Part shown: piece by piece, positions 1 through 64,000 of the stretch
Layout of the letters: every line of letters begins with the position of its first letter
How positions within the stretch are numbered: the first letter of the stretch is position 1
Source of the DNA: Myxococcota bacterium
GTDB taxonomy: Bacteria > Myxococcota_A > UBA9160 > UBA4427
Assembly: GCA_965250285.1 (NCBI GenBank)
Contig: OZ252299.1
Location: 4,064,001 to 4,128,000 of the forward strand
Direction of reading: 5' to 3'
Length of the DNA: 64,000 bases
Program-made: the position numbers and the translations under genes
Notes under the pieces: model-generated
Seen by the model: only the letters and a program-made list of their open reading frames with translations
Told to the model about the DNA's origin: nothing
Databases searched by the model: none

Positions 1-590
1 TTGAGGCGCTTCCCCGGGTTGGGCACCTGCAGGAAGCTCCACTTCGAGACGACCGGGTTCGCGCCGACGATGATCAGGCACTCGACGTGCTCGACATCGG
101 GGAACGGCTGCGTGAAGGGAAACCCGTAGACCTCTCGGGCGACGGCGAACTTGTTGCTGCAATCCTGGGTCGCCGAGGCATAGATGCTCTTCGACCCGAG
201 ACCGGTCATGAAGCCCTGCGCGAAGATCGGGTGGAGCAGGCTGAAACCGGCGGCGGTCCCGACGTACATCCCGACCGAGTCGGGGCCGTGATCACGCACG
301 AGCTGCTTCACCTTCGCGCCGATGTCGCCCATGGCGTCGTCCCACGAGGCATCGACGAAGCCCCCGTCCACCTTCTTGCGCGGGCGCTGGAGCCGATCGG
401 GCGAGGCGTAGAGCTGGTGCTGCTTGAGCCCCTTGACGCAACCGAAGCCGTCGGTCGCCACGTGCGCGTCGTCGGGCCGGATGCGCGTCACCGCGCCGTC
501 CTCGAGCGTCACCTCGAGGCCGCAGAGCGATTCGCAGATGCGACAGAAGGTGTTTCGCGTCTCGGTGATCGGGGCGTGCGACTCGGCCAC
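1..590 (-). CDS. Molybdopterin-dependent oxidoreductase (DMSO reductase/MopB superfamily), N-terminal part; runs off the window start
   Basis: Not in the ORF track; translated by hand from GTG at 590 (GAGGA RBS upstream): MAESHAPITETRNTFCRICESLCGLEV...FGCVKG...SPDRLQRP...ASWDDAMGDI...LIIVGANP. Has the 4Fe-4S CxxCxxxC...C motif and the typical DRL.RP and GANP motifs. Confidence 0.9.
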   Translation of the reverse strand, partial: MAESHAPITETRNTFCRICESLCGLEVTLEDGAVTRIRPDDAHVATDGFGCVKGLKQHQLYASPDRLQRPRKKVDGGFVDASWDDAMGDIGAKVKQLVRDHGPDSVGMYVGTAAGFSLLHPIFAQGFMTGLGSKSIYASATQDCSNKFAVAREVYGFPFTQPFPDVEHVECLIIVGANPVVSKWSFLQVPNPGKRL

Positions 591-675
591 GGGCGTCCTC
601 CGTTGGGGCCGGCGATGATAGCCGCGACCCGACCGGCGCCGAGCGGAGTGAATCTGGACAGCGCCCGCCCTCGGC

Positions 676-1257
676 TCAGACCTTGAAGCGGATCGTCTCG
701 ACGAGCGCCTCGAAGTCGGGCCGGCCCGCCTCGAAATAGTGCTGCTCGGCGGCGCGGTACTCGAAGCGATAGATCCACGGACCGACGGCGCACCCGACTT
801 CGACGGTGCGGATCGGCAGGCCGGTCTCACCGCGAAACTGGTAGTCGATCTCGTAGCAGGCGCGGCCATCGACGACGGCCGGACCATTGCCGAGCACCTC
901 GAGCCCCCCGACGCCGTCGTCGAGCCGGCGACTGTCGAGCGAGATCTCGGCGATCTCGTGGGGCATGAGGTCGCCCTCGAGCGTGCGACCGGTGCCCTTC
1001 ACCTCGGTCGTGAGCTTCCAGCGTCGCAGGTGCATCGAGTCGAGCTCGATGCCGTGGCGCGTGAGGAAGAGCCCCTCCGAGAACGTCGCCGCCATCCACT
1101 CGGCGGGCACCACCATCTCGAGCTGCAGCCAGATGTGCGTGTAGGGCTTCTCGTTCGACTTCGACCACGTCGCGCAGCCGGTGCCGGCGACCTGGAGCGC
1201 GACAGCGAGGACCAGCGGCGCGCCGAGGCGCCGAAGCAGCGAGCGAAACGGGGTCAT
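676..1257 (-). CDS. Hypothetical lipoprotein, possible PsbP/Mog1-like fold
   Basis: Basic N-terminus, hydrophobic stretch and lipobox-like AGTGC. C-terminal 'IYRFEYRA...YFE...DFEALVETIRF' resembles PsbP-like domains. ATGA overlap with the upstream gene. Confidence 0.7.
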   Translation of the reverse strand: MTPFRSLLRRLGAPLVLAVALQVAGTGCATWSKSNEKPYTHIWLQLEMVVPAEWMAATFSEGLFLTRHGIELDSMHLRRWKLTTEVKGTGRTLEGDLMPHEIAEISLDSRRLDDGVGGLEVLGNGPAVVDGRACYEIDYQFRGETGLPIRTVEVGCAVGPWIYRFEYRAAEQHYFEAGRPDFEALVETIRFKV

Positions 1258-2504
1258 TGGGACGCGGGCTCCTTCGAGTCGATGCGCTCGAGATAGTGGG
1301 CCGCGTGGGCGGCGTCGGGCGCATCGGGGGCGGCCTTCAGGTAGCTCGCGAGGTGCGCCCGGGCCTGCTGCCCGCTGTCGCCCCGCTTCTCGAAGTCGCG
1401 GTAGTACAGGAAGCCGAGGCCACGGTGGGCCCCGGCGTGACTGCGATCGAGCGCGAGCGCGCGTTCCCAGGCTTCGATCGCGCCTGCGCGGTCCGGGTTC
1501 GACTTCGAGCGCAGCCGCGCCTCACCGAGAACGACCCAGGCGTCGGCGTCGGTCTCGTCCTGGGCGAGGGCGAGCTCGGCGGTCTGCCGCGCCGAGTCGA
1601 AGCGGCCACGATCGAGTTCGAGGCCAGCCTGGTGAACGCGCACGGTGTGCACGCGCGCGTTGAAGCGGTCGGCGCCCAGGGTGCGCCCTTCGGCCGCGGC
1701 CGACGCCGCGTACTCGCCGGCGATCAGCTTCTCGTAGCCATCGATGCGGTTGCGCATGTGGATCGGGGTGCCGAACGAGAAGCCGAGCGGGGCGGGCGGC
1801 CGCTGCGCGTTGACCTCGGCCAGATACGCGACGCTGCGCTCGAAGAGTCGCGGCGCCTCGTTCAGGTCGTAGCCGGCCGCATCCATCATCTCGAGACCGA
1901 TGCGATCGGCTCGCTTCTCGAGCTCGTGGTGGTACCCGGCCATCGAAGAGAAGCTGCCGGCCTGGAGGAACATCTGCGCATAGCCCCCGCCCTGAACCGG
2001 CGACGAGAAGACCCGCGTGGCGGCGAGCGCGTTGCCCGTCTCGCGCGTCGTCCGGTGCTCGAGCAGCGCGTGTCGCTGCAGCACGTGCGCGATCTCGCGG
2101 GAGAGCATCGTGGCCAGCTGCGCCTCGTTCTCCATGTGCGCGAGCAGCGCCGTGTGGACGTAGATCACGCCGTTCGGGAACGACATCGCGTTCATGTCGG
2201 GGTTCGAGAGCACCGTGATGCGCGGCTCGAGGCCAGCCGTCGCGAAGGCGTCCCCAGCGAGCAACGTCGCGACCTCCACCATGTAGGCCTCGAGGGCCGG
2301 ATCCTCGAAGCGCATGCCGCTGCCATCGAGCGCGACCTGGGTCTCGCGGGCCCGCGTCCAGAGGTGCTCTTCGTCCTGGGTGCGCTCCGCGCTGGCGTCG
2401 AGCTGATCGAGCGACGCGACGGGCATCTGCATGCAGCCGACCCAAGGCCCGACACACACGAACAGGACCAGCGCGCAGGCGCTTCGGCGGATCGACCGGG
2501 TCAT
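1254..2504 (-). CDS. M48 family (BepA-like) metalloprotease homolog with C-terminal TPR; zinc motif degenerate
   Basis: NAMSFPNGVIYVHTALL..MENEAQLA (M48 signature), REIAH in place of HEXXH, ExxAD (EKRAD), TPR-like C-terminus, lipobox-like WVGC. Confidence 0.85.
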   Translation of the reverse strand: MTRSIRRSACALVLFVCVGPWVGCMQMPVASLDQLDASAERTQDEEHLWTRARETQVALDGSGMRFEDPALEAYMVEVATLLAGDAFATAGLEPRITVLSNPDMNAMSFPNGVIYVHTALLAHMENEAQLATMLSREIAHVLQRHALLEHRTTRETGNALAATRVFSSPVQGGGYAQMFLQAGSFSSMAGYHHELEKRADRIGLEMMDAAGYDLNEAPRLFERSVAYLAEVNAQRPPAPLGFSFGTPIHMRNRIDGYEKLIAGEYAASAAAEGRTLGADRFNARVHTVRVHQAGLELDRGRFDSARQTAELALAQDETDADAWVVLGEARLRSKSNPDRAGAIEAWERALALDRSHAGAHRGLGFLYYRDFEKRGDSGQQARAHLASYLKAAPDAPDAAHAAHYLERIDSKEPASQ

Positions 2505-3289
2505 TGCGGGAGCCCCTTCATCAGGGTGTCGACCAGAGCCTGGTCGGTCGCCTGATCGCGCAGATCCGTGAACGGCAATGAGAGCGAGTTGAACCAGAGG
2601 ATGTCGCCGGTCTCGGTCTCGACGAGGGCGAGCATCAGCTTCGCGGGCGTCGCCCCCGGCCCCGCATAGCTCGCGGTCATGGCGCTGACGGCGATGCCCG
2701 CAGCGACCAGCGCGGCGCGTTGGCGTGTCGGCACGTGATCGGTGGCGATCACCAGCAGGAACGCGTCTGCGGGGGTGGGTCCGATCAGCGTGCTCGCTTC
2801 GCTCCCGAGCGTGTAGTCGAAGTCGGAGATCTTGTGGGGAAAGGTGTTCCAGGGGTCGTAGGCGTGACGCAGGATGGCGAGGCTCGCCGCCTCGAAGAGC
2901 AGCCAGGTGTCCTCGGCCTCGGTGTAGCCGGCCTCGGCCGCACGAGCGGCAGCCGCGTCGTCGCGCCGGATCGTGCGATGCGGCAGGTCGGCGCCGGCAT
3001 AGGGAACGAACTCGCGGCCCAGCTCCTCGACCTCGGCTTCGACGGCCGCGACGACGTGGGCATACGCCGACTCGCTCCAGTCCCGCACCTCTTCTTCGGT
3101 GTCGCCCGCCGACATCTCGTAGACCGACACCTTGGGCGGCACGAGGGTGATCCGCCGAACCCCCTCGAACCGCGACTCGAAGTCGGCGGGCTGACGCTGC
3201 GGCGGCGGGGTGGCGCAGGCCACTTGCCCCGAAACCGCGAGCAGGACGAGCCCCGTGAAGAGCAGCCCGCGCGTGCGGGCGCGTCGCAT
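2501..3289 (-). CDS. Hypothetical lipoprotein
   Basis: Start reassigned to ATG 3289 (MRRARTRGLLFTGLVLLAVSGQVAC), 4 bp after the upstream stop. Lipobox QVAC. C-terminal 'LALVETETGDILWF' is typical of periplasmic alpha/beta lipoproteins. Confidence 0.7.
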   Translation of the reverse strand: MRRARTRGLLFTGLVLLAVSGQVACATPPPQRQPADFESRFEGVRRITLVPPKVSVYEMSAGDTEEEVRDWSESAYAHVVAAVEAEVEELGREFVPYAGADLPHRTIRRDDAAAARAAEAGYTEAEDTWLLFEAASLAILRHAYDPWNTFPHKISDFDYTLGSEASTLIGPTPADAFLLVIATDHVPTRQRAALVAAGIAVSAMTASYAGPGATPAKLMLALVETETGDILWFNSLSLPFTDLRDQATDQALVDTLMKGLPQ

Positions 3290-3293
3290 CGAC

Positions 3294-4262
3294 TCAGCCT
3301 TCTGCATGATCGTTCGCCTTCGCCTTCCCAGCCTTGCTCGCCTTGTCGCTCTCGGCCTCGAGATCGACGAGCTTATCGCCCGTGTAGCCGCACGCCTTGC
3401 TCGGAGCGTCGAGCAGCTGCTTCGCGAAGAAGATCTCGCGGCGCTCGTCTTCGTTGTGGCCCGGTCGGTCGGCGACCTGCTCGAGCATCGCACGCCCCTC
3501 GTCGAGGCGCGCGTCCTGCTTCTTCTCGGTGCCGATGCACAAGAGCTGCGTGCCGACCTCGACGCGGTAGTCGAGGCGATCGGGATGCAGCGCGAGGGCC
3601 TTGCGGCTGTGGGCCAGCCCCTTCTCGCGATCGCCGCGCACGCCGAAGAGCCACTTCACCCAGATCGAGTCGGGCACCACGCGGTTCCAGTTCGCGCTCG
3701 CGTAGTACAGATTGGCGAGGGTCGAGCTGCCCGGGCCGTCGCTGTGGGTGGGCTCGAGCTCGATGCCCCGCTCGAGCAAGCGGTTCATCTCGCGCGCCTG
3801 GCGCGCGGCCGACAGCAGGCCGCGGGTCGTCGCGATGCGCGCCATCGCCGAGAACTTCCACATCATGCACTCGCCGCACGCGTCGTTCGCGTCGATCCCT
3901 CGCTGAGCGAGCGCCTTGGCGCGCTCGAAATGCTCGAGCTTCGCGGCGTCGGCCGCCGCGTCGTCGAGGGGCAGCAGCTCACCGGCGAGCCAGTGCGCCC
4001 GGGCCGCGCGCCAGTAGCCGTTGGGGTCGCCGCCGGGCGCATCGGCCACACCGAGAAACAGCGCGGCCGCGCCCTCGAGGTCGTTCGAGAGCTCGACCGG
4101 ATCGGCGGCCGCGTCTGTGAACGCCCGAATCTCGACCTGCGACGCGCGCTCCCAGTCGGTCGGGGCGGGGCTCGGGTCGGCCGCTGCCTGGGCACTGGCC
4201 GGCCAGGCGAGGGTCAGCGTGAGCAGCAGGGCGGCGAGGGGCGAGAGCGGGCGACGGATCAT
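3294..4262 (-). CDS. Secreted TPR-like alpha-solenoid protein (TatT/RMD1-like)
   Basis: ATG 4262 with GAGGAG RBS. Signal peptide ending AWPASAQA. Helical repeats 'YWRAARAHW', 'LLERGIELEP', 'GDREKGLAHSRKALALHP'. Confidence 0.7.
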   Translation of the reverse strand: MIRRPLSPLAALLLTLTLAWPASAQAAADPSPAPTDWERASQVEIRAFTDAAADPVELSNDLEGAAALFLGVADAPGGDPNGYWRAARAHWLAGELLPLDDAAADAAKLEHFERAKALAQRGIDANDACGECMMWKFSAMARIATTRGLLSAARQAREMNRLLERGIELEPTHSDGPGSSTLANLYYASANWNRVVPDSIWVKWLFGVRGDREKGLAHSRKALALHPDRLDYRVEVGTQLLCIGTEKKQDARLDEGRAMLEQVADRPGHNEDERREIFFAKQLLDAPSKACGYTGDKLVDLEAESDKASKAGKAKANDHAEG

Positions 4263-4722
4263 GTCAGGGTCTCCTCTGGACGCGTCATTCGGCCTCGGGG
4301 CCGGGCTCGCGTCGTCGAGGGACAATCTGCCCGAGGCGCGACACGGGCGGCAGGGGCCGGATGGCCCACCCCCGATCGGCATGGGTCGGCGGCCGACGAC
4401 GACGGGGTGCGACCCGGCACGGCCGGTGGGGCGGCGCAGACCGATCCAGGTCGATGCCGGTCGATCGCCTGCGCCAGGCTCCATGCGGATCGGTCTCTGC
4501 GCTCCTTCGAAGCCACGCGCCGACTCGAACGCGCGTGCATGCGCAGGCACAGCCCAAACGTGACGATTCCCACTCGATTTTCGCCTGCATCGCAGCCCGG
4601 TGGTGCCTGGATGTGCCCGCGGGTGCTCGAGTCGCACTCGAATTCAAAGTCGATCGGACGTTGAACCATTCAGGCACTGGCGGTGCTGGACTCGAGCCAC
4701 CGCGCTCTCTAGGCTGCAGGAG

Positions 4723-5367
4723 ATGACGACCGCGTCCGACCAGACCCAGGCCGCCCGATCGCGCATTCAAGAGGCCGCGCACCGGCTCTTCGCCGAACGG
4801 GGCCCGGACGAAGTGACCATGGCCGAGGTCGCCCGCGCCGCCGGTGTCGCGCGAGCGACCGTGTTCAACCACTTCGGATCGAAGCGCGCCCTCATCGAGA
4901 GCATGACCGAGGGCGTCCTCGACCTCTATTTCGAGCTGCTGCAGGGGGCGCTGGCCGACGAGGATCGGCCGACGTCGTCGCTGATCCGGCATCTCTTCGT
5001 CGTGATGGGCTTCGGCATCGAATCCGAACGACAGTTCCACCGCGCCGTGTTTCGCCAGATCACCCGGCTCTCGCTCGGCATCGACGAGGGCGGCGCCACC
5101 AACGCCGCCCGCCAACGCAACCAGGATGCGGTCGTCAAGCTGATCGTCCGGGGACAAGAGCGCGGTGACATCACGAAGGCACACGCAGCCGAGACCTTGG
5201 CGGGTGCCTTCGCGAGCCTCGTGACAGGCACCGTGACGCATTGGCTCTACGACGACGACACCCAGCCGCTGCGCGAGCGCATGCGCGACGCTGCCGATGT
5301 GTTCCTGGCCCCGGTCGCCGTCGAGTCTGGGGCGCCGCCGCCCTTCGAAGCGGTGCGGGGCGACTGA
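4723..5367 (+). CDS. TetR/AcrR family transcriptional regulator
   Basis: N-terminal HTH: RIQEAAHRLFAERG...TMAEVARAAGVARATVFNHFGSKRAL. Confidence 0.93.
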   Translation: MTTASDQTQAARSRIQEAAHRLFAERGPDEVTMAEVARAAGVARATVFNHFGSKRALIESMTEGVLDLYFELLQGALADEDRPTSSLIRHLFVVMGFGIESERQFHRAVFRQITRLSLGIDEGGATNAARQRNQDAVVKLIVRGQERGDITKAHAAETLAGAFASLVTGTVTHWLYDDDTQPLRERMRDAADVFLAPVAVESGAPPPFEAVRGD

Positions 5368-5422
5368 CGGGGCACCGCCCGACGCAAGGCCAGCTCCGAC
5401 GCGATCCGAGGAGACTGCACCG

Positions 5423-6202
5423 ATGGCCGAGCACCTCGAACTCTCCGGCAGACGCTTCGACCCTCGCAAGGCGCGCTGGCGCGGACCGCTGTGGCAGGAG
5501 GCGCGTCGGGCGTTCGATGCGCTGATGAACGACCCCGACGATACGCAGAAGGCGCTCGACGTCATGTACGCGCTCGACCCGGGCGCACTGCAGCGCGACT
5601 TCGCGCGCTTCCTCGCCCATCCGAGCGGGCGGCGCCTGTTCGCCGAACGCAGCTCGCTGCGCGAGGCGCTCGCCCCCGAGAAGCTGCGCAGCCTGCCCGA
5701 AGGCTCGCTCGGCCGCGCGTACCTCGCCCACCTCGAGCGCTGGCAGCTCGACACCGAGAAGCTCTTCGAGCTCAACTGGGATCACGAGAGCGCCGCCGAT
5801 GCCGACGAGGGGCTGCGCTGGTACATCGAGCGAAGCGTCTTGCTGCACGACATGTGGCACGTGCTCGCTGGCTACGGCGCGGACGACCTCGGCGAGGCGG
5901 CGCTGCTGCCGTTCAGCCTCGCGCAGCAGGGGGGGCTCGGCCGTGCATTGCTGAGCCTCGGGTCGGTGCTCCAGGCCTGGCGACAAGCCGATCGCGACTG
6001 GCCGCGCGACGTCTTCGCCGCGTGGCAGCAGGGGCGACGCGCCGTCGACCTCGGCTGTGTCCCGTATGAAGAGCTGCTCGCCGAGCCGCTCGACGAAGTG
6101 CGGACCGCCCTCGGCCTGCACCCGCCCGCATCGGTGCACCGCGGCCGCGTGCCCTGCGGCCACGGCTCGGCGCTGCAGCGCCGGCTGCGGCGCGCAGCCT
6201 GA
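5423..6202 (+). CDS. Coq4-family protein
   Basis: LRSLPEGSLGRAY and HDMWHVLAGYGADDLGEAAL (Coq4 HDxxH...E metal motif). GAGGAG RBS. Confidence 0.85.
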   Translation: MAEHLELSGRRFDPRKARWRGPLWQEARRAFDALMNDPDDTQKALDVMYALDPGALQRDFARFLAHPSGRRLFAERSSLREALAPEKLRSLPEGSLGRAYLAHLERWQLDTEKLFELNWDHESAADADEGLRWYIERSVLLHDMWHVLAGYGADDLGEAALLPFSLAQQGGLGRALLSLGSVLQAWRQADRDWPRDVFAAWQQGRRAVDLGCVPYEELLAEPLDEVRTALGLHPPASVHRGRVPCGHGSALQRRLRRAA

Positions 6203-6311
6203 CGCGCCGGAGCCGCCTGCCCGCTGATCGCGGCGCGCCTGTGCGCGTCGATGCGCAGTCGTGCGGCGCACTGCTAGCGTCGGCGAGCCCCTCCACGCGT
6301 CGAGATTCGAG

Positions 6312-7274
6312 ATGCCCCGCTTCCCCGAGCCGCCCACGACCGACTACGCCTCGATCTATCTCGAGGATACCGACCGCGCGCTGCCGGAGACGCTGAACCC
6401 GAGCACGCGCTACACGCACTTCACCACGATCGCGCGCGGCGGCAAGTCGATCATCCAATCGTGCCGTGACCGCTATCTCGCGCGGACCATCTGTTACAAG
6501 AAGCTCAAGCCCGAGTTGCGAACGAACGTGACCGAGACGGCTCGCTTCTTGCGCGAGGCCCGCGTCACCGCTGCGCTTCAGCACCCGAGCATCGTGCCGA
6601 CCTACGAGCTCGGTCGCGAGCGCGACGGCACGCTCTACTTCACGATGAAGCTCGTCCACGGGCTCACCATGCGCGAGCTCCTCGACGAGGCGTATCGCGA
6701 ACGGTACGACCTCGTCCAACTCGTCGACGTGCTCATCCACGTCCTGCAGGCGCTCCGGTACGCGCACAGCCATCGCGTCGTCCACCGTGACATCAAGCCC
6801 GAGAACATCCTCGTCGGTCGCTTCGACGAAGTCGTGCTGATGGATTGGGGACTGGCCAAGGTGTGGGCTGAAGACGGTCGAACCGACGACCTCGCGAGCC
6901 AGGAGCCCGTGGACGTCGAGGCCGCGGCCACGACGCTGACCGGGGCTGGCAACGTCGAAGGCACGATCGCCTACATGTCGCCCGAACAGGTGCGCAAAGA
7001 TCCCGAGATCGACTACCGCACCGACATCTACAGCGTCGGGGTCGTCCTCTACGAAGTGCTGGCCCGGCGCGTTCCGTTCGTCGGCGACACGATCGAGCAG
7101 ATGACGCGGCAGATCACCGACGCCCAGCCGCCCAAGCCCTCGTCACTGACGTCGATCCGAATTCCGGGCTGGCTCGAGGCCCTCTCGATGCAGTGCCTCG
7201 CGAAGGATCCCGACGATCGCGTGCAGACCACCGACGAGCTGATCCGACGGCTGATCCAGGGGTTCGAGCGCTAG
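6312..7274 (+). CDS. Hanks-type Ser/Thr protein kinase (catalytic domain only)
   Basis: RFLREARVTAALQHPSIV, HRDIKPEN, DWGLAK, GTIAYMSPEQ, DIYSVGVVLYE. Confidence 0.93.
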   Translation: MPRFPEPPTTDYASIYLEDTDRALPETLNPSTRYTHFTTIARGGKSIIQSCRDRYLARTICYKKLKPELRTNVTETARFLREARVTAALQHPSIVPTYELGRERDGTLYFTMKLVHGLTMRELLDEAYRERYDLVQLVDVLIHVLQALRYAHSHRVVHRDIKPENILVGRFDEVVLMDWGLAKVWAEDGRTDDLASQEPVDVEAAATTLTGAGNVEGTIAYMSPEQVRKDPEIDYRTDIYSVGVVLYEVLARRVPFVGDTIEQMTRQITDAQPPKPSSLTSIRIPGWLEALSMQCLAKDPDDRVQTTDELIRRLIQGFER

Positions 7275-7378
7275 GCCCGCCCGTGACGTCGCCGGCCCGG
7301 CCGCGCACATGCCCCGCGGCCTGCTACACCCTTCGTGTGAGGCCGCGTGGTCGGGCCCCCGACTCGGGTGCCCAATCG

Positions 7379-7452
7379 AGCCCCCCCCCGGGGCAAATCG
7401 GGCGTGCTGCGACCCTGCCCGCAATCTGGGCAGAGTGCCTTCCAGATGGGCA
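7379..7452. promoter_or_regulatory. Repeated (T/A)GCC(C/T)-N7-GGGCA palindromes, NtrC-like enhancer sites
   Basis: AGCCC-N7-GGGCA 7379-7395, TGCCC-N7-GGGCA 7416-7432, TGCCT-N7-GGGCA 7436-7452. Same geometry as the NtrC box TGCAC-N7-GTGCA, upstream of glnII. Confidence 0.65.
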
Positions 7453-7491
7453 GATATTCCGCCCAGATGAGCCAGAGTCGTCCCACATTCT

Positions 7492-7507
7492 GGGCACGGT
7501 TGCTGCA
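7492..7507 (+). promoter_or_regulatory. sigma54 (-24/-12) promoter of glnII
   Basis: GGGCACGGTTGCTGCA with GG (7493-94)-N10-GC (7505-06), about 60 bp upstream of the ATG. Confidence 0.75.
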
Positions 7508-7566
7508 ATATAAGCCGACTTCACAGCACGACTTTCACACCCCCATTCGCAGGAGCAACGAGAACC

Positions 7567-8583
7567 ATGAAGAGCAAGCTGGAGTACATCTGGCTCGACG
7601 GCTACGAGCCGACGCAGTCCTTGCGCAGCAAGACGCGCGTCGAATCGGATTTCTCGGGCAAGCTCGAGGATTGTCCGATGTGGTCGTTCGACGGCAGCTC
7701 GACCGAGCAGGCCGACGGCAGCGACAGTGACTGCCTCCTCAAGCCCGTCGCCATCTTTCCCGACCCCGATCGCAAGGACGCGTACCTCGTCATGACCGAG
7801 GTCCTCAACGCCGACGGTTCGCCGCATTCGTCGAACGGCCGCGCCACGATCGACGAAGACGACGACGACGACGACTTCTGGTTCGGCTTCGAGCAGGAGT
7901 ACTTCCTGTGGGATCCGGATACGGACAAGCCCCCGGGATTCCCCCGCGCCGGCTTCCCCCGAGCCCAGGGCCCGTACTACTGCTCGGTGGGCGCCAACAA
8001 CGCCTACGGCCGCGAGATCATCGAAGAGCACTTCGACCTCTGCCTCGAAGCCGGCATCAACGTCGAAGGCATCAACGCCGAAGTGGCGGCCGGTCAGTGG
8101 GAGTACCAGGTGTTCGCGAAGGGCGCGAAGAAGGCGGGCGACGAGACCTGGGTCTCGCGCTACCTGCTCGAGCGCACGTCCGAGAAGTACGGCATCGCGA
8201 TCGAGTGGCACCCGAAGCCCCTCGGTGCGACCGACTGGAACGGCTCGGGCATGCACGCCAACTTCTCGAACAAGGTGATGCGTGAGTCGGGTCAGGAAGA
8301 CACCTTCAACAAGATCTGTGAGCAGTTCGGCAAGAACATCGATCGCCACATCTCGGTCTACGGTGCGGACAACGATCAGCGCCTGACCGGTGCTCACGAG
8401 ACCCAGTCGATCGACCAGTTCAGCTACGGCGTTTCGGACCGTGGCGCGTCGATCCGCATCCCGGTCGGGACCGTCGAGGATGGCTGGAAGGGTCGTCTCG
8501 AGGATCGCCGGCCGGCGTCGAACGCCTGCCCGTACAAGGTGGCGGCCGCCATCGTGAAGACCACGAAGGAGGCCGGCGTCTGA
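7567..8583 (+). CDS. glnII: Glutamine synthetase type II
   Basis: 338 aa. LEYIWLDG, LRSKT, WSFDGSST, GFEQEY, INAEVAAGQWEYQ, DWNGSGMHANFS, RLTGAHET, DRGASIRIP, LEDRRPASN. AGGAG RBS. Confidence 0.95.
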   Translation: MKSKLEYIWLDGYEPTQSLRSKTRVESDFSGKLEDCPMWSFDGSSTEQADGSDSDCLLKPVAIFPDPDRKDAYLVMTEVLNADGSPHSSNGRATIDEDDDDDDFWFGFEQEYFLWDPDTDKPPGFPRAGFPRAQGPYYCSVGANNAYGREIIEEHFDLCLEAGINVEGINAEVAAGQWEYQVFAKGAKKAGDETWVSRYLLERTSEKYGIAIEWHPKPLGATDWNGSGMHANFSNKVMRESGQEDTFNKICEQFGKNIDRHISVYGADNDQRLTGAHETQSIDQFSYGVSDRGASIRIPVGTVEDGWKGRLEDRRPASNACPYKVAAAIVKTTKEAGV

Positions 8584-8613
8584 TCCCAGACGCTTGCTTT
8601 CGAGCGAGTCCCG

Positions 8614-8655
8614 GAGCCGGGGTTGGACTGTGTCCGACCCCGGCTCTTTCGTTCT
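8614..8655 (+). terminator. Intrinsic terminator hairpin between convergent genes
   Basis: GAGCCGGGGTTGGAC-TGT-GTCCGACCCCGGCTC followed by TTTCGTT. Confidence 0.8.
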
Positions 8656-8664
8656 CTCGAGCCG

Positions 8665-9222
8665 CTACCAGCGCTTCTTCTTGCCCTTGTGGCGCGTTCC
8701 GCCGCCGCCCTCGTGGCTGATCTCGAGGGCCAGCTCGGCTACGGCGCGGGCGGCCTCGTGGATCGTCGCGTAGCCGTCTTCTTCGAGCCGCTGCTTCGCC
8801 GCGCGTAGATCGTCGGGCTTGAAGCTCGTATTGACGCGGGGGCGGAGTGAGAACAGGTGCCCCATGTGCACCTCGCTGGCGCTGATCGGTCCCACGCTCT
8901 TCGGCCGGGCGGGCGCCGTTGCGGCGGCGGCCACCGGCTGCGCGGACGACGGCTCGGACGTCTCCTTCGGGGGGGCCTGTTTCGGCGCCGCCTTCGAGGC
9001 GGCGGCCTTCTCGGCGGCCGGCTTCTTGGGCGCCGACTTCTTGGCTGCTGCGCTCTTCTTGGCCGCGGCCTTCTTGCCCGCAGCCTTCTTCGCAGCGGGC
9101 TTCTTCGCGGTGGCTTTCTTCGCCGTCGATTTCTTCGCGGTCGTCTTCTTCGCGGTCGTCTTCTTCGCGGTCGTCTTCTTCGAAGCCGACTTCTTCGAAC
9201 CCGACTTCTTCTTGGCAGCCAT
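8665..9222 (-). CDS. Histone H1-like Lys/Ala-rich protein with a small folded C-terminal domain
   Basis: ATG 9222. MAAKKKSGSKKSASKKTTAKKTTAKK... followed by a ~65-aa non-repetitive domain ending RHKGKKKRW. Confidence 0.8.
   Translation of the reverse strand: MAAKKKSGSKKSASKKTTAKKTTAKKTTAKKSTAKKATAKKPAAKKAAGKKAAAKKSAAAKKSAPKKPAAEKAAASKAAPKQAPPKETSEPSSAQPVAAAATAPARPKSVGPISASEVHMGHLFSLRPRVNTSFKPDDLRAAKQRLEEDGYATIHEAARAVAELALEISHEGGGGTRHKGKKKRW
9131..9175. repeat. Perfect 15-bp tandem repeat x3 (TTCTTCGCGGTCGTC) encoding KTTAK units
   Basis: Read directly; degenerate copies flank it. Confidence 0.9.
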
Positions 9223-9452
9223 CGTCACCCCCCAGCGACCGGGCGTCCGCGTGCGTGGCCCGCTCGACTGGATCGAGCGTGACCGCGGAGGCCTCCCGGC
9301 TCGCACGATACGGCAGATCGACTCACGCGTCGGGGGGACGGCCACGCCATGGGTGATTGCCCCCGGATCCCGCCGGACGAGGCGGTAGACTCCACCGAAG
9401 CGCGCGGGCCGACCCAGCCAGGGGCGGCCGCCGCGCCTCGTGGAGAACATCG

Positions 9453-10343
9453 ATGGAACGACTGGATGGGCGTGTGGCCGTCGTCACGGGCGGCGCGAGC
9501 GGCATCGGGCGGGGCATGGGGGAGGCCTTCGTCGCCAAAGGCATGAAGCTCGTGATCGCCGACGTCGAGATCGCCGCACTCGAGCAGACCGTGAGCGAGA
9601 TGAAGACGGCCGGGCACGACGTCACGGGCGTGCGCTGCGACGTGACCGATCCGACCTCGGTCGACGCACTCGCGCAGGCGACCCTCGACGCGTACGGCGC
9701 CGTTCACGTGCTCTGCAACAACGCGGGCGTGGCCGGCGAGACCGGCCCCACGTGGGAGCGCTCGATCGAAGACTGGGACTGGTTGATGGGCGTGAACCTG
9801 CGCGGCGTACTGCACGGGATCCGCAGCTTCGTGCCGATCATGATCGAGCAGGGCGATGAAGGGCACATCGTCAACACCGCATCGATGGCCGGGCTCATGC
9901 CGGGGGGCGGCACGTACGGCGTCAGCAAGTCGGCGTGCGTCGCGCTCTCGGAGAGCCTCTTCGGCGAGCTCAGCGGCGCGGCCCCGAAGATCGGTGTCTC
10001 GGTGCTCTGCCCCGGCTGGGTGAAGACGCGCATTCTCGAGTCGGAGCGCAACCGACCCGAGGCGCCCCGCAAACCCACGGGGCCAACAGACCCGCTCGTC
10101 GAGCGGTTGCGCGGCGTGGCCACCCAGGCTGTTGCAGACGGCCTCGACCCGCGACGCGTGGGCGACATCGTCGTCGACGCAATCACTTCACGGCGCTTCT
10201 ACATCCTCACCCACGACTGGCAGGACATGATCGAGCACTACATGCATCTCGTGATCGACGGCAAGGATCCGGTCGGCAAGCCACCGCCGGGCTTCAGCCC
10301 GGCCGAGATCATGGCCGCGCTCGGAGGATCGAATGACGGATGA
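9453..10343 (+). CDS. Short-chain dehydrogenase/reductase
   Basis: VAVVTGGASGIGRG, NNAGV, NTAS, YGVSK. GGAG RBS. Confidence 0.93.
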   Translation: MERLDGRVAVVTGGASGIGRGMGEAFVAKGMKLVIADVEIAALEQTVSEMKTAGHDVTGVRCDVTDPTSVDALAQATLDAYGAVHVLCNNAGVAGETGPTWERSIEDWDWLMGVNLRGVLHGIRSFVPIMIEQGDEGHIVNTASMAGLMPGGGTYGVSKSACVALSESLFGELSGAAPKIGVSVLCPGWVKTRILESERNRPEAPRKPTGPTDPLVERLRGVATQAVADGLDPRRVGDIVVDAITSRRFYILTHDWQDMIEHYMHLVIDGKDPVGKPPPGFSPAEIMAALGGSNDG

Positions 10344-11205
10344 GGTTCGATACGAAGAGAAGGGATCGATCGCGATCATCGCGCTCAACCGCCCCGACAA
10401 GCTGAACACCCTGACCGAAGGCGTCGTCGCCGGCCTGGCGGACGGCATCGATCGCGCGACCCGGGCGCGCGAGGTGAGGGCCATCGTGCTGCGCGGCGAG
10501 GGTCGCGTGTTCACGGCGGGCTACGACCTCGTGGCCTCGGGCGCCGGCGGCTGGGGCAGTCCCTACGACGCGCCCGGGCCCGAGCCGCGCGAGGGCGCGT
10601 GGGATCCCGTCCGCGACTACCAGTTCATGAACCGAAACGTCGAACGCTTCATGAAGATCTGGCACTGCCCCAAGCCCGTCATCGGTCAGATCCACGGCTT
10701 CGCCGTGGGCGGGGCCACCGACATGGTGTTGTGCTCCGACCAGCTCTTCATGGCCGAAGACGCGTTCATCGGCTACGCGCCGTCGCGCATCTTCGGAACG
10801 CCGACCACGATGATGTGGGTGTACCGGCTCGGGCTCGAGCACGCGAAGCAGTTCTTGCTCTCGGGCGAGGCGATCGATGCCGAGACGGCGCTGCGCATCG
10901 GACTCGTATCGAAGGTCTATCCCGCCGATGAGCTGCCCGCCCGCGTCGAGGAGCACGCCGAACGCTTCAAGCACATCCCGGGCAATCAGCTCGCGCTGAA
11001 CAAGATGCTGATCAACCAGGCCTACGAGAACATGGGCCTGCGCACGACACAGATGCTCGGCACGTTCTTCGACGGGGTCACGCGCCACACCGAGGAGGCC
11101 TACCGCTGGGCCGAGTCGTTCCGCGAGAAGGGCTTTCGCGAGGTCATTCGCGAGCGCGACGCGCCTTGGGGCGACTACGGCGAGCGACCGCGCGAGAAGG
11201 ACTAG
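10333..11205 (+). CDS. Enoyl-CoA hydratase/isomerase (crotonase) family protein
   Basis: LNRPDKLN, FTAGYDL, PKPVIGQIHGFAVGG. Confidence 0.92.
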   Translation: MTDEVRYEEKGSIAIIALNRPDKLNTLTEGVVAGLADGIDRATRAREVRAIVLRGEGRVFTAGYDLVASGAGGWGSPYDAPGPEPREGAWDPVRDYQFMNRNVERFMKIWHCPKPVIGQIHGFAVGGATDMVLCSDQLFMAEDAFIGYAPSRIFGTPTTMMWVYRLGLEHAKQFLLSGEAIDAETALRIGLVSKVYPADELPARVEEHAERFKHIPGNQLALNKMLINQAYENMGLRTTQMLGTFFDGVTRHTEEAYRWAESFREKGFREVIRERDAPWGDYGERPREKD

Positions 11206-11520
11206 GAAGTGTCTGCAGAACTCACTTCACGCACGCCAGAACACCGCTGAGGGTGAACTCGATGGCCAATCGGCAGACGTTGCAGGGGAGGCTCGGAAGC
11301 GGAGGGGCACGGCGACGCGCCGCGAGCGCTTCCCGGCCGCGAGCGCTGCGCTCCAACCGAAGCGTCCCGAGGCCGGGGCAGGCGGGGGGACCGCGCGCAG
11401 TTCGCAGGCGCGACGTGCGCAACACCCGAGCTTCCCGGGTGGATCGCGCCGAGAATGTCTGAGCACGGTCCCCCCGCCTGCCCCGGCCCTGGCACGCCGG
11501 ACTGTGCAGAGGTTCCCTGG
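11202..11520. mobile_element. Structured non-coding MITE/REP-like element
   Basis: Perfect internal 23-bp inverted repeat (11371-11393 / 11466-11488). Imperfect terminal IRs (12/19) around TCTGCA with CTAG/CTGG flanks. Lies between convergent genes. Confidence 0.5.
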
Positions 11521-11527
11521 CCGCCGC

Positions 11528-12442
11528 TCAGCCGAGCCCGTCGCGCACCTCGGGCCAGCGAGCGAGGAATCGCTCGCCATCGGCGCGACCCATGTCGAAC
11601 GTCTGCTGCACGCCTTCGGGGTTGGTGTAGTCCCACTGCGTGATCGGGATGTCACCAGAGGGCTGCACGTAGGTGCGGTTCGCCCCCTCGGTTCGGTTCG
11701 TCGGGCCATGGGGAAAGCTCAGCAGGATGAGCGCCGGGCCATGCCGGTCGACGAGCGACGCGGGTGCGTTGTCGACCACACCGCCGTCGACGACCGGCCT
11801 TCCGCCGCGTCGGTAGTACGGCATGATCGGTGGCACACACGACGAGTGCAGAATCAGCTCGACGAGCTGTTCTGGCGACTCGCATTCGCGCGCCGATACG
11901 AGCTTGGGGCTGAACCCGAGGCGCGTGCCCCAGCGCGCATGCACCAGTCGCTCGCGCTGGTTCAGCATGGTCGCGACCACGCCGAGCGCGAGCGCCCGAC
12001 GCGCCCCGAGCATGCGATGGGGGTGCGCGATCAGCGCACTGAACTCCTGTGTCTCCTGCAGATGTCGCAGGTCTTCGGGGCCGATGTGGTCGCGCAGGAC
12101 GCCGCCATAGATCCGCTCGTGGGGAAACGCGCGCTCGCCCGCCTCGCGCTCGCGGCGTCGCAGGTAGTTGCTCGGGTTCAAGTCGACGCGCACCTTGAAG
12201 TCGGCGAGCACCTCGTCGATGCGACCGAGGGCCGCGGCAACGGCGAAGGCCGCTCCGGCGCTGACGCCTACGAAACGCTCCGGGGCCAGCCCGATCTCGG
12301 GCGCCACCACCTGCCAGAAGCCGATCTGCCAGAAGCAGCGACAGCCGCCGCCCGCGAACACGGCCGACCGGTAGGGCGCGACGGCATCGCCACCCCGCTC
12401 GGCGGGTGAATCGCTCGGCTGCGGTTCGATCGCGTCACTCAT
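11528..12442 (-). CDS. Patatin-like phospholipase
   Basis: FAGGGCRC glycine loop, GVSAG nucleophile, VDGG catalytic Asp. Confidence 0.9.
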   Translation of the reverse strand: MSDAIEPQPSDSPAERGGDAVAPYRSAVFAGGGCRCFWQIGFWQVVAPEIGLAPERFVGVSAGAAFAVAAALGRIDEVLADFKVRVDLNPSNYLRRREREAGERAFPHERIYGGVLRDHIGPEDLRHLQETQEFSALIAHPHRMLGARRALALGVVATMLNQRERLVHARWGTRLGFSPKLVSARECESPEQLVELILHSSCVPPIMPYYRRGGRPVVDGGVVDNAPASLVDRHGPALILLSFPHGPTNRTEGANRTYVQPSGDIPITQWDYTNPEGVQQTFDMGRADGERFLARWPEVRDGLG

Positions 12443-12509
12443 CGACACCACCCGATCCGCGGGTCGCCCGCATCGCCTGCGCGACACCGGGTCGAGGCTC
12501 TTCGGTCCA

Positions 12510-13400
12510 TCAAGCGGGGACCTCCCCCTCGATCATGTAGCGCCAGAAACGTCGCGGCTCACCCTTGGCGAAGTCGCCCTTCGCCTTGTGCTGCACCGAC
12601 GCATTGTCCCACACGAGCACGTCGTGGTCGTGCCAGCGGTGCTCACACGCGGGCGCGTCGGCCTCGGCGCGGTCCTGGAGCGATTGAAGGAGCGCGCGTC
12701 CCTCGGCCTCGTCGAGCTCGCGCACGCACTTCGCGCGATCGAGATCGATGAACAGCGCCCGCGTCCCTGCGACGGCGTGCGTTCGTACGAGGGGATGTTC
12801 GACGTCGACGAGCACCTCACCCTCACCGCGACAGGCGCGACGCGGCGGAAACGCATCTTCGTTGTTGAAGCCGTAGACGACATGCAGACCGTCGATGCGC
12901 TCACGAGTCGCCGCGTCGAGCCCCTCGTAGGCCGCGCGCATGTCGAGAAAGCACGTGGCGCCTCCGCCACTCGGAGGCAGGGCCCGTGCATGCAGCACGG
13001 TCGCGCGCGCCGGACGCTCGGTGTACGAGTCATCGCTGTGAAACGTCTCGAAGAGGCCGGGGCGATCGTCATCGAGCCCGCCGAACGAGAGATCGCCGAG
13101 CTTCTCGCGGAGCACATCGGTCAGCACGAAGCCGGCATCGATCACCTGACGCGGCTCGCTGTAGCGGTGGGTTCCACCGTCCTTCGTGCGGCCGACCGGA
13201 TCCTTGATCTCGCCGAAGAGGCGGGCGACGTGCTGCAGCTCTGCGTCTTCGAGCGCGCGAGACAGGCGCAGACACAGCACCCCCACGCGCGCGAGAAGCG
13301 CCTGAAGCTGTCCGGCGTGCTCGGCCGTCGGCGCGGTCGCGTCGAGGCCGCGCACCTCGGCGACACCGAACCCGGGCTCGTCTTCGCGAACTTCGAGCAC
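12510..13400 (-). CDS. TauD/TfdA Fe(II)/2-oxoglutarate dioxygenase
   Basis: GTG 13400 with GAGGGAG RBS. FHSDDSY (HxD), GGATCF.DMRAAY, HPLVRTH, WDNASVQH. Confidence 0.9.
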   Translation of the reverse strand: MLEVREDEPGFGVAEVRGLDATAPTAEHAGQLQALLARVGVLCLRLSRALEDAELQHVARLFGEIKDPVGRTKDGGTHRYSEPRQVIDAGFVLTDVLREKLGDLSFGGLDDDRPGLFETFHSDDSYTERPARATVLHARALPPSGGGATCFLDMRAAYEGLDAATRERIDGLHVVYGFNNEDAFPPRRACRGEGEVLVDVEHPLVRTHAVAGTRALFIDLDRAKCVRELDEAEGRALLQSLQDRAEADAPACEHRWHDHDVLVWDNASVQHKAKGDFAKGEPRRFWRYMIEGEVPA

Positions 13401-13655
13401 CGTCGTCTCCCTCGAATCCACTTCAGTGCGATGCACCGCCGGCGCCCCGCGTCGCGGGGCGACGGCCTCGATCGCGACCCTCGAGTGTCGCCGAATCGAG
13501 CCACGCTTTCCCCGTGTGCACGGCGGTGCCCGCCGCGGCGCGCGGCCCCCGCTGCACGGGGCGGCCATCCGCCGCTCGCGGAGGCCGCCCGCGCGCGGCC
13601 AACGGGGACGGCGCGTGGCCCCGCGCCCGCGGGTCGTCGCAGGCGGCCCAAGAGC

Positions 13656-13672
13656 ATGGGAATTCTTCCCGT
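13656..13672. promoter_or_regulatory. Palindromic operator candidate ATGGGAA-TTC-TTCCCGT
   Basis: Near-perfect 7-3-7 inverted repeat in an AT-richer stretch about 130 bp upstream of the DUF6502-like gene. Confidence 0.45.
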
Positions 13673-13800
13673 TTCGAGTTCAAAACCGCGATGCGCTATG
13701 AGAAGATGAGCAAGCCGGGTGGATTCCCCTTCGAATTTGTCCGGACTTGCCGACTTGAATTGCCCTGGCCTGCCCTCGTCGACTGCCCGAGCCGTTCCAC

Positions 13801-14733
13801 ATGCCCTTCACCCCGACCGAGCCGTCCCCCGCCGCACCTTCGCCCCAGCTCGCGCGCACCGTGCGCCGCGTGCTGCGACCGCTCGTGCGGCTGATGCTGA
13901 CGCACGGCGTGACGGTTCGGCCGGCCGCGGAGCTGCTCTCTCAGGTCTACGTCGAGGTGGCCATGGCCGAGCTCGAGCGGGACGGCAAGAAGCCGACCGA
14001 CAGTCGGCTCTCCGTGATGACGGGGATCCATCGCAAAGCGCTGCGCGCACATCGCACTCGATCCGAGCCTGCGCCCGCCGGCTCGGGGACGTCGGCGCTG
14101 AGCGCACAGCTCGTCGCTCGCTGGCGGACCGACGCGGCCTACTGCGAGCCCGGAGGCCGCCCGCGTGCCCTGCCCCGGCGCACGAACGACGATGCCGCGC
14201 CGAGCTTCGACGGACTCGTCCGATCGGTCAGCAGCGACGTGCATCCGCGGACGGTGCTCGATGAGTGGCTGCGCCTCGGCGTCGTCGAGATCGACGGGCA
14301 CGACCAGTCGATCCGCCTCGTCCCTTCGGCGCTCGTTCCGGCGCAGGACCTCGAAGCGAAGCTATCGGGGCTCGGCGGCAACGTGCACGATCACCTCGAG
14401 ACCGCTGTCCACAATCTCGAGGATCGCGGCCCGGCGCGATTCGAGCGCAGCGTGACCGGCGACGGACTCGATTCGGATTCGGTGAACGCACTCAGCGGCT
14501 TCATCGAGCAGGCTGCGACCGAGGTGCTCGATGCGATCGAACGACGAATCCACGCGCTCGAGGCCCGGTCGATGCGCGCGGTCGGCGACGCCGGCGAGGC
14601 GGCGACGGCGCACGATTTCGATGAACCCGACGCGAAGCACGAACGGGTCCGGCTGGGCGTCTACTTCCACCGAGAACCCGCGCCGGTCGAACCCGAAGAG
14701 CAAGACGGCGACGAGCGCAGCCTCGATCGATAG
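13801..14733 (+). CDS. DUF6502-family protein (putative DNA-binding)
   Basis: LRPLVRLMLTHGV, TDSRLSVMTGIHRK, PSFDGLVRSVSSDVHPRTVLDEWLRLG, HDHL..AVHNL, RFERSV, RVRLGVYF. Confidence 0.8.
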   Translation: MPFTPTEPSPAAPSPQLARTVRRVLRPLVRLMLTHGVTVRPAAELLSQVYVEVAMAELERDGKKPTDSRLSVMTGIHRKALRAHRTRSEPAPAGSGTSALSAQLVARWRTDAAYCEPGGRPRALPRRTNDDAAPSFDGLVRSVSSDVHPRTVLDEWLRLGVVEIDGHDQSIRLVPSALVPAQDLEAKLSGLGGNVHDHLETAVHNLEDRGPARFERSVTGDGLDSDSVNALSGFIEQAATEVLDAIERRIHALEARSMRAVGDAGEAATAHDFDEPDAKHERVRLGVYFHREPAPVEPEEQDGDERSLDR

Positions 14734-14813
14734 AGAGCCTCGCGCGGCCGGTGGACGTCCAGCCGGCGCGCGCGCTCCGTCGTGCCCGCCCCTCTCGCTG
14801 GAAGCGCCGCGGA

Positions 14814-15236
14814 TCAGCGTGCGGGACGGAATCGAGGCACGGCGAGATCGTCGCTCATGTCCTCCCACACCACCTCGACGGGCATCCCGATCTCGATGTC
14901 GTCTGGCTCGACGTTCACCAGGTTCGAGATGATGCGGAGGTCGCCCGAATCCTCGAGGGCGATCACGGCGATCACGAAAGGCAGCTTCATGTCGCCGGCC
15001 ACCGGACGATGGACGGTCGTGAAGGTGTAGACCTCGCCGCGCCCCGAGACCTCGTGCCACTCGGCGCCGTCGTGCCGGCACGCGGGACAGATCGGCGCGG
15101 GCGGAAACCGGGTCTGCCCACAGGCGGTGCAGCGTTGGACGACCAGGCGGTGCTCGGCGGCCTGCTCCCACCAGCCGATGGTCGTGGTGTTGGCCAGCGG
15201 CGGCGGCATGCTGTCGGGAAAGAATCGCTCGCTCAT
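14814..15236 (-). CDS. DUF35 Zn-ribbon/OB-fold protein (ChsH2 C-terminal-like)
   Basis: WW......L.VQRCTACG..RFPP...CPAC; SGRGEVYTFT; IGMPVEVVWE. Confidence 0.92.
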   Translation of the reverse strand: MSERFFPDSMPPPLANTTTIGWWEQAAEHRLVVQRCTACGQTRFPPAPICPACRHDGAEWHEVSGRGEVYTFTTVHRPVAGDMKLPFVIAVIALEDSGDLRIISNLVNVEPDDIEIGMPVEVVWEDMSDDLAVPRFRPAR

Positions 15237-15246
15237 CTTCGACTCC

Positions 15247-16473
15247 TCACTTCTTTCCGAGCACAACGGCGCTCGACGGCACGCACGCGCCGCTCGTCAC
15301 CAGGCAGACCTCGGCGCCATCGACCGGGCTCGTGCTCTCGCCGCGCAGCGACCGCACGCCCTCGACGACGTGATTGAGACCGTGGATGTAGGCTTCGCTC
15401 AGACTTCCGCCATGGGTGTTGGTCGGCATGCTTCCGCCCTGCCACGCCAGAGCGCCGCTCTCGATGTACGGCCCGCCCTCGCCGCGCTTGCAGAAGCCGT
15501 AGTCTTCGAGCTGCATCAGCACGCAGCCGGTGAAGTGGTCGTAGATCTGTGCGACGTCGACGTCGCCCGGCCCCACCCCCGACTTCGCCCACAGCCGATT
15601 CGCCATCTCTTCACAGCCGCCCGTCGCGTAGATCTCGTCGGCCACGTTGGCGTTCGTGAAGGGACCGAACCCGTAGCCCTTCGGCGCCCCCTGCTCGCTG
15701 CCGAGAATCTCGACTGCCGGCTTCGCCAGATCGCGAGCGCGCTCCTCGGTGGTGATCACGACCGCGCAGGCGCCGTCGCTCTCGAGGCAGCAGTCGAAGA
15801 GGCGATGCGGGTCGGCGATCATGGGCGATGCGAGGTAGTCGTCCATCGTCATCGGCTTGCCGCCCATGACGGCGCGGGGGTTGCGGCTCGCGTGCTCGCG
15901 GAAGGTCACGGCGAGCGTCCCCAGCTGTTCTTCGGTCGTCCCATAGAGGTGCATGTGCCGGCGCGTCGGCAGCGCGTACGCGGCCGCGGCCATCAGCAGG
16001 CCGTACGGCATCGCGAAGCCCATCGAGGTCAGCAGCATCGAGCTGGCCGACTGCACCGTGGGCGGCGGCGGATCACCGGCGGGCGCCATCTGGTCCATGC
16101 CCGCGTTGCCAAAGCGAAAGAACTGCCCCTGACAGAGTGAGCGGTAGACCACGACGACCTCGGCCTGGCCGGTCTCGACGGCCATGGCCGCATTGCCGAT
16201 CGCAGCGCAGCCGCCCCCGCCGCCCGGGAGCCACACCATGTTCGCGTAGCGCAGCGCGGGCAGGCCGAGCTCGGCCGCGAGAAAGACCGCCTCGTTTCGA
16301 TCCTCGGCGAACGAGGCCAGGCCGTCGACGTCGTCCGTCGAGAGACCCGCATCCTCGACCGCGCGCGTGATCGCCTGCAGCGCGAGAGCGTGCTCGCTGA
16401 CGTCGCCGATCTTTCCCCACCGCGCATAGGCGCTCTCGCCGACGCCGACGATGTGGGCCTTCGAACCGCTCAT
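15247..16473 (-). CDS. Ltp2-like thiolase-fold (SCP-x type) protein, probable retro-aldolase
   Basis: DCCLESDGA, IYDHFT, NTHGGSLSEAYIHG.N...EGVR.LRG. Directly upstream of the DUF35 gene. Confidence 0.85.
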   Translation of the reverse strand: MSGSKAHIVGVGESAYARWGKIGDVSEHALALQAITRAVEDAGLSTDDVDGLASFAEDRNEAVFLAAELGLPALRYANMVWLPGGGGGCAAIGNAAMAVETGQAEVVVVYRSLCQGQFFRFGNAGMDQMAPAGDPPPPTVQSASSMLLTSMGFAMPYGLLMAAAAYALPTRRHMHLYGTTEEQLGTLAVTFREHASRNPRAVMGGKPMTMDDYLASPMIADPHRLFDCCLESDGACAVVITTEERARDLAKPAVEILGSEQGAPKGYGFGPFTNANVADEIYATGGCEEMANRLWAKSGVGPGDVDVAQIYDHFTGCVLMQLEDYGFCKRGEGGPYIESGALAWQGGSMPTNTHGGSLSEAYIHGLNHVVEGVRSLRGESTSPVDGAEVCLVTSGACVPSSAVVLGKK

Positions 16474-16593
16474 CCCGTCTTCCTCCGCTGCGACCCCGCG
16501 GCGCAGAGCACGCTCGCCGGGGCGCACCATTCTAGTGAACGCCGTGGCACCCGCGGCGATCCCTGACTGAATGAGCCACCAGATTCAGCGGCC

Positions 16594-16637
16594 AAGAAAA
16601 GGAAACGCCCGCCCCGGCAGACCGGAGCGGGCGTTTC
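16594..16637 (-). terminator. Intrinsic terminator after thiolase
   Basis: Stem GAAACGCCCGCCCCGG/CCGGAGCGGGCGTTTC followed on the minus strand by CTTTTCTT. Confidence 0.8.
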
Positions 16638-16659
16638 GGATCGCGCGTGACGCGTGGGA

Positions 16660-17841
16660 TCAGCTGAAGATCTCGAAGAGACCCGCGGCGCCCTGACCGC
16701 CACCGATGCACATCGTGACGACGCCCCACTTGGCCTTTCGGCGTCGCCCTTCGAGCAGCAGATGACCGGTGCAGCGCGCGCCCGTCATGCCGAAGGGATG
16801 ACCGATCGAGATCGAGCCGCCGTTCACGTTGTACTTGTCGTTGTCGATCCCGAGCTGATCGCGGCTGTAGAGGCACTGGCTCGCGAACGCCTCGTTCAGC
16901 TCCCACAGATCGATGTCATCGACGCGTTTGCCGGCACGATCGAGCAGGCGCGGTACGGCGAAGACCGGGCCGATGCCCATCTCGTCGGGCTCGCAACCGG
17001 CCACTGCGAAGCCGCGGAACGCACCGAGCGGCTCGAGGCCGCGACGTTCGGCCTCCTTCGCCTCCATCATCACGACCGACGCCGCACCGTCGCTCAGCTG
17101 CGACGCGTTGCCGGCCGTGATGAAGTTGCCCTCGCCGCGCACCGGCTGCAGCTTCTGCAGCCCCTCGAGCGTGGTGCCCGGGCGGTTGCACTCGTCCTTC
17201 GTGACGGTGTAGTCGACGATGCTCTCTTCGCCCGTCTCCTTGTCCTTCACCATCATCTTGGTGTCCATCGGGACGATCTCGTCGTCGAAGAGACCGGCTT
17301 CCTGCGCCGCGGCCGTGCGCTGCTGGCTCTGCAGCGAGTACTCGTCCTGATACTCACGGCTCACCTTGTAGCGCTCGGCGACGATGTCGGCGGTCTCGAT
17401 CATCGGCATCCACAGGCCGGGGTACTGCTTGTAGAGCTCCTCATCGACCATGTGCGGGAACTTTCCGCCGAGTGAGAGCGTGATCGACTCGACGCCCGCC
17501 CCGACGACGATGTCCTCGCCGTCGACGATGATGCGACCGGCTGCCGTGGCAATCGCGTTCAGACCGCTCGAGCAGTGCCGGCTCACGACGACGCCCGTGG
17601 TCTCGATGGGGCAGCCCGCCTTCATGGCCGCGATGCGACCGACGTTGTTGCCGCTCGTGCCCTGGGGCGTGCCGACGCCGAGGACGACCTCGCTCACCTC
17701 GCCCGGGTCGATGCCCGCGCGCTCGATCGAGTGCTTGATGGCATGGCCGGCCATGGCCGGGGTGCCGGTGTTGTTGAAGCCACCGCGGTGGCTCTTGGCG
17801 AGCCCGGTCCGGGCGGTCGATACGATGACGGCTTCGCGCAT
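16660..17841 (-). CDS. Acetyl-CoA C-acyltransferase (thiolase)
   Basis: RHCSSG, NEAFA, GHPFGMTG, MCIGGGQG. AGGAG RBS. Confidence 0.96.
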   Translation of the reverse strand: MREAVIVSTARTGLAKSHRGGFNNTGTPAMAGHAIKHSIERAGIDPGEVSEVVLGVGTPQGTSGNNVGRIAAMKAGCPIETTGVVVSRHCSSGLNAIATAAGRIIVDGEDIVVGAGVESITLSLGGKFPHMVDEELYKQYPGLWMPMIETADIVAERYKVSREYQDEYSLQSQQRTAAAQEAGLFDDEIVPMDTKMMVKDKETGEESIVDYTVTKDECNRPGTTLEGLQKLQPVRGEGNFITAGNASQLSDGAASVVMMEAKEAERRGLEPLGAFRGFAVAGCEPDEMGIGPVFAVPRLLDRAGKRVDDIDLWELNEAFASQCLYSRDQLGIDNDKYNVNGGSISIGHPFGMTGARCTGHLLLEGRRRKAKWGVVTMCIGGGQGAAGLFEIFS

Positions 17842-18161
17842 GGGGGACGTTCTCCTGGTGCGGGTGGGGGGCGGTTCGCCCTCGGGACCCGTGAAATGGG
17901 CGCCCGATGTCGGGGTCGCCGTTTCGAAAGGACAGGGCCGGGGAGCGTAGCAGCCAGGATCGGCGCGCAGTGGCCGGTGCGTTTCCGCCGCGGGCCGTTC
18001 GCAAGGGCCTGAGTGGGACGCTCAGCCCGTCGCATCCGCGCCCACAGGTGGCGTCTCAGCAAGCCGACCGAGGTGATCCGGTCGTCGCCGGGCCACACCG
18101 CGTGTAGAGTTGCGCCGATCTTTCGGTCGCGCTCCCAGGTGACCGCTCGAGCGAGGGCCCC

Positions 18162-18695
18162 GTGACTTCACCCGAATCATCGAACACGAACGGGGCTCGC
18201 TGGATCGCGCTGGCGGTGGGCGTGCTCGTGATCGCTGCGGGCATCGCCTGGCTCGTCGGCGCGCGCGACGAGCAGCTGCCCCGAGCCGCCGAGAAGACGC
18301 GCGCCGAGACGACCCCGACCGCAGCCGCCGAATCGGGCACCTCGATGCCAGATGCGACGCCAGAGCCCGCCGGCGCGGCCCAACCGGCCGCCGTCATCAC
18401 CGACAAGGGTCGGCTGACGGTCGTCCTGGCCGACCTCGCCGAGGGCGAGGTCGCGGCGGTCGGCCTCGACATGCCCGATGACGTGCGCGGCGAAGGGCCC
18501 CGGCCGACGAAGATCGTCGACGTCTCGCGCCAGCGGATGCTCGAGCTCGAGGCCCAGCCGATCAGCGGCTCGGGCACGGGCGTACGACTCGAGATCGATC
18601 CCGAGTGGCTCGAGCCGGGGCAGTACATGATCCAGGTCGACACCGCACCGACGACGCACTTCCCAGTACGGCGCTACGTCCTCGAGGTCCGGTAG
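18162..18695 (+). CDS. Hypothetical single-TM protein with C-terminal beta domain
   Basis: N-terminal TM (WIALAVGVLVIAAGIAWLV), Pro/Ala/Thr linker, beta-rich C-terminus LEPGQYMIQV...RYVLEVR. Confidence 0.65.
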   Translation: MTSPESSNTNGARWIALAVGVLVIAAGIAWLVGARDEQLPRAAEKTRAETTPTAAAESGTSMPDATPEPAGAAQPAAVITDKGRLTVVLADLAEGEVAAVGLDMPDDVRGEGPRPTKIVDVSRQRMLELEAQPISGSGTGVRLEIDPEWLEPGQYMIQVDTAPTTHFPVRRYVLEVR

Positions 18696-18787
18696 ACGCG
18701 CTCACCACGCGAGAGGCCCCGCTCGCACAACGCGAACGGGGCCCCGGTCTTCCTCGACGGGCTTCTTGGGCGGACCGAACCGCCGAC

Positions 18788-21700
18788 TCAGGCCTGCTGC
18801 GACGCCAGCACCCTGCGACCGGCGAGTGCGAGGGCACCGCCGAGCACGAGGAACCCGACGCCGGGCAGCACCGGCACGACGTTGCCCACGCCGGGGAAGT
18901 CGGCGGGGTCGTTCGGGTCGTGGCCCTGAGCGATCTCTTCGTCGTCGTCGAAACCGTCGCCGTCGCTGTCGGCGAGGGCCGGGCTCGTCCCCGTGTCGTT
19001 CCCGTCGACGAAGACACCGGTGCCCGTCTCGACGCCATTCGGCAGCGTATCGCCGTCGCGGTCGACACCCATGCGCGTGCCCGAGCCCGGCGGCACGGCG
19101 GTGTACGTCAGCGTCTGGCCGGCGCCCGCTCCGTTCGCCTTGGCGCGAAGCGCGGCCTCGGTGATCGCGGGGCCGTTGTCGTCGGGCAGGTAGGTGCCGT
19201 CCGCGAGCCGCACGTAGCCCTTCTCGACCCCACCCTCGACGGTCTTCACGACGACGTCGCACTCGGTGGTGGTTCCGCCGAGGATCTTCGAGTCGAAGGC
19301 CGCCCCGGCGCGCGCGTCGATCAGATCGATGCGGTCGTTCACGTCGGTGACGCCGAAGTTCGCCGGTGAGATCGTCACCTGCTGACCCACGATCGGCGCG
19401 ATGTCGGTATCGGACGCCAGCGTGAACGCTTCGAGGTCGCGACGCTCGTTCACGGTCACGTCGAAGACGCTCGCGCCCAGAAAGTCGAACACCGTCGGCA
19501 CCGAGCCGTCGTGCAGGATGCCCGTGCCGCGCACCTCGTCGTTGCCCGAGTTGAACATGCCGATCTTCTGATAGACGTTGCGGATGTGCGGCACCTTGAA
19601 GTGCTGGGTCTCGCCCTCGAAGCTCTCCTCGCCGCCCGTGCCGTAGAAGCCATTCACGGGGTCGAGGTTGTGACAACCGTCGCAGTCTTCGACCGTATCC
19701 GTTGCGTTGGCGTCCAGCTGTGCGCACTCGGTCGTGCCCGGTCCGCACGAGAACCACTTGTCCGATCCGTCCTGCTCCTCGCTCGTCAGCGAGTTGTCGA
19801 GGCTCCGAATCGGGTTCGGCGGCAGCTGCACCTGCAGAATGAAGTCGGTGAACGCCTGCATGTCGGCATCGGCGATCAGCCCCTCGTGACCGATCAAGCC
19901 CTCGAAGGCCACGATGAAGTTGTTGAACGAGAGCTCCTCGTCGCAGGGTGCCTCGGTCTGGTTGCCCACCTGCGAGTAGCCCGGCGTGTTGCACGGGTCG
20001 GTGCCGAAGTGGCCGTCGACGCGGTCCCCGCGCCAGTGCATGCCGCCATGCGTGCTCATGCCACGCAGCGTCTGCGTCGTCATCGGGCCCTTCATCGGGT
20101 GAAAGGGCTCCGTCGGCTCGACCACCTGCAGCACCGGATCGGGCTGCGGCTGGTTGTTGATCCCCACGCCCCCGTCCGGGTCACCCAGATTCCAGGCCAG
20201 CGAGTCGAAGTCGCCGAAGATGTGGCAGCTCGCGCACGACGCTTCGCCGTTGCCCGACGTCTCGACCGCGTCGTAGAGAAAGCGTCGACCGTCGACCACC
20301 GAGGCCGGCTCGGGGTTGTGCAGCGCGTGGACGGCCGTCGTGAGGCCCGTCCCCAGGTCGATCACCTCGACGCTGTTGTTGAAGCGCGTCGTCACGTAGA
20401 GGCGGTCGTTCGCCTCGTCGAGCGCCATGCCGCTCGGGCCACCGCCGAGGGTGTCGAGGTAGGCGGCGCTGGCAGAGGTCGGGTCGAAGTTGGCCTCGAA
20501 GCTCGGGTCTTCGAGGTCGCTCTTCGAGAACACGCCGATCTTCTGAGAGCCGAACGCAGCGATGTAGATCGTGTTGCCGTCGCTCGAGACCACCGGCTGG
20601 AGCGGGGTCGAGAGACTGTGCGGCTTCTGTGCCTCGATCGCGGCGTGGTTCGCGCCCGCGTCGGTGTGAAGCTGTGCGTAGTCGATGTGCTGGTTCAGGT
20701 GCTGAATGTCCTGCGAGGGACCGCTCGGGTCGAGCACCGTAACGCGGCTCAGCGCGAGCCGACCCTGTACCGTCGTGCCGCCGTGATCGCCCGGACCCTC
20801 GAACTCGACCTCATTGCCCGCATCGGTGTTGGTCACGTAGACCTTGCCGTTCGACGGGTTGACGACCATGTTGAAGAGAATCGTGCCCACCGAGCTCCAC
20901 ACGGTGCCCTTGGCCAGCGTGTTCGCGTTGAAGGCAAAGACGTCGTTGTCGGGCAGGTCGAAATTCACGTTCGCGCTGCGATCGTTGCCCTGCGAGTCGA
21001 GCCACTGGTTGCCGATCTTCTTCACGATCACGCCCACGAAGGGCGCGTTGACGCCGTCGGCGTTGTCGGGCGGACCGGGGATACCGGCCGGACCAAAGTT
21101 GTTCGGGACGACCGTCTCGTTGAGCGGGACGGTCTGATTGCCCGAGTGAAAGGCCGCGACATAGACGGTCGTGCCATCCGTCGCGAGCGCGCGCGGCGTG
21201 TCGGAGAAGAACGTCAGAACTTCGACCGGCGTGCCGCCGATCGTGTTGCCGAGGCTCGTCGCATCGAAGACCCAGACGTCGTTTCGATCGACGCCCGAGG
21301 TCGTGAACTGCGGATCGGCCGGGTTGCCACCGCCGAATACGCCCGAGATCGACGGGTGCGTGCGGTGCTGACCACGGTGGGCCGTCGTGATGAACGCCCG
21401 GTTGCCACCGGTGCCGGCGAACACGATGTCGCGCGGCTCGTCGCCCACCAGCAGCGTACGCGTCACCTGCGGTACGCCCGACAGATCGACGATCGACACG
21501 CTGTCCGAGAGGTGGTTCACGACCCAGACCTCGGTGTTCGTGCGGGCCGCGACCGAGACCGGCTCCATACCCACCGGCACGGCGGCCGAGAAGGTGAGAC
21601 CGCCCGCGCCCACGTCGAAGATCTCGAGTGTGTTGTCGGGCGTATTGACGGCGAACAGCTTCGAGCCATCGGGCGAGAGCGCGATCGGACGGACGTGGCC

Positions 21701-21826
21701 GCTCTCGAACTCGATGAAATTCGGCTGGGCCGAAGCGCTGCTCGCCGCGACGACCGCGACGAGGGCCATCAGGCTCAGGAATAAGAAGCAGGATCGAACG
21801 TGAAAGAACCCACGACGGGCGGGCAT
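18788..21826 (-). CDS. Secreted YncE/YVTN beta-propeller + di-heme cytochrome c protein with Ca-binding repeats and C-terminal sorting tail
   Basis: GGAGG RBS at ATG 21826. Signal peptide, propeller repeats (PVGMEPVSVA, VGDEPRDIV), CASCH and CDGCH, DRDGD/DSDGDG repeats, tail VPVLPGVGFLVLGGALALAGRR. Confidence 0.88.
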   Translation of the reverse strand: MPARRGFFHVRSCFLFLSLMALVAVVAASSASAQPNFIEFESGHVRPIALSPDGSKLFAVNTPDNTLEIFDVGAGGLTFSAAVPVGMEPVSVAARTNTEVWVVNHLSDSVSIVDLSGVPQVTRTLLVGDEPRDIVFAGTGGNRAFITTAHRGQHRTHPSISGVFGGGNPADPQFTTSGVDRNDVWVFDATSLGNTIGGTPVEVLTFFSDTPRALATDGTTVYVAAFHSGNQTVPLNETVVPNNFGPAGIPGPPDNADGVNAPFVGVIVKKIGNQWLDSQGNDRSANVNFDLPDNDVFAFNANTLAKGTVWSSVGTILFNMVVNPSNGKVYVTNTDAGNEVEFEGPGDHGGTTVQGRLALSRVTVLDPSGPSQDIQHLNQHIDYAQLHTDAGANHAAIEAQKPHSLSTPLQPVVSSDGNTIYIAAFGSQKIGVFSKSDLEDPSFEANFDPTSASAAYLDTLGGGPSGMALDEANDRLYVTTRFNNSVEVIDLGTGLTTAVHALHNPEPASVVDGRRFLYDAVETSGNGEASCASCHIFGDFDSLAWNLGDPDGGVGINNQPQPDPVLQVVEPTEPFHPMKGPMTTQTLRGMSTHGGMHWRGDRVDGHFGTDPCNTPGYSQVGNQTEAPCDEELSFNNFIVAFEGLIGHEGLIADADMQAFTDFILQVQLPPNPIRSLDNSLTSEEQDGSDKWFSCGPGTTECAQLDANATDTVEDCDGCHNLDPVNGFYGTGGEESFEGETQHFKVPHIRNVYQKIGMFNSGNDEVRGTGILHDGSVPTVFDFLGASVFDVTVNERRDLEAFTLASDTDIAPIVGQQVTISPANFGVTDVNDRIDLIDARAGAAFDSKILGGTTTECDVVVKTVEGGVEKGYVRLADGTYLPDDNGPAITEAALRAKANGAGAGQTLTYTAVPPGSGTRMGVDRDGDTLPNGVETGTGVFVDGNDTGTSPALADSDGDGFDDDEEIAQGHDPNDPADFPGVGNVVPVLPGVGFLVLGGALALAGRRVLASQQA

Positions 21827-22195
21827 GGGAAACCTCCGGGTCGGCTGGCGACGGTGATCAGCGAGGCTGAATCGGAAGAGCGAAGCGCAGAGCTGTCTGA
21901 ATTCGGACCGCATCACGGCGGCTGAAGTCGAATCAAGCCATCGATGTCCCCAGGGGCCGCATCCCCGGAGCGACGGCGACGCGCAATCGCGTACTGCATT
22001 GTATCCGAACGACCTTATGAGGCGTCGAGGGAATGTCTTTCATCCAGGAAAATCGGCCAGAATCTGCGGCTTCGTGCAGGAAACCTGCACATCGTGTTCG
22101 CAACGTCCAACCTGGATCCAGGACGACACCGGTCCGAAACTCCAGCCTCCGCCGGCGGCGTGTCCCGCTGCATTCGCGTTCGCCGAGAGGACTCC

Positions 22196-23080
22196 TTGAT
22201 CTACGACGTCGCCGTCCCCCTGATTCTGCTCGTGATGATGATCGCCATGGGCATGGAGCTCACGCTCGACGACTTTCGCCGCGTCGCCGTGATCCCGCGT
22301 CCGGCGCTGGTCGGGCTCTTCGGTCAGATGGTGCTGCTGCCGCTGGCCGGTCTCGCTTTCGCGCACGCGCCGACCTTTGCGCCGTCGGTCGCGATGGGCG
22401 TCGTCATCGTCACGGCATGCCCGGGCGGCGCGACGTCGAATCTCTTCAGCTACCTCGCCCGCGGCAACGTCGCGCTCTCGGTCACGCTCACCTCGCTGTC
22501 GAGTGCGCTCTGCTTCTTGACGATCCCGTTCTGGATCGAACTCGGCCTCGATCTGTTCATGGACGATGGCACTGGGGAGAACACGCCCCTCGACCTGCCG
22601 GTCGCGCGCATGGTGATTCAGCTCTTCGTGCTGACCTTGATGCCGATCGCGATCGGCATGGGCATTCGCGCGCGCTGGCCCGAGTTCAGCCTGCGCATTC
22701 GAGGGCGACTGCGCCGCGCCATGACGCTGCTCATGGCCGTGGCTCTGGCCGCCATCCTCGGCAGCGAGTGGGAAACGGTGATGCGCGACCTGCGCGTCGC
22801 CGCCGCAGCGGCGCTCCTGCTCGTCACGTCGATGCTCTTCGTCTCGTACGGGATCGCCCGCGCGGCGCGGCTCGAGCAGCGCGACGCGTTCACGATCTCG
22901 ATCGAGGTCGGCCTGCAGAACGGCGCGCTCGCGACGACCGTCGTCGTGACCCTGCTCGGGCGCCCCGACCTGCTCGTCTTTCCAGGAACCTACGCAGTGC
23001 TGTCGTTCGTGCCCGTGACGCTGTGGACCGTGCTGATGCGTCGCCGCGCCGACGACCCGGACGCCGAACCGGCGACCTGA
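22196..23080 (+). CDS. Bile acid:sodium symporter (BASS/SBF) family transporter
   Basis: TTG start with GAGAGG RBS. MGMELT..DF, GQMVLLP, CPGGATSNLFSYLARGNVALSV, SIEVGLQNG. Confidence 0.92.
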   Translation: MIYDVAVPLILLVMMIAMGMELTLDDFRRVAVIPRPALVGLFGQMVLLPLAGLAFAHAPTFAPSVAMGVVIVTACPGGATSNLFSYLARGNVALSVTLTSLSSALCFLTIPFWIELGLDLFMDDGTGENTPLDLPVARMVIQLFVLTLMPIAIGMGIRARWPEFSLRIRGRLRRAMTLLMAVALAAILGSEWETVMRDLRVAAAAALLLVTSMLFVSYGIARAARLEQRDAFTISIEVGLQNGALATTVVVTLLGRPDLLVFPGTYAVLSFVPVTLWTVLMRRRADDPDAEPAT

Positions 23081-23099
23081 CGCGGTCGAGGGCCGGGCG

Positions 23100-24149
23100 C
23101 TAGAGCGACCGTGTCGAGTTCTTGCAGAACTCCGAGACGCTCCGCGCGGTCTCTCGACTGATCTCGGGACAGAGCAGCGGCATGATCTCAGCGCCGTGCA
23201 TCGTCCCCATGACCTGACGGCAGCGGGCCTCGACGCCCTCGCGCATCAGCAATCGGTAGAAGTTGATGCCCTCGTCGCGCAGCGGATCGCATTCGTTGAC
23301 GCTGATCATCGTCGGCGGCAGACCTCGCACGTCTTCGCCGCTCGCAAAGCCGGGCCAGGCGAGTGGATTGCGCTTCTCGAACTCCTCGATGCCGTACGCC
23401 ATCTGGCCGGTGTTGTTGTGCAGATCGAGCAGGATCCCGTTGTTCTCGATCGACGAGGGGTTCTCGTCGAGCGGCCACTCCCCCGCGATGTACGGGCAGA
23501 GGGCGTAGAGCCCGGTGATCCAGCCGATGTGCCCGTCGCGCAGCAGCTTCATGCCGGTCGCGAGCGTGAGATTCCCGCCCCCACTCTCGCCTGCGACGAT
23601 GATGTGCTCGGGATCGACGCCGAGCTCCTCTGCGTTCTCGACGAGCCACTCGACGCCCGACACACAGTCGTTGAGACCCGCCGGGAACGGCGCGACCTCG
23701 GGCGCTGAGCTCGGCGAGATCGCGTTGCGAAAGTCGACCATGGCGACGTGGACGCCCCCCGCCGCGATCATCTTGCCCCACGCGCGGTAGTTGCCGAGAA
23801 AACACGACAGGGCCTGCATGCCGCCGCCGTGGATGTAGTAGACGCAGGGCAGCGGCTCGCTCGATTCGTTCCGGATGAGCTGCACCTTGATCGTGTTGCC
23901 GTCGGGCTTCGACGTGAACTCGCGCGTCTCGACGGTGAGCCCCGTCGACGGCGCGATCTCTTCGGTGTCACACATCTCCATGAAGCCCTGGAGCGCCTGC
24001 TGGGCCTGGGCCGCTTCGGGCGAGTTCGCGCGCTCGAGCAGCTCTTCGCGGCTCGCGACGTTGGCGCTGGGCGGCATGTTGAGCAGACCCAGGGCGCCGC
24101 GAATGCGGGGATCGAGTCTCGGGTCTTCGGCGGGGTTCTTCGCGGTCAT
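23100..24149 (-). CDS. HSL-family alpha/beta hydrolase (esterase/lipase)
   Basis: YIHGGG, GESGGG, ECDPLRDEG, GTMHG. Confidence 0.92.
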   Translation of the reverse strand: MTAKNPAEDPRLDPRIRGALGLLNMPPSANVASREELLERANSPEAAQAQQALQGFMEMCDTEEIAPSTGLTVETREFTSKPDGNTIKVQLIRNESSEPLPCVYYIHGGGMQALSCFLGNYRAWGKMIAAGGVHVAMVDFRNAISPSSAPEVAPFPAGLNDCVSGVEWLVENAEELGVDPEHIIVAGESGGGNLTLATGMKLLRDGHIGWITGLYALCPYIAGEWPLDENPSSIENNGILLDLHNNTGQMAYGIEEFEKRNPLAWPGFASGEDVRGLPPTMISVNECDPLRDEGINFYRLLMREGVEARCRQVMGTMHGAEIMPLLCPEISRETARSVSEFCKNSTRSL

Positions 24150-24202
24150 CGGGTTTGCTCCAGCGACATGGGGTTTCAGGCGAGCGGCAGGCGCAGTCGC
24201 GC

Positions 24203-24634
24203 TCACGCCTCTTCGGGCAGGTACTGCTGATAGTGCTCGCCCAGATCTTCGTCTTGATGCGTCGGTACCCGGTAGTACGTGCGGATCACCACCGAACCGT
24301 CGGGTTCGAAGCGGTAGGTCTCGATGCTGTAGCCGACCCGAGATTCGCCGCTCTTCGTGTCGATGTGATTCTCGAGGAGCCAGGCGACCTCGTTGTCGCA
24401 GATCATCAGCGTGCCGTCGGCGATCTTGAACCGGACGTTCGGCTGGAAGAGATCGAACGAGGCGAGTGCGCACTCTTCGAAGCCGTGCTTCTCGGGTGTG
24501 CCGACGGGGTCGAGCATCCGAAAGTCACCAGGCGCGACCTTGCGCCAGTTCGCGGCCCAGCCGTCCTTGTCGCCCGCGTTCCACAAGGCGACATACTGAT
24601 CGGCCCAGTGCTTGAGTTCGTCGAAGGTCGGCAT
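24203..24634 (-). CDS. SnoaL/NTF2-like protein (ketosteroid isomerase-like fold)
   Basis: YVALWNAGD, DPVGTPEKHG, IETYRF..DG. GAGGAG RBS. Confidence 0.8.
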   Translation of the reverse strand: MPTFDELKHWADQYVALWNAGDKDGWAANWRKVAPGDFRMLDPVGTPEKHGFEECALASFDLFQPNVRFKIADGTLMICDNEVAWLLENHIDTKSGESRVGYSIETYRFEPDGSVVIRTYYRVPTHQDEDLGEHYQQYLPEEA

Positions 24635-24643
24635 CGGCTCTCC

Positions 24644-25126
24644 TCAATCTGACTTCGTCGGCGACGCACGCCGCTTCAATCGAAAGATCCGGATGTTCCG
24701 GTCGGTGCGGGCCTGGTACACGTCGAGCTGCGGAATGGCTTCGCGCATCCGATCCCAGACCCGCTCTTTCTCTGTATCGTCGAGCACAACGGCATCAGCC
24801 GTGAATCGCTCGCCGATCGCCTGCACCTCGACCTCGGGGTGGACTTCGATGTTGTAGCGCCATGCGGGGTGCTTCTGCTGCCCCATCGCGCTCGCGACGA
24901 TCAGCCAGTCCCCCCGATCCTCGACACAGGCGAGGTGCACCGAGCGCGGTTCGCCCGAGCGCCGGCCGCGCGCGGTCAGCGTCAGCATCGGCATCGCCGG
25001 CGGCCCGAAGGACGTGAGGCGGCCGTTGGTCGCACGAAAGAGCCAGGGGTCGACGCGGGACGAGAAGTTTCGGATCAACCAGGTGCTGACCGGATTGGTG
25101 GTCAGCCAGACGACGGCCGAGCTCAT
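24644..25126 (-). CDS. Deazaflavin (F420H2)-dependent nitroreductase family (DDN-like)
   Basis: LTLTARGRRSGEPR, VASAMG...HPAWRYN, YQARTDRNIRIFRL. Confidence 0.9.
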   Translation of the reverse strand: MSSAVVWLTTNPVSTWLIRNFSSRVDPWLFRATNGRLTSFGPPAMPMLTLTARGRRSGEPRSVHLACVEDRGDWLIVASAMGQQKHPAWRYNIEVHPEVEVQAIGERFTADAVVLDDTEKERVWDRMREAIPQLDVYQARTDRNIRIFRLKRRASPTKSD

Positions 25127-25153
25127 CGCGAGACCTCCGACACGAACGCGAAC

Positions 25154-26548
25154 TCACTCGATCCGCTGCATGCGAACGCCTTCGTACTCGCGCATCGCGG
25201 GTGCGGCGATCCACTCGAGGCGCTGGAGACGCCGGTGCAGCAGCGGCACGAGCACGGCGTCGTCTTCGGCCGTGCTGGCGGCGATGCGCTCTTCGAGAAA
25301 CGCGGCGCCCTCGTCGGCGGTCGTCGGCCGCTTGCCGTAGGCCGCGGCGATGTCGTCGAGGTTCGCGGCGTCGATGGCCGGGCCGAGGCGATCGACGCGC
25401 TCGAGCACCTGCGCGAGCCGCCACGCCGAATCGCGTTCGTAGCCCGCCTGATCTCCCGAGAGGCTGCGTTCGGTCGTCGACATCGCTTCGCCCCGGGGCG
25501 CCAGCTTGCCGACCAACGCATCGGCGGCGGCGCTGAAGCGCGTATCGGTGGGCTCGATCGTTTCGACCGGCTCGAGGGCGAGGCCCATCCCGTCGGCGAT
25601 CACCTCGAGCGGGCCCTTGGCGTAGACCAGATACCAGACGAGGTACTGCGTGTAGTCGAGCGTCGGAATGTGTCGCGCGAGCATGGGCGCGACGATCATC
25701 GGCGTGCAGGTCGAGAACCGGACGGTGTGATAGTCGATGACGCTGCGATCGATCCGTTCGCCAACCTTGTTCTCGTAGTACTCGATCGCCGGGCCGATCG
25801 GACCGAGCGGTTCGCTCAGGTCACGACAGCGCAGCGAGCCGAGATCGGCCGCGGGATCCCCGATGTACGCGAGCTCGAGGTCGATGAGCCCCGTGATCCG
25901 ATCGCCTTCGAACATGAACTGGCCTGCGTCCGCGCAGAGCAGGCTCCGCTTCGTGCGGCCCTTCGGCACGTTGCGCAGGAGCCACGCGATCAAGAACTCG
26001 ACCTCGGGCTCGGGACGCGACTTGTCCCGTCGGTAGTTGCGAATCCAATCGTCGAGATCGCCGAGGGCGAGCCCCTCTTCGCCCTCCGGCATCGCGAGCC
26101 CGAGATCCTCGAAGCGCTCGGCCGGCACGGCGTGCAGGCGGGCGAGGACGTCCATGTAGTCGTTGATCACGGCCGATCGCTGGGCATCCGACGCCGCGGT
26201 CGCGAGATTGGCCTGGCCAGGCAGGCAGTCCATCACGATCCCGCCGGGCTCGCGACTGAACGCATGGACGTGGGGGACTGGGATGCCCTCGCGCTCCATC
26301 GCGCGCATGACGTTCGCCTCTCGCTCGAGCTGCTCGAGCCCGTTCGGGATCTCGGCGCGCTGACCGCGCCAGTAGAGCGAGCGCCGCTCCCCCTCGCGTT
26401 CGAGCTCGAGAAACCAGGCGGGGCGCCAGCGGGGCTGCCGTCGGACCTCGACGATGCGACCGTCGAGCTCACCTTCGAGCCAGGCGAAGGCGGTCTGCCA
26501 CTCTGGATCGAGCCCCGAGAAGACGTCGCGCGTGGCGGCGTTGCTCAC
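25154..26548 (-). CDS. Aminoglycoside-phosphotransferase-like (APH/ACAD10-type) kinase family protein
   Basis: GTG overlapping the upstream TGA. REA.VM.....IPVPHV, LARLHA, GLIDLELAYIGDPAADL. Confidence 0.85.
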   Translation of the reverse strand: MSNAATRDVFSGLDPEWQTAFAWLEGELDGRIVEVRRQPRWRPAWFLELEREGERRSLYWRGQRAEIPNGLEQLEREANVMRAMEREGIPVPHVHAFSREPGGIVMDCLPGQANLATAASDAQRSAVINDYMDVLARLHAVPAERFEDLGLAMPEGEEGLALGDLDDWIRNYRRDKSRPEPEVEFLIAWLLRNVPKGRTKRSLLCADAGQFMFEGDRITGLIDLELAYIGDPAADLGSLRCRDLSEPLGPIGPAIEYYENKVGERIDRSVIDYHTVRFSTCTPMIVAPMLARHIPTLDYTQYLVWYLVYAKGPLEVIADGMGLALEPVETIEPTDTRFSAAADALVGKLAPRGEAMSTTERSLSGDQAGYERDSAWRLAQVLERVDRLGPAIDAANLDDIAAAYGKRPTTADEGAAFLEERIAASTAEDDAVLVPLLHRRLQRLEWIAAPAMREYEGVRMQRIE

Positions 26549-27798
26549 GCCGCCTGCTTCCGAATCTCGCCGAGCTCGGGGCCGATCCGGCTCGCGATCT
26601 CCTCGAGCCGCGCGCGATCGAAGCCGTACACGTCGACCGCCGTACCGCCGAGCATGCGACGAATCTCGTCCTCGGGGTACTCGGCGAACGTCTCGCGCAG
26701 CTTCTCCATCGTGTTCGGCCACGTGCCTTCGAGGTGGGGGTAGTCGGTGCCCCACATGTATTTGCCGAGGCCGATCTCGTGGCGGTCGGCCCCTTCATCG
26801 GGCGCGAGGAACGACGCACCGAACCAGCAATGCCGCTCGAAGTACTCCTTCGGCGAGAGGGAAAGGCCCGCCGTGAAGTACTTGAAGATGGGGTTCGACG
26901 CGTAGCGATCGAGCAGCCGCAACGTCTCGCGGATCCACGTGCAGCCGGTCTCGGTGAAGATCAACTTGAGGTTCGGGTGCCGCTCGAGCACCCCCGACCA
27001 GACCAGCGCCGCGAAGGGTCGCTGCGCGAACCCTGCGACCTCGGTGATGTACATCGCGGTGGCGGCCGGGACGTCGCCGTAGTCGGGCGACCAGCCCGAA
27101 TGCGATTGCAGCGGCATCTCGAGCTCGGCGCACGTCTCCCAGAGCGGCTCGTACACCGGGTCGTGGTAGTACGGGTTCGGGCCGGTGCTCGTCGGCAGCA
27201 GCACGCCCCCAAAGAGCCCGAGATCCTTTGCTTCGCGCACCTCCTTCACGGCGCGCGGAATGTCGTCGACGTTGATGAGCGCGACGCCAGCCTGACGCCC
27301 GGGGTTCTGCTTGCAGAAGTCGGCGAGCCAGCGGTTGTAGGCCTGGATCCCCGCCCAATTGTCGTCGGGATCGACCGCGTGTCGATACTGGATCAGCCCC
27401 GCACCGAAGGGCGCCATCTGTGGAAACACGACCTCGCCCGCCACACCGTCTGCATCGAGCTCGGCAATGCGCGTGTCGATGTCGAACTCGCCGCGCCGGG
27501 GCGCGAACGGGCTCGACTCGTCCGACATCATCTGCAGCAGCGCGTCGTCGGTGATGCCTCCCTCACCCTTCCCGCGCTGACTCCAGATGCCGCGCTGGCC
27601 GTCTTCGCCCGCGCCCTCCGAGTATGCGTCGACCGCCTCCTGGTCGAAGAAGGTGCCGGTCCGACTCAACATCTCGCGGGCGTACGAGATCCACCATGTC
27701 CGCGCCGCCGCGTGGTGACGCTTCGGCATGTACGCCTCGTACATGCTCGGCAGGGCCCCGGCATGGCAGTCGGAGCTGACGATGAGGATCCTGGACAT
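26545..27798 (-). CDS. Amidohydrolase family protein (Amidohydro_2)
   Basis: SSDCHAG, DADGVAGEVVFP, AYNRWLADFC, GVLERHPNLKLIFTETG, WGTDYPHLEGTWP. Confidence 0.92.
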   Translation of the reverse strand: MSRILIVSSDCHAGALPSMYEAYMPKRHHAAARTWWISYAREMLSRTGTFFDQEAVDAYSEGAGEDGQRGIWSQRGKGEGGITDDALLQMMSDESSPFAPRRGEFDIDTRIAELDADGVAGEVVFPQMAPFGAGLIQYRHAVDPDDNWAGIQAYNRWLADFCKQNPGRQAGVALINVDDIPRAVKEVREAKDLGLFGGVLLPTSTGPNPYYHDPVYEPLWETCAELEMPLQSHSGWSPDYGDVPAATAMYITEVAGFAQRPFAALVWSGVLERHPNLKLIFTETGCTWIRETLRLLDRYASNPIFKYFTAGLSLSPKEYFERHCWFGASFLAPDEGADRHEIGLGKYMWGTDYPHLEGTWPNTMEKLRETFAEYPEDEIRRMLGGTAVDVYGFDRARLEEIASRIGPELGEIRKQAA

Positions 27799-27943
27799 GC
27801 TTCGCTTCTCCCCTGGCGCGTTGCCGTCCGATGATTGCTGATTCTCAAGTGCGAATCCCGTCGTCGGTGAAGCATCTGCGTTGGCGCCGCGCGACCCCAG
27901 AGGGATCGAGTTCGTGTCCAGATCGCTGTGATAGGGTCGGTGG

Positions 27944-28798
27944 ATGGCCGAACGCCTCCCCCAGCGACTCGTCTACTCCGTCTTCCATCTCACCGACCTC
28001 TCCGCCGAATCCGAGACCGCCTTCGCCCACGCGCTCGCGATCGCGCTCGTACGGGGGTCGAAGCTGACCTTGCTGCACGCCGGCGGCGGCGCCGACGAGT
28101 GGGACCGGTTCCCCCACGTCCGGGGCACGCTGGAGCGATGGGGACTGCTCGAACCCGGCAGCTCGCGCAACGACGTGTTCGAGAAGCTCTCGGTTCAGGT
28201 GAAGAAGGTGAATCTGGCGAAGTCGAGCAGCGTGTCGGCGGTGCTCGACTACCTGAGCAGCGATCCCTCGGAGCTCATCGTCACCAGCTACGACGCGCAT
28301 CGGGGCATCACGGGGATCAGCCGCGATGCGACCGCCGAAGACCTGGCGCGCAAGTCGGACGCGATGGCGCTCTTCGTGCCGTCGAAGGGCCGCGGTTTCG
28401 TCTCGGCCGAGGACGGCTCGCTTTCGCTGCGACGGATCCTCGTGCCCATCGCCGCCGAGCCCGCGCCGGCCTTCGCGATCGAGGCCGCGCGCCGCATCGC
28501 CCACCTGCTCGGCGACCCGCCGGTCGAGATCGTGCTGCTGCACGTCGGCGAAGGCGCACCGACCATCGACGCGCGCGACGATGCGCACGTGCGCTTCGAA
28601 CTGCGCACGGAGTCGGGGGAGGTGATCGACTCGATCATCGAGGTCGCCGAAGAGATCGGTGCCGACCTGATCTCGATGGCGACCGACGGACGCAACAGCC
28701 TCGGCGAGACGCTCCGCGGCAGTCACACAGAGCGCGTCGCCCGCCGCGCGACCTGTCCGGTGCTCGCGCTGCCCGAGTCCTGGAACGATTTTCTGTAG
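27944..28798 (+). CDS. Universal stress protein (tandem USP domains)
   Basis: TDLSAESETAFAHA...LLHA; second domain RILVPI...ADLISMATDGR...GSHTERVARRATCPVL. Confidence 0.9.
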   Translation: MAERLPQRLVYSVFHLTDLSAESETAFAHALAIALVRGSKLTLLHAGGGADEWDRFPHVRGTLERWGLLEPGSSRNDVFEKLSVQVKKVNLAKSSSVSAVLDYLSSDPSELIVTSYDAHRGITGISRDATAEDLARKSDAMALFVPSKGRGFVSAEDGSLSLRRILVPIAAEPAPAFAIEAARRIAHLLGDPPVEIVLLHVGEGAPTIDARDDAHVRFELRTESGEVIDSIIEVAEEIGADLISMATDGRNSLGETLRGSHTERVARRATCPVLALPESWNDFL

Positions 28799-28851
28799 CC
28801 CGTTGCCCGATTCGTCGCGGCCCGATCCGAACCGCTCGGGCCCTGCGTCGG

Positions 28852-30087
28852 CTACTCCGAAGCGATGTCGTAAGCCGCGACGTAGTCGGCCATGACGTCT
28901 CGCACCATGGCCTCGTCGAGCCCGAAGTCTTCGAGCCGATACTCGTGCTTGCCGAACTTGCCCTTCGGCTTATCCCGCAGATACGCCTCGACCCTTGCCT
29001 CGTGTCCTTCGGGCCACGCGAGGCCCGACCGGTCGTAGATGCGACGCAACGCCGCCGCCGGCGACTCGATCAGGTCGAGATACCGGCTGTCGACGAACGA
29101 CGCGTCGGGCAGCGCGCCGCTCTCGCGCAGGCCGCGCACGAGGCCGAGCATGCCCGCGAAGCCGTAGAGGGCGATCTGGCCCTGGGCCGCGCGGTCGACC
29201 ACGTCGGCGCGAAGCCAGTTGAGCATGGCCGTGGTGCTCGCCGTCGAACCCACGAACTTCTGAGGGTCACGGTGGGTCTGGATGATCGTCGCGTCGGGGT
29301 ACTGGCCGAACAGCGCCTGGATCGTCGCGAGGTGCCCGGGCGACTTCAGCAGCCAACGGCGCCGCGGCCCGCCGTACTGCAGTGTCTGGAGGAATCGCCG
29401 GTGCTCCTCGTACGTGCGGGCGACGACCTCCGGCCGGGTCGCGACCCATTCGTTGTACGAAGGCGTCACGTAGTGCATGGTCCAGTAGCTCGAACCGAAG
29501 TCGACCGCGAGGAAGTGAACGCACTCGCACGGCAGGTCACTGCGCAGCTCGTGCAGGGTCATCAGCTCGGGTTGAATGTCGGCCCAGAGCTCTTGCTCGG
29601 CCTCGGCGGCGGCCATCGCGGCCGCCTCATCGGGCACGGTGTCGTGAAAGACGGGGTGATGCGCCTCCCACGAGATCGGCGCCCGCAGCTGTGGGTCCAG
29701 GGCGAGCAGCTCGAGCAAGATCGTCGTGCCCGTCCGCGGCGCACCGACGATGAAGAGCGGTCCGTCGATGGGCTCTTCGAGGATCGCCGGCGTCGCACGC
29801 CAGGCCGCGTGCAACCGAAGCCGCGTCTGCAGCGCTCGGATCGCTTCGGCACGACACAGCAGCCGACCAACCAGATTCGCGCCCGACTCGGTATCGATCG
29901 ATTCGATTCGCCTTCGGTACGTCTCGAGAAAGAGCGCGTCGCCGACCTCGTCGAGGCCGGTCGACGCGCGCGCGGTTGCGAGCATCTCGTCGGCGTCGAG
30001 CGGCACGACGTGCCGCGGATCACCGGTGGCCGGACCGAACTGGTTGAGGCGCCGCACCCAGTCGGGGCGCTCGCGATAGGGCTGCAT
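28852..30087 (-). CDS. Sulfotransferase (Sulfotransfer_3 type)
   Basis: 5'-PSB loop GAPRTGTTIL, WLLKSPGHL, THRDP. ATG 30087 has a GGAG RBS; alternative start 30099. Confidence 0.9.
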   Translation of the reverse strand: MQPYRERPDWVRRLNQFGPATGDPRHVVPLDADEMLATARASTGLDEVGDALFLETYRRRIESIDTESGANLVGRLLCRAEAIRALQTRLRLHAAWRATPAILEEPIDGPLFIVGAPRTGTTILLELLALDPQLRAPISWEAHHPVFHDTVPDEAAAMAAAEAEQELWADIQPELMTLHELRSDLPCECVHFLAVDFGSSYWTMHYVTPSYNEWVATRPEVVARTYEEHRRFLQTLQYGGPRRRWLLKSPGHLATIQALFGQYPDATIIQTHRDPQKFVGSTASTTAMLNWLRADVVDRAAQGQIALYGFAGMLGLVRGLRESGALPDASFVDSRYLDLIESPAAALRRIYDRSGLAWPEGHEARVEAYLRDKPKGKFGKHEYRLEDFGLDEAMVRDVMADYVAAYDIASE

Positions 30088-30126
30088 TCGATTCTCCATG
30101 GGGCCGCTTCGTTCGGCGGGCGCCGG

Positions 30127-31281
30127 TCAGCCGCGCAGCGAGTCGACGGGCACGACCTCGGCTTCGATGGCAGGCGGGTTCTCGGCCGGCAGCAGGAAGC
30201 GCCAGAAGACCATGCCCGTCTTCTGTCCCGCCGCATCGAGCCAGTTCGGCACGCCGGGATCGCGGTGAGCAACGACCATGGTGAAGTGACCGGCGTCGTC
30301 GACCACCGTCTGCACGCGGTTCAGCGAGACGCAACGAAACCGGTAAGGCGCCGTCTGGAGTCGGTGATTCCAGAGGACGACGTTCGCGAATCGACATCGC
30401 GTCCAGCGTCCCCGCATGACGAGGGCATCGTCGGGACCGAGGTCGTAGCGGGTCTGCAGATACGCGTTGTCGGCCGCGGCGTAGCCGATCTCCTTGTTGC
30501 TCTCGTCGTAGGCCGAGTTGTCGAACGCATTGACTTCGTTCGACACCCAGGCCGGCATCGCCTCGGGCGGCAGGTCGGGAAAGCCTACGGTCGCGCCTTT
30601 GATGAAGTTGACGACGCGGCGCACGCCGGCCGCGATCGCGGCGTCGTCCATGACCGGGGCGGGGCCCGGGTCGACCACCGGCTCGATCCAGAGCGGCACG
30701 TGGAAGCTCGGGTCGGCGGCGACGCTGCGATCCCACTCCCAGTAGTGGCGGGTGGTGATCGTGCCTGCGCCGGGCTCGAGTCGCAGCCAGTTGCCTTCGT
30801 GCGGCTCGGGGCTCGCGATGATCTCGTAGCTGCCGTCCGCACGAACGTCGAACTCGGTGTCGTTGAGGGTCGAGACCACGCCTTTCGACAGGTGCCCCTC
30901 CATCGCGCCGGCCTCGACGCTGAACGACGTGTAACACGCCCCGTGCACGTTGCCGTGGATCCGGTACGTACCGGCGGGGTCGCACACGGCGCCGTAGTAC
31001 ACCGCGTCGGGGTTGTCGCCGAGCAGCTTCTTCGTCGGCGAGAGCCAGCGGTGGAAGACCGGGCGCTGCGGGTCGACCTCGAACCAGCACTGAAAGCCGT
31101 GCTGCATGGCGTTTGCCAGCAGGTACCGACCGGCCGCCCGCTCCTCGGGCGTCGACATGCCCCGCTCCGCCGTGACGTACTCGGCCTCGATCTCGGCGAG
31201 CGCCTCTCTGAGCTCGGCCCATGCGGCGGGCGAGACGTCGCCGGATTTGTCTGTGACGGCGTTGGGGTCGGTGCTCGACAT
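30127..31281 (-). CDS. DUF1214 domain-containing protein
   Basis: GDNPDAVY, DGSYEII.S, SLN..Q...D..G.F..VVAHRDPGVPNWLDAAG...G...WR. GAGGAG RBS. Confidence 0.85.
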   Translation of the reverse strand: MSSTDPNAVTDKSGDVSPAAWAELREALAEIEAEYVTAERGMSTPEERAAGRYLLANAMQHGFQCWFEVDPQRPVFHRWLSPTKKLLGDNPDAVYYGAVCDPAGTYRIHGNVHGACYTSFSVEAGAMEGHLSKGVVSTLNDTEFDVRADGSYEIIASPEPHEGNWLRLEPGAGTITTRHYWEWDRSVAADPSFHVPLWIEPVVDPGPAPVMDDAAIAAGVRRVVNFIKGATVGFPDLPPEAMPAWVSNEVNAFDNSAYDESNKEIGYAAADNAYLQTRYDLGPDDALVMRGRWTRCRFANVVLWNHRLQTAPYRFRCVSLNRVQTVVDDAGHFTMVVAHRDPGVPNWLDAAGQKTGMVFWRFLLPAENPPAIEAEVVPVDSLRG

Positions 31282-31379
31282 CGGCGTCGCTCCTCGAATC
31301 GGGCGCCCCGCGGCGGGGCCCGGCACCCGAGTCTACCCACCGGCGGGCGTTGCGCCGACCCATGCAGCCAGACGCGGCC

Positions 31380-31416
31380 AAGAGAAAGGGCCCGCAGCCG
31401 AGTCGGCTGCGGGCCC
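31380..31416 (-). terminator. Intrinsic terminator after the fasciclin gene
   Basis: Stem GGGCCCGCAGCCG/CGGCTGCGGGCCC followed on the minus strand by TTTCTCT. Confidence 0.85.
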
Positions 31417-31479
31417 CGTTGGACGCGGTGCGATGCGGGTCGGTCTCGGATCGACCCGCATGCACACCCGACGGTCTGG

Positions 31480-32838
31480 TCAGAGACCAGCCGGGATCAG
31501 CACCTCGTTGATCCCCTGCACGGTGGCGCCGGTCAGCTCGTTGTCGAAGTCGACGACGCGTGCACCGTTGATGCGCACCCCGAAGAACCACAGGAACCGA
31601 GTGGCCACAGACTGACCGAGCGCGGTGTCGGTCTTTCGCTCGAAGATCATCTCGATGATCGACTTCTCGGACGGGATCACGTGGTAGAGCAGGATCGTCG
31701 AGAGCGTCTCCGGATCGTCGAGCAGCGCGTTGATGGTGTCTTCGCCCAGCGCGGCGAAGGCCTCGTTCGTCGGCGCCAGGATCGTCACCGGTCCGAGCGC
31801 GACGAGATCCTCGGCGATGCCGGCCGCCTGGATGGCGGCAACGAGGGTCGTGTAGCCCTCGGCCTCGAGCTCGTCGAGGATCGACGCGTCGGGACCGGTG
31901 GGCGGGAGAAGCACCTGCTCGATGACGTGAATCGTCGCATTCGGCGAGCGAGCGTCGAAGCCCGATACCGTCGAATCGTTCACCTTCAAGCCCTCGCGAG
32001 TGAACTCGACGTCGACGCGGCCGCCCTGGAGCGTGGCCGCGCCTCCCTGGAAGAAGAGCGAAACGGCGCCCTGCTTGCCATCGAGCAGGTGGTAGGTGAG
32101 GATGCTCTGAAGCAGCGGGATGTCATTCTTCACCGCATCGAGCGTGTCCTGGCCGAGCAACGCGAAGGCGTCGTCGGTCGGAGCGAAGAGCGTGAACGGA
32201 CCGCCGTTGACCGCCGTGTCGGCGAGGCCGGCCGTGACCACGAGGTCGATGAGGGTGCCGAAACGACCGTCGAGGGCGAGCACGTCGACGAGGCTCTCGA
32301 CCTCGAAGTCTTCCGCATCGGGGATCAGCACCTCGCCGATCACGTGCGCACGGCCGTTCGTGGCGCGCACGTCCTCGATCAGAATCTCGATGCCGTTCAC
32401 GCGAATCGCGCGGCTGTCGCGAATCGCAACCACCGGCTGTCCCTGCAGCGTCGAGAAGACCGTGTCGTGCTTGAGCGTCCAGCTCGGCACGTCGCCGGGC
32501 AGCACGTGGTAGAGCAGCACCTTCTCGAGCTCGTCCGGATCGGCGACCAACGAATCGAGGACACCGTCGGGCAGCGCATCGAACGCGTCGTCGGTGGGCG
32601 TGAAGACGGTCAGCGCATCGGCGTCGGCCACCACACCCTTCAGGCCCGTCGCTTCGAGCGCGAAGAGCAGCGTGCCGAAGCGGCCGTCTGCCTCCAGGGT
32701 CTCGATCAGGTCGAGGGTCGGCGCGGGACCGCGACGGAAGCGCGCATCGGCCGAGGGTGCAGAGACCAGGACGGCAAAGGCGACCAGGCCGAGCACCGCT
32801 GCGCGGCCGAGTCGAAGGGAACGGGGATGGACGTGCAT
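31480..32838 (-). CDS. Secreted fasciclin (FAS1 x3) domain protein
   Basis: ATG 32838 with AGGAG RBS. Signal peptide; three repeats of T(V/L/I)(F/L)(T/A)PT(D/N)(D/E)AF...L..(V/I)L.YH...(H/Q)(V/G)I..VL.P. Confidence 0.93.
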   Translation of the reverse strand: MHVHPRSLRLGRAAVLGLVAFAVLVSAPSADARFRRGPAPTLDLIETLEADGRFGTLLFALEATGLKGVVADADALTVFTPTDDAFDALPDGVLDSLVADPDELEKVLLYHVLPGDVPSWTLKHDTVFSTLQGQPVVAIRDSRAIRVNGIEILIEDVRATNGRAHVIGEVLIPDAEDFEVESLVDVLALDGRFGTLIDLVVTAGLADTAVNGGPFTLFAPTDDAFALLGQDTLDAVKNDIPLLQSILTYHLLDGKQGAVSLFFQGGAATLQGGRVDVEFTREGLKVNDSTVSGFDARSPNATIHVIEQVLLPPTGPDASILDELEAEGYTTLVAAIQAAGIAEDLVALGPVTILAPTNEAFAALGEDTINALLDDPETLSTILLYHVIPSEKSIIEMIFERKTDTALGQSVATRFLWFFGVRINGARVVDFDNELTGATVQGINEVLIPAGL

Positions 32839-32867
32839 TGCTTCTCCTAACCGGAAACGAACCGGTA

Positions 32868-33020
32868 TGTTCATATTTAATCTACACGTAGATGCTCTTT
32901 GTCCGTACATGACACGGATCTGTCTCGGATTTATTCCATTTTTAGTGTACAGATTCGCCGAAAATCCAATCCGCTCGTAGGTTTCCAGGCGGCTCTGCGC
33001 CCTCCACAATTTTCTGTCCA
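32868..33020. promoter_or_regulatory. AT-rich divergent promoter region with TGTnCA-type repeats and an ATCTAC-AC-GTAGAT palindrome
   Basis: TGTTCA 32868, palindrome 32880-32893, 11-bp direct repeats TGACACGGATC/TGTCTCGGATT (32910/32921), TGTACA 32946, TGTCCA 33015. Confidence 0.45.
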
Positions 33021-33156
33021 GATCATCGATTCGTGCTTTTTTGGGCCTGAATGGGTCGATCGTCGCGCGATCGGGGCGGATGCCGTTGGCCGCGAATCTG
33101 GACCGAACCCGCCTGCGACCGTGCCCGACCGGAGAGCGCCTGCGTACACTCCGCCC

Positions 33157-33678
33157 ATGCCGAACACCCGGAAGCAACACTTCGTCGAGGAGCTGAAGCG
33201 CCACTACGGCGAGATCATTGCGGGCGCGCGACAGGCCGAGCTCGGCACCGCCGACGCCGCCGACACCCTGCAGAAGGAGTCGCGCAGCCGGGACGAGGCC
33301 AAGCAGGCCGCCGAGTTCGGGCGCGTCTCGGTGACGCACAGAAAACGACGAGAGCGCGCCGTGCGCGACGTCGATGCTCTGATCGACTTCGTCGGACCGG
33401 GTCTGCGCGACCTGCCCCGCAACGCCAAGGTTCAGCTCGGCGCGTTCGTCGACGTGAGCATCGAGGACGGGGAAGGCGAGAGCGAAGAACGTACGTTCTT
33501 CGTGTTGCCGGTCGGCGCGGGGACCGAGCTCAGCGGCCCGGGCGGTGATGGCTTCGTCTCGGTCGTCACGCCGCAGTCGCCGGTCGGCAAGGGGCTCATG
33601 GGCTCGATGGTGGGCGACAGCTTCGAGATCTCGACGGGCGACGTCGACCGAGAGTGGACCGTCCTCGACATCGGCTGA
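33157..33678 (+). CDS. GreA/GreB-family C-terminal domain protein (atypical Gre-like factor)
   Basis: N-terminal coiled coil; C-terminal VQLGAFV, VVTPQSPVGKGLMG..VGDSFEI. Confidence 0.82.
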   Translation: MPNTRKQHFVEELKRHYGEIIAGARQAELGTADAADTLQKESRSRDEAKQAAEFGRVSVTHRKRRERAVRDVDALIDFVGPGLRDLPRNAKVQLGAFVDVSIEDGEGESEERTFFVLPVGAGTELSGPGGDGFVSVVTPQSPVGKGLMGSMVGDSFEISTGDVDREWTVLDIG

Positions 33679-33791
33679 CCGCACCTGAGACCGCCCGGGT
33701 CGACCCACGCCCCGGCGCCGTCCCCACGCCGACGTGCACGACCGGACACGGCGACGCCGGCCGCTCGATTCACCCGGTTCGGGTTCTCGCC

Positions 33792-33807
33792 TGCACGAGC
33801 GGCGCAC
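33792..33807 (+). promoter_or_regulatory. Direct repeat TGCAC-N6-CGCAC, candidate OmpR-family box
   Basis: 11-bp period, upstream of the DUF2809 gene; matches the box at 34477. Confidence 0.4.
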
Positions 33808-33871
33808 AATCGCACGCGACCCTCTCGAGTCATTCGCTGCCCTTCGCGGCAGCTTCGACTCGGAGGACCGC

Positions 33872-34399
33872 ATGTCCGCTTCGATCCACTCTTCACCTCT
33901 TCGAACGCCCCCTCGTCCTTCGAAACGGGTGCTCGAGCTGTGCGCGCGCATCGCGCGCTTCGTGGCTCGCCAGGCGCTCGTCTTCGCTTCGCTGGTTGCG
34001 ACGCTCGCGCTCGGTATCGGCTCGCAGGTCTATGACGGCCCGGGCGCCCGCTTTGTGGCCCGCGACGTCTCGGCCGCGATCTATGCCCTCGCCTGGTGCT
34101 TCGGCCTCGCCTTGATGCTCTGGCGATGGCCGCCTCGGGCCGTGGGCGTCGGGGCGCTCGCGGTTTGCTTCGCGGTCGAGCTGAGCCAGCTCTGGCATCC
34201 GCACTGGCTCGAGGTCGGGCGCGCGACCTGGCCCGGTCGGCTCGTGCTCGGCAGCACGTTCATGTGGAGCGATCTCGCGTGGTCGGTCGTCGGGGTCGGC
34301 GTCGGCCTCATCTGGCTGCGTTGCCTGCCCTTCGCTCGCGGGTCGCAGACCGCGATCACCGACGACTTCGTCCGACCACTCGGTGTGCGCCCGCTCTGA
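33872..34399 (+). CDS. DUF2809 family membrane protein
   Basis: GGAGG RBS. FAVELSQLWHPHWLE..RAT..GRLVLGSTF.WSDL. Confidence 0.82.
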   Translation: MSASIHSSPLRTPPRPSKRVLELCARIARFVARQALVFASLVATLALGIGSQVYDGPGARFVARDVSAAIYALAWCFGLALMLWRWPPRAVGVGALAVCFAVELSQLWHPHWLEVGRATWPGRLVLGSTFMWSDLAWSVVGVGVGLIWLRCLPFARGSQTAITDDFVRPLGVRPL

Positions 34400-34476
34400 C
34401 GAAGGCCAGCGCCACGTCGATCCAGGACGCGTGGATCGGTGGCCCGGTCGTTGACCGGCAGATCGCACGCAGCGTT

Positions 34477-34492
34477 TGCACGGTTTCTGCAC
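34477..34492 (+). promoter_or_regulatory. Direct repeat TGCAC-N6-TGCAC (cre-tag-like geometry)
   Basis: TGCACGGTTTCTGCAC about 70 bp upstream of the exosortase ATG. Same spacing as the CreB tag TTCAC-N6-TTCAC. Confidence 0.55.
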
Positions 34493-34559
34493 GAACCCGC
34501 CCGCGTCTCGCCCAGGCTCATTCATCCCCGCCGCACGGGCGCATCGCACCCTGCCCCTC

Positions 34560-36098
34560 ATGCCGCGATCCCCCCGTATCCGCCTGAGCCGCTTCGCCGG
34601 CGAACCCATGGGTGCCCGCCCGCGCAGCTTCGCGTTCTGGCTCGCCGGCCCGGGCCTCGCCGCCCTGGTCATCGAGCCGGCCGTCTGGCTCGGCCGAAGC
34701 TGGCTCGACCCCTCGTATCAGAGCGACGGCTGGATCGTGGCCGCGATCACCGCGGCTTTGCTGCTCGCGTCCTTCGCGAGCGGCTCGGCGCCGCCCGATC
34801 GCCGAGACCGCCGGCGCGCCCTCGTCGCCCTCGCAGCCACCGCCGGCGTTCGACTCATCGGGCGCCTGCTCGCGGTCCACACCATCGGCGCACTGGCGCT
34901 CGTCGTGGACGTCTGGGCCGTGGCCGTACTCGTCGGCGTGCGACGTCGGCCCTTCGCGCTGCAGCCCGTCGGCCTCGCGCTCTTCTTCGCGCTGGCGCTG
35001 CCCGTCGAACACCTCGCCCAGCGACTGCTCGGCCATCCACTCCAGCGCGCGGCAGCGACGACCTCGGAGTGGGTTCTCGCGCCCTTCTTCCCCGAGCTCA
35101 CCCGCGAAGGCGTGCTGCTGGTGCATCCCGACGCGATGCTCGCCGTCGACCTGCCGTGCAGCGGCGCGCGCGGTCTGGTCCTGCTGACGGCCCTCGCCCT
35201 CGGGCTTTGGACGTGTCGCGCGCCCGGGGTGCGGGGCACGATCGCGGGCTCGGCTGCCGTCGTCCTGGGCGCTTTCGCCGCGAACACGCTGCGCATCATC
35301 GCGCTCTTCATCGGCGGGGTCGTTCACGTCCCGGTGATCGAGGAGCCCTGGCATTCGGCGATGGGCGCGCTGGTTCTCGCGATCGGGGCCGCGCCTCTGC
35401 TCCTGATCGCGATGCGCGCGCCCGCACGGCGACCCACCCGCCCGCCCCTGTCGGCCGGGCTCGGCAGTGGCGCGCCTTCTGGCCATCACCGGTCGATGCC
35501 ATGGCCGCTGGCACTCGCCGTCAGCCTGATCGGCCTCGGCATCGCGTTCGCGCCCGAGCGGCCCCTCGACGTCTCGGGCCCCGTCGAACCTCGAAGACTG
35601 CCGACGACGCTCGGCCGCTTCGTTGGCCTCGAAGTGCCGCTTCGCGAGCGCGAGGCGATCTACTACACGCGCTTCGGCGGCTACGCGCAGAAACGCATCT
35701 ACGATGACGGCGGCGGCGACGCGATCACCGCCCTGCTCGTGCGCACGCGTTCACCGCTGCGACACCTGCATGGCCCCGAGGCCTGCCTGACCGGCGCGGG
35801 GCACGACGTGACGCGCCTCGGCGTGGTGCCCGGCGCGACGCCCGCCGTCGTCTACCGAAGCATCGACGCACAGGGCCGGCCCTGGCGAATCGAGGCGAGC
35901 TTCGTGAGCGATCGCGGCGAGGTGGCGACCAGCGTGTCCGAGGTGGTCTGGCGCTGGCTCGAATACCCCGACGCCGCGTGGAGCCTGGTCGAACGCATCA
36001 CACCCTGGTCGACGTGCGAGCGCACGCCCGGCCGTTGCCGCGAGCTCGAGACTGCGCTCTTCGCGAGCCTCGATCTCCCCGTGGAGAGACGCCCATGA
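34560..36098 (+). CDS. Exosortase/archaeosortase-family transpeptidase with EpsI-like C-terminal domain (XrtT-like)
   Basis: Multi-TM. Catalytic triad Cys (VDLPCSG), Arg (ANTLRI), His (EPWHSAMG). C-terminal HLHGPEACLTGAG resembles the EpsI H.PE.C motif. Confidence 0.87.
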   Translation: MPRSPRIRLSRFAGEPMGARPRSFAFWLAGPGLAALVIEPAVWLGRSWLDPSYQSDGWIVAAITAALLLASFASGSAPPDRRDRRRALVALAATAGVRLIGRLLAVHTIGALALVVDVWAVAVLVGVRRRPFALQPVGLALFFALALPVEHLAQRLLGHPLQRAAATTSEWVLAPFFPELTREGVLLVHPDAMLAVDLPCSGARGLVLLTALALGLWTCRAPGVRGTIAGSAAVVLGAFAANTLRIIALFIGGVVHVPVIEEPWHSAMGALVLAIGAAPLLLIAMRAPARRPTRPPLSAGLGSGAPSGHHRSMPWPLALAVSLIGLGIAFAPERPLDVSGPVEPRRLPTTLGRFVGLEVPLREREAIYYTRFGGYAQKRIYDDGGGDAITALLVRTRSPLRHLHGPEACLTGAGHDVTRLGVVPGATPAVVYRSIDAQGRPWRIEASFVSDRGEVATSVSEVVWRWLEYPDAAWSLVERITPWSTCERTPGRCRELETALFASLDLPVERRP

Positions 36099-38389
36099 AC
36101 ACACCCATCCTTCGCTGCGTCGGTGCGCGTGCACCGATCGAAACCCGCGCGCGCGAACGCTTCGTTCTACGTGCATGGGTCGCTCTCATGATCGCGACGG
36201 CATGCTCGATCGCGATCGGCGCGACCTCGGTGCAGGCAAGCCCGCACGACGGCACCCGACCCGAGCTCGTCGCAATCATCGACGGAAACGAGGTGCCGCT
36301 GCCGACCCTCGCGCTCGACATGAAGGCGAAGATCCAGGGGGATCTCGCGACGGTGATCCTGAGCCAGACGTTCGAGAACCCGAACGATGTGCCGATCCAC
36401 GCGCGATACATGTTCCCGCTGCCGCCCGACGCGGCGGTCTTTGCGATGCGCTTCATCTCGGGTGACCAGATGATCGAAGCCGAGATTCGCGAGAAGCAGG
36501 AGGCGCGCGCCGTCTTCGAAGCCGCGAAGAAACGCGGCAATCAGGCGGCCCTCACCGAGCAGCATCGCCCGAACGTGTTCACGCAGGAGGTCGCGAACCT
36601 CACGCCCGGCTCGCGCGTACGGGTCGAGCTCGAGTACGCGCACGTCGTCGACAAAGAGCACGGCGACTACCGGTTCCACTTTCCGATGGTCGTCGGTCCC
36701 CGCTTCGTTCCACTCGCGCCTTCCGGGGGGAGCGCGGGTGCCCCCACCCGAGTGCCCGGAGAACCCGAGGCACTCGAGGTGGGGGTCTGGAACCTGCCGC
36801 CGACGATGCCCGTCGCACCGCCCGATCGCGTCGACCGCGATCGCGTCTCGATTCACGTCGAGCTCGACGGCGGGCTCCCGGTGCGCGAGCTCACGAGCCC
36901 GAGTCATCCGCTGAAGGTCGAGCAGGACGGGCGGAGCAAGCGGACGATCACGCTCGGCGAGGGGCGCACGCTCGACAACCAGGACTTCGAGCTGCACTAC
37001 CACCTGGCCGATGACGACGTCGCCGCGGGGGTCACGAGCTTCGCAGACGGCGGCGACGGCTACTTCTCGTTGCTGATCGAGCCGCCCGACGAGGTCGCCG
37101 ACGGCCGGATCGCTCGGCGTGAGATGGTCTTCGTGCTCGACTGCTCGGGTAGCATGTCGGGCGTACCGATGGCGGCCTCGAAGCGCTTCATGCGCCGAAG
37201 CCTCGCGGGCCTGCGACCGGGCGACGCATTTCGCATCATCCGCTTCAGCGACTCGGCGACGGCGTGGAGCGAACAGCCGCTCCCCGCGACGCCCGAGAAC
37301 GTGCGAGACGGGCTGCGCTACGTCGACTCGCTCTTCGGCAGCGGCGGCACGCACATGGCGAGCGGCATTAGCGCCGCACTCGCGCCGGCTGTGCAAGAGG
37401 GCCGCGTGCGACTCGTCGTGTTCCTGACCGACGGCTACATCGGGAACGACATCGAGATCGTACGCCTGCTCGAAGCCGAACGCGGCGAGGCGCGCCTGTT
37501 CTCGTTCGGCATCGGAAACAGCGTCAACCGCTACCTGATCGAAGAGATGGGCCGCGTGGGGCGCGGCGCTTCGCGCATGGTGCGCCCCGACGCCGATGCC
37601 GAGCAGGCCGCCGACGAGCTGGTCGCCCGCTTGGACGCGCCCGTCCTGACCGACATCGAGATCGACTGGGGCGACGCCGATATCGCCGACGTCTTTCCGC
37701 GCGAGATCCCCGATCTCTTCGCGGGGCAGACCGTTCGAGTGATGGGCCGATACGAAGCGCACGGTCGGCACCGGGCCATGATCCACGGTCGGATCGCCGG
37801 GGCACCGGTGAAGCTGCCCATCGATCTCGATCTGCCCGCACACGAGACGGGGGTCGAGGGCCGCGCCATTCCGATCATCTGGGCGCGCTCCCAGATCGAG
37901 GACCGCATGATCGAGTTCATCTCGCCCGCATCCGATCAAGAGGACCGCGACGCGCTGCAGGCCGAGGTGACCCGCCTCGGGCTGACCCATCGCCTGCTGA
38001 CCCAGTGGACCTCGTTCGTCGCCGTGGCGCGCGAGGTCGTGAACCCCGGCGGCGAAGGGTTCGACGCCGACGTCGAGGTGCCCCAGGTCGAAGGCGTCGC
38101 CGAAGCCGCGTATCCGCCCGGCGCGGTCCCGACGTCACCCGGGGCGAGCGCCGTCGCCGCGTCGAGCCCGACGAGCGAATCGGAGACGAGCGGCTTCGAC
38201 TTCGGCCCGGCCGCCGGCAAGGGGGCGCTCGCGCCCGCAGCGCCCGTCTTCCACGGCGCGCTGCAGCTCGTTGCGCAGAACGGGTTCACGGGCGCGTCGG
38301 GTCCGGAGCCCTCCACCTGGCTCGCGCTCACGGCGATCGGGCTCGTCGGCAGCGTGTTGTGGTGGCGCCGCACTACGGCAAACTCGTAG
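36095..38389 (+). CDS. VIT + vWA domain protein with PEP-CTERM-type sorting signal
   Basis: ATGA overlap with the exosortase. VIT (QTFENP...YMFPLPPDAAV...EKQEARAVFEAAK), MIDAS DCSGS, FLTDG, tail GPEPSTWLALTAIGLVGSVLWWRR. Confidence 0.92.
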   Translation: MNTPILRCVGARAPIETRARERFVLRAWVALMIATACSIAIGATSVQASPHDGTRPELVAIIDGNEVPLPTLALDMKAKIQGDLATVILSQTFENPNDVPIHARYMFPLPPDAAVFAMRFISGDQMIEAEIREKQEARAVFEAAKKRGNQAALTEQHRPNVFTQEVANLTPGSRVRVELEYAHVVDKEHGDYRFHFPMVVGPRFVPLAPSGGSAGAPTRVPGEPEALEVGVWNLPPTMPVAPPDRVDRDRVSIHVELDGGLPVRELTSPSHPLKVEQDGRSKRTITLGEGRTLDNQDFELHYHLADDDVAAGVTSFADGGDGYFSLLIEPPDEVADGRIARREMVFVLDCSGSMSGVPMAASKRFMRRSLAGLRPGDAFRIIRFSDSATAWSEQPLPATPENVRDGLRYVDSLFGSGGTHMASGISAALAPAVQEGRVRLVVFLTDGYIGNDIEIVRLLEAERGEARLFSFGIGNSVNRYLIEEMGRVGRGASRMVRPDADAEQAADELVARLDAPVLTDIEIDWGDADIADVFPREIPDLFAGQTVRVMGRYEAHGRHRAMIHGRIAGAPVKLPIDLDLPAHETGVEGRAIPIIWARSQIEDRMIEFISPASDQEDRDALQAEVTRLGLTHRLLTQWTSFVAVAREVVNPGGEGFDADVEVPQVEGVAEAAYPPGAVPTSPGASAVAASSPTSESETSGFDFGPAAGKGALAPAAPVFHGALQLVAQNGFTGASGPEPSTWLALTAIGLVGSVLWWRRTTANS

Positions 38390-38405
38390 CGGGGGAGAGA
38401 CCGGC

Positions 38406-39122
38406 ATGGCCCGCATTCTCGTCGTCGACGATGACGCTCACATTCGCGAGGTGGTCTGCTTCGCGCTGGAGAAGGCGGGCCATGCAACGAGCGAAGCGGC
38501 GGATGGCCGGGCGGCGCTGGACGCGTTCGCCCGGTCGCCCGCCGAGCTCGTCGTCCTCGACATCCTCATGCCCGAGGTCGACGGACTCGAGGTCTGCCGT
38601 GAGCTGCGCCGCGAGAGCGATGTCCCCATTCTCTTCCTGTCGAGTCGCGACGAAGAGCTCGACCGGGTGCTCGGCCTCGAGATGGGCGCCGACGACTATG
38701 TCGTGAAGCCGTTCTCGCCGCGCGAACTCGTCGCGCGGGTGAAGGGCATCCTCAGGCGGGCGCAGCGACGCAACGCGCCCCCGACGGGCGAGGCGGGCGA
38801 CCGCGAGCATGTGATCGAGCTCGGACCGCTGCGCATGGATCTGCAGCGCTTCGAGTGCACGTGGGAGGGTGTGCCGATCACGCTGACCGTCACCGAGTTC
38901 GGTCTGCTGCAATCGCTGCTGGGGATGCCCGGCAAGGTCTACACCCGCGACGAGCTCGTCGACCGGGCCTATGGCGATGGCCACCACATCACCGACCGCA
39001 CGGTGGACAGCCATATCCGTCGCATCCGAAAGAAGTTCAAGGCCGCCGGCGGCGAGCCGGTCGAGACGGTGTACGGACTCGGCTATCGCATTCGGCTCGA
39101 GCCGGGCGACGCGACCCCGTGA
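38406..39122 (+). CDS. OmpR/PhoB-family response regulator (CreB/ChvI/PdsR-like)
   Basis: ILVVDDD, LDILMP, GADDYVVKPFSPREL, winged helix DRTVDSHIRRIRKK, ETVYGLGY. Confidence 0.95.
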   Translation: MARILVVDDDAHIREVVCFALEKAGHATSEAADGRAALDAFARSPAELVVLDILMPEVDGLEVCRELRRESDVPILFLSSRDEELDRVLGLEMGADDYVVKPFSPRELVARVKGILRRAQRRNAPPTGEAGDREHVIELGPLRMDLQRFECTWEGVPITLTVTEFGLLQSLLGMPGKVYTRDELVDRAYGDGHHITDRTVDSHIRRIRKKFKAAGGEPVETVYGLGYRIRLEPGDATP

Positions 39123-40726
39123 GACGCGCACCCGGGGCGGGCGAAGCGGCGGGCGGCGAAGCGGCCGGCCGCTGGCGCCCGCGCATCGGGATCCGCGAGC
39201 TGCTGCTCGCGGTGAATGCGTTCGCCCTGCTGGTGCCGCTCGGCGCCATCGTGCTGCTGCGCATCTTCGACGATCAGCTGATTCGCCGCACCGAGGCTCA
39301 GCTGATCGGTCAGTCGGTGTTGATCGCCGAAGCCTGGCGCGAGGCGTGGCTGCGTGAGTCGGGCCTGTCGCCCGAGAACGCCCCCGACTGGATGCCCCCC
39401 TCGGCGAAGGGCCGAACCTACTTCGCACTCGAGCCGATCTTGAGTCTCGACCAGGGTGTGCTGCCACCGACCCCGGACGAGCCGGCGCGGGTCGGTTCGG
39501 CACGGCAAGGGGCCGCCTGGCGCGCCGGTCGGGCGATCGAGCCGGTGCTCGAACGGGCCGTGCGGATGAATCTGTCGAGCGCCCGGGTGCTCGACGACCA
39601 GGGTTGCGTGGTGGCGTCGAGCGGATCCCAGCTCGCGGCCTGCTTCGGCGACCTCGCCGAGGTGCGCGGCGCCCTCGAAGGCCACTATGCGGCCGTGCTG
39701 CGTCACCGCGTCAGCGACGATCCGGCGCCGGCCTACGACAGCATCAGCCGACGCGGACGCGTGCGCGTCTATACGGCGCTCCCTGTGCTCGCTGACGGCG
39801 AGGTGATCGGCATCGTGCGCATGTCGCGCACGGCGATCGATCCGGGCAAGGCGCTCTGGTTCGATCGCTACCGGCTGCTCGCGGTCCTCGTCGGGTGCGC
39901 CGTCGGTACGGCCGCACTCTCGCTCTTTCTGTCTCGCACGATCGTCCGGCCGCTGCGGGCCATCACGCGCGTCGCGCGCGACATCGCGAGCGGCGCAGGG
40001 CGCGAGCCCGTTGCCCTCTCACGGTTGGCTCCCGACGAGCTTCGCGAGGTGAGCGATGCCCTCGATCAGATGATCGACCAGCTCTCGGACCGCGCCGAGT
40101 ACATCGCCGAGTTTGCCGCCACGGTGAGCCACGAGCTCAAGACGCCGATCACCGGCATTCGCGGCGCTTCCGAGCTGCTCGCCGAGCAGTGGGACGAGAT
40201 GAGCGACGGCGAGCGACGGCGGTTCATCGACAACATCCAGAGCGACGCCGACCGCATGGAGCGCCTCGTCACGCGGCTCCTGCATCTCGCGCGCATCCAG
40301 AGCGCGCCCGAACAGGTCGAAGACATCGACCTCGACGCGTTCTGTCGCGGGCTCGCTGAGCGCTACGGCCCGGGTCTCGCGATCGAGGTCGAGCGTCCGG
40401 GCCTGCACGTGCGCATCCAACCCGAGCACCTCGAATCAGCACTTCGCAATCTGCTCGACAACGCGTTTCGGCACGGCGCCGGTCAGCCCGTCGGGCTCCA
40501 CATCGGCGCGCGCGGCGAACGCCTGGCGGTCCACGTGACCGATCATGGGCCGGGCATCAGCGAAGGCAACCGCGACCGCGTGTTTCAGCGGTTCTTCACG
40601 ACGGAGCGCGACAACGGCGGCACCGGGCTCGGTTTGGCGATCGTGCGCGCCGTCGCCGAGATGCGGGGCGGATCGCTGACGTTCGAGACGAGCGACGCCG
40701 GCACCACGTTCGAGCTGTTGCTCTAG
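39119..40726 (+). CDS. Sensor histidine kinase (CreC/PdsS-like)
   Basis: GTGA overlap. Two TMs, HAMP, SHELKTPITGIRGASELL, NLLDNA, DHGPGI, FFTT, GTGLGL. Confidence 0.94.
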   Translation: MRRAPGAGEAAGGEAAGRWRPRIGIRELLLAVNAFALLVPLGAIVLLRIFDDQLIRRTEAQLIGQSVLIAEAWREAWLRESGLSPENAPDWMPPSAKGRTYFALEPILSLDQGVLPPTPDEPARVGSARQGAAWRAGRAIEPVLERAVRMNLSSARVLDDQGCVVASSGSQLAACFGDLAEVRGALEGHYAAVLRHRVSDDPAPAYDSISRRGRVRVYTALPVLADGEVIGIVRMSRTAIDPGKALWFDRYRLLAVLVGCAVGTAALSLFLSRTIVRPLRAITRVARDIASGAGREPVALSRLAPDELREVSDALDQMIDQLSDRAEYIAEFAATVSHELKTPITGIRGASELLAEQWDEMSDGERRRFIDNIQSDADRMERLVTRLLHLARIQSAPEQVEDIDLDAFCRGLAERYGPGLAIEVERPGLHVRIQPEHLESALRNLLDNAFRHGAGQPVGLHIGARGERLAVHVTDHGPGISEGNRDRVFQRFFTTERDNGGTGLGLAIVRAVAEMRGGSLTFETSDAGTTFELLL

Positions 40727-40752
40727 CCAGGCCGCCGGACCGCCGCGGCAGC

Positions 40753-41595
40753 CTAGAAGGGCTTGTCGCCCGCGATGGTCACGCGCTCGACGCGACGCAC
40801 GGCCGGCCTATAGTCGAAGGCGGCGTAGTGCTGTACGGCGCGGTTGTCCCAGAAGGCCACCGAGTTCTTTCGCCAGCGAAAGCGGCACTGGTATTCGGGC
40901 ACGGCGGCCTGGCGATAGAGCATGCGGAGCAGGCGCTCGCTCTCTTCGGGCTCGACATCGAGGATATGCGTCGTGAACGCCGCGTTCACGTAGAGCCCCT
41001 TGCGACCCGTTTCGGGATGCGTGCGAACGACGGGGTGCACCGCATCGGGGTACTGCGCCTCGAACGCGGCGCGCTTCTCTTCGTCCATGTTCTTCGCAAA
41101 GACCCGGGTGAAGCTGTGGTTCGCCCGCGCGCCGTCGATGCGCTCCTTGATCTCGTCGGGCAGGCGCTCGAAGGCCGAGATCATGTCGGCGAAGAGCGTG
41201 TCTCCGCCCACATCCGGGATGATCCGCCCGCGCAGGATCGAGCCGAGCGAAGGCTCTTTGCGCCACGTGACGTCGCTGTGCCAGGTATTCTGGCCCGCCT
41301 TCGAGTTCTCGTCGTGATGAATGATCACGACCTCGGGGAAGTCCTCCCGGTTCGGGGTGAAGGGATGGATCTCGAGCTCACCGAAGCGGCGGCCGAACTC
41401 GACATGCTCGCCGACCTCAACGTCCTGATCTCGAAAGAAGATGACCTTCCAGTCGAGCAGGGCCTGTCGAATCTCCTTGATCTGCACATCGGTGGCATCG
41501 CCGTTCATCCGAAAGCCACCGACTTCGGCGCCGATGGTCGGCGTCATCGGGGCCACGGTGATGCTCTCGTAGTCGCGGGTGATCGGCGTCGTCAT
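40753..41595 (-). CDS. TauD-family dioxygenase (taurine/alkylsulfate type)
   Basis: IGAEV, WHSDVT, GGDTLFAD, HPVVRTHPETGRKGLYVN, WDNRAVQHYA, R.VERVT. Confidence 0.94.
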   Translation of the reverse strand: MTTPITRDYESITVAPMTPTIGAEVGGFRMNGDATDVQIKEIRQALLDWKVIFFRDQDVEVGEHVEFGRRFGELEIHPFTPNREDFPEVVIIHHDENSKAGQNTWHSDVTWRKEPSLGSILRGRIIPDVGGDTLFADMISAFERLPDEIKERIDGARANHSFTRVFAKNMDEEKRAAFEAQYPDAVHPVVRTHPETGRKGLYVNAAFTTHILDVEPEESERLLRMLYRQAAVPEYQCRFRWRKNSVAFWDNRAVQHYAAFDYRPAVRRVERVTIAGDKPF

Positions 41596-41675
41596 GGTCG
41601 ATTCTCCATCGCTCGGCGTCTCGGTGTCGGTCGGGTCACGTGATCACCGCGCGCTGCGCGGGCGGGACGCCGCGA

Positions 41676-42131
41676 TCAGGTGAACTGCCATCGGCGCTTC
41701 GGGGGCGCAGCGGTCTCGATCACCTGGACGTCGAACCAGATGGGCAGCAGATAGCGGAAGTAGAAGGCGTGGGTGGTGACGTCACCGACGACGAGATCTT
41801 CGTACTCCTTCACCTGAACGCGATCGTCTCGCTGCTGCCACGCATGCACACGGGCGAGCTTGTCGTCGACGACTGCGCGGTCGTCGTAGAGAAACCCGAG
41901 ATGATCGTAGCCGGGCGACTCGATGTGAACGTCTTGCTCCATGAGCAGCAGAAACTGGCTGGTCTCGTCGTCGGTGCGGAGCAATAGACCGGTCTTGCCG
42001 AAGAGCGGAACCTCGAGGGCATCGAAGCCGAAGACGTCGCCGTAGAAAGCCTTGATGTCGGCGCGCGCCTGCTCGTCGAGCGCGCCCTCGGGCATCGTCA
42101 GCTCCATGTGATTGAATCGGAGTTCGGGCAT
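41676..42131 (-). CDS. VOC/glyoxalase-like protein
   Basis: FNHMELT, FYGDVFGF, DHLGF. GAGGAGG RBS. Confidence 0.7.
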   Translation of the reverse strand: MPELRFNHMELTMPEGALDEQARADIKAFYGDVFGFDALEVPLFGKTGLLLRTDDETSQFLLLMEQDVHIESPGYDHLGFLYDDRAVVDDKLARVHAWQQRDDRVQVKEYEDLVVGDVTTHAFYFRYLLPIWFDVQVIETAAPPKRRWQFT

Positions 42132-42220
42132 GGGGGCCTCCTCGTCTGCACGATAGCAATGGCCCCGGTGCGTTCTCTACCCTCCCCGGCTCACGGTTCG
42201 ACGACGAGAGGAGCGCCCCG

Positions 42221-42982
42221 ATGAGCGAGTTCTGGATCGAAAGCCGGCACGGGACAGTCGCGGTCCTGACGTTCGACCGCCCGCCGAAGAACTGGATGAG
42301 TCTCGAGGCGATGACCGAGCTCGTCGGGCACCTGCAGCGGCTCGCCGATGCGACGGACGAGGTGCGGGTCGTCATGCTGACCGGCGGCATCGACGGGTTC
42401 TTCATCGCGCACGCCGATCTCGACGACCTCGCGAAGATGGCGAAGGGTGAGCAGGTCGCGGGCGATCCACGCGCGTGGGTCGATGCGCTCGCGCTGCTCG
42501 AGTCGATGCCCCAGCCCACGGTCGCGGCGATCGACGGGCAGGCCTGGGGGGGCGGATGCGAGACCGCCCTCGCCTGCACGATGCGCATCGGCAGTGCGCG
42601 CGCCCACCTCGGTCAGCCCGAGGTGAGCGTCGGCATCATCCCGGGCGCGGGCGGCACGCAGCGATTGCCTCGTCTGGTCGGTGCCGGCATCGGCGCCGAG
42701 CTCTGCGTCACCGGCCGCATCGTGCAGGCCGACGAGGCGCATCGCATCGGTCTGCTGAACGCGATCCTGCCCACGGAGGGCTTCATCGAAGCCGCCGTCG
42801 AGTGGTGCGGTCGCATCGCGCGCAACCCGGGCGCCGCGGTCTTCGCAGCGAAACGGGCGGTCGTCGACGGGCTGAGGCTGCCACTCGAGGACGGGCTCAA
42901 GCTCGAGCGCGAGCTCTTCGCCCGTGCGAACGCTTCGGATGAAGCGCGCGCGGCCAACGCCGCCGTGCCGCGCCCCGACTGA
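42221..42982 (+). CDS. Enoyl-CoA hydratase/isomerase family protein
   Basis: FIAHADL, AIDGQAWGGGCE, GQPEVSVGIIPGAGGTQRLPRLVG. Confidence 0.94.
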   Translation: MSEFWIESRHGTVAVLTFDRPPKNWMSLEAMTELVGHLQRLADATDEVRVVMLTGGIDGFFIAHADLDDLAKMAKGEQVAGDPRAWVDALALLESMPQPTVAAIDGQAWGGGCETALACTMRIGSARAHLGQPEVSVGIIPGAGGTQRLPRLVGAGIGAELCVTGRIVQADEAHRIGLLNAILPTEGFIEAAVEWCGRIARNPGAAVFAAKRAVVDGLRLPLEDGLKLERELFARANASDEARAANAAVPRPD

Positions 42983-42989
42983 GGACGAC

Positions 42990-43967
42990 GTGCCGGAGCC
43001 GGGTCGAGAGATGAAGCGCAGGTCGCGCAACGTGCCGCCGATTCCGATCGGCTGGTACTGCATTGGCTACGGCGACGACTTCGGCGTGGGCGAGGTGCAT
43101 GCGCTGCGCTGCTTCGCGCGCGACCTCGTCGTCTACCGGGTGCAGAGCGGCGCGATCACGTTGGCCGAGGCGCACTGCCCGCACCTCGGCGCCCACCTGC
43201 AAGGGGGCTTCGTCGACGGCGATGGGCTGCGCTGCCCGTTCCACCACTGGAAGTTCGACGCGGGCGGGGCGTGCATCGATGCACCGTACGCAGCGCGGAC
43301 GCCTTCGGCAAAGCTCGCGACCCTGCCCGTCGCCGAGGCGAATGGCTTCGTCTGGGCCTGGTACCACCCGCACGGCGAGGCGCCTTCCTTTCCGCTGCAC
43401 ACCTTCGACGAGATCGCTTCGGGGGAGTGGACGCCGTACCAGAAGCGCGAGTGGACGATCTCGACTCATGTGCAGGAGACCGGTGAGAACGCGGTCGATA
43501 GCGCGCACTTCCTCGCGGTCCACGGCGTGCCCGATCTGCTCGCCCGGCCGGAGGTTCGGTTCGAGGGCCACCTGCGCACATCGGATCTCGCGATGGAGCT
43601 GACGCGCATCACCGAGGCGAAAGGCCTCGAGCGCGGCCGGTACGTCGACGGGCACATCGTGACGATGAACTCGGGCCCTGGGCAGACGTGGACGCGACAG
43701 CTCGGCGTCGCCGATCTGCTGATCATCGGGCTGCCGACCCCGGTCGAGCGCGATCGGCTGGTCCTGCGATTCGCCTGCTCGGTTCCCAAGGCGCAGGTCG
43801 AGACGAAGGGACGCCTCAGCCAGGCGATCATCCAGAACGCCTTCGACCAGGTCGAGCAGGACATCCCGATCTGGGAGCACAAGCGCTACCTCGAGCGCCC
43901 CGTGCTCTGCGACGGCGACGGTCCGATCGCCGAGTACCGGCGCTGGTTCGCGCAGTTCTACGCCTGA
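42990..43967 (+). CDS. Rieske [2Fe-2S] oxygenase, KshA/Neverland-like
   Basis: CPHLGAHL...CPFHHW; ENAVDSAHFLAVH; QDIPIWEHK...LCDGDGPI..YRRWFAQFY. Start is GTG 42990 or ATG 43011. Confidence 0.9.
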   Translation: MPEPGREMKRRSRNVPPIPIGWYCIGYGDDFGVGEVHALRCFARDLVVYRVQSGAITLAEAHCPHLGAHLQGGFVDGDGLRCPFHHWKFDAGGACIDAPYAARTPSAKLATLPVAEANGFVWAWYHPHGEAPSFPLHTFDEIASGEWTPYQKREWTISTHVQETGENAVDSAHFLAVHGVPDLLARPEVRFEGHLRTSDLAMELTRITEAKGLERGRYVDGHIVTMNSGPGQTWTRQLGVADLLIIGLPTPVERDRLVLRFACSVPKAQVETKGRLSQAIIQNAFDQVEQDIPIWEHKRYLERPVLCDGDGPIAEYRRWFAQFYA

Positions 43968-44242
43968 ATGGCACGCGGGCCAGCCTGCGGTCGCGACCCA
44001 CCCGCGGCCGGTGCGGCGCCAGCGGAGCGCGGGATCGGCGCGATCCCGGCTCCATGAACTGAGCTGATTTCGGCACATATCACCCAGACGCCCCCTCTCC
44101 TCACCGCTTTGGGGCTGCGTGCCCCAATGAGCTGATTCGAGCCTATTTCAGCACACAACTGGCCAACGATCGTGTACACAGGTGCACTCTCATGCCCACT
44201 CGGGAACGATCGGAGTCATTTTTGAGCTCGAAGTGCGACCCG

Positions 44243-45927
<1,685 letters not shown>

Positions 45928-45956
45928 GGCGCTCGCCCGACCCGGCACGGGCGATC

Positions 45957-46877
45957 TCAGCGCGCGCGCCGGGCCCGATCGGCGAGATACTCGAGCGTCC
46001 GCGCGTCGCCGCCGGGCTCGACGCGCCCGACGTAGGCTTCGAGCTCGGTGACGCCCGCATCGGCCAGTCGGTCGAGACCGGCGTCGAGCGCCGACTCGTC
46101 GCCGGCGAGCACGTAGTCGCGCACGTCGTCGCTGCCCTCCCGTTCGATCATCGCCCGGTAGCTCGGCAGGCTGCGATACGTCTCGAAGAGCGGGCCGAGC
46201 TTCGCGTGGGCTTCGTCGACCTTGGTGGTCAGCAGCACGTTGACCCCCGCGACGACGCGTGGCGAAGGCCGACCGGCGTCACGGGCAGCCGCAGCGATCG
46301 TCGGGACGATGTGCCGGGCGATCGTGCGGGGACCGGTCATCCAGAGGATCGTGCCGGCGGCACGCTCCCCGGCGATGCGCAGCATGCGCTCGCCCAGCGC
46401 CCCGATCAGCACCGGCACGTCCGCTCCGCCGGGCACGTCGAGTTCGAGCGCGCCCGAGATCTCGGCCCCGCGGTGCTCCGCACGGTGGCCTCGCAGCAGG
46501 GGCTCGAGCAGCGCCATCTGCTCCCGCATGTGGCGCGCCGGACGGGCGTACGGGAGCCCGTACATCGCCTCGATCACGACCGGATGCGACAAGCCGATGC
46601 CGAGGGTGAAGCGCCCGCGGCTGGCCGCGTTCGCCGTGAGCGCGGCCTGCGCAGTGGCTGCCGGATGGCGCGGCTGAACGGGGACCACCGCCGTCCCGAT
46701 CTCGATGCGCTCGGTCGCGCGCCCGACCAGCGCCGCCGCCGTGATCGCGTCGAGGCCGAAGACGTGGGGGATCCAGAGCGAGTCGAAGCCCATTCGCTCG
46801 AGCTCCCGGGCGCGTGTCTCGATGTCGGTGAGGGCGCCCGGCTGGGCGCGTGTGGCGAGCATGACTCCGATGCGCAC
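45957..46877 (-). CDS. LLM-class F420-dependent oxidoreductase
   Basis: GTG 46877 with AAGGAG RBS. GFDSLW, IEIGTAVVP..PRHP, GRFTLGIGLSH, ALGERMLRIAG. Confidence 0.9.
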   Translation of the reverse strand: MRIGVMLATRAQPGALTDIETRARELERMGFDSLWIPHVFGLDAITAAALVGRATERIEIGTAVVPVQPRHPAATAQAALTANAASRGRFTLGIGLSHPVVIEAMYGLPYARPARHMREQMALLEPLLRGHRAEHRGAEISGALELDVPGGADVPVLIGALGERMLRIAGERAAGTILWMTGPRTIARHIVPTIAAAARDAGRPSPRVVAGVNVLLTTKVDEAHAKLGPLFETYRSLPSYRAMIEREGSDDVRDYVLAGDESALDAGLDRLADAGVTELEAYVGRVEPGGDARTLEYLADRARRAR

Positions 46878-47054
46878 GCGGTCTCCTTGCTGGTGGCGGC
46901 GGGCACGACCCGTCGACCGCACGCGGCCTCGGCGCGGGACGACGTCGATGTGCATCCGGCGCGCAGGCGCCGTGCAGGCCGATCGACGCCAACGAGCGAC
47001 TTCGACCACCATCGACCCTAACTCGGCCCGCGTTCGATTCAAGCCGTGCCCGTC

Positions 47055-47079
47055 TCAAGTCGCTCGCCTCGAAGCCGAT
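47055..47079 (+). promoter_or_regulatory. sigma28 (FliA/WhiG)-like promoter TCAAG-N14-GCCGAT
   Basis: TCAAG 47055-59, GCCGAT 47074-79, about 56 bp upstream of the TTG start. Confidence 0.55.
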
Positions 47080-47135
47080 GGCAAGAGGCAGACTGCCTGT
47101 CCGCGCGGCACTCGGAGCGCAAGGAGACCCCCCCC

Positions 47136-47747
47136 TTGAAGAACTCGTGCATCAAGGGATCGATCATCGACCGCCTCGTCGAAGACGTCTGCACCCTGCG
47201 CGAGGTCAGCGACAAGATGATGTCGCGCGTCGATGCCTATCTCGATGCAGAGACGCTCGAGCTGCTCGAGACCAAGGTGAATCCCGTCAGCTGGTACGCG
47301 CTGACGACATACGATCAGCTGTCACGCGCCTTGCTCGACATCGAGGGCCACGGCGACGTCGCGTACCTGCGCGAGCGAGGCAACGCCATCGGGCGGCGCA
47401 CGATGGAGGCCGGGCTCTATCAGCAGCTCGAGTATCTGAGCCGCACGCGAAACGCAGTCAGTCTCGACGCCTATCTGCGCGACATGCGACTGATCGTGAC
47501 GTTGCAAGGGGCCCTCGTCAGCACCGGCACCTGGACGGCCGAACCCGACACCGAGCACGCCGAGCGGGTCACGCTCCTCGCACGCGACGTCGAGGGCTAC
47601 CCCGAGACGCTGTGCCACAGCACTGCGGGGTTCATGACCGGGGTCTCGGCGTTGACGCACGACAGCGGCATCGAGTGGCGATGGGAGCGCCCCTCCGAGA
47701 ACGAGGTGCACTACCGCATGGACCGCGACCTTTCGGCGCTCGACTGA
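47136..47747 (+). CDS. Hypothetical protein (possible V4R/HNOB-like fold)
   Basis: TTG with AAGGAG RBS. IKGS...PVSWY pattern and globular composition. 3' end overlaps the convergent gene by 37 bp. Confidence 0.65.
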   Translation: MKNSCIKGSIIDRLVEDVCTLREVSDKMMSRVDAYLDAETLELLETKVNPVSWYALTTYDQLSRALLDIEGHGDVAYLRERGNAIGRRTMEAGLYQQLEYLSRTRNAVSLDAYLRDMRLIVTLQGALVSTGTWTAEPDTEHAERVTLLARDVEGYPETLCHSTAGFMTGVSALTHDSGIEWRWERPSENEVHYRMDRDLSALD

Positions 47748-49132
47748 GACGGATCGAAGAGCCGCGACCAGAGGCAGGCCATCCCCCAGGCCGCGGGCAC
47801 GATCATCAGCGCTTCGAGGAGCAGCCTGAAACGCGCCGACGTGATGATCCCGCCGAGCGCCACGACCAGGCCGAGTGCAGCCGCAACGACCAGCCAGTCA
47901 GGCCCGCGCGGCCGACCCCAGAAGCCGAGCCCCACCCCCGAGAGCACCGCGAGCCCGAGATAGGGCAGCCGGTAGGGCAAGGCGAACGAGCGTGGATTCG
48001 TGTCGTCGAACCACGCGATCATCGCGAGCCGTCGCAGGACCATCTTCGGGTATTGGGCGGGCGCTGCGGCCAGCTCGCGGCGAATCCGCTCGCCGAACCA
48101 TGCCATGCGCGCCCGCTCATCGGGGAGCGCCTGCAGCGCCTCGACCTCTTCCGCCGCGAGCCGCGTGTCGACGCTCACCGCTTGGCGACGCGCTGCTTCG
48201 AGGCCCGACTCGAGGTCGGCTCCGCCGATGCGCCAACGCAGTGTCGCCGCCGTCGCAGCTTCGACGGGCCGCTTGTCGGTGCCCGATGCCCCGACGTGGT
48301 TGCCCTGCCAGAACACGTACCAGAACGAGCTCTTGATGAAGGTCGGCGCACCGAGTGCGCCGGTGTTGCGGGCGACCCAGGGCAGCACGCAGAGCGCCGC
48401 CACGAGAGGCACCCACACGACGTGGGGTGCGAAGCGTCGAGCCGAAGGCGGCGCTCCCTCGCCGGTCGGTCGCGCGAACCCACCGAGCGCGAGCGGCCAC
48501 CACGCCAGACCGAGCGGCAACGCGAGGATCGGCTCGCCGAGACAGGCGACACCGACCCCGAGGCCCGCCTCGATGGCGCGACGTCGGCTCGGGCGCTGGG
48601 CGGTCCGCGCGAACAGGCCCAACACGAAGAGCAGCATGCAGACCGACCAGGCGATCGACTGGATGCGCGTCGCCATGTACACGAAGGCAGGCGCCAATGC
48701 GAAGCCGGCGAGGGCCAGCTGCTGCCAGGCGGCGACGCGGGTGGGCGATTCGGCAGGATCGGACGTGAGGCGACGTTCGCCGAGCAACCCCACGAGCCAG
48801 GCGAGCCCCATCAGACCGGGCACGCAGAGCGCGGCCATCACGAGCTGCGCCGCCAGCGTCGCCGCGGGCGTCGCGACGCCGAAGATCGCGTAGCAGAGGG
48901 CCAGCAGCGCGGGAATCACCGGCGCCTGGGTGGCCGTCGGACCGGCCTCGAGGGCATAGAAGGGAAACGCGAAGCCGCCGCCCGAAACGAGCTGGCGCGC
49001 GATGACGTCGTGCTCGTACGCACCGGCGGCGGCCGGCCCACCGGTCCAGGTGCCGAGCAGCACAATCGCGGCCAACCGAACGCACAACGCGAGCCCGATC
49101 CATGCCGCGAGCTGACGCTCCGATCGCTTCAC
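47711..49132 (-). CDS. GT-C fold (ArnT/PMT-like) membrane glycosyltransferase
   Basis: Multiple TMs. YEHDVIARQLVSGGGF, TATQAPVIP.LLA..Y..FG, LPWVARN, ARFRLLLE. Confidence 0.72.
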   Translation of the reverse strand: MKRSERQLAAWIGLALCVRLAAIVLLGTWTGGPAAAGAYEHDVIARQLVSGGGFAFPFYALEAGPTATQAPVIPALLALCYAIFGVATPAATLAAQLVMAALCVPGLMGLAWLVGLLGERRLTSDPAESPTRVAAWQQLALAGFALAPAFVYMATRIQSIAWSVCMLLFVLGLFARTAQRPSRRRAIEAGLGVGVACLGEPILALPLGLAWWPLALGGFARPTGEGAPPSARRFAPHVVWVPLVAALCVLPWVARNTGALGAPTFIKSSFWYVFWQGNHVGASGTDKRPVEAATAATLRWRIGGADLESGLEAARRQAVSVDTRLAAEEVEALQALPDERARMAWFGERIRRELAAAPAQYPKMVLRRLAMIAWFDDTNPRSFALPYRLPYLGLAVLSGVGLGFWGRPRGPDWLVVAAALGLVVALGGIITSARFRLLLEALMIVPAAWGMACLWSRLFDPSQSSAERSRSMR

Positions 49133-49185
49133 GCCATCAGCCCAGTCGCTCGACAGACTTCGTGCATGCGATCAGCCGGCGCCGG

Positions 49186-49566
49186 TCAGGTGTCAAATGA
49201 CGGAAACGGGCCTCGCGCTTCGCGCGGCATCAGCGCGTCGCGCATCGGCACGGCCTCGTTGACCGTCACGATGTAGACGACCTTCTCGTTCACTTCACCC
49301 TCGGCGTGCCATGCGCCTTTCGGGATCACCAGCCGATCACCCGGTCCGATCGGCACGCGCTGCTCGTCTTCGTCGAGCAGATACGTCTCACCCTCGATCA
49401 CGTAGCCGATGATGTCGTAGTCGTGGTAGTGCACGGGCAGCTCGGGGGAGCGGCCCGAAAGGAACGTCGTGGGCCAGAAGCCCGTCTTGCGAATGTCGTC
49501 CATCACGTCGGAGCGTGTCTCGAAGTAGTTCTTGTCGACGACCATCTTCGGTTCGGGTTCGGACAT
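49186..49566 (-). CDS. Cupin domain protein
   Basis: HYHDYDIIGYVIEG and GPGDRLVIPKGAWHAE. Confidence 0.85.
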   Translation of the reverse strand: MSEPEPKMVVDKNYFETRSDVMDDIRKTGFWPTTFLSGRSPELPVHYHDYDIIGYVIEGETYLLDEDEQRVPIGPGDRLVIPKGAWHAEGEVNEKVVYIVTVNEAVPMRDALMPREARGPFPSFDT

Positions 49567-49664
49567 CGGTCGTGTCTCCATCAAATGCGTCGCTCTGCGC
49601 GAGTGCGAGCGCGTGACAAGAGGGTACGTCGGTGCGCGGGCTTCCTGCTAGCGTCTCGATCACG

Positions 49665-50966
49665 ATGAGAGCCGGCGCACGTCAAGGCGAGAATTGCATC
49701 GGAAGACGGCGTGTCGGCCGACTCGACGAGACGCCCCGACCCGTTCGGGCGGTTGCCCTCTCCGCCGCGTTCGCGCTCGCCCCCGCGCTCGCCCTTGCCG
49801 TCGCCCTCGCCCTTGCCCTCGCCCCCGCGCTCGGCCATGCCGACGTGGCGGCCGCGGCGGGGCTCGTTCCGCTGCCGCCGCATCCGGCCGAGGTCACGTG
49901 GCCGACCGAGTCGTGGCCCGAAGCCCCGTTCCCACACGACGTCGATCAGGCCGCATTCGACGAGGCCGAGGCGCAGCTCTTCGAGAGCACGGGTCGCACG
50001 GGCGTGCCCGACACACGCGCCCTGTTGATCGTGCGAGACGGTCGCATCGTATTCGAACGGTACGGCGAGGGCTTCGACGCAAGCAGTCGGTTCCAGTCAT
50101 GGTCGATGGCCAAGAGCATCACGAACGCCTTCGTCGCACTGCTCGTCCGCGATGGGCAGCTCGAGCTCGATGCGCCGGCGCTCGTCGAGGCGTGGCAGGG
50201 CGATGGCGATCCGCGTGGCGCGATCACGCTGCGCCACCTGCTCCAGATGCGCAGCGGCCTCGACAACGACGATGGCTTTGGGGCCGACGACATGACCGAC
50301 TCGTTCGTCTCGCGGCTGCTGTTCGGCCCCGGCTCGAGCTCGCCCGCGGCGTACGCGTCCGACGTACCCCTCGCGCATCCGGTGGGTGAGCATTGGGCCT
50401 ACTCGACCGGTTCGAGCACGTTGCTCGCCGCGATCGCCGGCGAGGCCGTCGGCGACGGGGCACCTGACACCCTGGCGTTCCTGCGCGCGCGCCTCTTCGA
50501 ACCGCTCGGCATGCACAGCGCCCAGCCCGAGTTCGCACCCAGCGGCGAGTTCATCGGCGGGGCGTTCATGCACGCCAACGCCCGGGACTGGGCGCGCTTC
50601 GGCTACCTCTATCTGCGCGACGGTACGTGGGCCGGCGAGCGCCTGCTGCCCGAAGGCTGGGTCGACTTCAGCCGCACGCCGAGCCCGGCCTCGAACAACG
50701 GCATCCACGGGGCCCACTTCTGGCTCAACGGAGAGCCCGGCCCGGAGCAGTGGGTCGTGCTGCCCGGCGCGCCCGAGTCGGCGTTCATGGCCGAGGGCGC
50801 GATGTTCCAGATGGTCGCAATCATCCCCACCAAGGATCTGGTCGTCGTGCGACTCGGCGAGTCGCAGGGCAAGGATCACAAGGTGCTGCGTGAAGACCTC
50901 GCTCGGCTGATCGCGGCTTTTCCGGAGCGAGCGGGCGCAGCCCCGGACACCGGAGCGGAGCGATGA
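49665..50966 (+). CDS. Serine hydrolase, beta-lactamase class C/NylB-like (start uncertain)
   Basis: SWSMAKS (SxxK), LRHLLQMRSGL, WAYSTG, ARDWARFGYLYLRDG.W. Ala/Leu-rich signal region. Confidence 0.9.
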   Translation: MRAGARQGENCIGRRRVGRLDETPRPVRAVALSAAFALAPALALAVALALALAPALGHADVAAAAGLVPLPPHPAEVTWPTESWPEAPFPHDVDQAAFDEAEAQLFESTGRTGVPDTRALLIVRDGRIVFERYGEGFDASSRFQSWSMAKSITNAFVALLVRDGQLELDAPALVEAWQGDGDPRGAITLRHLLQMRSGLDNDDGFGADDMTDSFVSRLLFGPGSSSPAAYASDVPLAHPVGEHWAYSTGSSTLLAAIAGEAVGDGAPDTLAFLRARLFEPLGMHSAQPEFAPSGEFIGGAFMHANARDWARFGYLYLRDGTWAGERLLPEGWVDFSRTPSPASNNGIHGAHFWLNGEPGPEQWVVLPGAPESAFMAEGAMFQMVAIIPTKDLVVVRLGESQGKDHKVLREDLARLIAAFPERAGAAPDTGAER

Positions 50967-51271
50967 AGCGATGGTTGATCGCTGGCGCGGGGGTCGCCGT
51001 GCTCATCGCAGTCATCGTCGTGTGGACCGAGCTCGTCGTTCCGACCCGCAAGGCCGTCGGCATCGGCACGAGCATGCTCGCGAAGCAGATGTGCTCCTGC
51101 ATGTTCGTCGCCGGCCGAAGTCAAGCCGACTGCCGCGCGGATCAATTCTCGACGATGGATTCGATCGACGTCGAGATCGACCGGGACGCCCGTCTGGTGC
51201 GCGCGTCCGTGCCGGTGCTCGGCGAGCGCAGCGCCGCCTATTCGGAGGATTTCGGATGCATGCTCCGCTGA
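50963..51271 (+). CDS. Small membrane-anchored Cys-containing protein resembling the N-terminal domain of some serine hydrolases
   Basis: ATGA overlap. TM, AKQMCSCMFVAGR, A.Y....GC.L. Confidence 0.75.
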   Translation: MKRWLIAGAGVAVLIAVIVVWTELVVPTRKAVGIGTSMLAKQMCSCMFVAGRSQADCRADQFSTMDSIDVEIDRDARLVRASVPVLGERSAAYSEDFGCMLR

Positions 51272-51723
51272 ATGCCCGCGGTTGGATCCTGCTCGGAGCC
51301 ATCGCCAGCCTGGCCGCTTGCAGCGGCCCTTGCGGGCTCCTGCCTGGAGGCGCCCTCGTCGGCGCCGAGAAGCCCGTGCCCTCGAGCTTCGCCTTTGCGG
51401 GCGACGCAGGGACGATGCAGCTCGAGACGAATCCCACCGAGCCATACTCGGTCAACATTGCGTACACGTTCGTCGACGATGTCTTCTACATTAATGCTGG
51501 AGACACCGAGACGCAGTGGGTGAAGCACATCGACGCGAACCCCGACGTCCGGGTGCGCATCGACGGAACGCTCTACGAGATGCGGGCGGAGCGCGTGCGC
51601 GACGCCGATGAGATCGCGAAGTTCGGCGAGGCGTGGACCAACCAGTCCGTCTTTCGGCGAGATCCCACGGCGTTCGATGAGGTTTGGATCTACCGACTGA
51701 CCGCGCGACCCGAGGCGTCGTGA
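51256..51723 (+). CDS. Lipoprotein with split-barrel (DUF2255/nitroreductase-like) domain
   Basis: GGAGG RBS. Lipobox LAAC; PYSVNI, WVKHIDANPDVRVRIDG.LY..RA. Confidence 0.7.
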   Translation: MHAPLNARGWILLGAIASLAACSGPCGLLPGGALVGAEKPVPSSFAFAGDAGTMQLETNPTEPYSVNIAYTFVDDVFYINAGDTETQWVKHIDANPDVRVRIDGTLYEMRAERVRDADEIAKFGEAWTNQSVFRRDPTAFDEVWIYRLTARPEAS

Positions 51724-52079
51724 GTCCCCTCGGCGCCGACAGGCTGGCCAAGCTGCGCGCGCAGCTCGAAGACCTGGTGCGCAGCCTGCGAGAGCAGATC
51801 GACGGGACGCGCGAAGCGGCCGAGCCCGTCGACCTCGACGAGCCGATCGGTCGCGTCTCGCGCATGGACGCGATCCAGGAGCAGAGCATGGTCCAGGCGA
51901 ACCGAAGCGCGGCGCAGCGACGACTGGCGCTCGCCCGTGCCGCCCTGGAGCGGCTCGAGGAAGACGAGTACGGAGACTGTGCGAGCTGCGGCGAGGAGAT
52001 CGCGCCGGCCCGGCTCGAAGCGTCACCCGAGGCCGCGCTCTGTGTCGAATGTCAGGGACGACGCGAGTCGCGCCGCTGA
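51720..52079 (+). CDS. TraR/DksA C4-type zinc finger protein
   Basis: GTGA overlap. GRVSRMDA, YGDCASCGEEI...RLEA.PEA.LCVEC. Confidence 0.9.
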   Translation: MSPLGADRLAKLRAQLEDLVRSLREQIDGTREAAEPVDLDEPIGRVSRMDAIQEQSMVQANRSAAQRRLALARAALERLEEDEYGDCASCGEEIAPARLEASPEAALCVECQGRRESRR

Positions 52080-52107
52080 AGTCGGGGCATCTTGACCGCC
52101 GCGCCCC

Positions 52108-53607
52108 TCATGTCCCCACCTGACGCCGGCGTTCGAGCTCGGCGAGGATCTCCTGATGCCGGGCCCGCGTGATGCGGTAGCCGCGCAGGAAGACGAGGCT
52201 CAGCAGATACAGCACGAACATGCACGGCCCGACGGCCAGCCCGAGCAGAAAGACCTTGTCGGGGGGCACATCGGTGGGCGCCGCCTGCTTTGGGAACGAC
52301 ACGACGTCGAGCGCGACCCCCGCAACGAAGCCGCCGAGACCCGACACGGCCTTGCCGGCGAACGCGATGGCCGATGAGAACATGCCCTCCTGGCGCTTGC
52401 CGTTCTCGAGCTCGCCCTCGTCGATCACGTCCGCGATCATCGACGAGAGGATGATGCCGATCATGATCACGGCCGCGACGAGCACCACGCTGTGGACGAT
52501 GAGGAGGGGGAGCAGCGCGGGGTGGCCGTTCGGCGGGAACCATCCGATCAGTCGCAGGAAGATCGGCAGCGGGCCCCACACGATCGCCGCGCCGGCCATG
52601 ATCAGCGCCGTGCGGCGCTTCTCGAACTTCTGACTCACCGGCCGGGCCAGACCGACTCCCACGAGGAGCGCGATCAGCAGGAAGAGCGCCATGGTCGCGA
52701 TCTGCTCGGAGCTGAGCCCCCAGAAGTAGGTCGACATGTAGAGGCCGACGACGTCGTTGAAGCCGCCCGCGACCGATGCGAAGAGCAGCCCGATCACCAG
52801 CATGAAGTAGGAGCGGTTTCGGAATACGTCTCGCATCTCACCGACGATGCGTCGCAGCGAGAAGGGCTCCGACTCGGGAGGCGACTTCAGCCGCGGGATC
52901 AGGCGGTGGGTGCCCAGGCTGCAGACCAGGATCGCGACCACGATGGCGACGGCGCTCACCAGCGCGTAGCCCCCGTAGGCCGCCGCATCGAGCCGACCGT
53001 CCTCGAGCCCCGGCTTTGCGACGAAGAAGAACCGGTAGCCGACCTGTCCGATCGCGATGCCACCGATCCAGCCGAAGAAGAATCGCCAGGATACGAGCGT
53101 CGTGCGCACGTCGTAGTCGGACGTGAGCTCGGCAGTCATCGAATTGCTCGGGATCGAGTAGAAGGTCATCGACGTCCGCACGGCGATCGCGAACACGGTG
53201 AACCAGGCGAAGAGACCCGTCTCGGTGAGCCCTTCAGGCGGATTGAAGAGCAACCAGATCGAGAGGCCCATGGGCAGCGCGGACGCGTACATGAAGGGGT
53301 GCCGTCGCCCCCAACGCGAGTGGAGGTTGTCGGACAGCGACCCGACGAGTGGGTCGGTGATCGCATCGACGCAGAGCGCCAGAAAGATCGCCGCGCCCGA
53401 GAGGGTCCCCGAAAGGCCCAGCACCGCGTTGTAGTAGAAGAGCAGGAACGTGTTGAACGCGGTGTTCTTCACGCCCTCGGAAACCGAGCCGAAGCCGTAC
53501 GCGACCTGAGCCGTGAACGGCACGCGGTCGCCTGCCGAAGCGCTCGGCGCCTCGGCGCCGCCACCGGGACCGGCTTCGACGGGCGGCCCTTCGGCCTCGG
53601 TCGTCAT
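52108..53607 (-). CDS. MFS transporter, GPH/MelB-like
   Basis: [45 protein letters not shown]...GKRQEG.F. Confidence 0.92.
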
Positions 53608-55427
53608 CCGCGGCTGAACTCGATCCCGTCGAAGTCGCCGGCTTCTCGCCAGGCCTTGAGGATGCCGAAGTACTCGATCGACCCGCCGCCGTACGGCGCG
53701 CCTTCCGCCGCGCGCGGGTTCGGCTTGCCCTCGTTGTTGTAGTAGCCCGGCGTGCACTCGCCGCCGGCCGCGGCGGCCGGGCCGCCGGTCGCCTTCGACA
53801 CGATCACGTCGGCCCACGCCTTCTCGGCCTCGGGGGTCGGCTCGATCACCTTGCTCCCGGTCTCCATCGCGTGTTTCACGAGGTGTGCAATGTGCGTCGA
53901 GACCTCGTCGAGCATGTGCGGGTAGTTGGCGGTGAAGCCGCCCTGCATGATGCTCATGATGAAGCAGTTCGGATGGTCATGGGTCATGATGCCGTGCAGG
54001 GTGCGAATGCCGTCCTGATCCCACTTCTCGGTCATCGTGCGACCATCGCGACCGATGATCTCGTAGCCGGCGCGCCGTGCGTACGACGTGCCGACCTCGA
54101 AGCCGGTGGCGAAGATGATGCAGTCGACCGGATACTCGACGCCGCCCACGACGATGCCATCTTTCGTGATCCGCTCGACGCCCTGGCCGTCGGTATCGAC
54201 GAGCTCGACGTTCGGCCGGTTGAAGGTCTGCAGGTACTCGTCGTGGAAGCACGGCCGCTTGCAGAACATCGCGTAGTAGGGCTTGAGCGCTTCGGCGGTC
54301 TCGGCATCGCCCACGATCTCTTCGGCGCGAGCGCGGATCTCGTTCATCTTCTCGAAGTTCGCCAGCTCGAGCATCTCGGGCAGGGAACGCCCGCTGCCGT
54401 CCCCACCCGAGCGGAACATCCGCATCATCTTGCCGATCAGATCGGTCCAGCCGTCGTCGACGAGGTCGACGGGCTGCGGCACGCCCGAGACGAGCGCGTT
54501 GAAGTTCTCCATGCGCTCGCGGTGCCAGCCGGGCTCGAGGCTACCCGCCCAATCGGGATCGGTGGGTCGATTGTCTCGCACGTCGACGCCCGAGGGCGTC
54601 CTCTGGAACAGGTAGAGCTGCTTCGCCGCCGCGCCGACGTGCGGCACGACCTGAACGGCGGTCGCACCGGTGCCGATGATGGCGACGCGCTTGTCGGCCA
54701 GCCCGTCGAGATCGCCATCGGGTGAGCCCCCGGTGTAGTCGTAGTCCCAGCGGCTGGTGTGGAACGTGTGCCCCTCGAACTCGGTGATGCCGGGGATCCC
54801 GGGCAGCTTCGGCCGGTGCAGGGGGCCGTTCGCCATCGCGACGAACCTCGCGCGGATCTCGTCGCCTCGATTGGTCGTCACGATCCAGCGCGCGGCGGCG
54901 TCGTCCCAGCGCATGCCCGTGACTTCGGTCTGGAAGAGCGCACCGTCGTAGAGATCGTAGTGACGCGCGATCGCCCGACTGTGCGCCAGGATCTCGGGGG
55001 CGTGCACGTACTTCTCGGTCGGGACGTAGTCGAGCTCTTCGAGCAGCGGCAGGTAGACGTACGACTCGACGTCGCACTGTGCACCGGGGTAACGATTCCA
55101 ATACCAGGTGCCGCCGAAGTCTCCGCCCTTCTCGATCAGGACGATGTCTTCGACGCCGGCTTCGCGCAGCCTCGCCCCCGCCTGCAGGCCGCCGAAGCCA
55201 CCTCCGATCAGTACGACGTCGTGCTCAGCCGAGATCGGTGCGCGCTCGAAGCCCGGGTCGACGTAGGGGTCTTCGACGTAGTGACCGAACTCGCCCTTCA
55301 CCTCGATGTACTGCTCGTTGCCGTCGTCACGCAGACGCTTCTCGCGCTCGACGCGGTACTTCTCACGCAGCGCGACGATGTCGAAGTCGATGTCATTGCC
55401 TTCGGGTGCTTCGGGGCTGCTGCTCAT
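53604..55427 (-). CDS. Type I Baeyer-Villiger monooxygenase
   Basis: [30 protein letters not shown] fingerprint, IGTGATA, ATGF. Confidence 0.95.
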
Positions 55428-57544
55428 GATCCTCCTCTCGCTCCTGTCGCGGTCGGGGGGGCTTGCGGTCGGGCTGTCGTCGAGGCCGACTCGATCCCCA
55501 TCTTCGGTGCGGTGTCGGGCCGAATCCAGATGGGCGAGCTCCAGGCCCGCTCCTGAATCGTACGCGGTAGATCGCTGCGTGGCTCGACGCCGACGCGCAA
55601 CGCGTCCCAGGTCGACCAGCGGCACGTCGGGTTCTCGAGGGCACGCGCGTAATAGAAGGCACGCTGCCCCTTGCGCCAGCTCGGGTCTCGCCAGGCGACG
55701 CGGAGTTCGCCGGCGCCGCGATCCGTCGAAATGGCGCAGGTATCGGGATCGACCTTGGCCCCGTTATCGGGGCAGCGATGGGTACTCGGGTCGACGCGGC
55801 CGCCATCGGTACAGGCGACGTCGAAGACGCGCTCCCGCGTCTCGCCGTCGTTGTCGACCCAGCCCTTCACGATCTGCACTCGCTGGAGCGGCGCCGTGGT
55901 CGGGTCGGCGAACGCCCAGACGAGGAAGCTCGGCGCCGAATCGACGCCGTCGAGTTCGCCGCCCATCGCCACGCCCTCGGCATACGCGCGCTCGACGACG
56001 TCGGGTGCGTCGATCAGCTCGCGGTCGTAGTAGTGGGCGCCGAAGAAGCGCAGCCGGATGCGCGGGCCCGACGTTGCGAAGGTCTCCTTGCGACGGAACG
56101 CGTCGTAGATCGACGCTCGCGTGTTCTCCTCGGCCCAGACTCCGGCGAGCCCCGATGCGCCGTACGTCGGCGAAGCGCTCGACGTGTAGAGCTTGCCGTC
56201 GACCTCCTTCCCGAACTCGGGCGCGACGAGGCGAACCGCGAGCGAGCTCCAGAAGCCCATGGGCGTCGAGCCGCGCAGGTCGGGTGTCGCGTCGAGGAGG
56301 CCGATCTTGGCGAAATAGTCTGACTCGTCGATCGAGGCGGCGGCGGTGTGCGTGTCACTCGAGCCGATCACGCCGAACGCATAGGGGTTGGTCACGCCGC
56401 GCGACTCGAAGGCGATGCCTTCGCGCAGCGCGTCTCGCACGTAGCTACCCTTCGGCTCGCTGAGCATCATGGTCGCCACGCGGTAGGGCATGATCTCGAA
56501 GTCGGCCCACTCGTCACGCGCCGACAGCACCGGGTGGGTCTCCGAGGTGCCCTTCACCTGGGTGATCTCGACGAGGGGCTCATTGCGAACCCGCTGGCGC
56601 GCGTAGGCGTCGTCGATCGGGTCGCCCGCCCAATCCTCGAGCTTGAACATCTGCCCGTTCGAGCCGTTCGAGTTGTGCGGGATCGCGAGCGCCTCGATCC
56701 CCTGGGCGCGCAGGCCGTCGAGCCAGTCCCACAGACCTTCCGGGTTCTGCGAGTGGAATCTCGAAAACGGCACCGCCGGCAGCCGGTCGCTCCCGCGGAA
56801 GATCACGTTGCGGTGCAGGTTGCCGCGGTCGTCGCTCGACGTCGTGTACTCATAGGCGACGAAGGTCGTGAATCGGCCGGGCACGTTGTGGCGCTCGGCC
56901 GCCTCGATCGAGTCGCGCCAGGCGCTGCGGGTGATGTCGAGGGTCTCTTGGCGGTCGAGCTCACCCCGGTCGATGGCTTCGAGCAGGCTCGGCAGGAAGC
57001 CGGCGAACGTGCGAACACGTCGGAAGAGACTCAGCAGATCGTCGCTGTTGTCGGCGTTCAGATCGTTGAGGGGCTTGCCCACCTCGGTCTGCGAGAAGGC
57101 GGTCGACGTGTCGCCCGCGGCCGCTGCGGCCCCCATGAACATCGCGTGGTCGGTGACGGCGTAGAAGTCGAGGGGCTCACCCAGCTGGACCTCGAAGCCC
57201 GCCGGGTGCTCGATCGCCTCGCCGCGCGCATAGCGGTACGCATCGTCGGGCGTCGCCATCGTGCCGAACGCATACGCATCGAACGAGTAGGTGGTGTGGA
57301 CGTGCAGATCCCCGAAGAAGGCTTCGCGGGTGGCGCCCCGCGACGGCTCGAGGTCGAGGATCTCGCCGTCGTCGACGAAGACGTTCGAGACCGACAGGCG
57401 GCGCATCAGGTCGTTGCTGTCCTCGTCGGTCTGCATGAGCGGCTCGGGCTCGCCGGAGCAACCGATGAGCGCCCCCAGCGCCGCGAGCAGAAGGGGCCAG
57501 ACGCGGCGAGCGATGCGGCGGGAGGGGGGCGCACACGGGACCAC
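55424..57544 (-). CDS. DUF3604 domain (PHP-like) lipoprotein
   Basis: Lipobox [67 protein letters not shown]. Confidence 0.9.
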
Positions 57545-57729
57545 GAGGGCTCCTTCTCAGTACCGGACGGCGGGCCGCGCTCGGGCCCGCACGGGGTGGG
57601 CTGTGGAGGTTGACCGAAGACGGGTTGGGCTGCAATTTCGCCCCCCGACTGCCGAAGAGACCCTGGAAGGCGGTCTCCGCGACGAGACCCGCGCCCGACC
57701 CGAACCGCTCCCCACGGAGAATTCAAGCC

Positions 57730-59085
57730 ATGACGGCCTCGACCACCCTCGGCGACACCCCCGCGAAGCCCTGGGGCTCGGTCCCGAAGGATCGCTTCAT
57801 CGACACCCTGCGCGCGATGCCTCGCATTCGCCGCGACATGCTGGGGGTCGTGAGCGAGCGGCACGAACGTCATGGCCCGGTGGTGCGACAGAGCCAGGGG
57901 CCGATCCGCACCGTGAACCTCTTCGGCCCCGACGCCAATCGCCTCGTGCTGCTCGACCGCGACGGCATCTTCTCGGCGAAGGGCTCCTGGGATCTCATCA
58001 TGGGCCGAATCTTCACCAACGGCCTGCTCCTTCGGGACGGCGAAGACCACCGCTTCCATCGCCGACTCATGCGCGAGGCGTTCCGGACGCCCGCACTCCA
58101 GGCCTATCTCGATGCGATGAACGACGCGCTCATTCCGTGGGCCGAAGAGCTGGCGCAGCGCGGCGGTCAGATCGAGGCGTTCCCGACGATCAAGCAGATG
58201 ACCCTCGACATGGCTTGCCGCATCTTCCTCGGCCTGCCAGCGAACGAGGACAACACGAAGCTCAACAAGGCCTTCGAGGCGACCGTGGCGGCGTCGATGT
58301 CACTGGTCCGTCTGCCGATCCCCGGCCTCGAGTTCAATCGCGGACTCGAGGGCCGCAAATACATGATCGAGCGCTTCACGCGCCTCATCGAGGAACGCCG
58401 CAGCGGCGCAACCGGCGGCCCCGACATCTTCACCCGACTGTGTCTTGCAGAAGACGAGAACGGCGACCGTCTCGCCGATCAGGAGATCATCGATCACATG
58501 ATCTTCCTGATGATGGCCGCACACGACACGACGACGAGCGCGCTGACGTCGATGCTCTACGAGCTCGCTGCGAATCCGACGTGGCAGGATCGACTTCGCG
58601 ACGAAACGCGCGCGCTCTCGAAGCCGGCCATCGAGTGGGACGACCTGCTTGAAGTCAAGGATCACGTGCTCGCGATCCAGGAGGTGCTTCGGCGCTACCC
58701 GCCGCTCTCGACGATCCCCCGCATGGCGACTGCCGACTTCGAGTGGCAGGGGTACCAGATCCCGGCGGGCACCATGGTCGTCATCTATCCGATCCACACC
58801 CATCACCTGGATGCGTGGTGGAGCGATCCGTACCGATTCGACCCCGACCGCTTCGCCGAGGGGCGCGAAGAGCACAAGCGTCACAGCCACTCGTACCTGC
58901 CCTTCGGCGGGGGGAATCACATGTGTCTCGGGCTTCGCTTCGCCGAAACGCAGATCAAGGCTGCGCTGTTCCAGCTGCTGCAGAGAGTGCAGATCAGCGT
59001 GCCCGATGGCTACGTGATGCCGGTGCAGCAGGCGCCGATCTCGAAGCCGATGGACGGCCTGCCGCTCACGCTCGAGCGGCTGTAG
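57730..59085 (+). CDS. Cytochrome P450 (CYP136-like)
   Basis: AAHDTT I-helix, EVLR, FDPDRF, FGGGNHMCLG. Confidence 0.95.
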   Translation: MTASTTLGDTPAKPWGSVPKDRFIDTLRAMPRIRRDMLGVVSERHERHGPVVRQSQGPIRTVNLFGPDANRLVLLDRDGIFSAKGSWDLIMGRIFTNGLLLRDGEDHRFHRRLMREAFRTPALQAYLDAMNDALIPWAEELAQRGGQIEAFPTIKQMTLDMACRIFLGLPANEDNTKLNKAFEATVAASMSLVRLPIPGLEFNRGLEGRKYMIERFTRLIEERRSGATGGPDIFTRLCLAEDENGDRLADQEIIDHMIFLMMAAHDTTTSALTSMLYELAANPTWQDRLRDETRALSKPAIEWDDLLEVKDHVLAIQEVLRRYPPLSTIPRMATADFEWQGYQIPAGTMVVIYPIHTHHLDAWWSDPYRFDPDRFAEGREEHKRHSHSYLPFGGGNHMCLGLRFAETQIKAALFQLLQRVQISVPDGYVMPVQQAPISKPMDGLPLTLERL

Positions 59086-59150
59086 CACGACCAGCGCAAC
59101 CGATCGCTTCATGTCGCTCGCGCGCCGGCGCGCTGGCCTACCCTCGCAGC

Positions 59151-59636
59151 ATGGCATCCGATCCGCCCCGCACGACACGCGCGCCCGGCGAGTACGGCCA
59201 TGAGGACACCTCGTTCCGCACGATGGGAGGCGAGGCGGGCGTGCGCCGGCTCGTCGATCGCTTCTACGATGCGATGGAGCGGCGTCCCGACGCCGCGCGC
59301 ATTCTCGGAATGCACCCGAGTGACCTGACCGTCTCGCGCGACAAGCTCTTCACCTTTCTCTGCGGCTGGCTCGGCGGCCCGAAGCGCTACGCCCAGCGCT
59401 ACGGACCGATCCGCATTCCGAGGGCCCACGCGCACCTCGACCTCGCCGAGCCCGAGCGCGATGCCTGGCTCGCCTGCATGCAGGAGGCGATCGACGGGAT
59501 GGACGTGCCGGACGATTTCAAGGCCTACTTCATGCGCGAGATCCGGGTGCCCGCCCAGCGCTCGATGGAGGTCGCCCAGCAAGCGAAGCGCGAGAAGGCC
59601 GAGAAGAAGGCGCGGCGCACAGCGGGGCGCGACTAG
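59151..59636 (+). CDS. Group II truncated hemoglobin
   Basis: MGGEAGVRRLVDRFYD, KLFTFLCGWLGGP..Y, IPRAH, RDAWL.CM. Confidence 0.92.
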   Translation: MASDPPRTTRAPGEYGHEDTSFRTMGGEAGVRRLVDRFYDAMERRPDAARILGMHPSDLTVSRDKLFTFLCGWLGGPKRYAQRYGPIRIPRAHAHLDLAEPERDAWLACMQEAIDGMDVPDDFKAYFMREIRVPAQRSMEVAQQAKREKAEKKARRTAGRD

Positions 59637-59687
59637 GGGGGCGGGGCGCGCTCGGGTGGCGCCCGGGCGCAGGTCTTGACCCACATC

Positions 59688-59714
59688 TCAACCGAAGGCG
59701 GCGTCCCGCCGAAA
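59688..59714 (+). promoter_or_regulatory. sigma28-like promoter TCAAC-N15-GCCGAAA
   Basis: Directly upstream of the GAGGGAGG RBS and the GTG at 59737. Confidence 0.4.
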
Positions 59715-59736
59715 CCCTCTCGAGGGAGGGGATCTC

Positions 59737-60486
59737 GTGCTGGACGTTCTGAGCGCCATCGGCGTCGCGGCCTTCGGCGTCGTGAGTCTCACCGTCGGAG
59801 CGCGCCTGCTCCTGCTGGCGGCACGCACCCATGCGCTGCCCGAGCTGGCGATCGGCATCGGCTTCGTCGTCGGTGTCCTGCTCGGGTTCGTCCCCGAGAC
59901 GCTCCTCTACTCGACCGACCTCGTCCCCGCCGCCTGGCAGCTGCCCCTCACGCGACTCGCCGAAGTCTCGATTCGAGTCTGCGCCGCCGCGATCGTCGTC
60001 TTTACCTGGCGGGTCTTCGCACCCGACGCCCCCTACGCACGGGCCGTCGTCGCCATCCTGCTCGGCTGCATGATCGCCTCGCACGTGATGGCGCCGTACG
60101 GCGACCTGCACGCCGAGACCGAGGCCGCTCGCCGCTGGGTGAAGCTCAACTTCGTGGCACGAACCGCCGCGCTGCTCTGGGGCACGATCGAGGCGATGCG
60201 CTACTGGGCCGCGAGTCGACGCCGGGCGGCGATCGGCCTCGCCGACCCCGTCGTGAGCAACCGGTTCCTGCTCTGGAGTGTCGCGATGGGCGCGGCGAGC
60301 TTCCTCATGGGCTCCGTGCTGCTCGCGCCGGTCTTCGGCCTCGAAGCGTCGGACATTCGCTGGCTGCTCGCCGAGTCGGGCTTCGGCAGCCTCGCCGCCG
60401 GCGCGATCTGGCTGACGTTCTTCCCGCCGAAGTTCTACCTCGACTGGCTGGGGGAGCGCCGCGACGCGGCGCCGGCCAGCGCCTGA
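59737..60486 (+). CDS. Hypothetical ~7-TM membrane protein
   Basis: Seven hydrophobic segments; C-terminal WLTFFPPKFY. Confidence 0.75.
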   Translation: MLDVLSAIGVAAFGVVSLTVGARLLLLAARTHALPELAIGIGFVVGVLLGFVPETLLYSTDLVPAAWQLPLTRLAEVSIRVCAAAIVVFTWRVFAPDAPYARAVVAILLGCMIASHVMAPYGDLHAETEAARRWVKLNFVARTAALLWGTIEAMRYWAASRRRAAIGLADPVVSNRFLLWSVAMGAASFLMGSVLLAPVFGLEASDIRWLLAESGFGSLAAGAIWLTFFPPKFYLDWLGERRDAAPASA

Positions 60487-60500
60487 CGCCAGCACACGCC

Positions 60501-61301
60501 TCAGCTCACGACCATGCCCCCATCGCACGTGATGACGTCGCCGACAGTGAATGCGCCGGCGCGCGAGCACAGAAAGATCGCGAGCCCCGCGATGTCCTCG
60601 GGCGTGCCGACGCGGCCGCGGGGGTTCGTCTGACCGAGTGCGTCCCAGTCGGTGCCCTCGACGTCGCCGCCCGTCCCGACGCCCGTGCTGAGCATCCAGG
60701 TCGGGAAGGGACCGGGCGCAATGGCGTTCACGATCACGTTGCGCTTCACGAGCTTCGCGCCGAGCTGCCGGCTGAGGGCGTGAACGGCCGCCTTCGACGG
60801 ACCGTACGAGAACGTCTCGAACGCCGGCGCCTGGATGCCGTCGATCGACCCGATGTTGACGACGCGCGCGGGGTCTTCGGCCGTGCCGGCGGCCTCGAGC
60901 AGCGGAAGCAGGCGCTGAATCGTGAAGAAGACGCCCTTCACGTTCGTATCCATCACTTTGTCCCAGCCGATCTCGGGGAACTCCTCGATGGGCGCCCCCC
61001 AAGAAACACCCGCGTTGTTCACGAGGATGTCGAGCTTCGATTCGCGGCTCCTCAGCTCGCCGACGACGGCGTCGATGCCGTCGAGATCGGCGAGGTTGCC
61101 CGGCAGTGAGATGCACTCGCCTCCGTACTCGCTCGAGAGTCGCTCGGCGGTCGCGTCGCAGACCTCGGCCTTGCGCGAGCTGATGTAGACCTTCGCACCG
61201 TTCGCGAGAAAGCCCGCCGCGATCATCTCACCGATGCCGCGCGAGCCCCCCGTCACCAGGGCGACCTTGCCCTCGATCGAAAAGAGATCCTTGATCTGCA
61301 T
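60501..61301 (-). CDS. SDR oxidoreductase (RhlG-like 3-oxoacyl reductase)
   Basis: TGGSRGIG, NNAGVSWG, NIGSIDG, YGPSK, NAIAPGPFP. Confidence 0.93.
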   Translation of the reverse strand: MQIKDLFSIEGKVALVTGGSRGIGEMIAAGFLANGAKVYISSRKAEVCDATAERLSSEYGGECISLPGNLADLDGIDAVVGELRSRESKLDILVNNAGVSWGAPIEEFPEIGWDKVMDTNVKGVFFTIQRLLPLLEAAGTAEDPARVVNIGSIDGIQAPAFETFSYGPSKAAVHALSRQLGAKLVKRNVIVNAIAPGPFPTWMLSTGVGTGGDVEGTDWDALGQTNPRGRVGTPEDIAGLAIFLCSRAGAFTVGDVITCDGGMVVS

Positions 61302-61339
61302 GTCGTCTCCATGGACGGCGCCAGGGCCGCGTTCAACTC

Positions 61340-61834
61340 TCAGGCAGCGTCGCCAGGCGGCGCCTCGATCACGACGACCGGCGGGTCATCGAGACCGTGC
61401 TGATCCCGGCAGAGGCTGCGATAGATCTCGAGCATGAACGGCGCGTCGACCACGAGCTCGACGGCCCCCTTTGCATCGAGGTTGAGGTTCGCGCCGTGGA
61501 CCGCGAACCAGACGTCGGTGAGCTCGGTGTTCGTGTCGGGCACGGTCAACGTGTGCACCGAACCCGCGGGCTCGTAGAGATAGGATCCCGCGGTGTTGAC
61601 CGCTTCGGGGCTCTCGCGGTAATGCCACGAACCGGACAGCGTCACTGCGTACACGTGCCCCGTATGCTTGTGGGTCTGTACCACGGTGCCAGGATCGAAC
61701 TTATTCCGGACGATCCAGATGCCCTGGGCGAGATCGACCTGCAGCACCTGGAGGGTGTTGCCCTCTCCCGCCTGCACGAAGGGTAGATCCTGCTCGTTTC
61801 GATGGATGGTCGGGGGACCGAGGGGCTGATTCAT
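61340..61834 (-). CDS. 2,4'-dihydroxyacetophenone dioxygenase-like cupin
   Basis: HKHTGHVYAVTLSGSW.Y.E, AGSYLYEPAGSVHTL. Confidence 0.85.
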   Translation of the reverse strand: MNQPLGPPTIHRNEQDLPFVQAGEGNTLQVLQVDLAQGIWIVRNKFDPGTVVQTHKHTGHVYAVTLSGSWHYRESPEAVNTAGSYLYEPAGSVHTLTVPDTNTELTDVWFAVHGANLNLDAKGAVELVVDAPFMLEIYRSLCRDQHGLDDPPVVVIEAPPGDAA

Positions 61835-61864
61835 CCCGCACTCCTTTCGTCAGGTGGCCGCGCT

Positions 61865-63004
61865 CTAGAAGCCCGTCAACCGCGCGAATCGGTCGCGGTG
61901 GTAGCTGCCGTCGCCGAGGGTCAGCTCCGCGGCCTTCGCACGCTTCAGGAAGAGACCGATCTCTTCTTCGTCGGTCATGCCGATGCCGCCGTGCATCTGC
62001 AGACCTTCGCAGGTGACGAGGCTCGCGGTGTCCGAACAGCGGGCTTTCGCCGCGCTGACGATGCGCGCGGCGTGCGGGCGGTCTTCGTCGAGGGCGCGGA
62101 GCGCGTCGAGGGTGATCGCCTGGCTGAGCTCGACCTCGCAGAACATGTTCGCCGCGCGGTGCTTGAGCGCCTGGAACGTGCCGATCTTCGTCCCGAACTG
62201 CTCGCGGGTCTTGAGATACTCGACCGTCCGCTCGAAGACCTCGGCGATGGTGCCGACCAGCTCTGACGAGAGCGCGGCGGCGCCGCGATCGTACACGGCG
62301 TCGAGCAGGTCGCCGCCGGCATCGATCTCGCCGAGCACGGCATCGGCACCGACCTCGACACCGTCGAGGTCGACGTTCGCCGCGTTGCGGCTGTCGACCA
62401 TCATCGTGCGCGACACGCTGCAGCCCGGCGCCGCTGGATCGACGACGAAGAGGCTGATGCCATCGCGCTCACCGCTGGCGCCGCTGGTGCGTGCAGCGAC
62501 GACGAGGCGATCGGCGACGTGACCATCGAGCACGAAGCGCTTTCGTCCACTCAGGCGATAGCCGCCGCCGCTCTTCTCGGCCTGCATCTCGATCGCGAAC
62601 GGAGCGAAGCGACTCGTCTCCTGATGCGCCAGCGCGAGCAGCGTCTCGCCCTTGCACACGCCGGGCAGGATCTCGCTCTTCTGCGCGTCGCTGCCCGCGA
62701 GCGCGACCGCGCCGCCCCCCAGCACCACCGTCGACAGGAAGGGATAGGGCGCGAGGGTGCGGCCGCACTCCTCCATCACCACGCCCAGGTCGGCGAGGCC
62801 GAGGCCCGCACCGCCGAGCTCTTCGGCGAACGGGATGCCCGCCCAGCCGAGGCCGGCCATCTCCTGCCACAGCGACTTCGAGAAGCCCACCGCGTCGGCA
62901 TCGTCGCGCAGGGCGCGCAGGTGCGTGACCGGGGCGTGCTCCTTCATGAACTCGGCAGCGCCCTGCTTGATCAGCTCCTGTTCTTCGGTCAGTACGAGGC
63001 TCAT
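61865..63004 (-). CDS. Acyl-CoA dehydrogenase family protein (second subunit of a pair)
   Basis: LTEEQ, GLGWAG, YLKTREQFG..IGTFQALKHR, QMHGGIGMT.E. Confidence 0.92.
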   Translation of the reverse strand: MSLVLTEEQELIKQGAAEFMKEHAPVTHLRALRDDADAVGFSKSLWQEMAGLGWAGIPFAEELGGAGLGLADLGVVMEECGRTLAPYPFLSTVVLGGGAVALAGSDAQKSEILPGVCKGETLLALAHQETSRFAPFAIEMQAEKSGGGYRLSGRKRFVLDGHVADRLVVAARTSGASGERDGISLFVVDPAAPGCSVSRTMMVDSRNAANVDLDGVEVGADAVLGEIDAGGDLLDAVYDRGAAALSSELVGTIAEVFERTVEYLKTREQFGTKIGTFQALKHRAANMFCEVELSQAITLDALRALDEDRPHAARIVSAAKARCSDTASLVTCEGLQMHGGIGMTDEEEIGLFLKRAKAAELTLGDGSYHRDRFARLTGF

Positions 63005-63062
63005 TCTGTCTTTTCTCCGGGTCGCGTCGGGTGCGCAGTCGTTGCGTGGGCTTCGCCGCGCT

Positions 63063-64000
63063 TCAATCGGGCAGGCCCAGGACGCGCTTTGCGATGACGT
63101 TCAGCTGCACCTCGCTCGTGCCGCCCTCGATCGAATTGCCCTTCGAGCGAAGCCAGCCGCGCGTCTCGGCGATGTCGGCCGGCGAGAAGCCCTCGCCTTC
63201 CCAGCCGAGCGCGTCGGCGCCGCGCACCGTCATCGTGATCTCGTTGCGGCGCTTGTTCATCTCGCTGGCGTAGAGCTTGAACATCGAAGTCGCAGGCCCG
63301 GGCCCCTGCCCCGCCTTCGCCTGCTGCCCGCTGCGCTTGAGGCTCAGGCCGAAGCAGAGCGAGTCGAGCTCCCACTGTGCGATTCGGTCGCGCAGCACCG
63401 CGTCGGAGAGGCGGCCATCTTCTTCGCTGCCGAGATGAGCACGTGAGGTCTCGGCCAGAAAGCTCTTGGGTGCGGGCGGCGGGCCGGTCTTCTTCTTGCG
63501 GGGTCCGGCGGGCACACCGCCCGTGCCCATCCCGCCCGAGAGCATCGCGCGCTCGTGCTGAAGCAGTCGCTTCGCGATGGTCCAACCGCCGTTGAGCTCA
63601 CCGACGAGGTTGTGCTTCTCTGCGCGGACGTCCTGGAAGAAGACCTGGCAGAATTCGCTCGCGCCGCTGATCAGCTGAATGGGAGAGATCGTGACGCCAG
63701 CCTGGCGAAGATCGAAGAGGATGAAGCTGATGCCGTCGTGCTTCGGCGCATCGGGGTCGGTGCGCGTCAGGCAGAAGATCCAGTCGGCGTTGTGGGCGCC
63801 GGTGGTCCAGATCTTCGAGCCGTTGATCATGTAGTGGTCGCCTTCGTCGACGGCTCGGGTCTGCAGACTCGCGAGATCCGAGCCCGCGCCCGGCTCGCTG
63901 TAGCCCTGGCACCACTGGATCTCACAGCTCGTGATCTTCGAGAGGTGTTCCTTCTTCTGCGACTCGTTGCCGAACTCGAGGAGAACGGGGCCGAGCATCG
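63063..64000 (-). CDS. Acyl-CoA dehydrogenase family protein (5' end beyond the window)
   Basis: WCQGYSEPGAGSDLASL, NGSKIWT, FCQVFF, GELNGGW, SIEGGTSEVQLNVIAKRVLGL. Confidence 0.93.
   Translation of the reverse strand, partial: MLGPVLLEFGNESQKKEHLSKITSCEIQWCQGYSEPGAGSDLASLQTRAVDEGDHYMINGSKIWTTGAHNADWIFCLTRTDPDAPKHDGISFILFDLRQAGVTISPIQLISGASEFCQVFFQDVRAEKHNLVGELNGGWTIAKRLLQHERAMLSGGMGTGGVPAGPRKKKTGPPPAPKSFLAETSRAHLGSEEDGRLSDAVLRDRIAQWELDSLCFGLSLKRSGQQAKAGQGPGPATSMFKLYASEMNKRRNEITMTVRGADALGWEGEGFSPADIAETRGWLRSKGNSIEGGTSEVQLNVIAKRVLGLPD

Follow-up and report, generated by a model that had tools for sequence, protein, structure and literature searches.

An exosortase T operon with a VIT-vWA target and a sensor-regulator pair, preceded by a conserved TGCAC-N6-TGCAC promoter box

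What might an exosortase, one exported VIT-vWA protein and a sensor-regulator pair accomplish from a single operon? The question is raised by a locus of a Myxococcota bacterium (assembly GCA_965250285.1, contig OZ252299.1) lying within a window of 64,000 nucleotides, the whole stretch of DNA analysed, to which all positions given here refer. A first-pass annotation had grouped five co-oriented genes (33872-40726) into one dedicated cassette, and all five reading frames are indeed open and on the + strand. The junctions it described were also exact: the exosortase and target genes overlap in ATGA (36095-36098), the regulator and kinase genes overlap in GTGA (39119-39122), and a gap of 16 bp separates the target from the regulator. 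The conserved unit has four genes, xrtT-vit-RR-HK, and comprises exosortase T, an exported protein that is likely its sole anchored target and a sensor-regulator pair that would switch the unit on.

The exosortase (34560-36098, +; 512 aa) matched positions 8-472 of the 472 in the exosortase T (XrtT) model NF033770 with 421.9 bits, against a cut-off of 250, which answers the earlier query of whether it belonged with XrtT, XrtN or XrtO; the next-best exosortase models, XrtW and XrtO, reached 55 and 47.3 bits, and the XrtN model gave no match at E<=0.01. Its homologues carry the name exosortase T in public records, and a literature search found no paper on XrtT. The Cys/Arg/His triad was intact as annotated: C200, R245 and H265, presumably the exosortase catalytic triad, are conserved without exception across all 81 aligned homologues, as are H404 and C409. 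The protein is laid out as a multi-pass membrane Cys protease followed by a soluble C-terminal domain with an invariant RHLHGPxxCL motif. This domain appears weakly EpsI-like; a Pfam scan of the window protein gave no match to EpsI there, 8 of the 81 homologues gave a weak PF11984 (EpsI) match with an E value of 0.1 or lower (1.6e-4 at best), and Atlas matched the domain to EpsI at 0.94 with a recognition value under the tool's mark. Since the protease falls within a family that already has a name, and exchanges of the anchor on VIT-vWA proteins are in the literature (PMC3237569), the description of the locus as a functionally undescribed system was overstated.

The target (36095-38389, +; 764 aa; PF08487, 113 bits; PF13768, 55.5 bits) comprises an N-terminal hydrophobic export signal, an ITIH-like core, a variable linker and an FTGASGPEP-TM-RR tail (GPEP at 38300), this last recognised by PF07589 at 21.0 against a cut-off of 20.7, in keeping with its annotation. 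Its MIDAS residues, likewise reported as intact, are invariant in 87 of 87 homologues (D349-x-S351-x-S353, T419 and D446). The TIGR03788 model scored 471.7 bits, under its cut-off of 551.65. Prediction from the single sequence gave a pLDDT of only 36, and a model built with the 87-row alignment reached 89.8; the best fold match of the latter was ITIH1 (6fpy; TM 0.68, E 1.6e-36, 16% identity), and in profile searches PARP4 (E 3e-72), ITIH4 (9e-54) and ITIH1 (7e-40) were matched. Pilus adhesins and integrins appeared among the lower-ranked fold matches.

Loci carrying xrtT were gathered by an alignment-based search, the window protein alone as query having returned none. In 76 of 77 genome loci, and in all 62 metagenome loci with at least 600 bp downstream, xrtT is followed by a VIT-vWA gene, and the two-component pair lies near xrtT in 39 of 50 loci, bearing out the proposed linkage of the enzyme with both its target and its regulatory partner. 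One-to-one pairing of enzyme and target is a published mark of dedicated systems (PMC3237569), and here a single PEP-CTERM target adjoins the enzyme and has a distinct tail: an aromatic/Ile-Gly signature precedes PEP in 63 of 71 xrtT-target tails versus 8 of 60 other PEP-CTERM tails in the host genome, where GPEP is present in 1 of 61 tails and V/IPEP in 53. That other exosortases process the target, or that XrtT serves many PEP-CTERM proteins, would be compatible with the six exosortase matches and 61 PEP-CTERM matches over cut-off in this genome, and with a tail that passes the generic PEP-CTERM threshold, but such a lack of dedication is very unlikely given the near-invariant adjacency, the 4-bp gene overlap, the tail signature and the one-to-one pairing.

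The fifth gene of the proposed cassette does not share this linkage. It encodes a DUF2809 membrane protein (33872-34399, +; 175 aa; PF10990, 72.1 bits) of the Lipocone 'Skillet' family (PMC12419801) and sits 160 bp upstream of xrtT, 5' of the promoter box described below. Of the xrtT loci compared, many of them with short flanks, 0 of the 80 from genomes and 2 of the 80 from metagenomes carry DUF2809; with 2 occurrences in 160 loci, it is a peripheral, lineage-specific neighbour and not a conserved cassette member. No box of at least 8 bits precedes it; a TGCAC-like repeat at 33792 scored below this value and was dropped.

A direct repeat, TGCAC-N6-TGCAC, was found before xrtT and beside xrtT-free copies of the sensor-regulator pair. 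In the window, this box (34474-34495, +) has half-sites at 34477-34481 and 34488-34492, giving an 11-bp period. With a matrix trained on other loci, the window excluded, it scored 27.9 bits and was the top site in the 6.25-Mb genome (runner-up, 23.8). Of 104 non-redundant regions in front of xrtT, 82 contain a box of at least 12 bits, compared with 0 on the reverse strand, 0 in coding sequence and 0.4 in shuffles. The upstream TTG at 34476 lies within the box, and for this reason ATG 34560 is the preferred xrtT start.

The box follows the pair. It was present in 55 of 56 xrtT loci with the pair nearby versus 4 of 9 without it, and it points to xrtT in every arrangement of the pair, be it downstream, divergent or upstream. 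Where the pair was not local, the sensor was encoded elsewhere in 5 of 5 box-positive genomes and in 1 of 5 box-negative genomes, although the four genomes with neither box nor sensor count as approximately one event because all are Hyphomicrobiaceae-type kin. At one locus in which the VIT gene is split from xrtT (L270), each gene has its own box. The box is thus predicted to be bound by the response regulator that the operon encodes, and its conservation makes autoregulation, as the first-pass annotation had supposed, likely.

A different reader of the repeat was considered. The sigma-54 -24/-12 consensus is TGGCAC-N5-TTGCA, onto which TGCAC-N6-TGCA can be overlaid with the same spacing, and the loci that keep the box without a nearby pair could indicate that the pair is merely a frequent neighbour. 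Reading by another factor of this kind is nevertheless very unlikely: all 79 sites carry T where sigma-54 promoters require G (-25), weaker half-sites repeat in phase 11 bp apart as in OmpR-type arrays, and the box tracks the sensor both across genomes and across unrelated target genes. A scan for the sigma-70 consensus upstream of xrtT found no promoter.

Within the host genome, a wider regulon was not found: below 20 bits, other box matches were near control levels, and the other matches precede no recognisable envelope gene. A search of five genomes for the exact pattern gave 30 loci, of which two appeared relevant: the xrtT site and a site of 18.7 bits ahead of a gene that by eye is murA-like. 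Of 201 genomes sampled from the host phylum, 48 encode the two-component family, which also occurs in alpha- and gammaproteobacteria. Boxes of at least 18 bits lie beside 23 of the 45 pair copies that have no xrtT, none of which was in the training set (reversed matrix, 0 of 45); the other 22 have no such box nearby. Cultured, harmless carriers include Sinimarinibacterium flocculans DSM 104150 (L026), where the pair is divergent from xrtT-VIT, Ruegeria sp. TM1040 (L309; DUF4173) and Azospirillum sp. B510 (L310; creD). Behind these 23 boxes are creD (2; loci L256 and L310), CreD-like genes (5), DUF4153 (5), an alpha-2-macroglobulin and transglycosylase gene pair (1), the regulator itself (3), unknown membrane genes (5), a radical-SAM gene (1) and a contig edge (1). 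Counting the single macroglobulin case, 11 of the 23 have no known envelope role downstream.

The reading preferred here, with a probability of roughly 60%, is that the XrtT cassette is switched on by its own kinase and regulator through the box, probably upon damage to the cell wall or envelope. The periplasmic domain of the kinase would sense an envelope signal, leading to phosphorylation of the regulator at D52; a regulator dimer, judging from the conservation of the box, would then bind the 11-bp-period repeat and activate a single xrtT-vit-RR-HK transcript, and hence positive feedback would result. The exported target would be cut by XrtT at its F-x-G-x-x-x-PEP tail and held at the membrane or surface. 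In the least certain step, its ITIH-like core may catch protein ligands through the Mg-binding MIDAS, shielding the damaged envelope. The trapping of incoming proteases in the manner of ITIH4 is the favoured guess for the target, though held with low confidence; fold likeness and one macroglobulin locus are what this step rests on.

The stimulus is probably damage to the cell wall or envelope, by analogy with different kinases. As described in the PghKR preprint, the sortase analogue of Shewanella, together with creD, responds to ampicillin or to loss of PBP1a, with an induction of more than 17-fold for the analogue (bioRxiv 10.1101/2023.05.05.539549); PghK needs its CBM9 domain, whereas a Pfam search matched no CBM9 in the window kinase. 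The earlier proposal of an inducible envelope-stress module gains support from this preprint and from the box before creD, while its stimulus stands on analogy.

The same wiring could instead serve another purpose, in which a surface, host or nutrient cue would induce a MIDAS protein acting as an adhesin or matrix scaffold and not as a damage effector. Domains with vWA and MIDAS are commonly adhesins, adhesins and integrins figure among the lesser fold matches, PEP-CTERM systems have been linked to the formation of exopolysaccharide and flocs, and in Shewanella, deletion of the sortase or VIT target gave no ampicillin phenotype (bioRxiv 10.1101/2023.05.05.539549). Against this, the same box and pair are found elsewhere beside creD, DUF4153 and the macroglobulin-transglycosylase genes, and no exopolysaccharide genes recurred beside xrtT among the 46 neighbour-cluster representatives scanned, of 88. 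An adhesive or scaffolding role is accordingly judged unlikely.

A more far-reaching combination is doubtful, but would connect these observations: the pair may represent a widespread but unnamed family that signals envelope damage, alongside CreBC, PghKR and ChvGI, and that acts through a box of its own on effectors that can replace one another (XrtT-anchored VIT-vWA, CreD, DUF4153 and alpha-2-macroglobulin with transglycosylase), and the VIT-vWA protein may be a protease trap that depends on its MIDAS, resembles ITIH4 and is displayed when needed. According to the PghKR preprint, no function is known for bacterial VIT-vWA proteins or for the dedicated sorting systems of Gram-negative bacteria (bioRxiv 10.1101/2023.05.05.539549); if true, the combination would provide a function for the long-orphan bacterial VIT-vWA proteins that sortases, exosortases and rhombosortases have as targets. 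The box by itself places XrtT-VIT, CreD and DUF4153 under one circuit as its alternative outputs, and identifying the stimulus of any one of them would inform the others. Although the cassette belongs to a named family, the box renders it testable, giving the two-component family a regulator-site pair.

How, then, does the locus compare with known systems? As an exosortase T, the window protein shows no family-level difference from NF033770. Its target resembles the VIT-vWA regions of ITIH1, ITIH4 and PARP4 in profile, matches the whole-core fold of ITIH1 and has an intact MIDAS, but it is bacterial and has a PEP-CTERM anchor, and protease binding by it is conjectural. The regulator (38406-39122, +; 238 aa; PF00072 and PF00486) is of the OmpR family, and the kinase (39119-40726, +; 535 aa) has a HAMP-HisKA-HATPase arrangement and two TM segments flanking a periplasmic domain of approximately 200 aa, for which no Pfam match and nothing significant in PDB was found. 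Each grouped separately from CreBC, PdsRS/PghKR and ChvGI, in a quick-method regulator tree that includes one wrongly picked regulator (X_L083) and in a kinase tree built with FastTree only (clade support 87).

Resemblance to the marine dedicated sortase system (TIGR03784/03785/03787/03788), whose PdsRS is the PghKR of Shewanella, lies in a homologous VIT-vWA target, a single sorting enzyme of the dedicated kind and a neighbouring two-component pair of the OmpR type. The window locus differs in having exosortase/PEP instead of sortase/LPXTG, no pdsO and a kinase that lacks CBM9; the regulator is 33-44% identical to PdsR-type proteins, and the PdsR and PdsS models (TIGR03787, 178.6 against 335.7; TIGR03785, 81.8 against 612.2) scored under their cut-offs. 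Boxes of at least 18 bits precede 0 of 14 marine-type sortase loci, where only a weak shared CTCCA repeat (5 of 14) was seen before the targets. With its pair in a separate clade, the locus is therefore not the marine module with only its anchor swapped. ChvG/ChvI, an envelope-homeostasis pair (PMC9731502; PMC9731437), is the named system whose regulator comes closest in identity (47-49%), but it too is in a separate clade, and the reported ChvI motifs, TTGC-N3-GCAA and GCC-N8-GCC, are unlike the box. A ChvG and a window-type kinase coexist in two genomes (G152 and G154); in the host genome, the ChvG model had no match at E<=1e-60. CreBC/BlrAB gave the best NCBIfam matches of both proteins, and relatives of the pair have creD neighbours with the box. 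The kinase had been called CreC-like, and the resemblance to CreC and CreB stands, but both models scored under cut-off (194.7 against 356, and 231.5 against 273), the regulator is 37% identical to E. coli CreB, E. coli CreB and CreC fall outside the window clade, and no creD was found in the host genome (95% complete). The cre/blr tag, TTCAC-N6-TTCAC (PMC4689548), is seen before E. coli creD and shares the 5-N6-5 direct-repeat layout of the box, from which it is one base apart per half-site; the distinguishing G (TGCAC, not TTCAC) occurs in 98% and 87% of box sites at the two half-sites, so that the box is not a cre/blr tag. The pair is thus best read, from its sequence, as an unnamed CreBC/PghKR-like family, and the operon as a putative autoregulated envelope-damage operon.

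All five open reading frames of the cassette, together with the two overlaps and the 16-bp gap described by the first-pass annotation, were reproduced on the window sequence; these are, on the + strand, DUF2809 (33872-34399), xrtT (34560-36098), the VIT-vWA target (36095-38389), the response regulator (38406-39122) and the sensor histidine kinase (39119-40726). The search of exosortase subfamily models that the annotation had proposed assigned the protease to exosortase T (NCBIfam; 421.9 bits against a cut-off of 250), with the remaining exosortase models reaching at most 55 bits, and residues C200, R245 and H265 are invariant in all 81 aligned homologues, a selection from 101. The target carries VIT, vWA and, marginally, PEP-CTERM domains, and scores 471.7 on the model for marine sortase targets, below its cut-off of 551.65; its MIDAS residues are invariant in 87/87 targets. 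CreB and CreC were the top models for the regulator and kinase, respectively, both of which missed the cut-offs. The nearest named homologues were found in Myxococcota assemblies. The cassette is real and conserved, and its core falls within the exosortase T systems, a named group. Hence, the earlier description of a functionally undescribed system goes too far.

Genome loci were collected by alignment search of a species-level genome collection (80 kept of 241 related stretches) and joined by metagenome loci (80 kept of 167). Where 600 bp or more of downstream sequence was available, a VIT gene lies immediately 3' of xrtT in 76 of 77 genome and 62 of 62 metagenome loci. Of 50 long genome loci, 39 carry near kin of the two-component pair close to xrtT: downstream of it in 20, divergent upstream in 14 and co-oriented upstream in 5. 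Both results bear out the conserved linkage proposed earlier. Persistence of the pair beside xrtT across these three arrangements speaks for function and against drift. XrtT itself is patchily distributed (4/151 genomes of the class), and no further gene recurring across distant taxa beside xrtT was found in the 46 of 88 neighbour clusters scanned. One locus (L090) has two VIT-PEP genes in tandem, and in genome G140 (L012/L013 and L080) xrtT spans two overlapping frames, a frameshift or sequencing error. Upstream in the window, 33157-33678 (+) encodes a protein with the GreA/GreB C-terminal domain only, syntenic with xrtT in L012, L080 and L094, and 31480-32835 (-) a divergent exported protein with three fasciclin domains. 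DUF2809, previously counted as a cassette member, is found near xrtT in only 2 of 160 loci, these two being close kin, and is not a conserved member. This family has been grouped with the Lipocone enzymes, which are predicted to modify lipids and occur in operons that are under wHTH regulation and contain isoprenoid-lipid genes (PMC12419801); in the window, the DUF2809 gene sits upstream of the box, a direct repeat TGCAC-N6-TGCAC that is the predicted site of the cassette's response regulator.

The exact repeat, with a period of 11, is present in 61 of 105 non-redundant regions upstream of xrtT, and at periods of 10 or 12 any 5-mer repeat occurs in at most 6 of these regions. With a matrix trained without the window, the box scored at least 12 bits in 82 of 104 xrtT upstream regions, an in-sample count; as controls, neither the reverse strand nor the coding DNA of xrtT gave any hit, and shuffled sequence gave 0.4. 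The box lies mostly 130-250 nt ahead of a conserved codon, always oriented toward xrtT, and the window copy (34474-34495; 27.9 bits) is the top site of its genome. When the pair is nearby, 55 of 56 loci have the box, versus 4 of 9 long loci that lack the pair; the sensor is encoded elsewhere in 5/5 box-positive genomes lacking the pair in the locus, and in 1/5 box-negative genomes, four of these five being kin. Where the target is split from xrtT (L270), it carries its own box. Five Hyphomicrobiaceae loci (L069, L077, L082, L084 and L089) have xrtT without the box, downstream of co-oriented genes for an undecaprenyl-diphosphate synthase and a winged-helix regulator; none of the four such genomes searched yielded the sensor, and the regulator has possibly been swapped. 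In L034, L036 and L037, a divergent ECF sigma factor and YfbK-type vWA gene lie upstream of xrtT, and the pair is located elsewhere with DUF4153 and a box. A Sinimarinibacterium genome (L194) has a box of 18.7 bits that stands 66 nt ahead of a gene judged murA-like by eye, a single case that may reflect chance.

Loci around the kinase served as a test beyond the xrtT upstream regions; of 50 such loci, 45 lack xrtT, six of them from genomes chosen through xrtT loci. In 23 of these 45, the pair has a box of at least 18 bits in its vicinity, and the reversed matrix gave 0/45. The box precedes creD (L256, L310), CreD-like genes (L280, L283, L289, L294, L295), DUF4153 (L257, L259, L300, L309, L312), a B12 radical-SAM gene (L292), the regulator itself (L275, L277, L303) or an unknown membrane-gene run (L260, L278, L304, L305, L308), and once lies at a contig edge (L293); at L287:8730-14801, a 27.0-bit box just 3' of the kinase precedes an alpha-2-macroglobulin gene and then a PBP1C-like transglycosylase gene. 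Upstream of the regulator in L260, L278 and L304-L308, box and pair are separated by three genes for small membrane proteins, none of which matches a Pfam family above cut-off; this run would be a further, undescribed output of the box/pair circuit. The candidate binding site, which is well controlled, would link a single two-component family, as yet unnamed, with XrtT-VIT, CreD and DUF4153. The literature on exosortases T, N and O, on TGCAC with creD and on DUF4153, DUF4173 and DUF2809, covering few subscription papers, yielded no report of the cassette, pair or box.

In the window genome, exosortase models matched six times and PEP-CTERM hits above cut-off number 61, of which 53 have VPEP or IPEP tails; GPEP occurs in the cassette target only. 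Across taxa the target tail reads F-x-G-x-x-[TAVGS]-PEP, the loose form of which fits 63/71 target tails versus 8/60 other tails of the window genome. The swapping of VIT-vWA anchors is already published, since bacterial vault-protein homologues were reported to end in GlyGly-CTERM, LPXTG or PEP-CTERM (Haft and Varghese, PMC3237569), and it occurs within the window genome too. There, a second VIT-vWA gene (L265:5610-8317, equivalent to G000:C1:438610-441317; tail GSGFFG-TM-RRWRR) adjoins and overlaps a rhombosortase gene (TIGR03902; 94.6, cut-off 84) with the box absent, and the two form a second dedicated sorting pair with a different anchor. A fourth anchor kind is seen in L251:4256-6742, where VIT-vWA is fused to a C-terminal OmpA peptidoglycan-binding domain. 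The target structure model (pLDDT 89.8) matches ITIH1 over its whole core (TM 0.68), and profile matches were PARP4, ITIH4 and ITIH1. ITIH4 is reported to trap proteases via its MIDAS following cleavage in a variable region (PMC7793589). The bacterial targets combine the invariant MIDAS with a variable linker ahead of the anchor, which is compatible with a trap but also with any tethered adhesin.

By analogy, the most likely trigger of the cassette pair would be envelope damage, because creD and the macroglobulin/transglycosylase pair lie under the box. PghKR, the Shewanella counterpart, was reported to answer peptidoglycan damage, with the sortase operon up >17-fold and creD also up, and deletion of sortase or target left ampicillin resistance unaltered (bioRxiv 10.1101/2023.05.05.539549); in S. 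algae, raised expression of the same operon and creD was reported together with a point mutation in the kinase (PMC11580497). PghK has a CBM9 domain, whereas the cassette kinase does not.

The sensor profile matched 48/201 genomes of the phylum, 4/201 alphaproteobacterial-class genomes and 475 protein clusters at E<=1e-30, with no significant match in the PDB. In a quick-search regulator tree, 36 xrtT-, creD- and DUF4153-linked rows formed one clade (SH-aLRT 97) that left outside E. coli CreB, eight Pds-type and three ChvI rows; the kinase tree was concordant with lower support (87). As a marine-type VIT-LPXTG target and class GN sortase (L249:6568-11401) lie divergent from a pair grouping with E. 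coli CreB/CreC, VIT-vWA cassettes are coupled to at least three two-component clades. The cre/blr tag, reported as TTCAC-N6-TTCAC (PMC4689548), is present before E. coli creD, and the ChvI motifs reported for ChvG/ChvI are unlike the box (PMC9731502). The proposal that the cassette is the marine sortase module with its anchor swapped is contradicted by the separate clades and by a box of at least 18 bits in 0/14 marine-type loci. The cassette system thus shares its layout with CreBC and PghKR but belongs to neither, since the trees separate, the tag differs and the marine-type loci are box-less.
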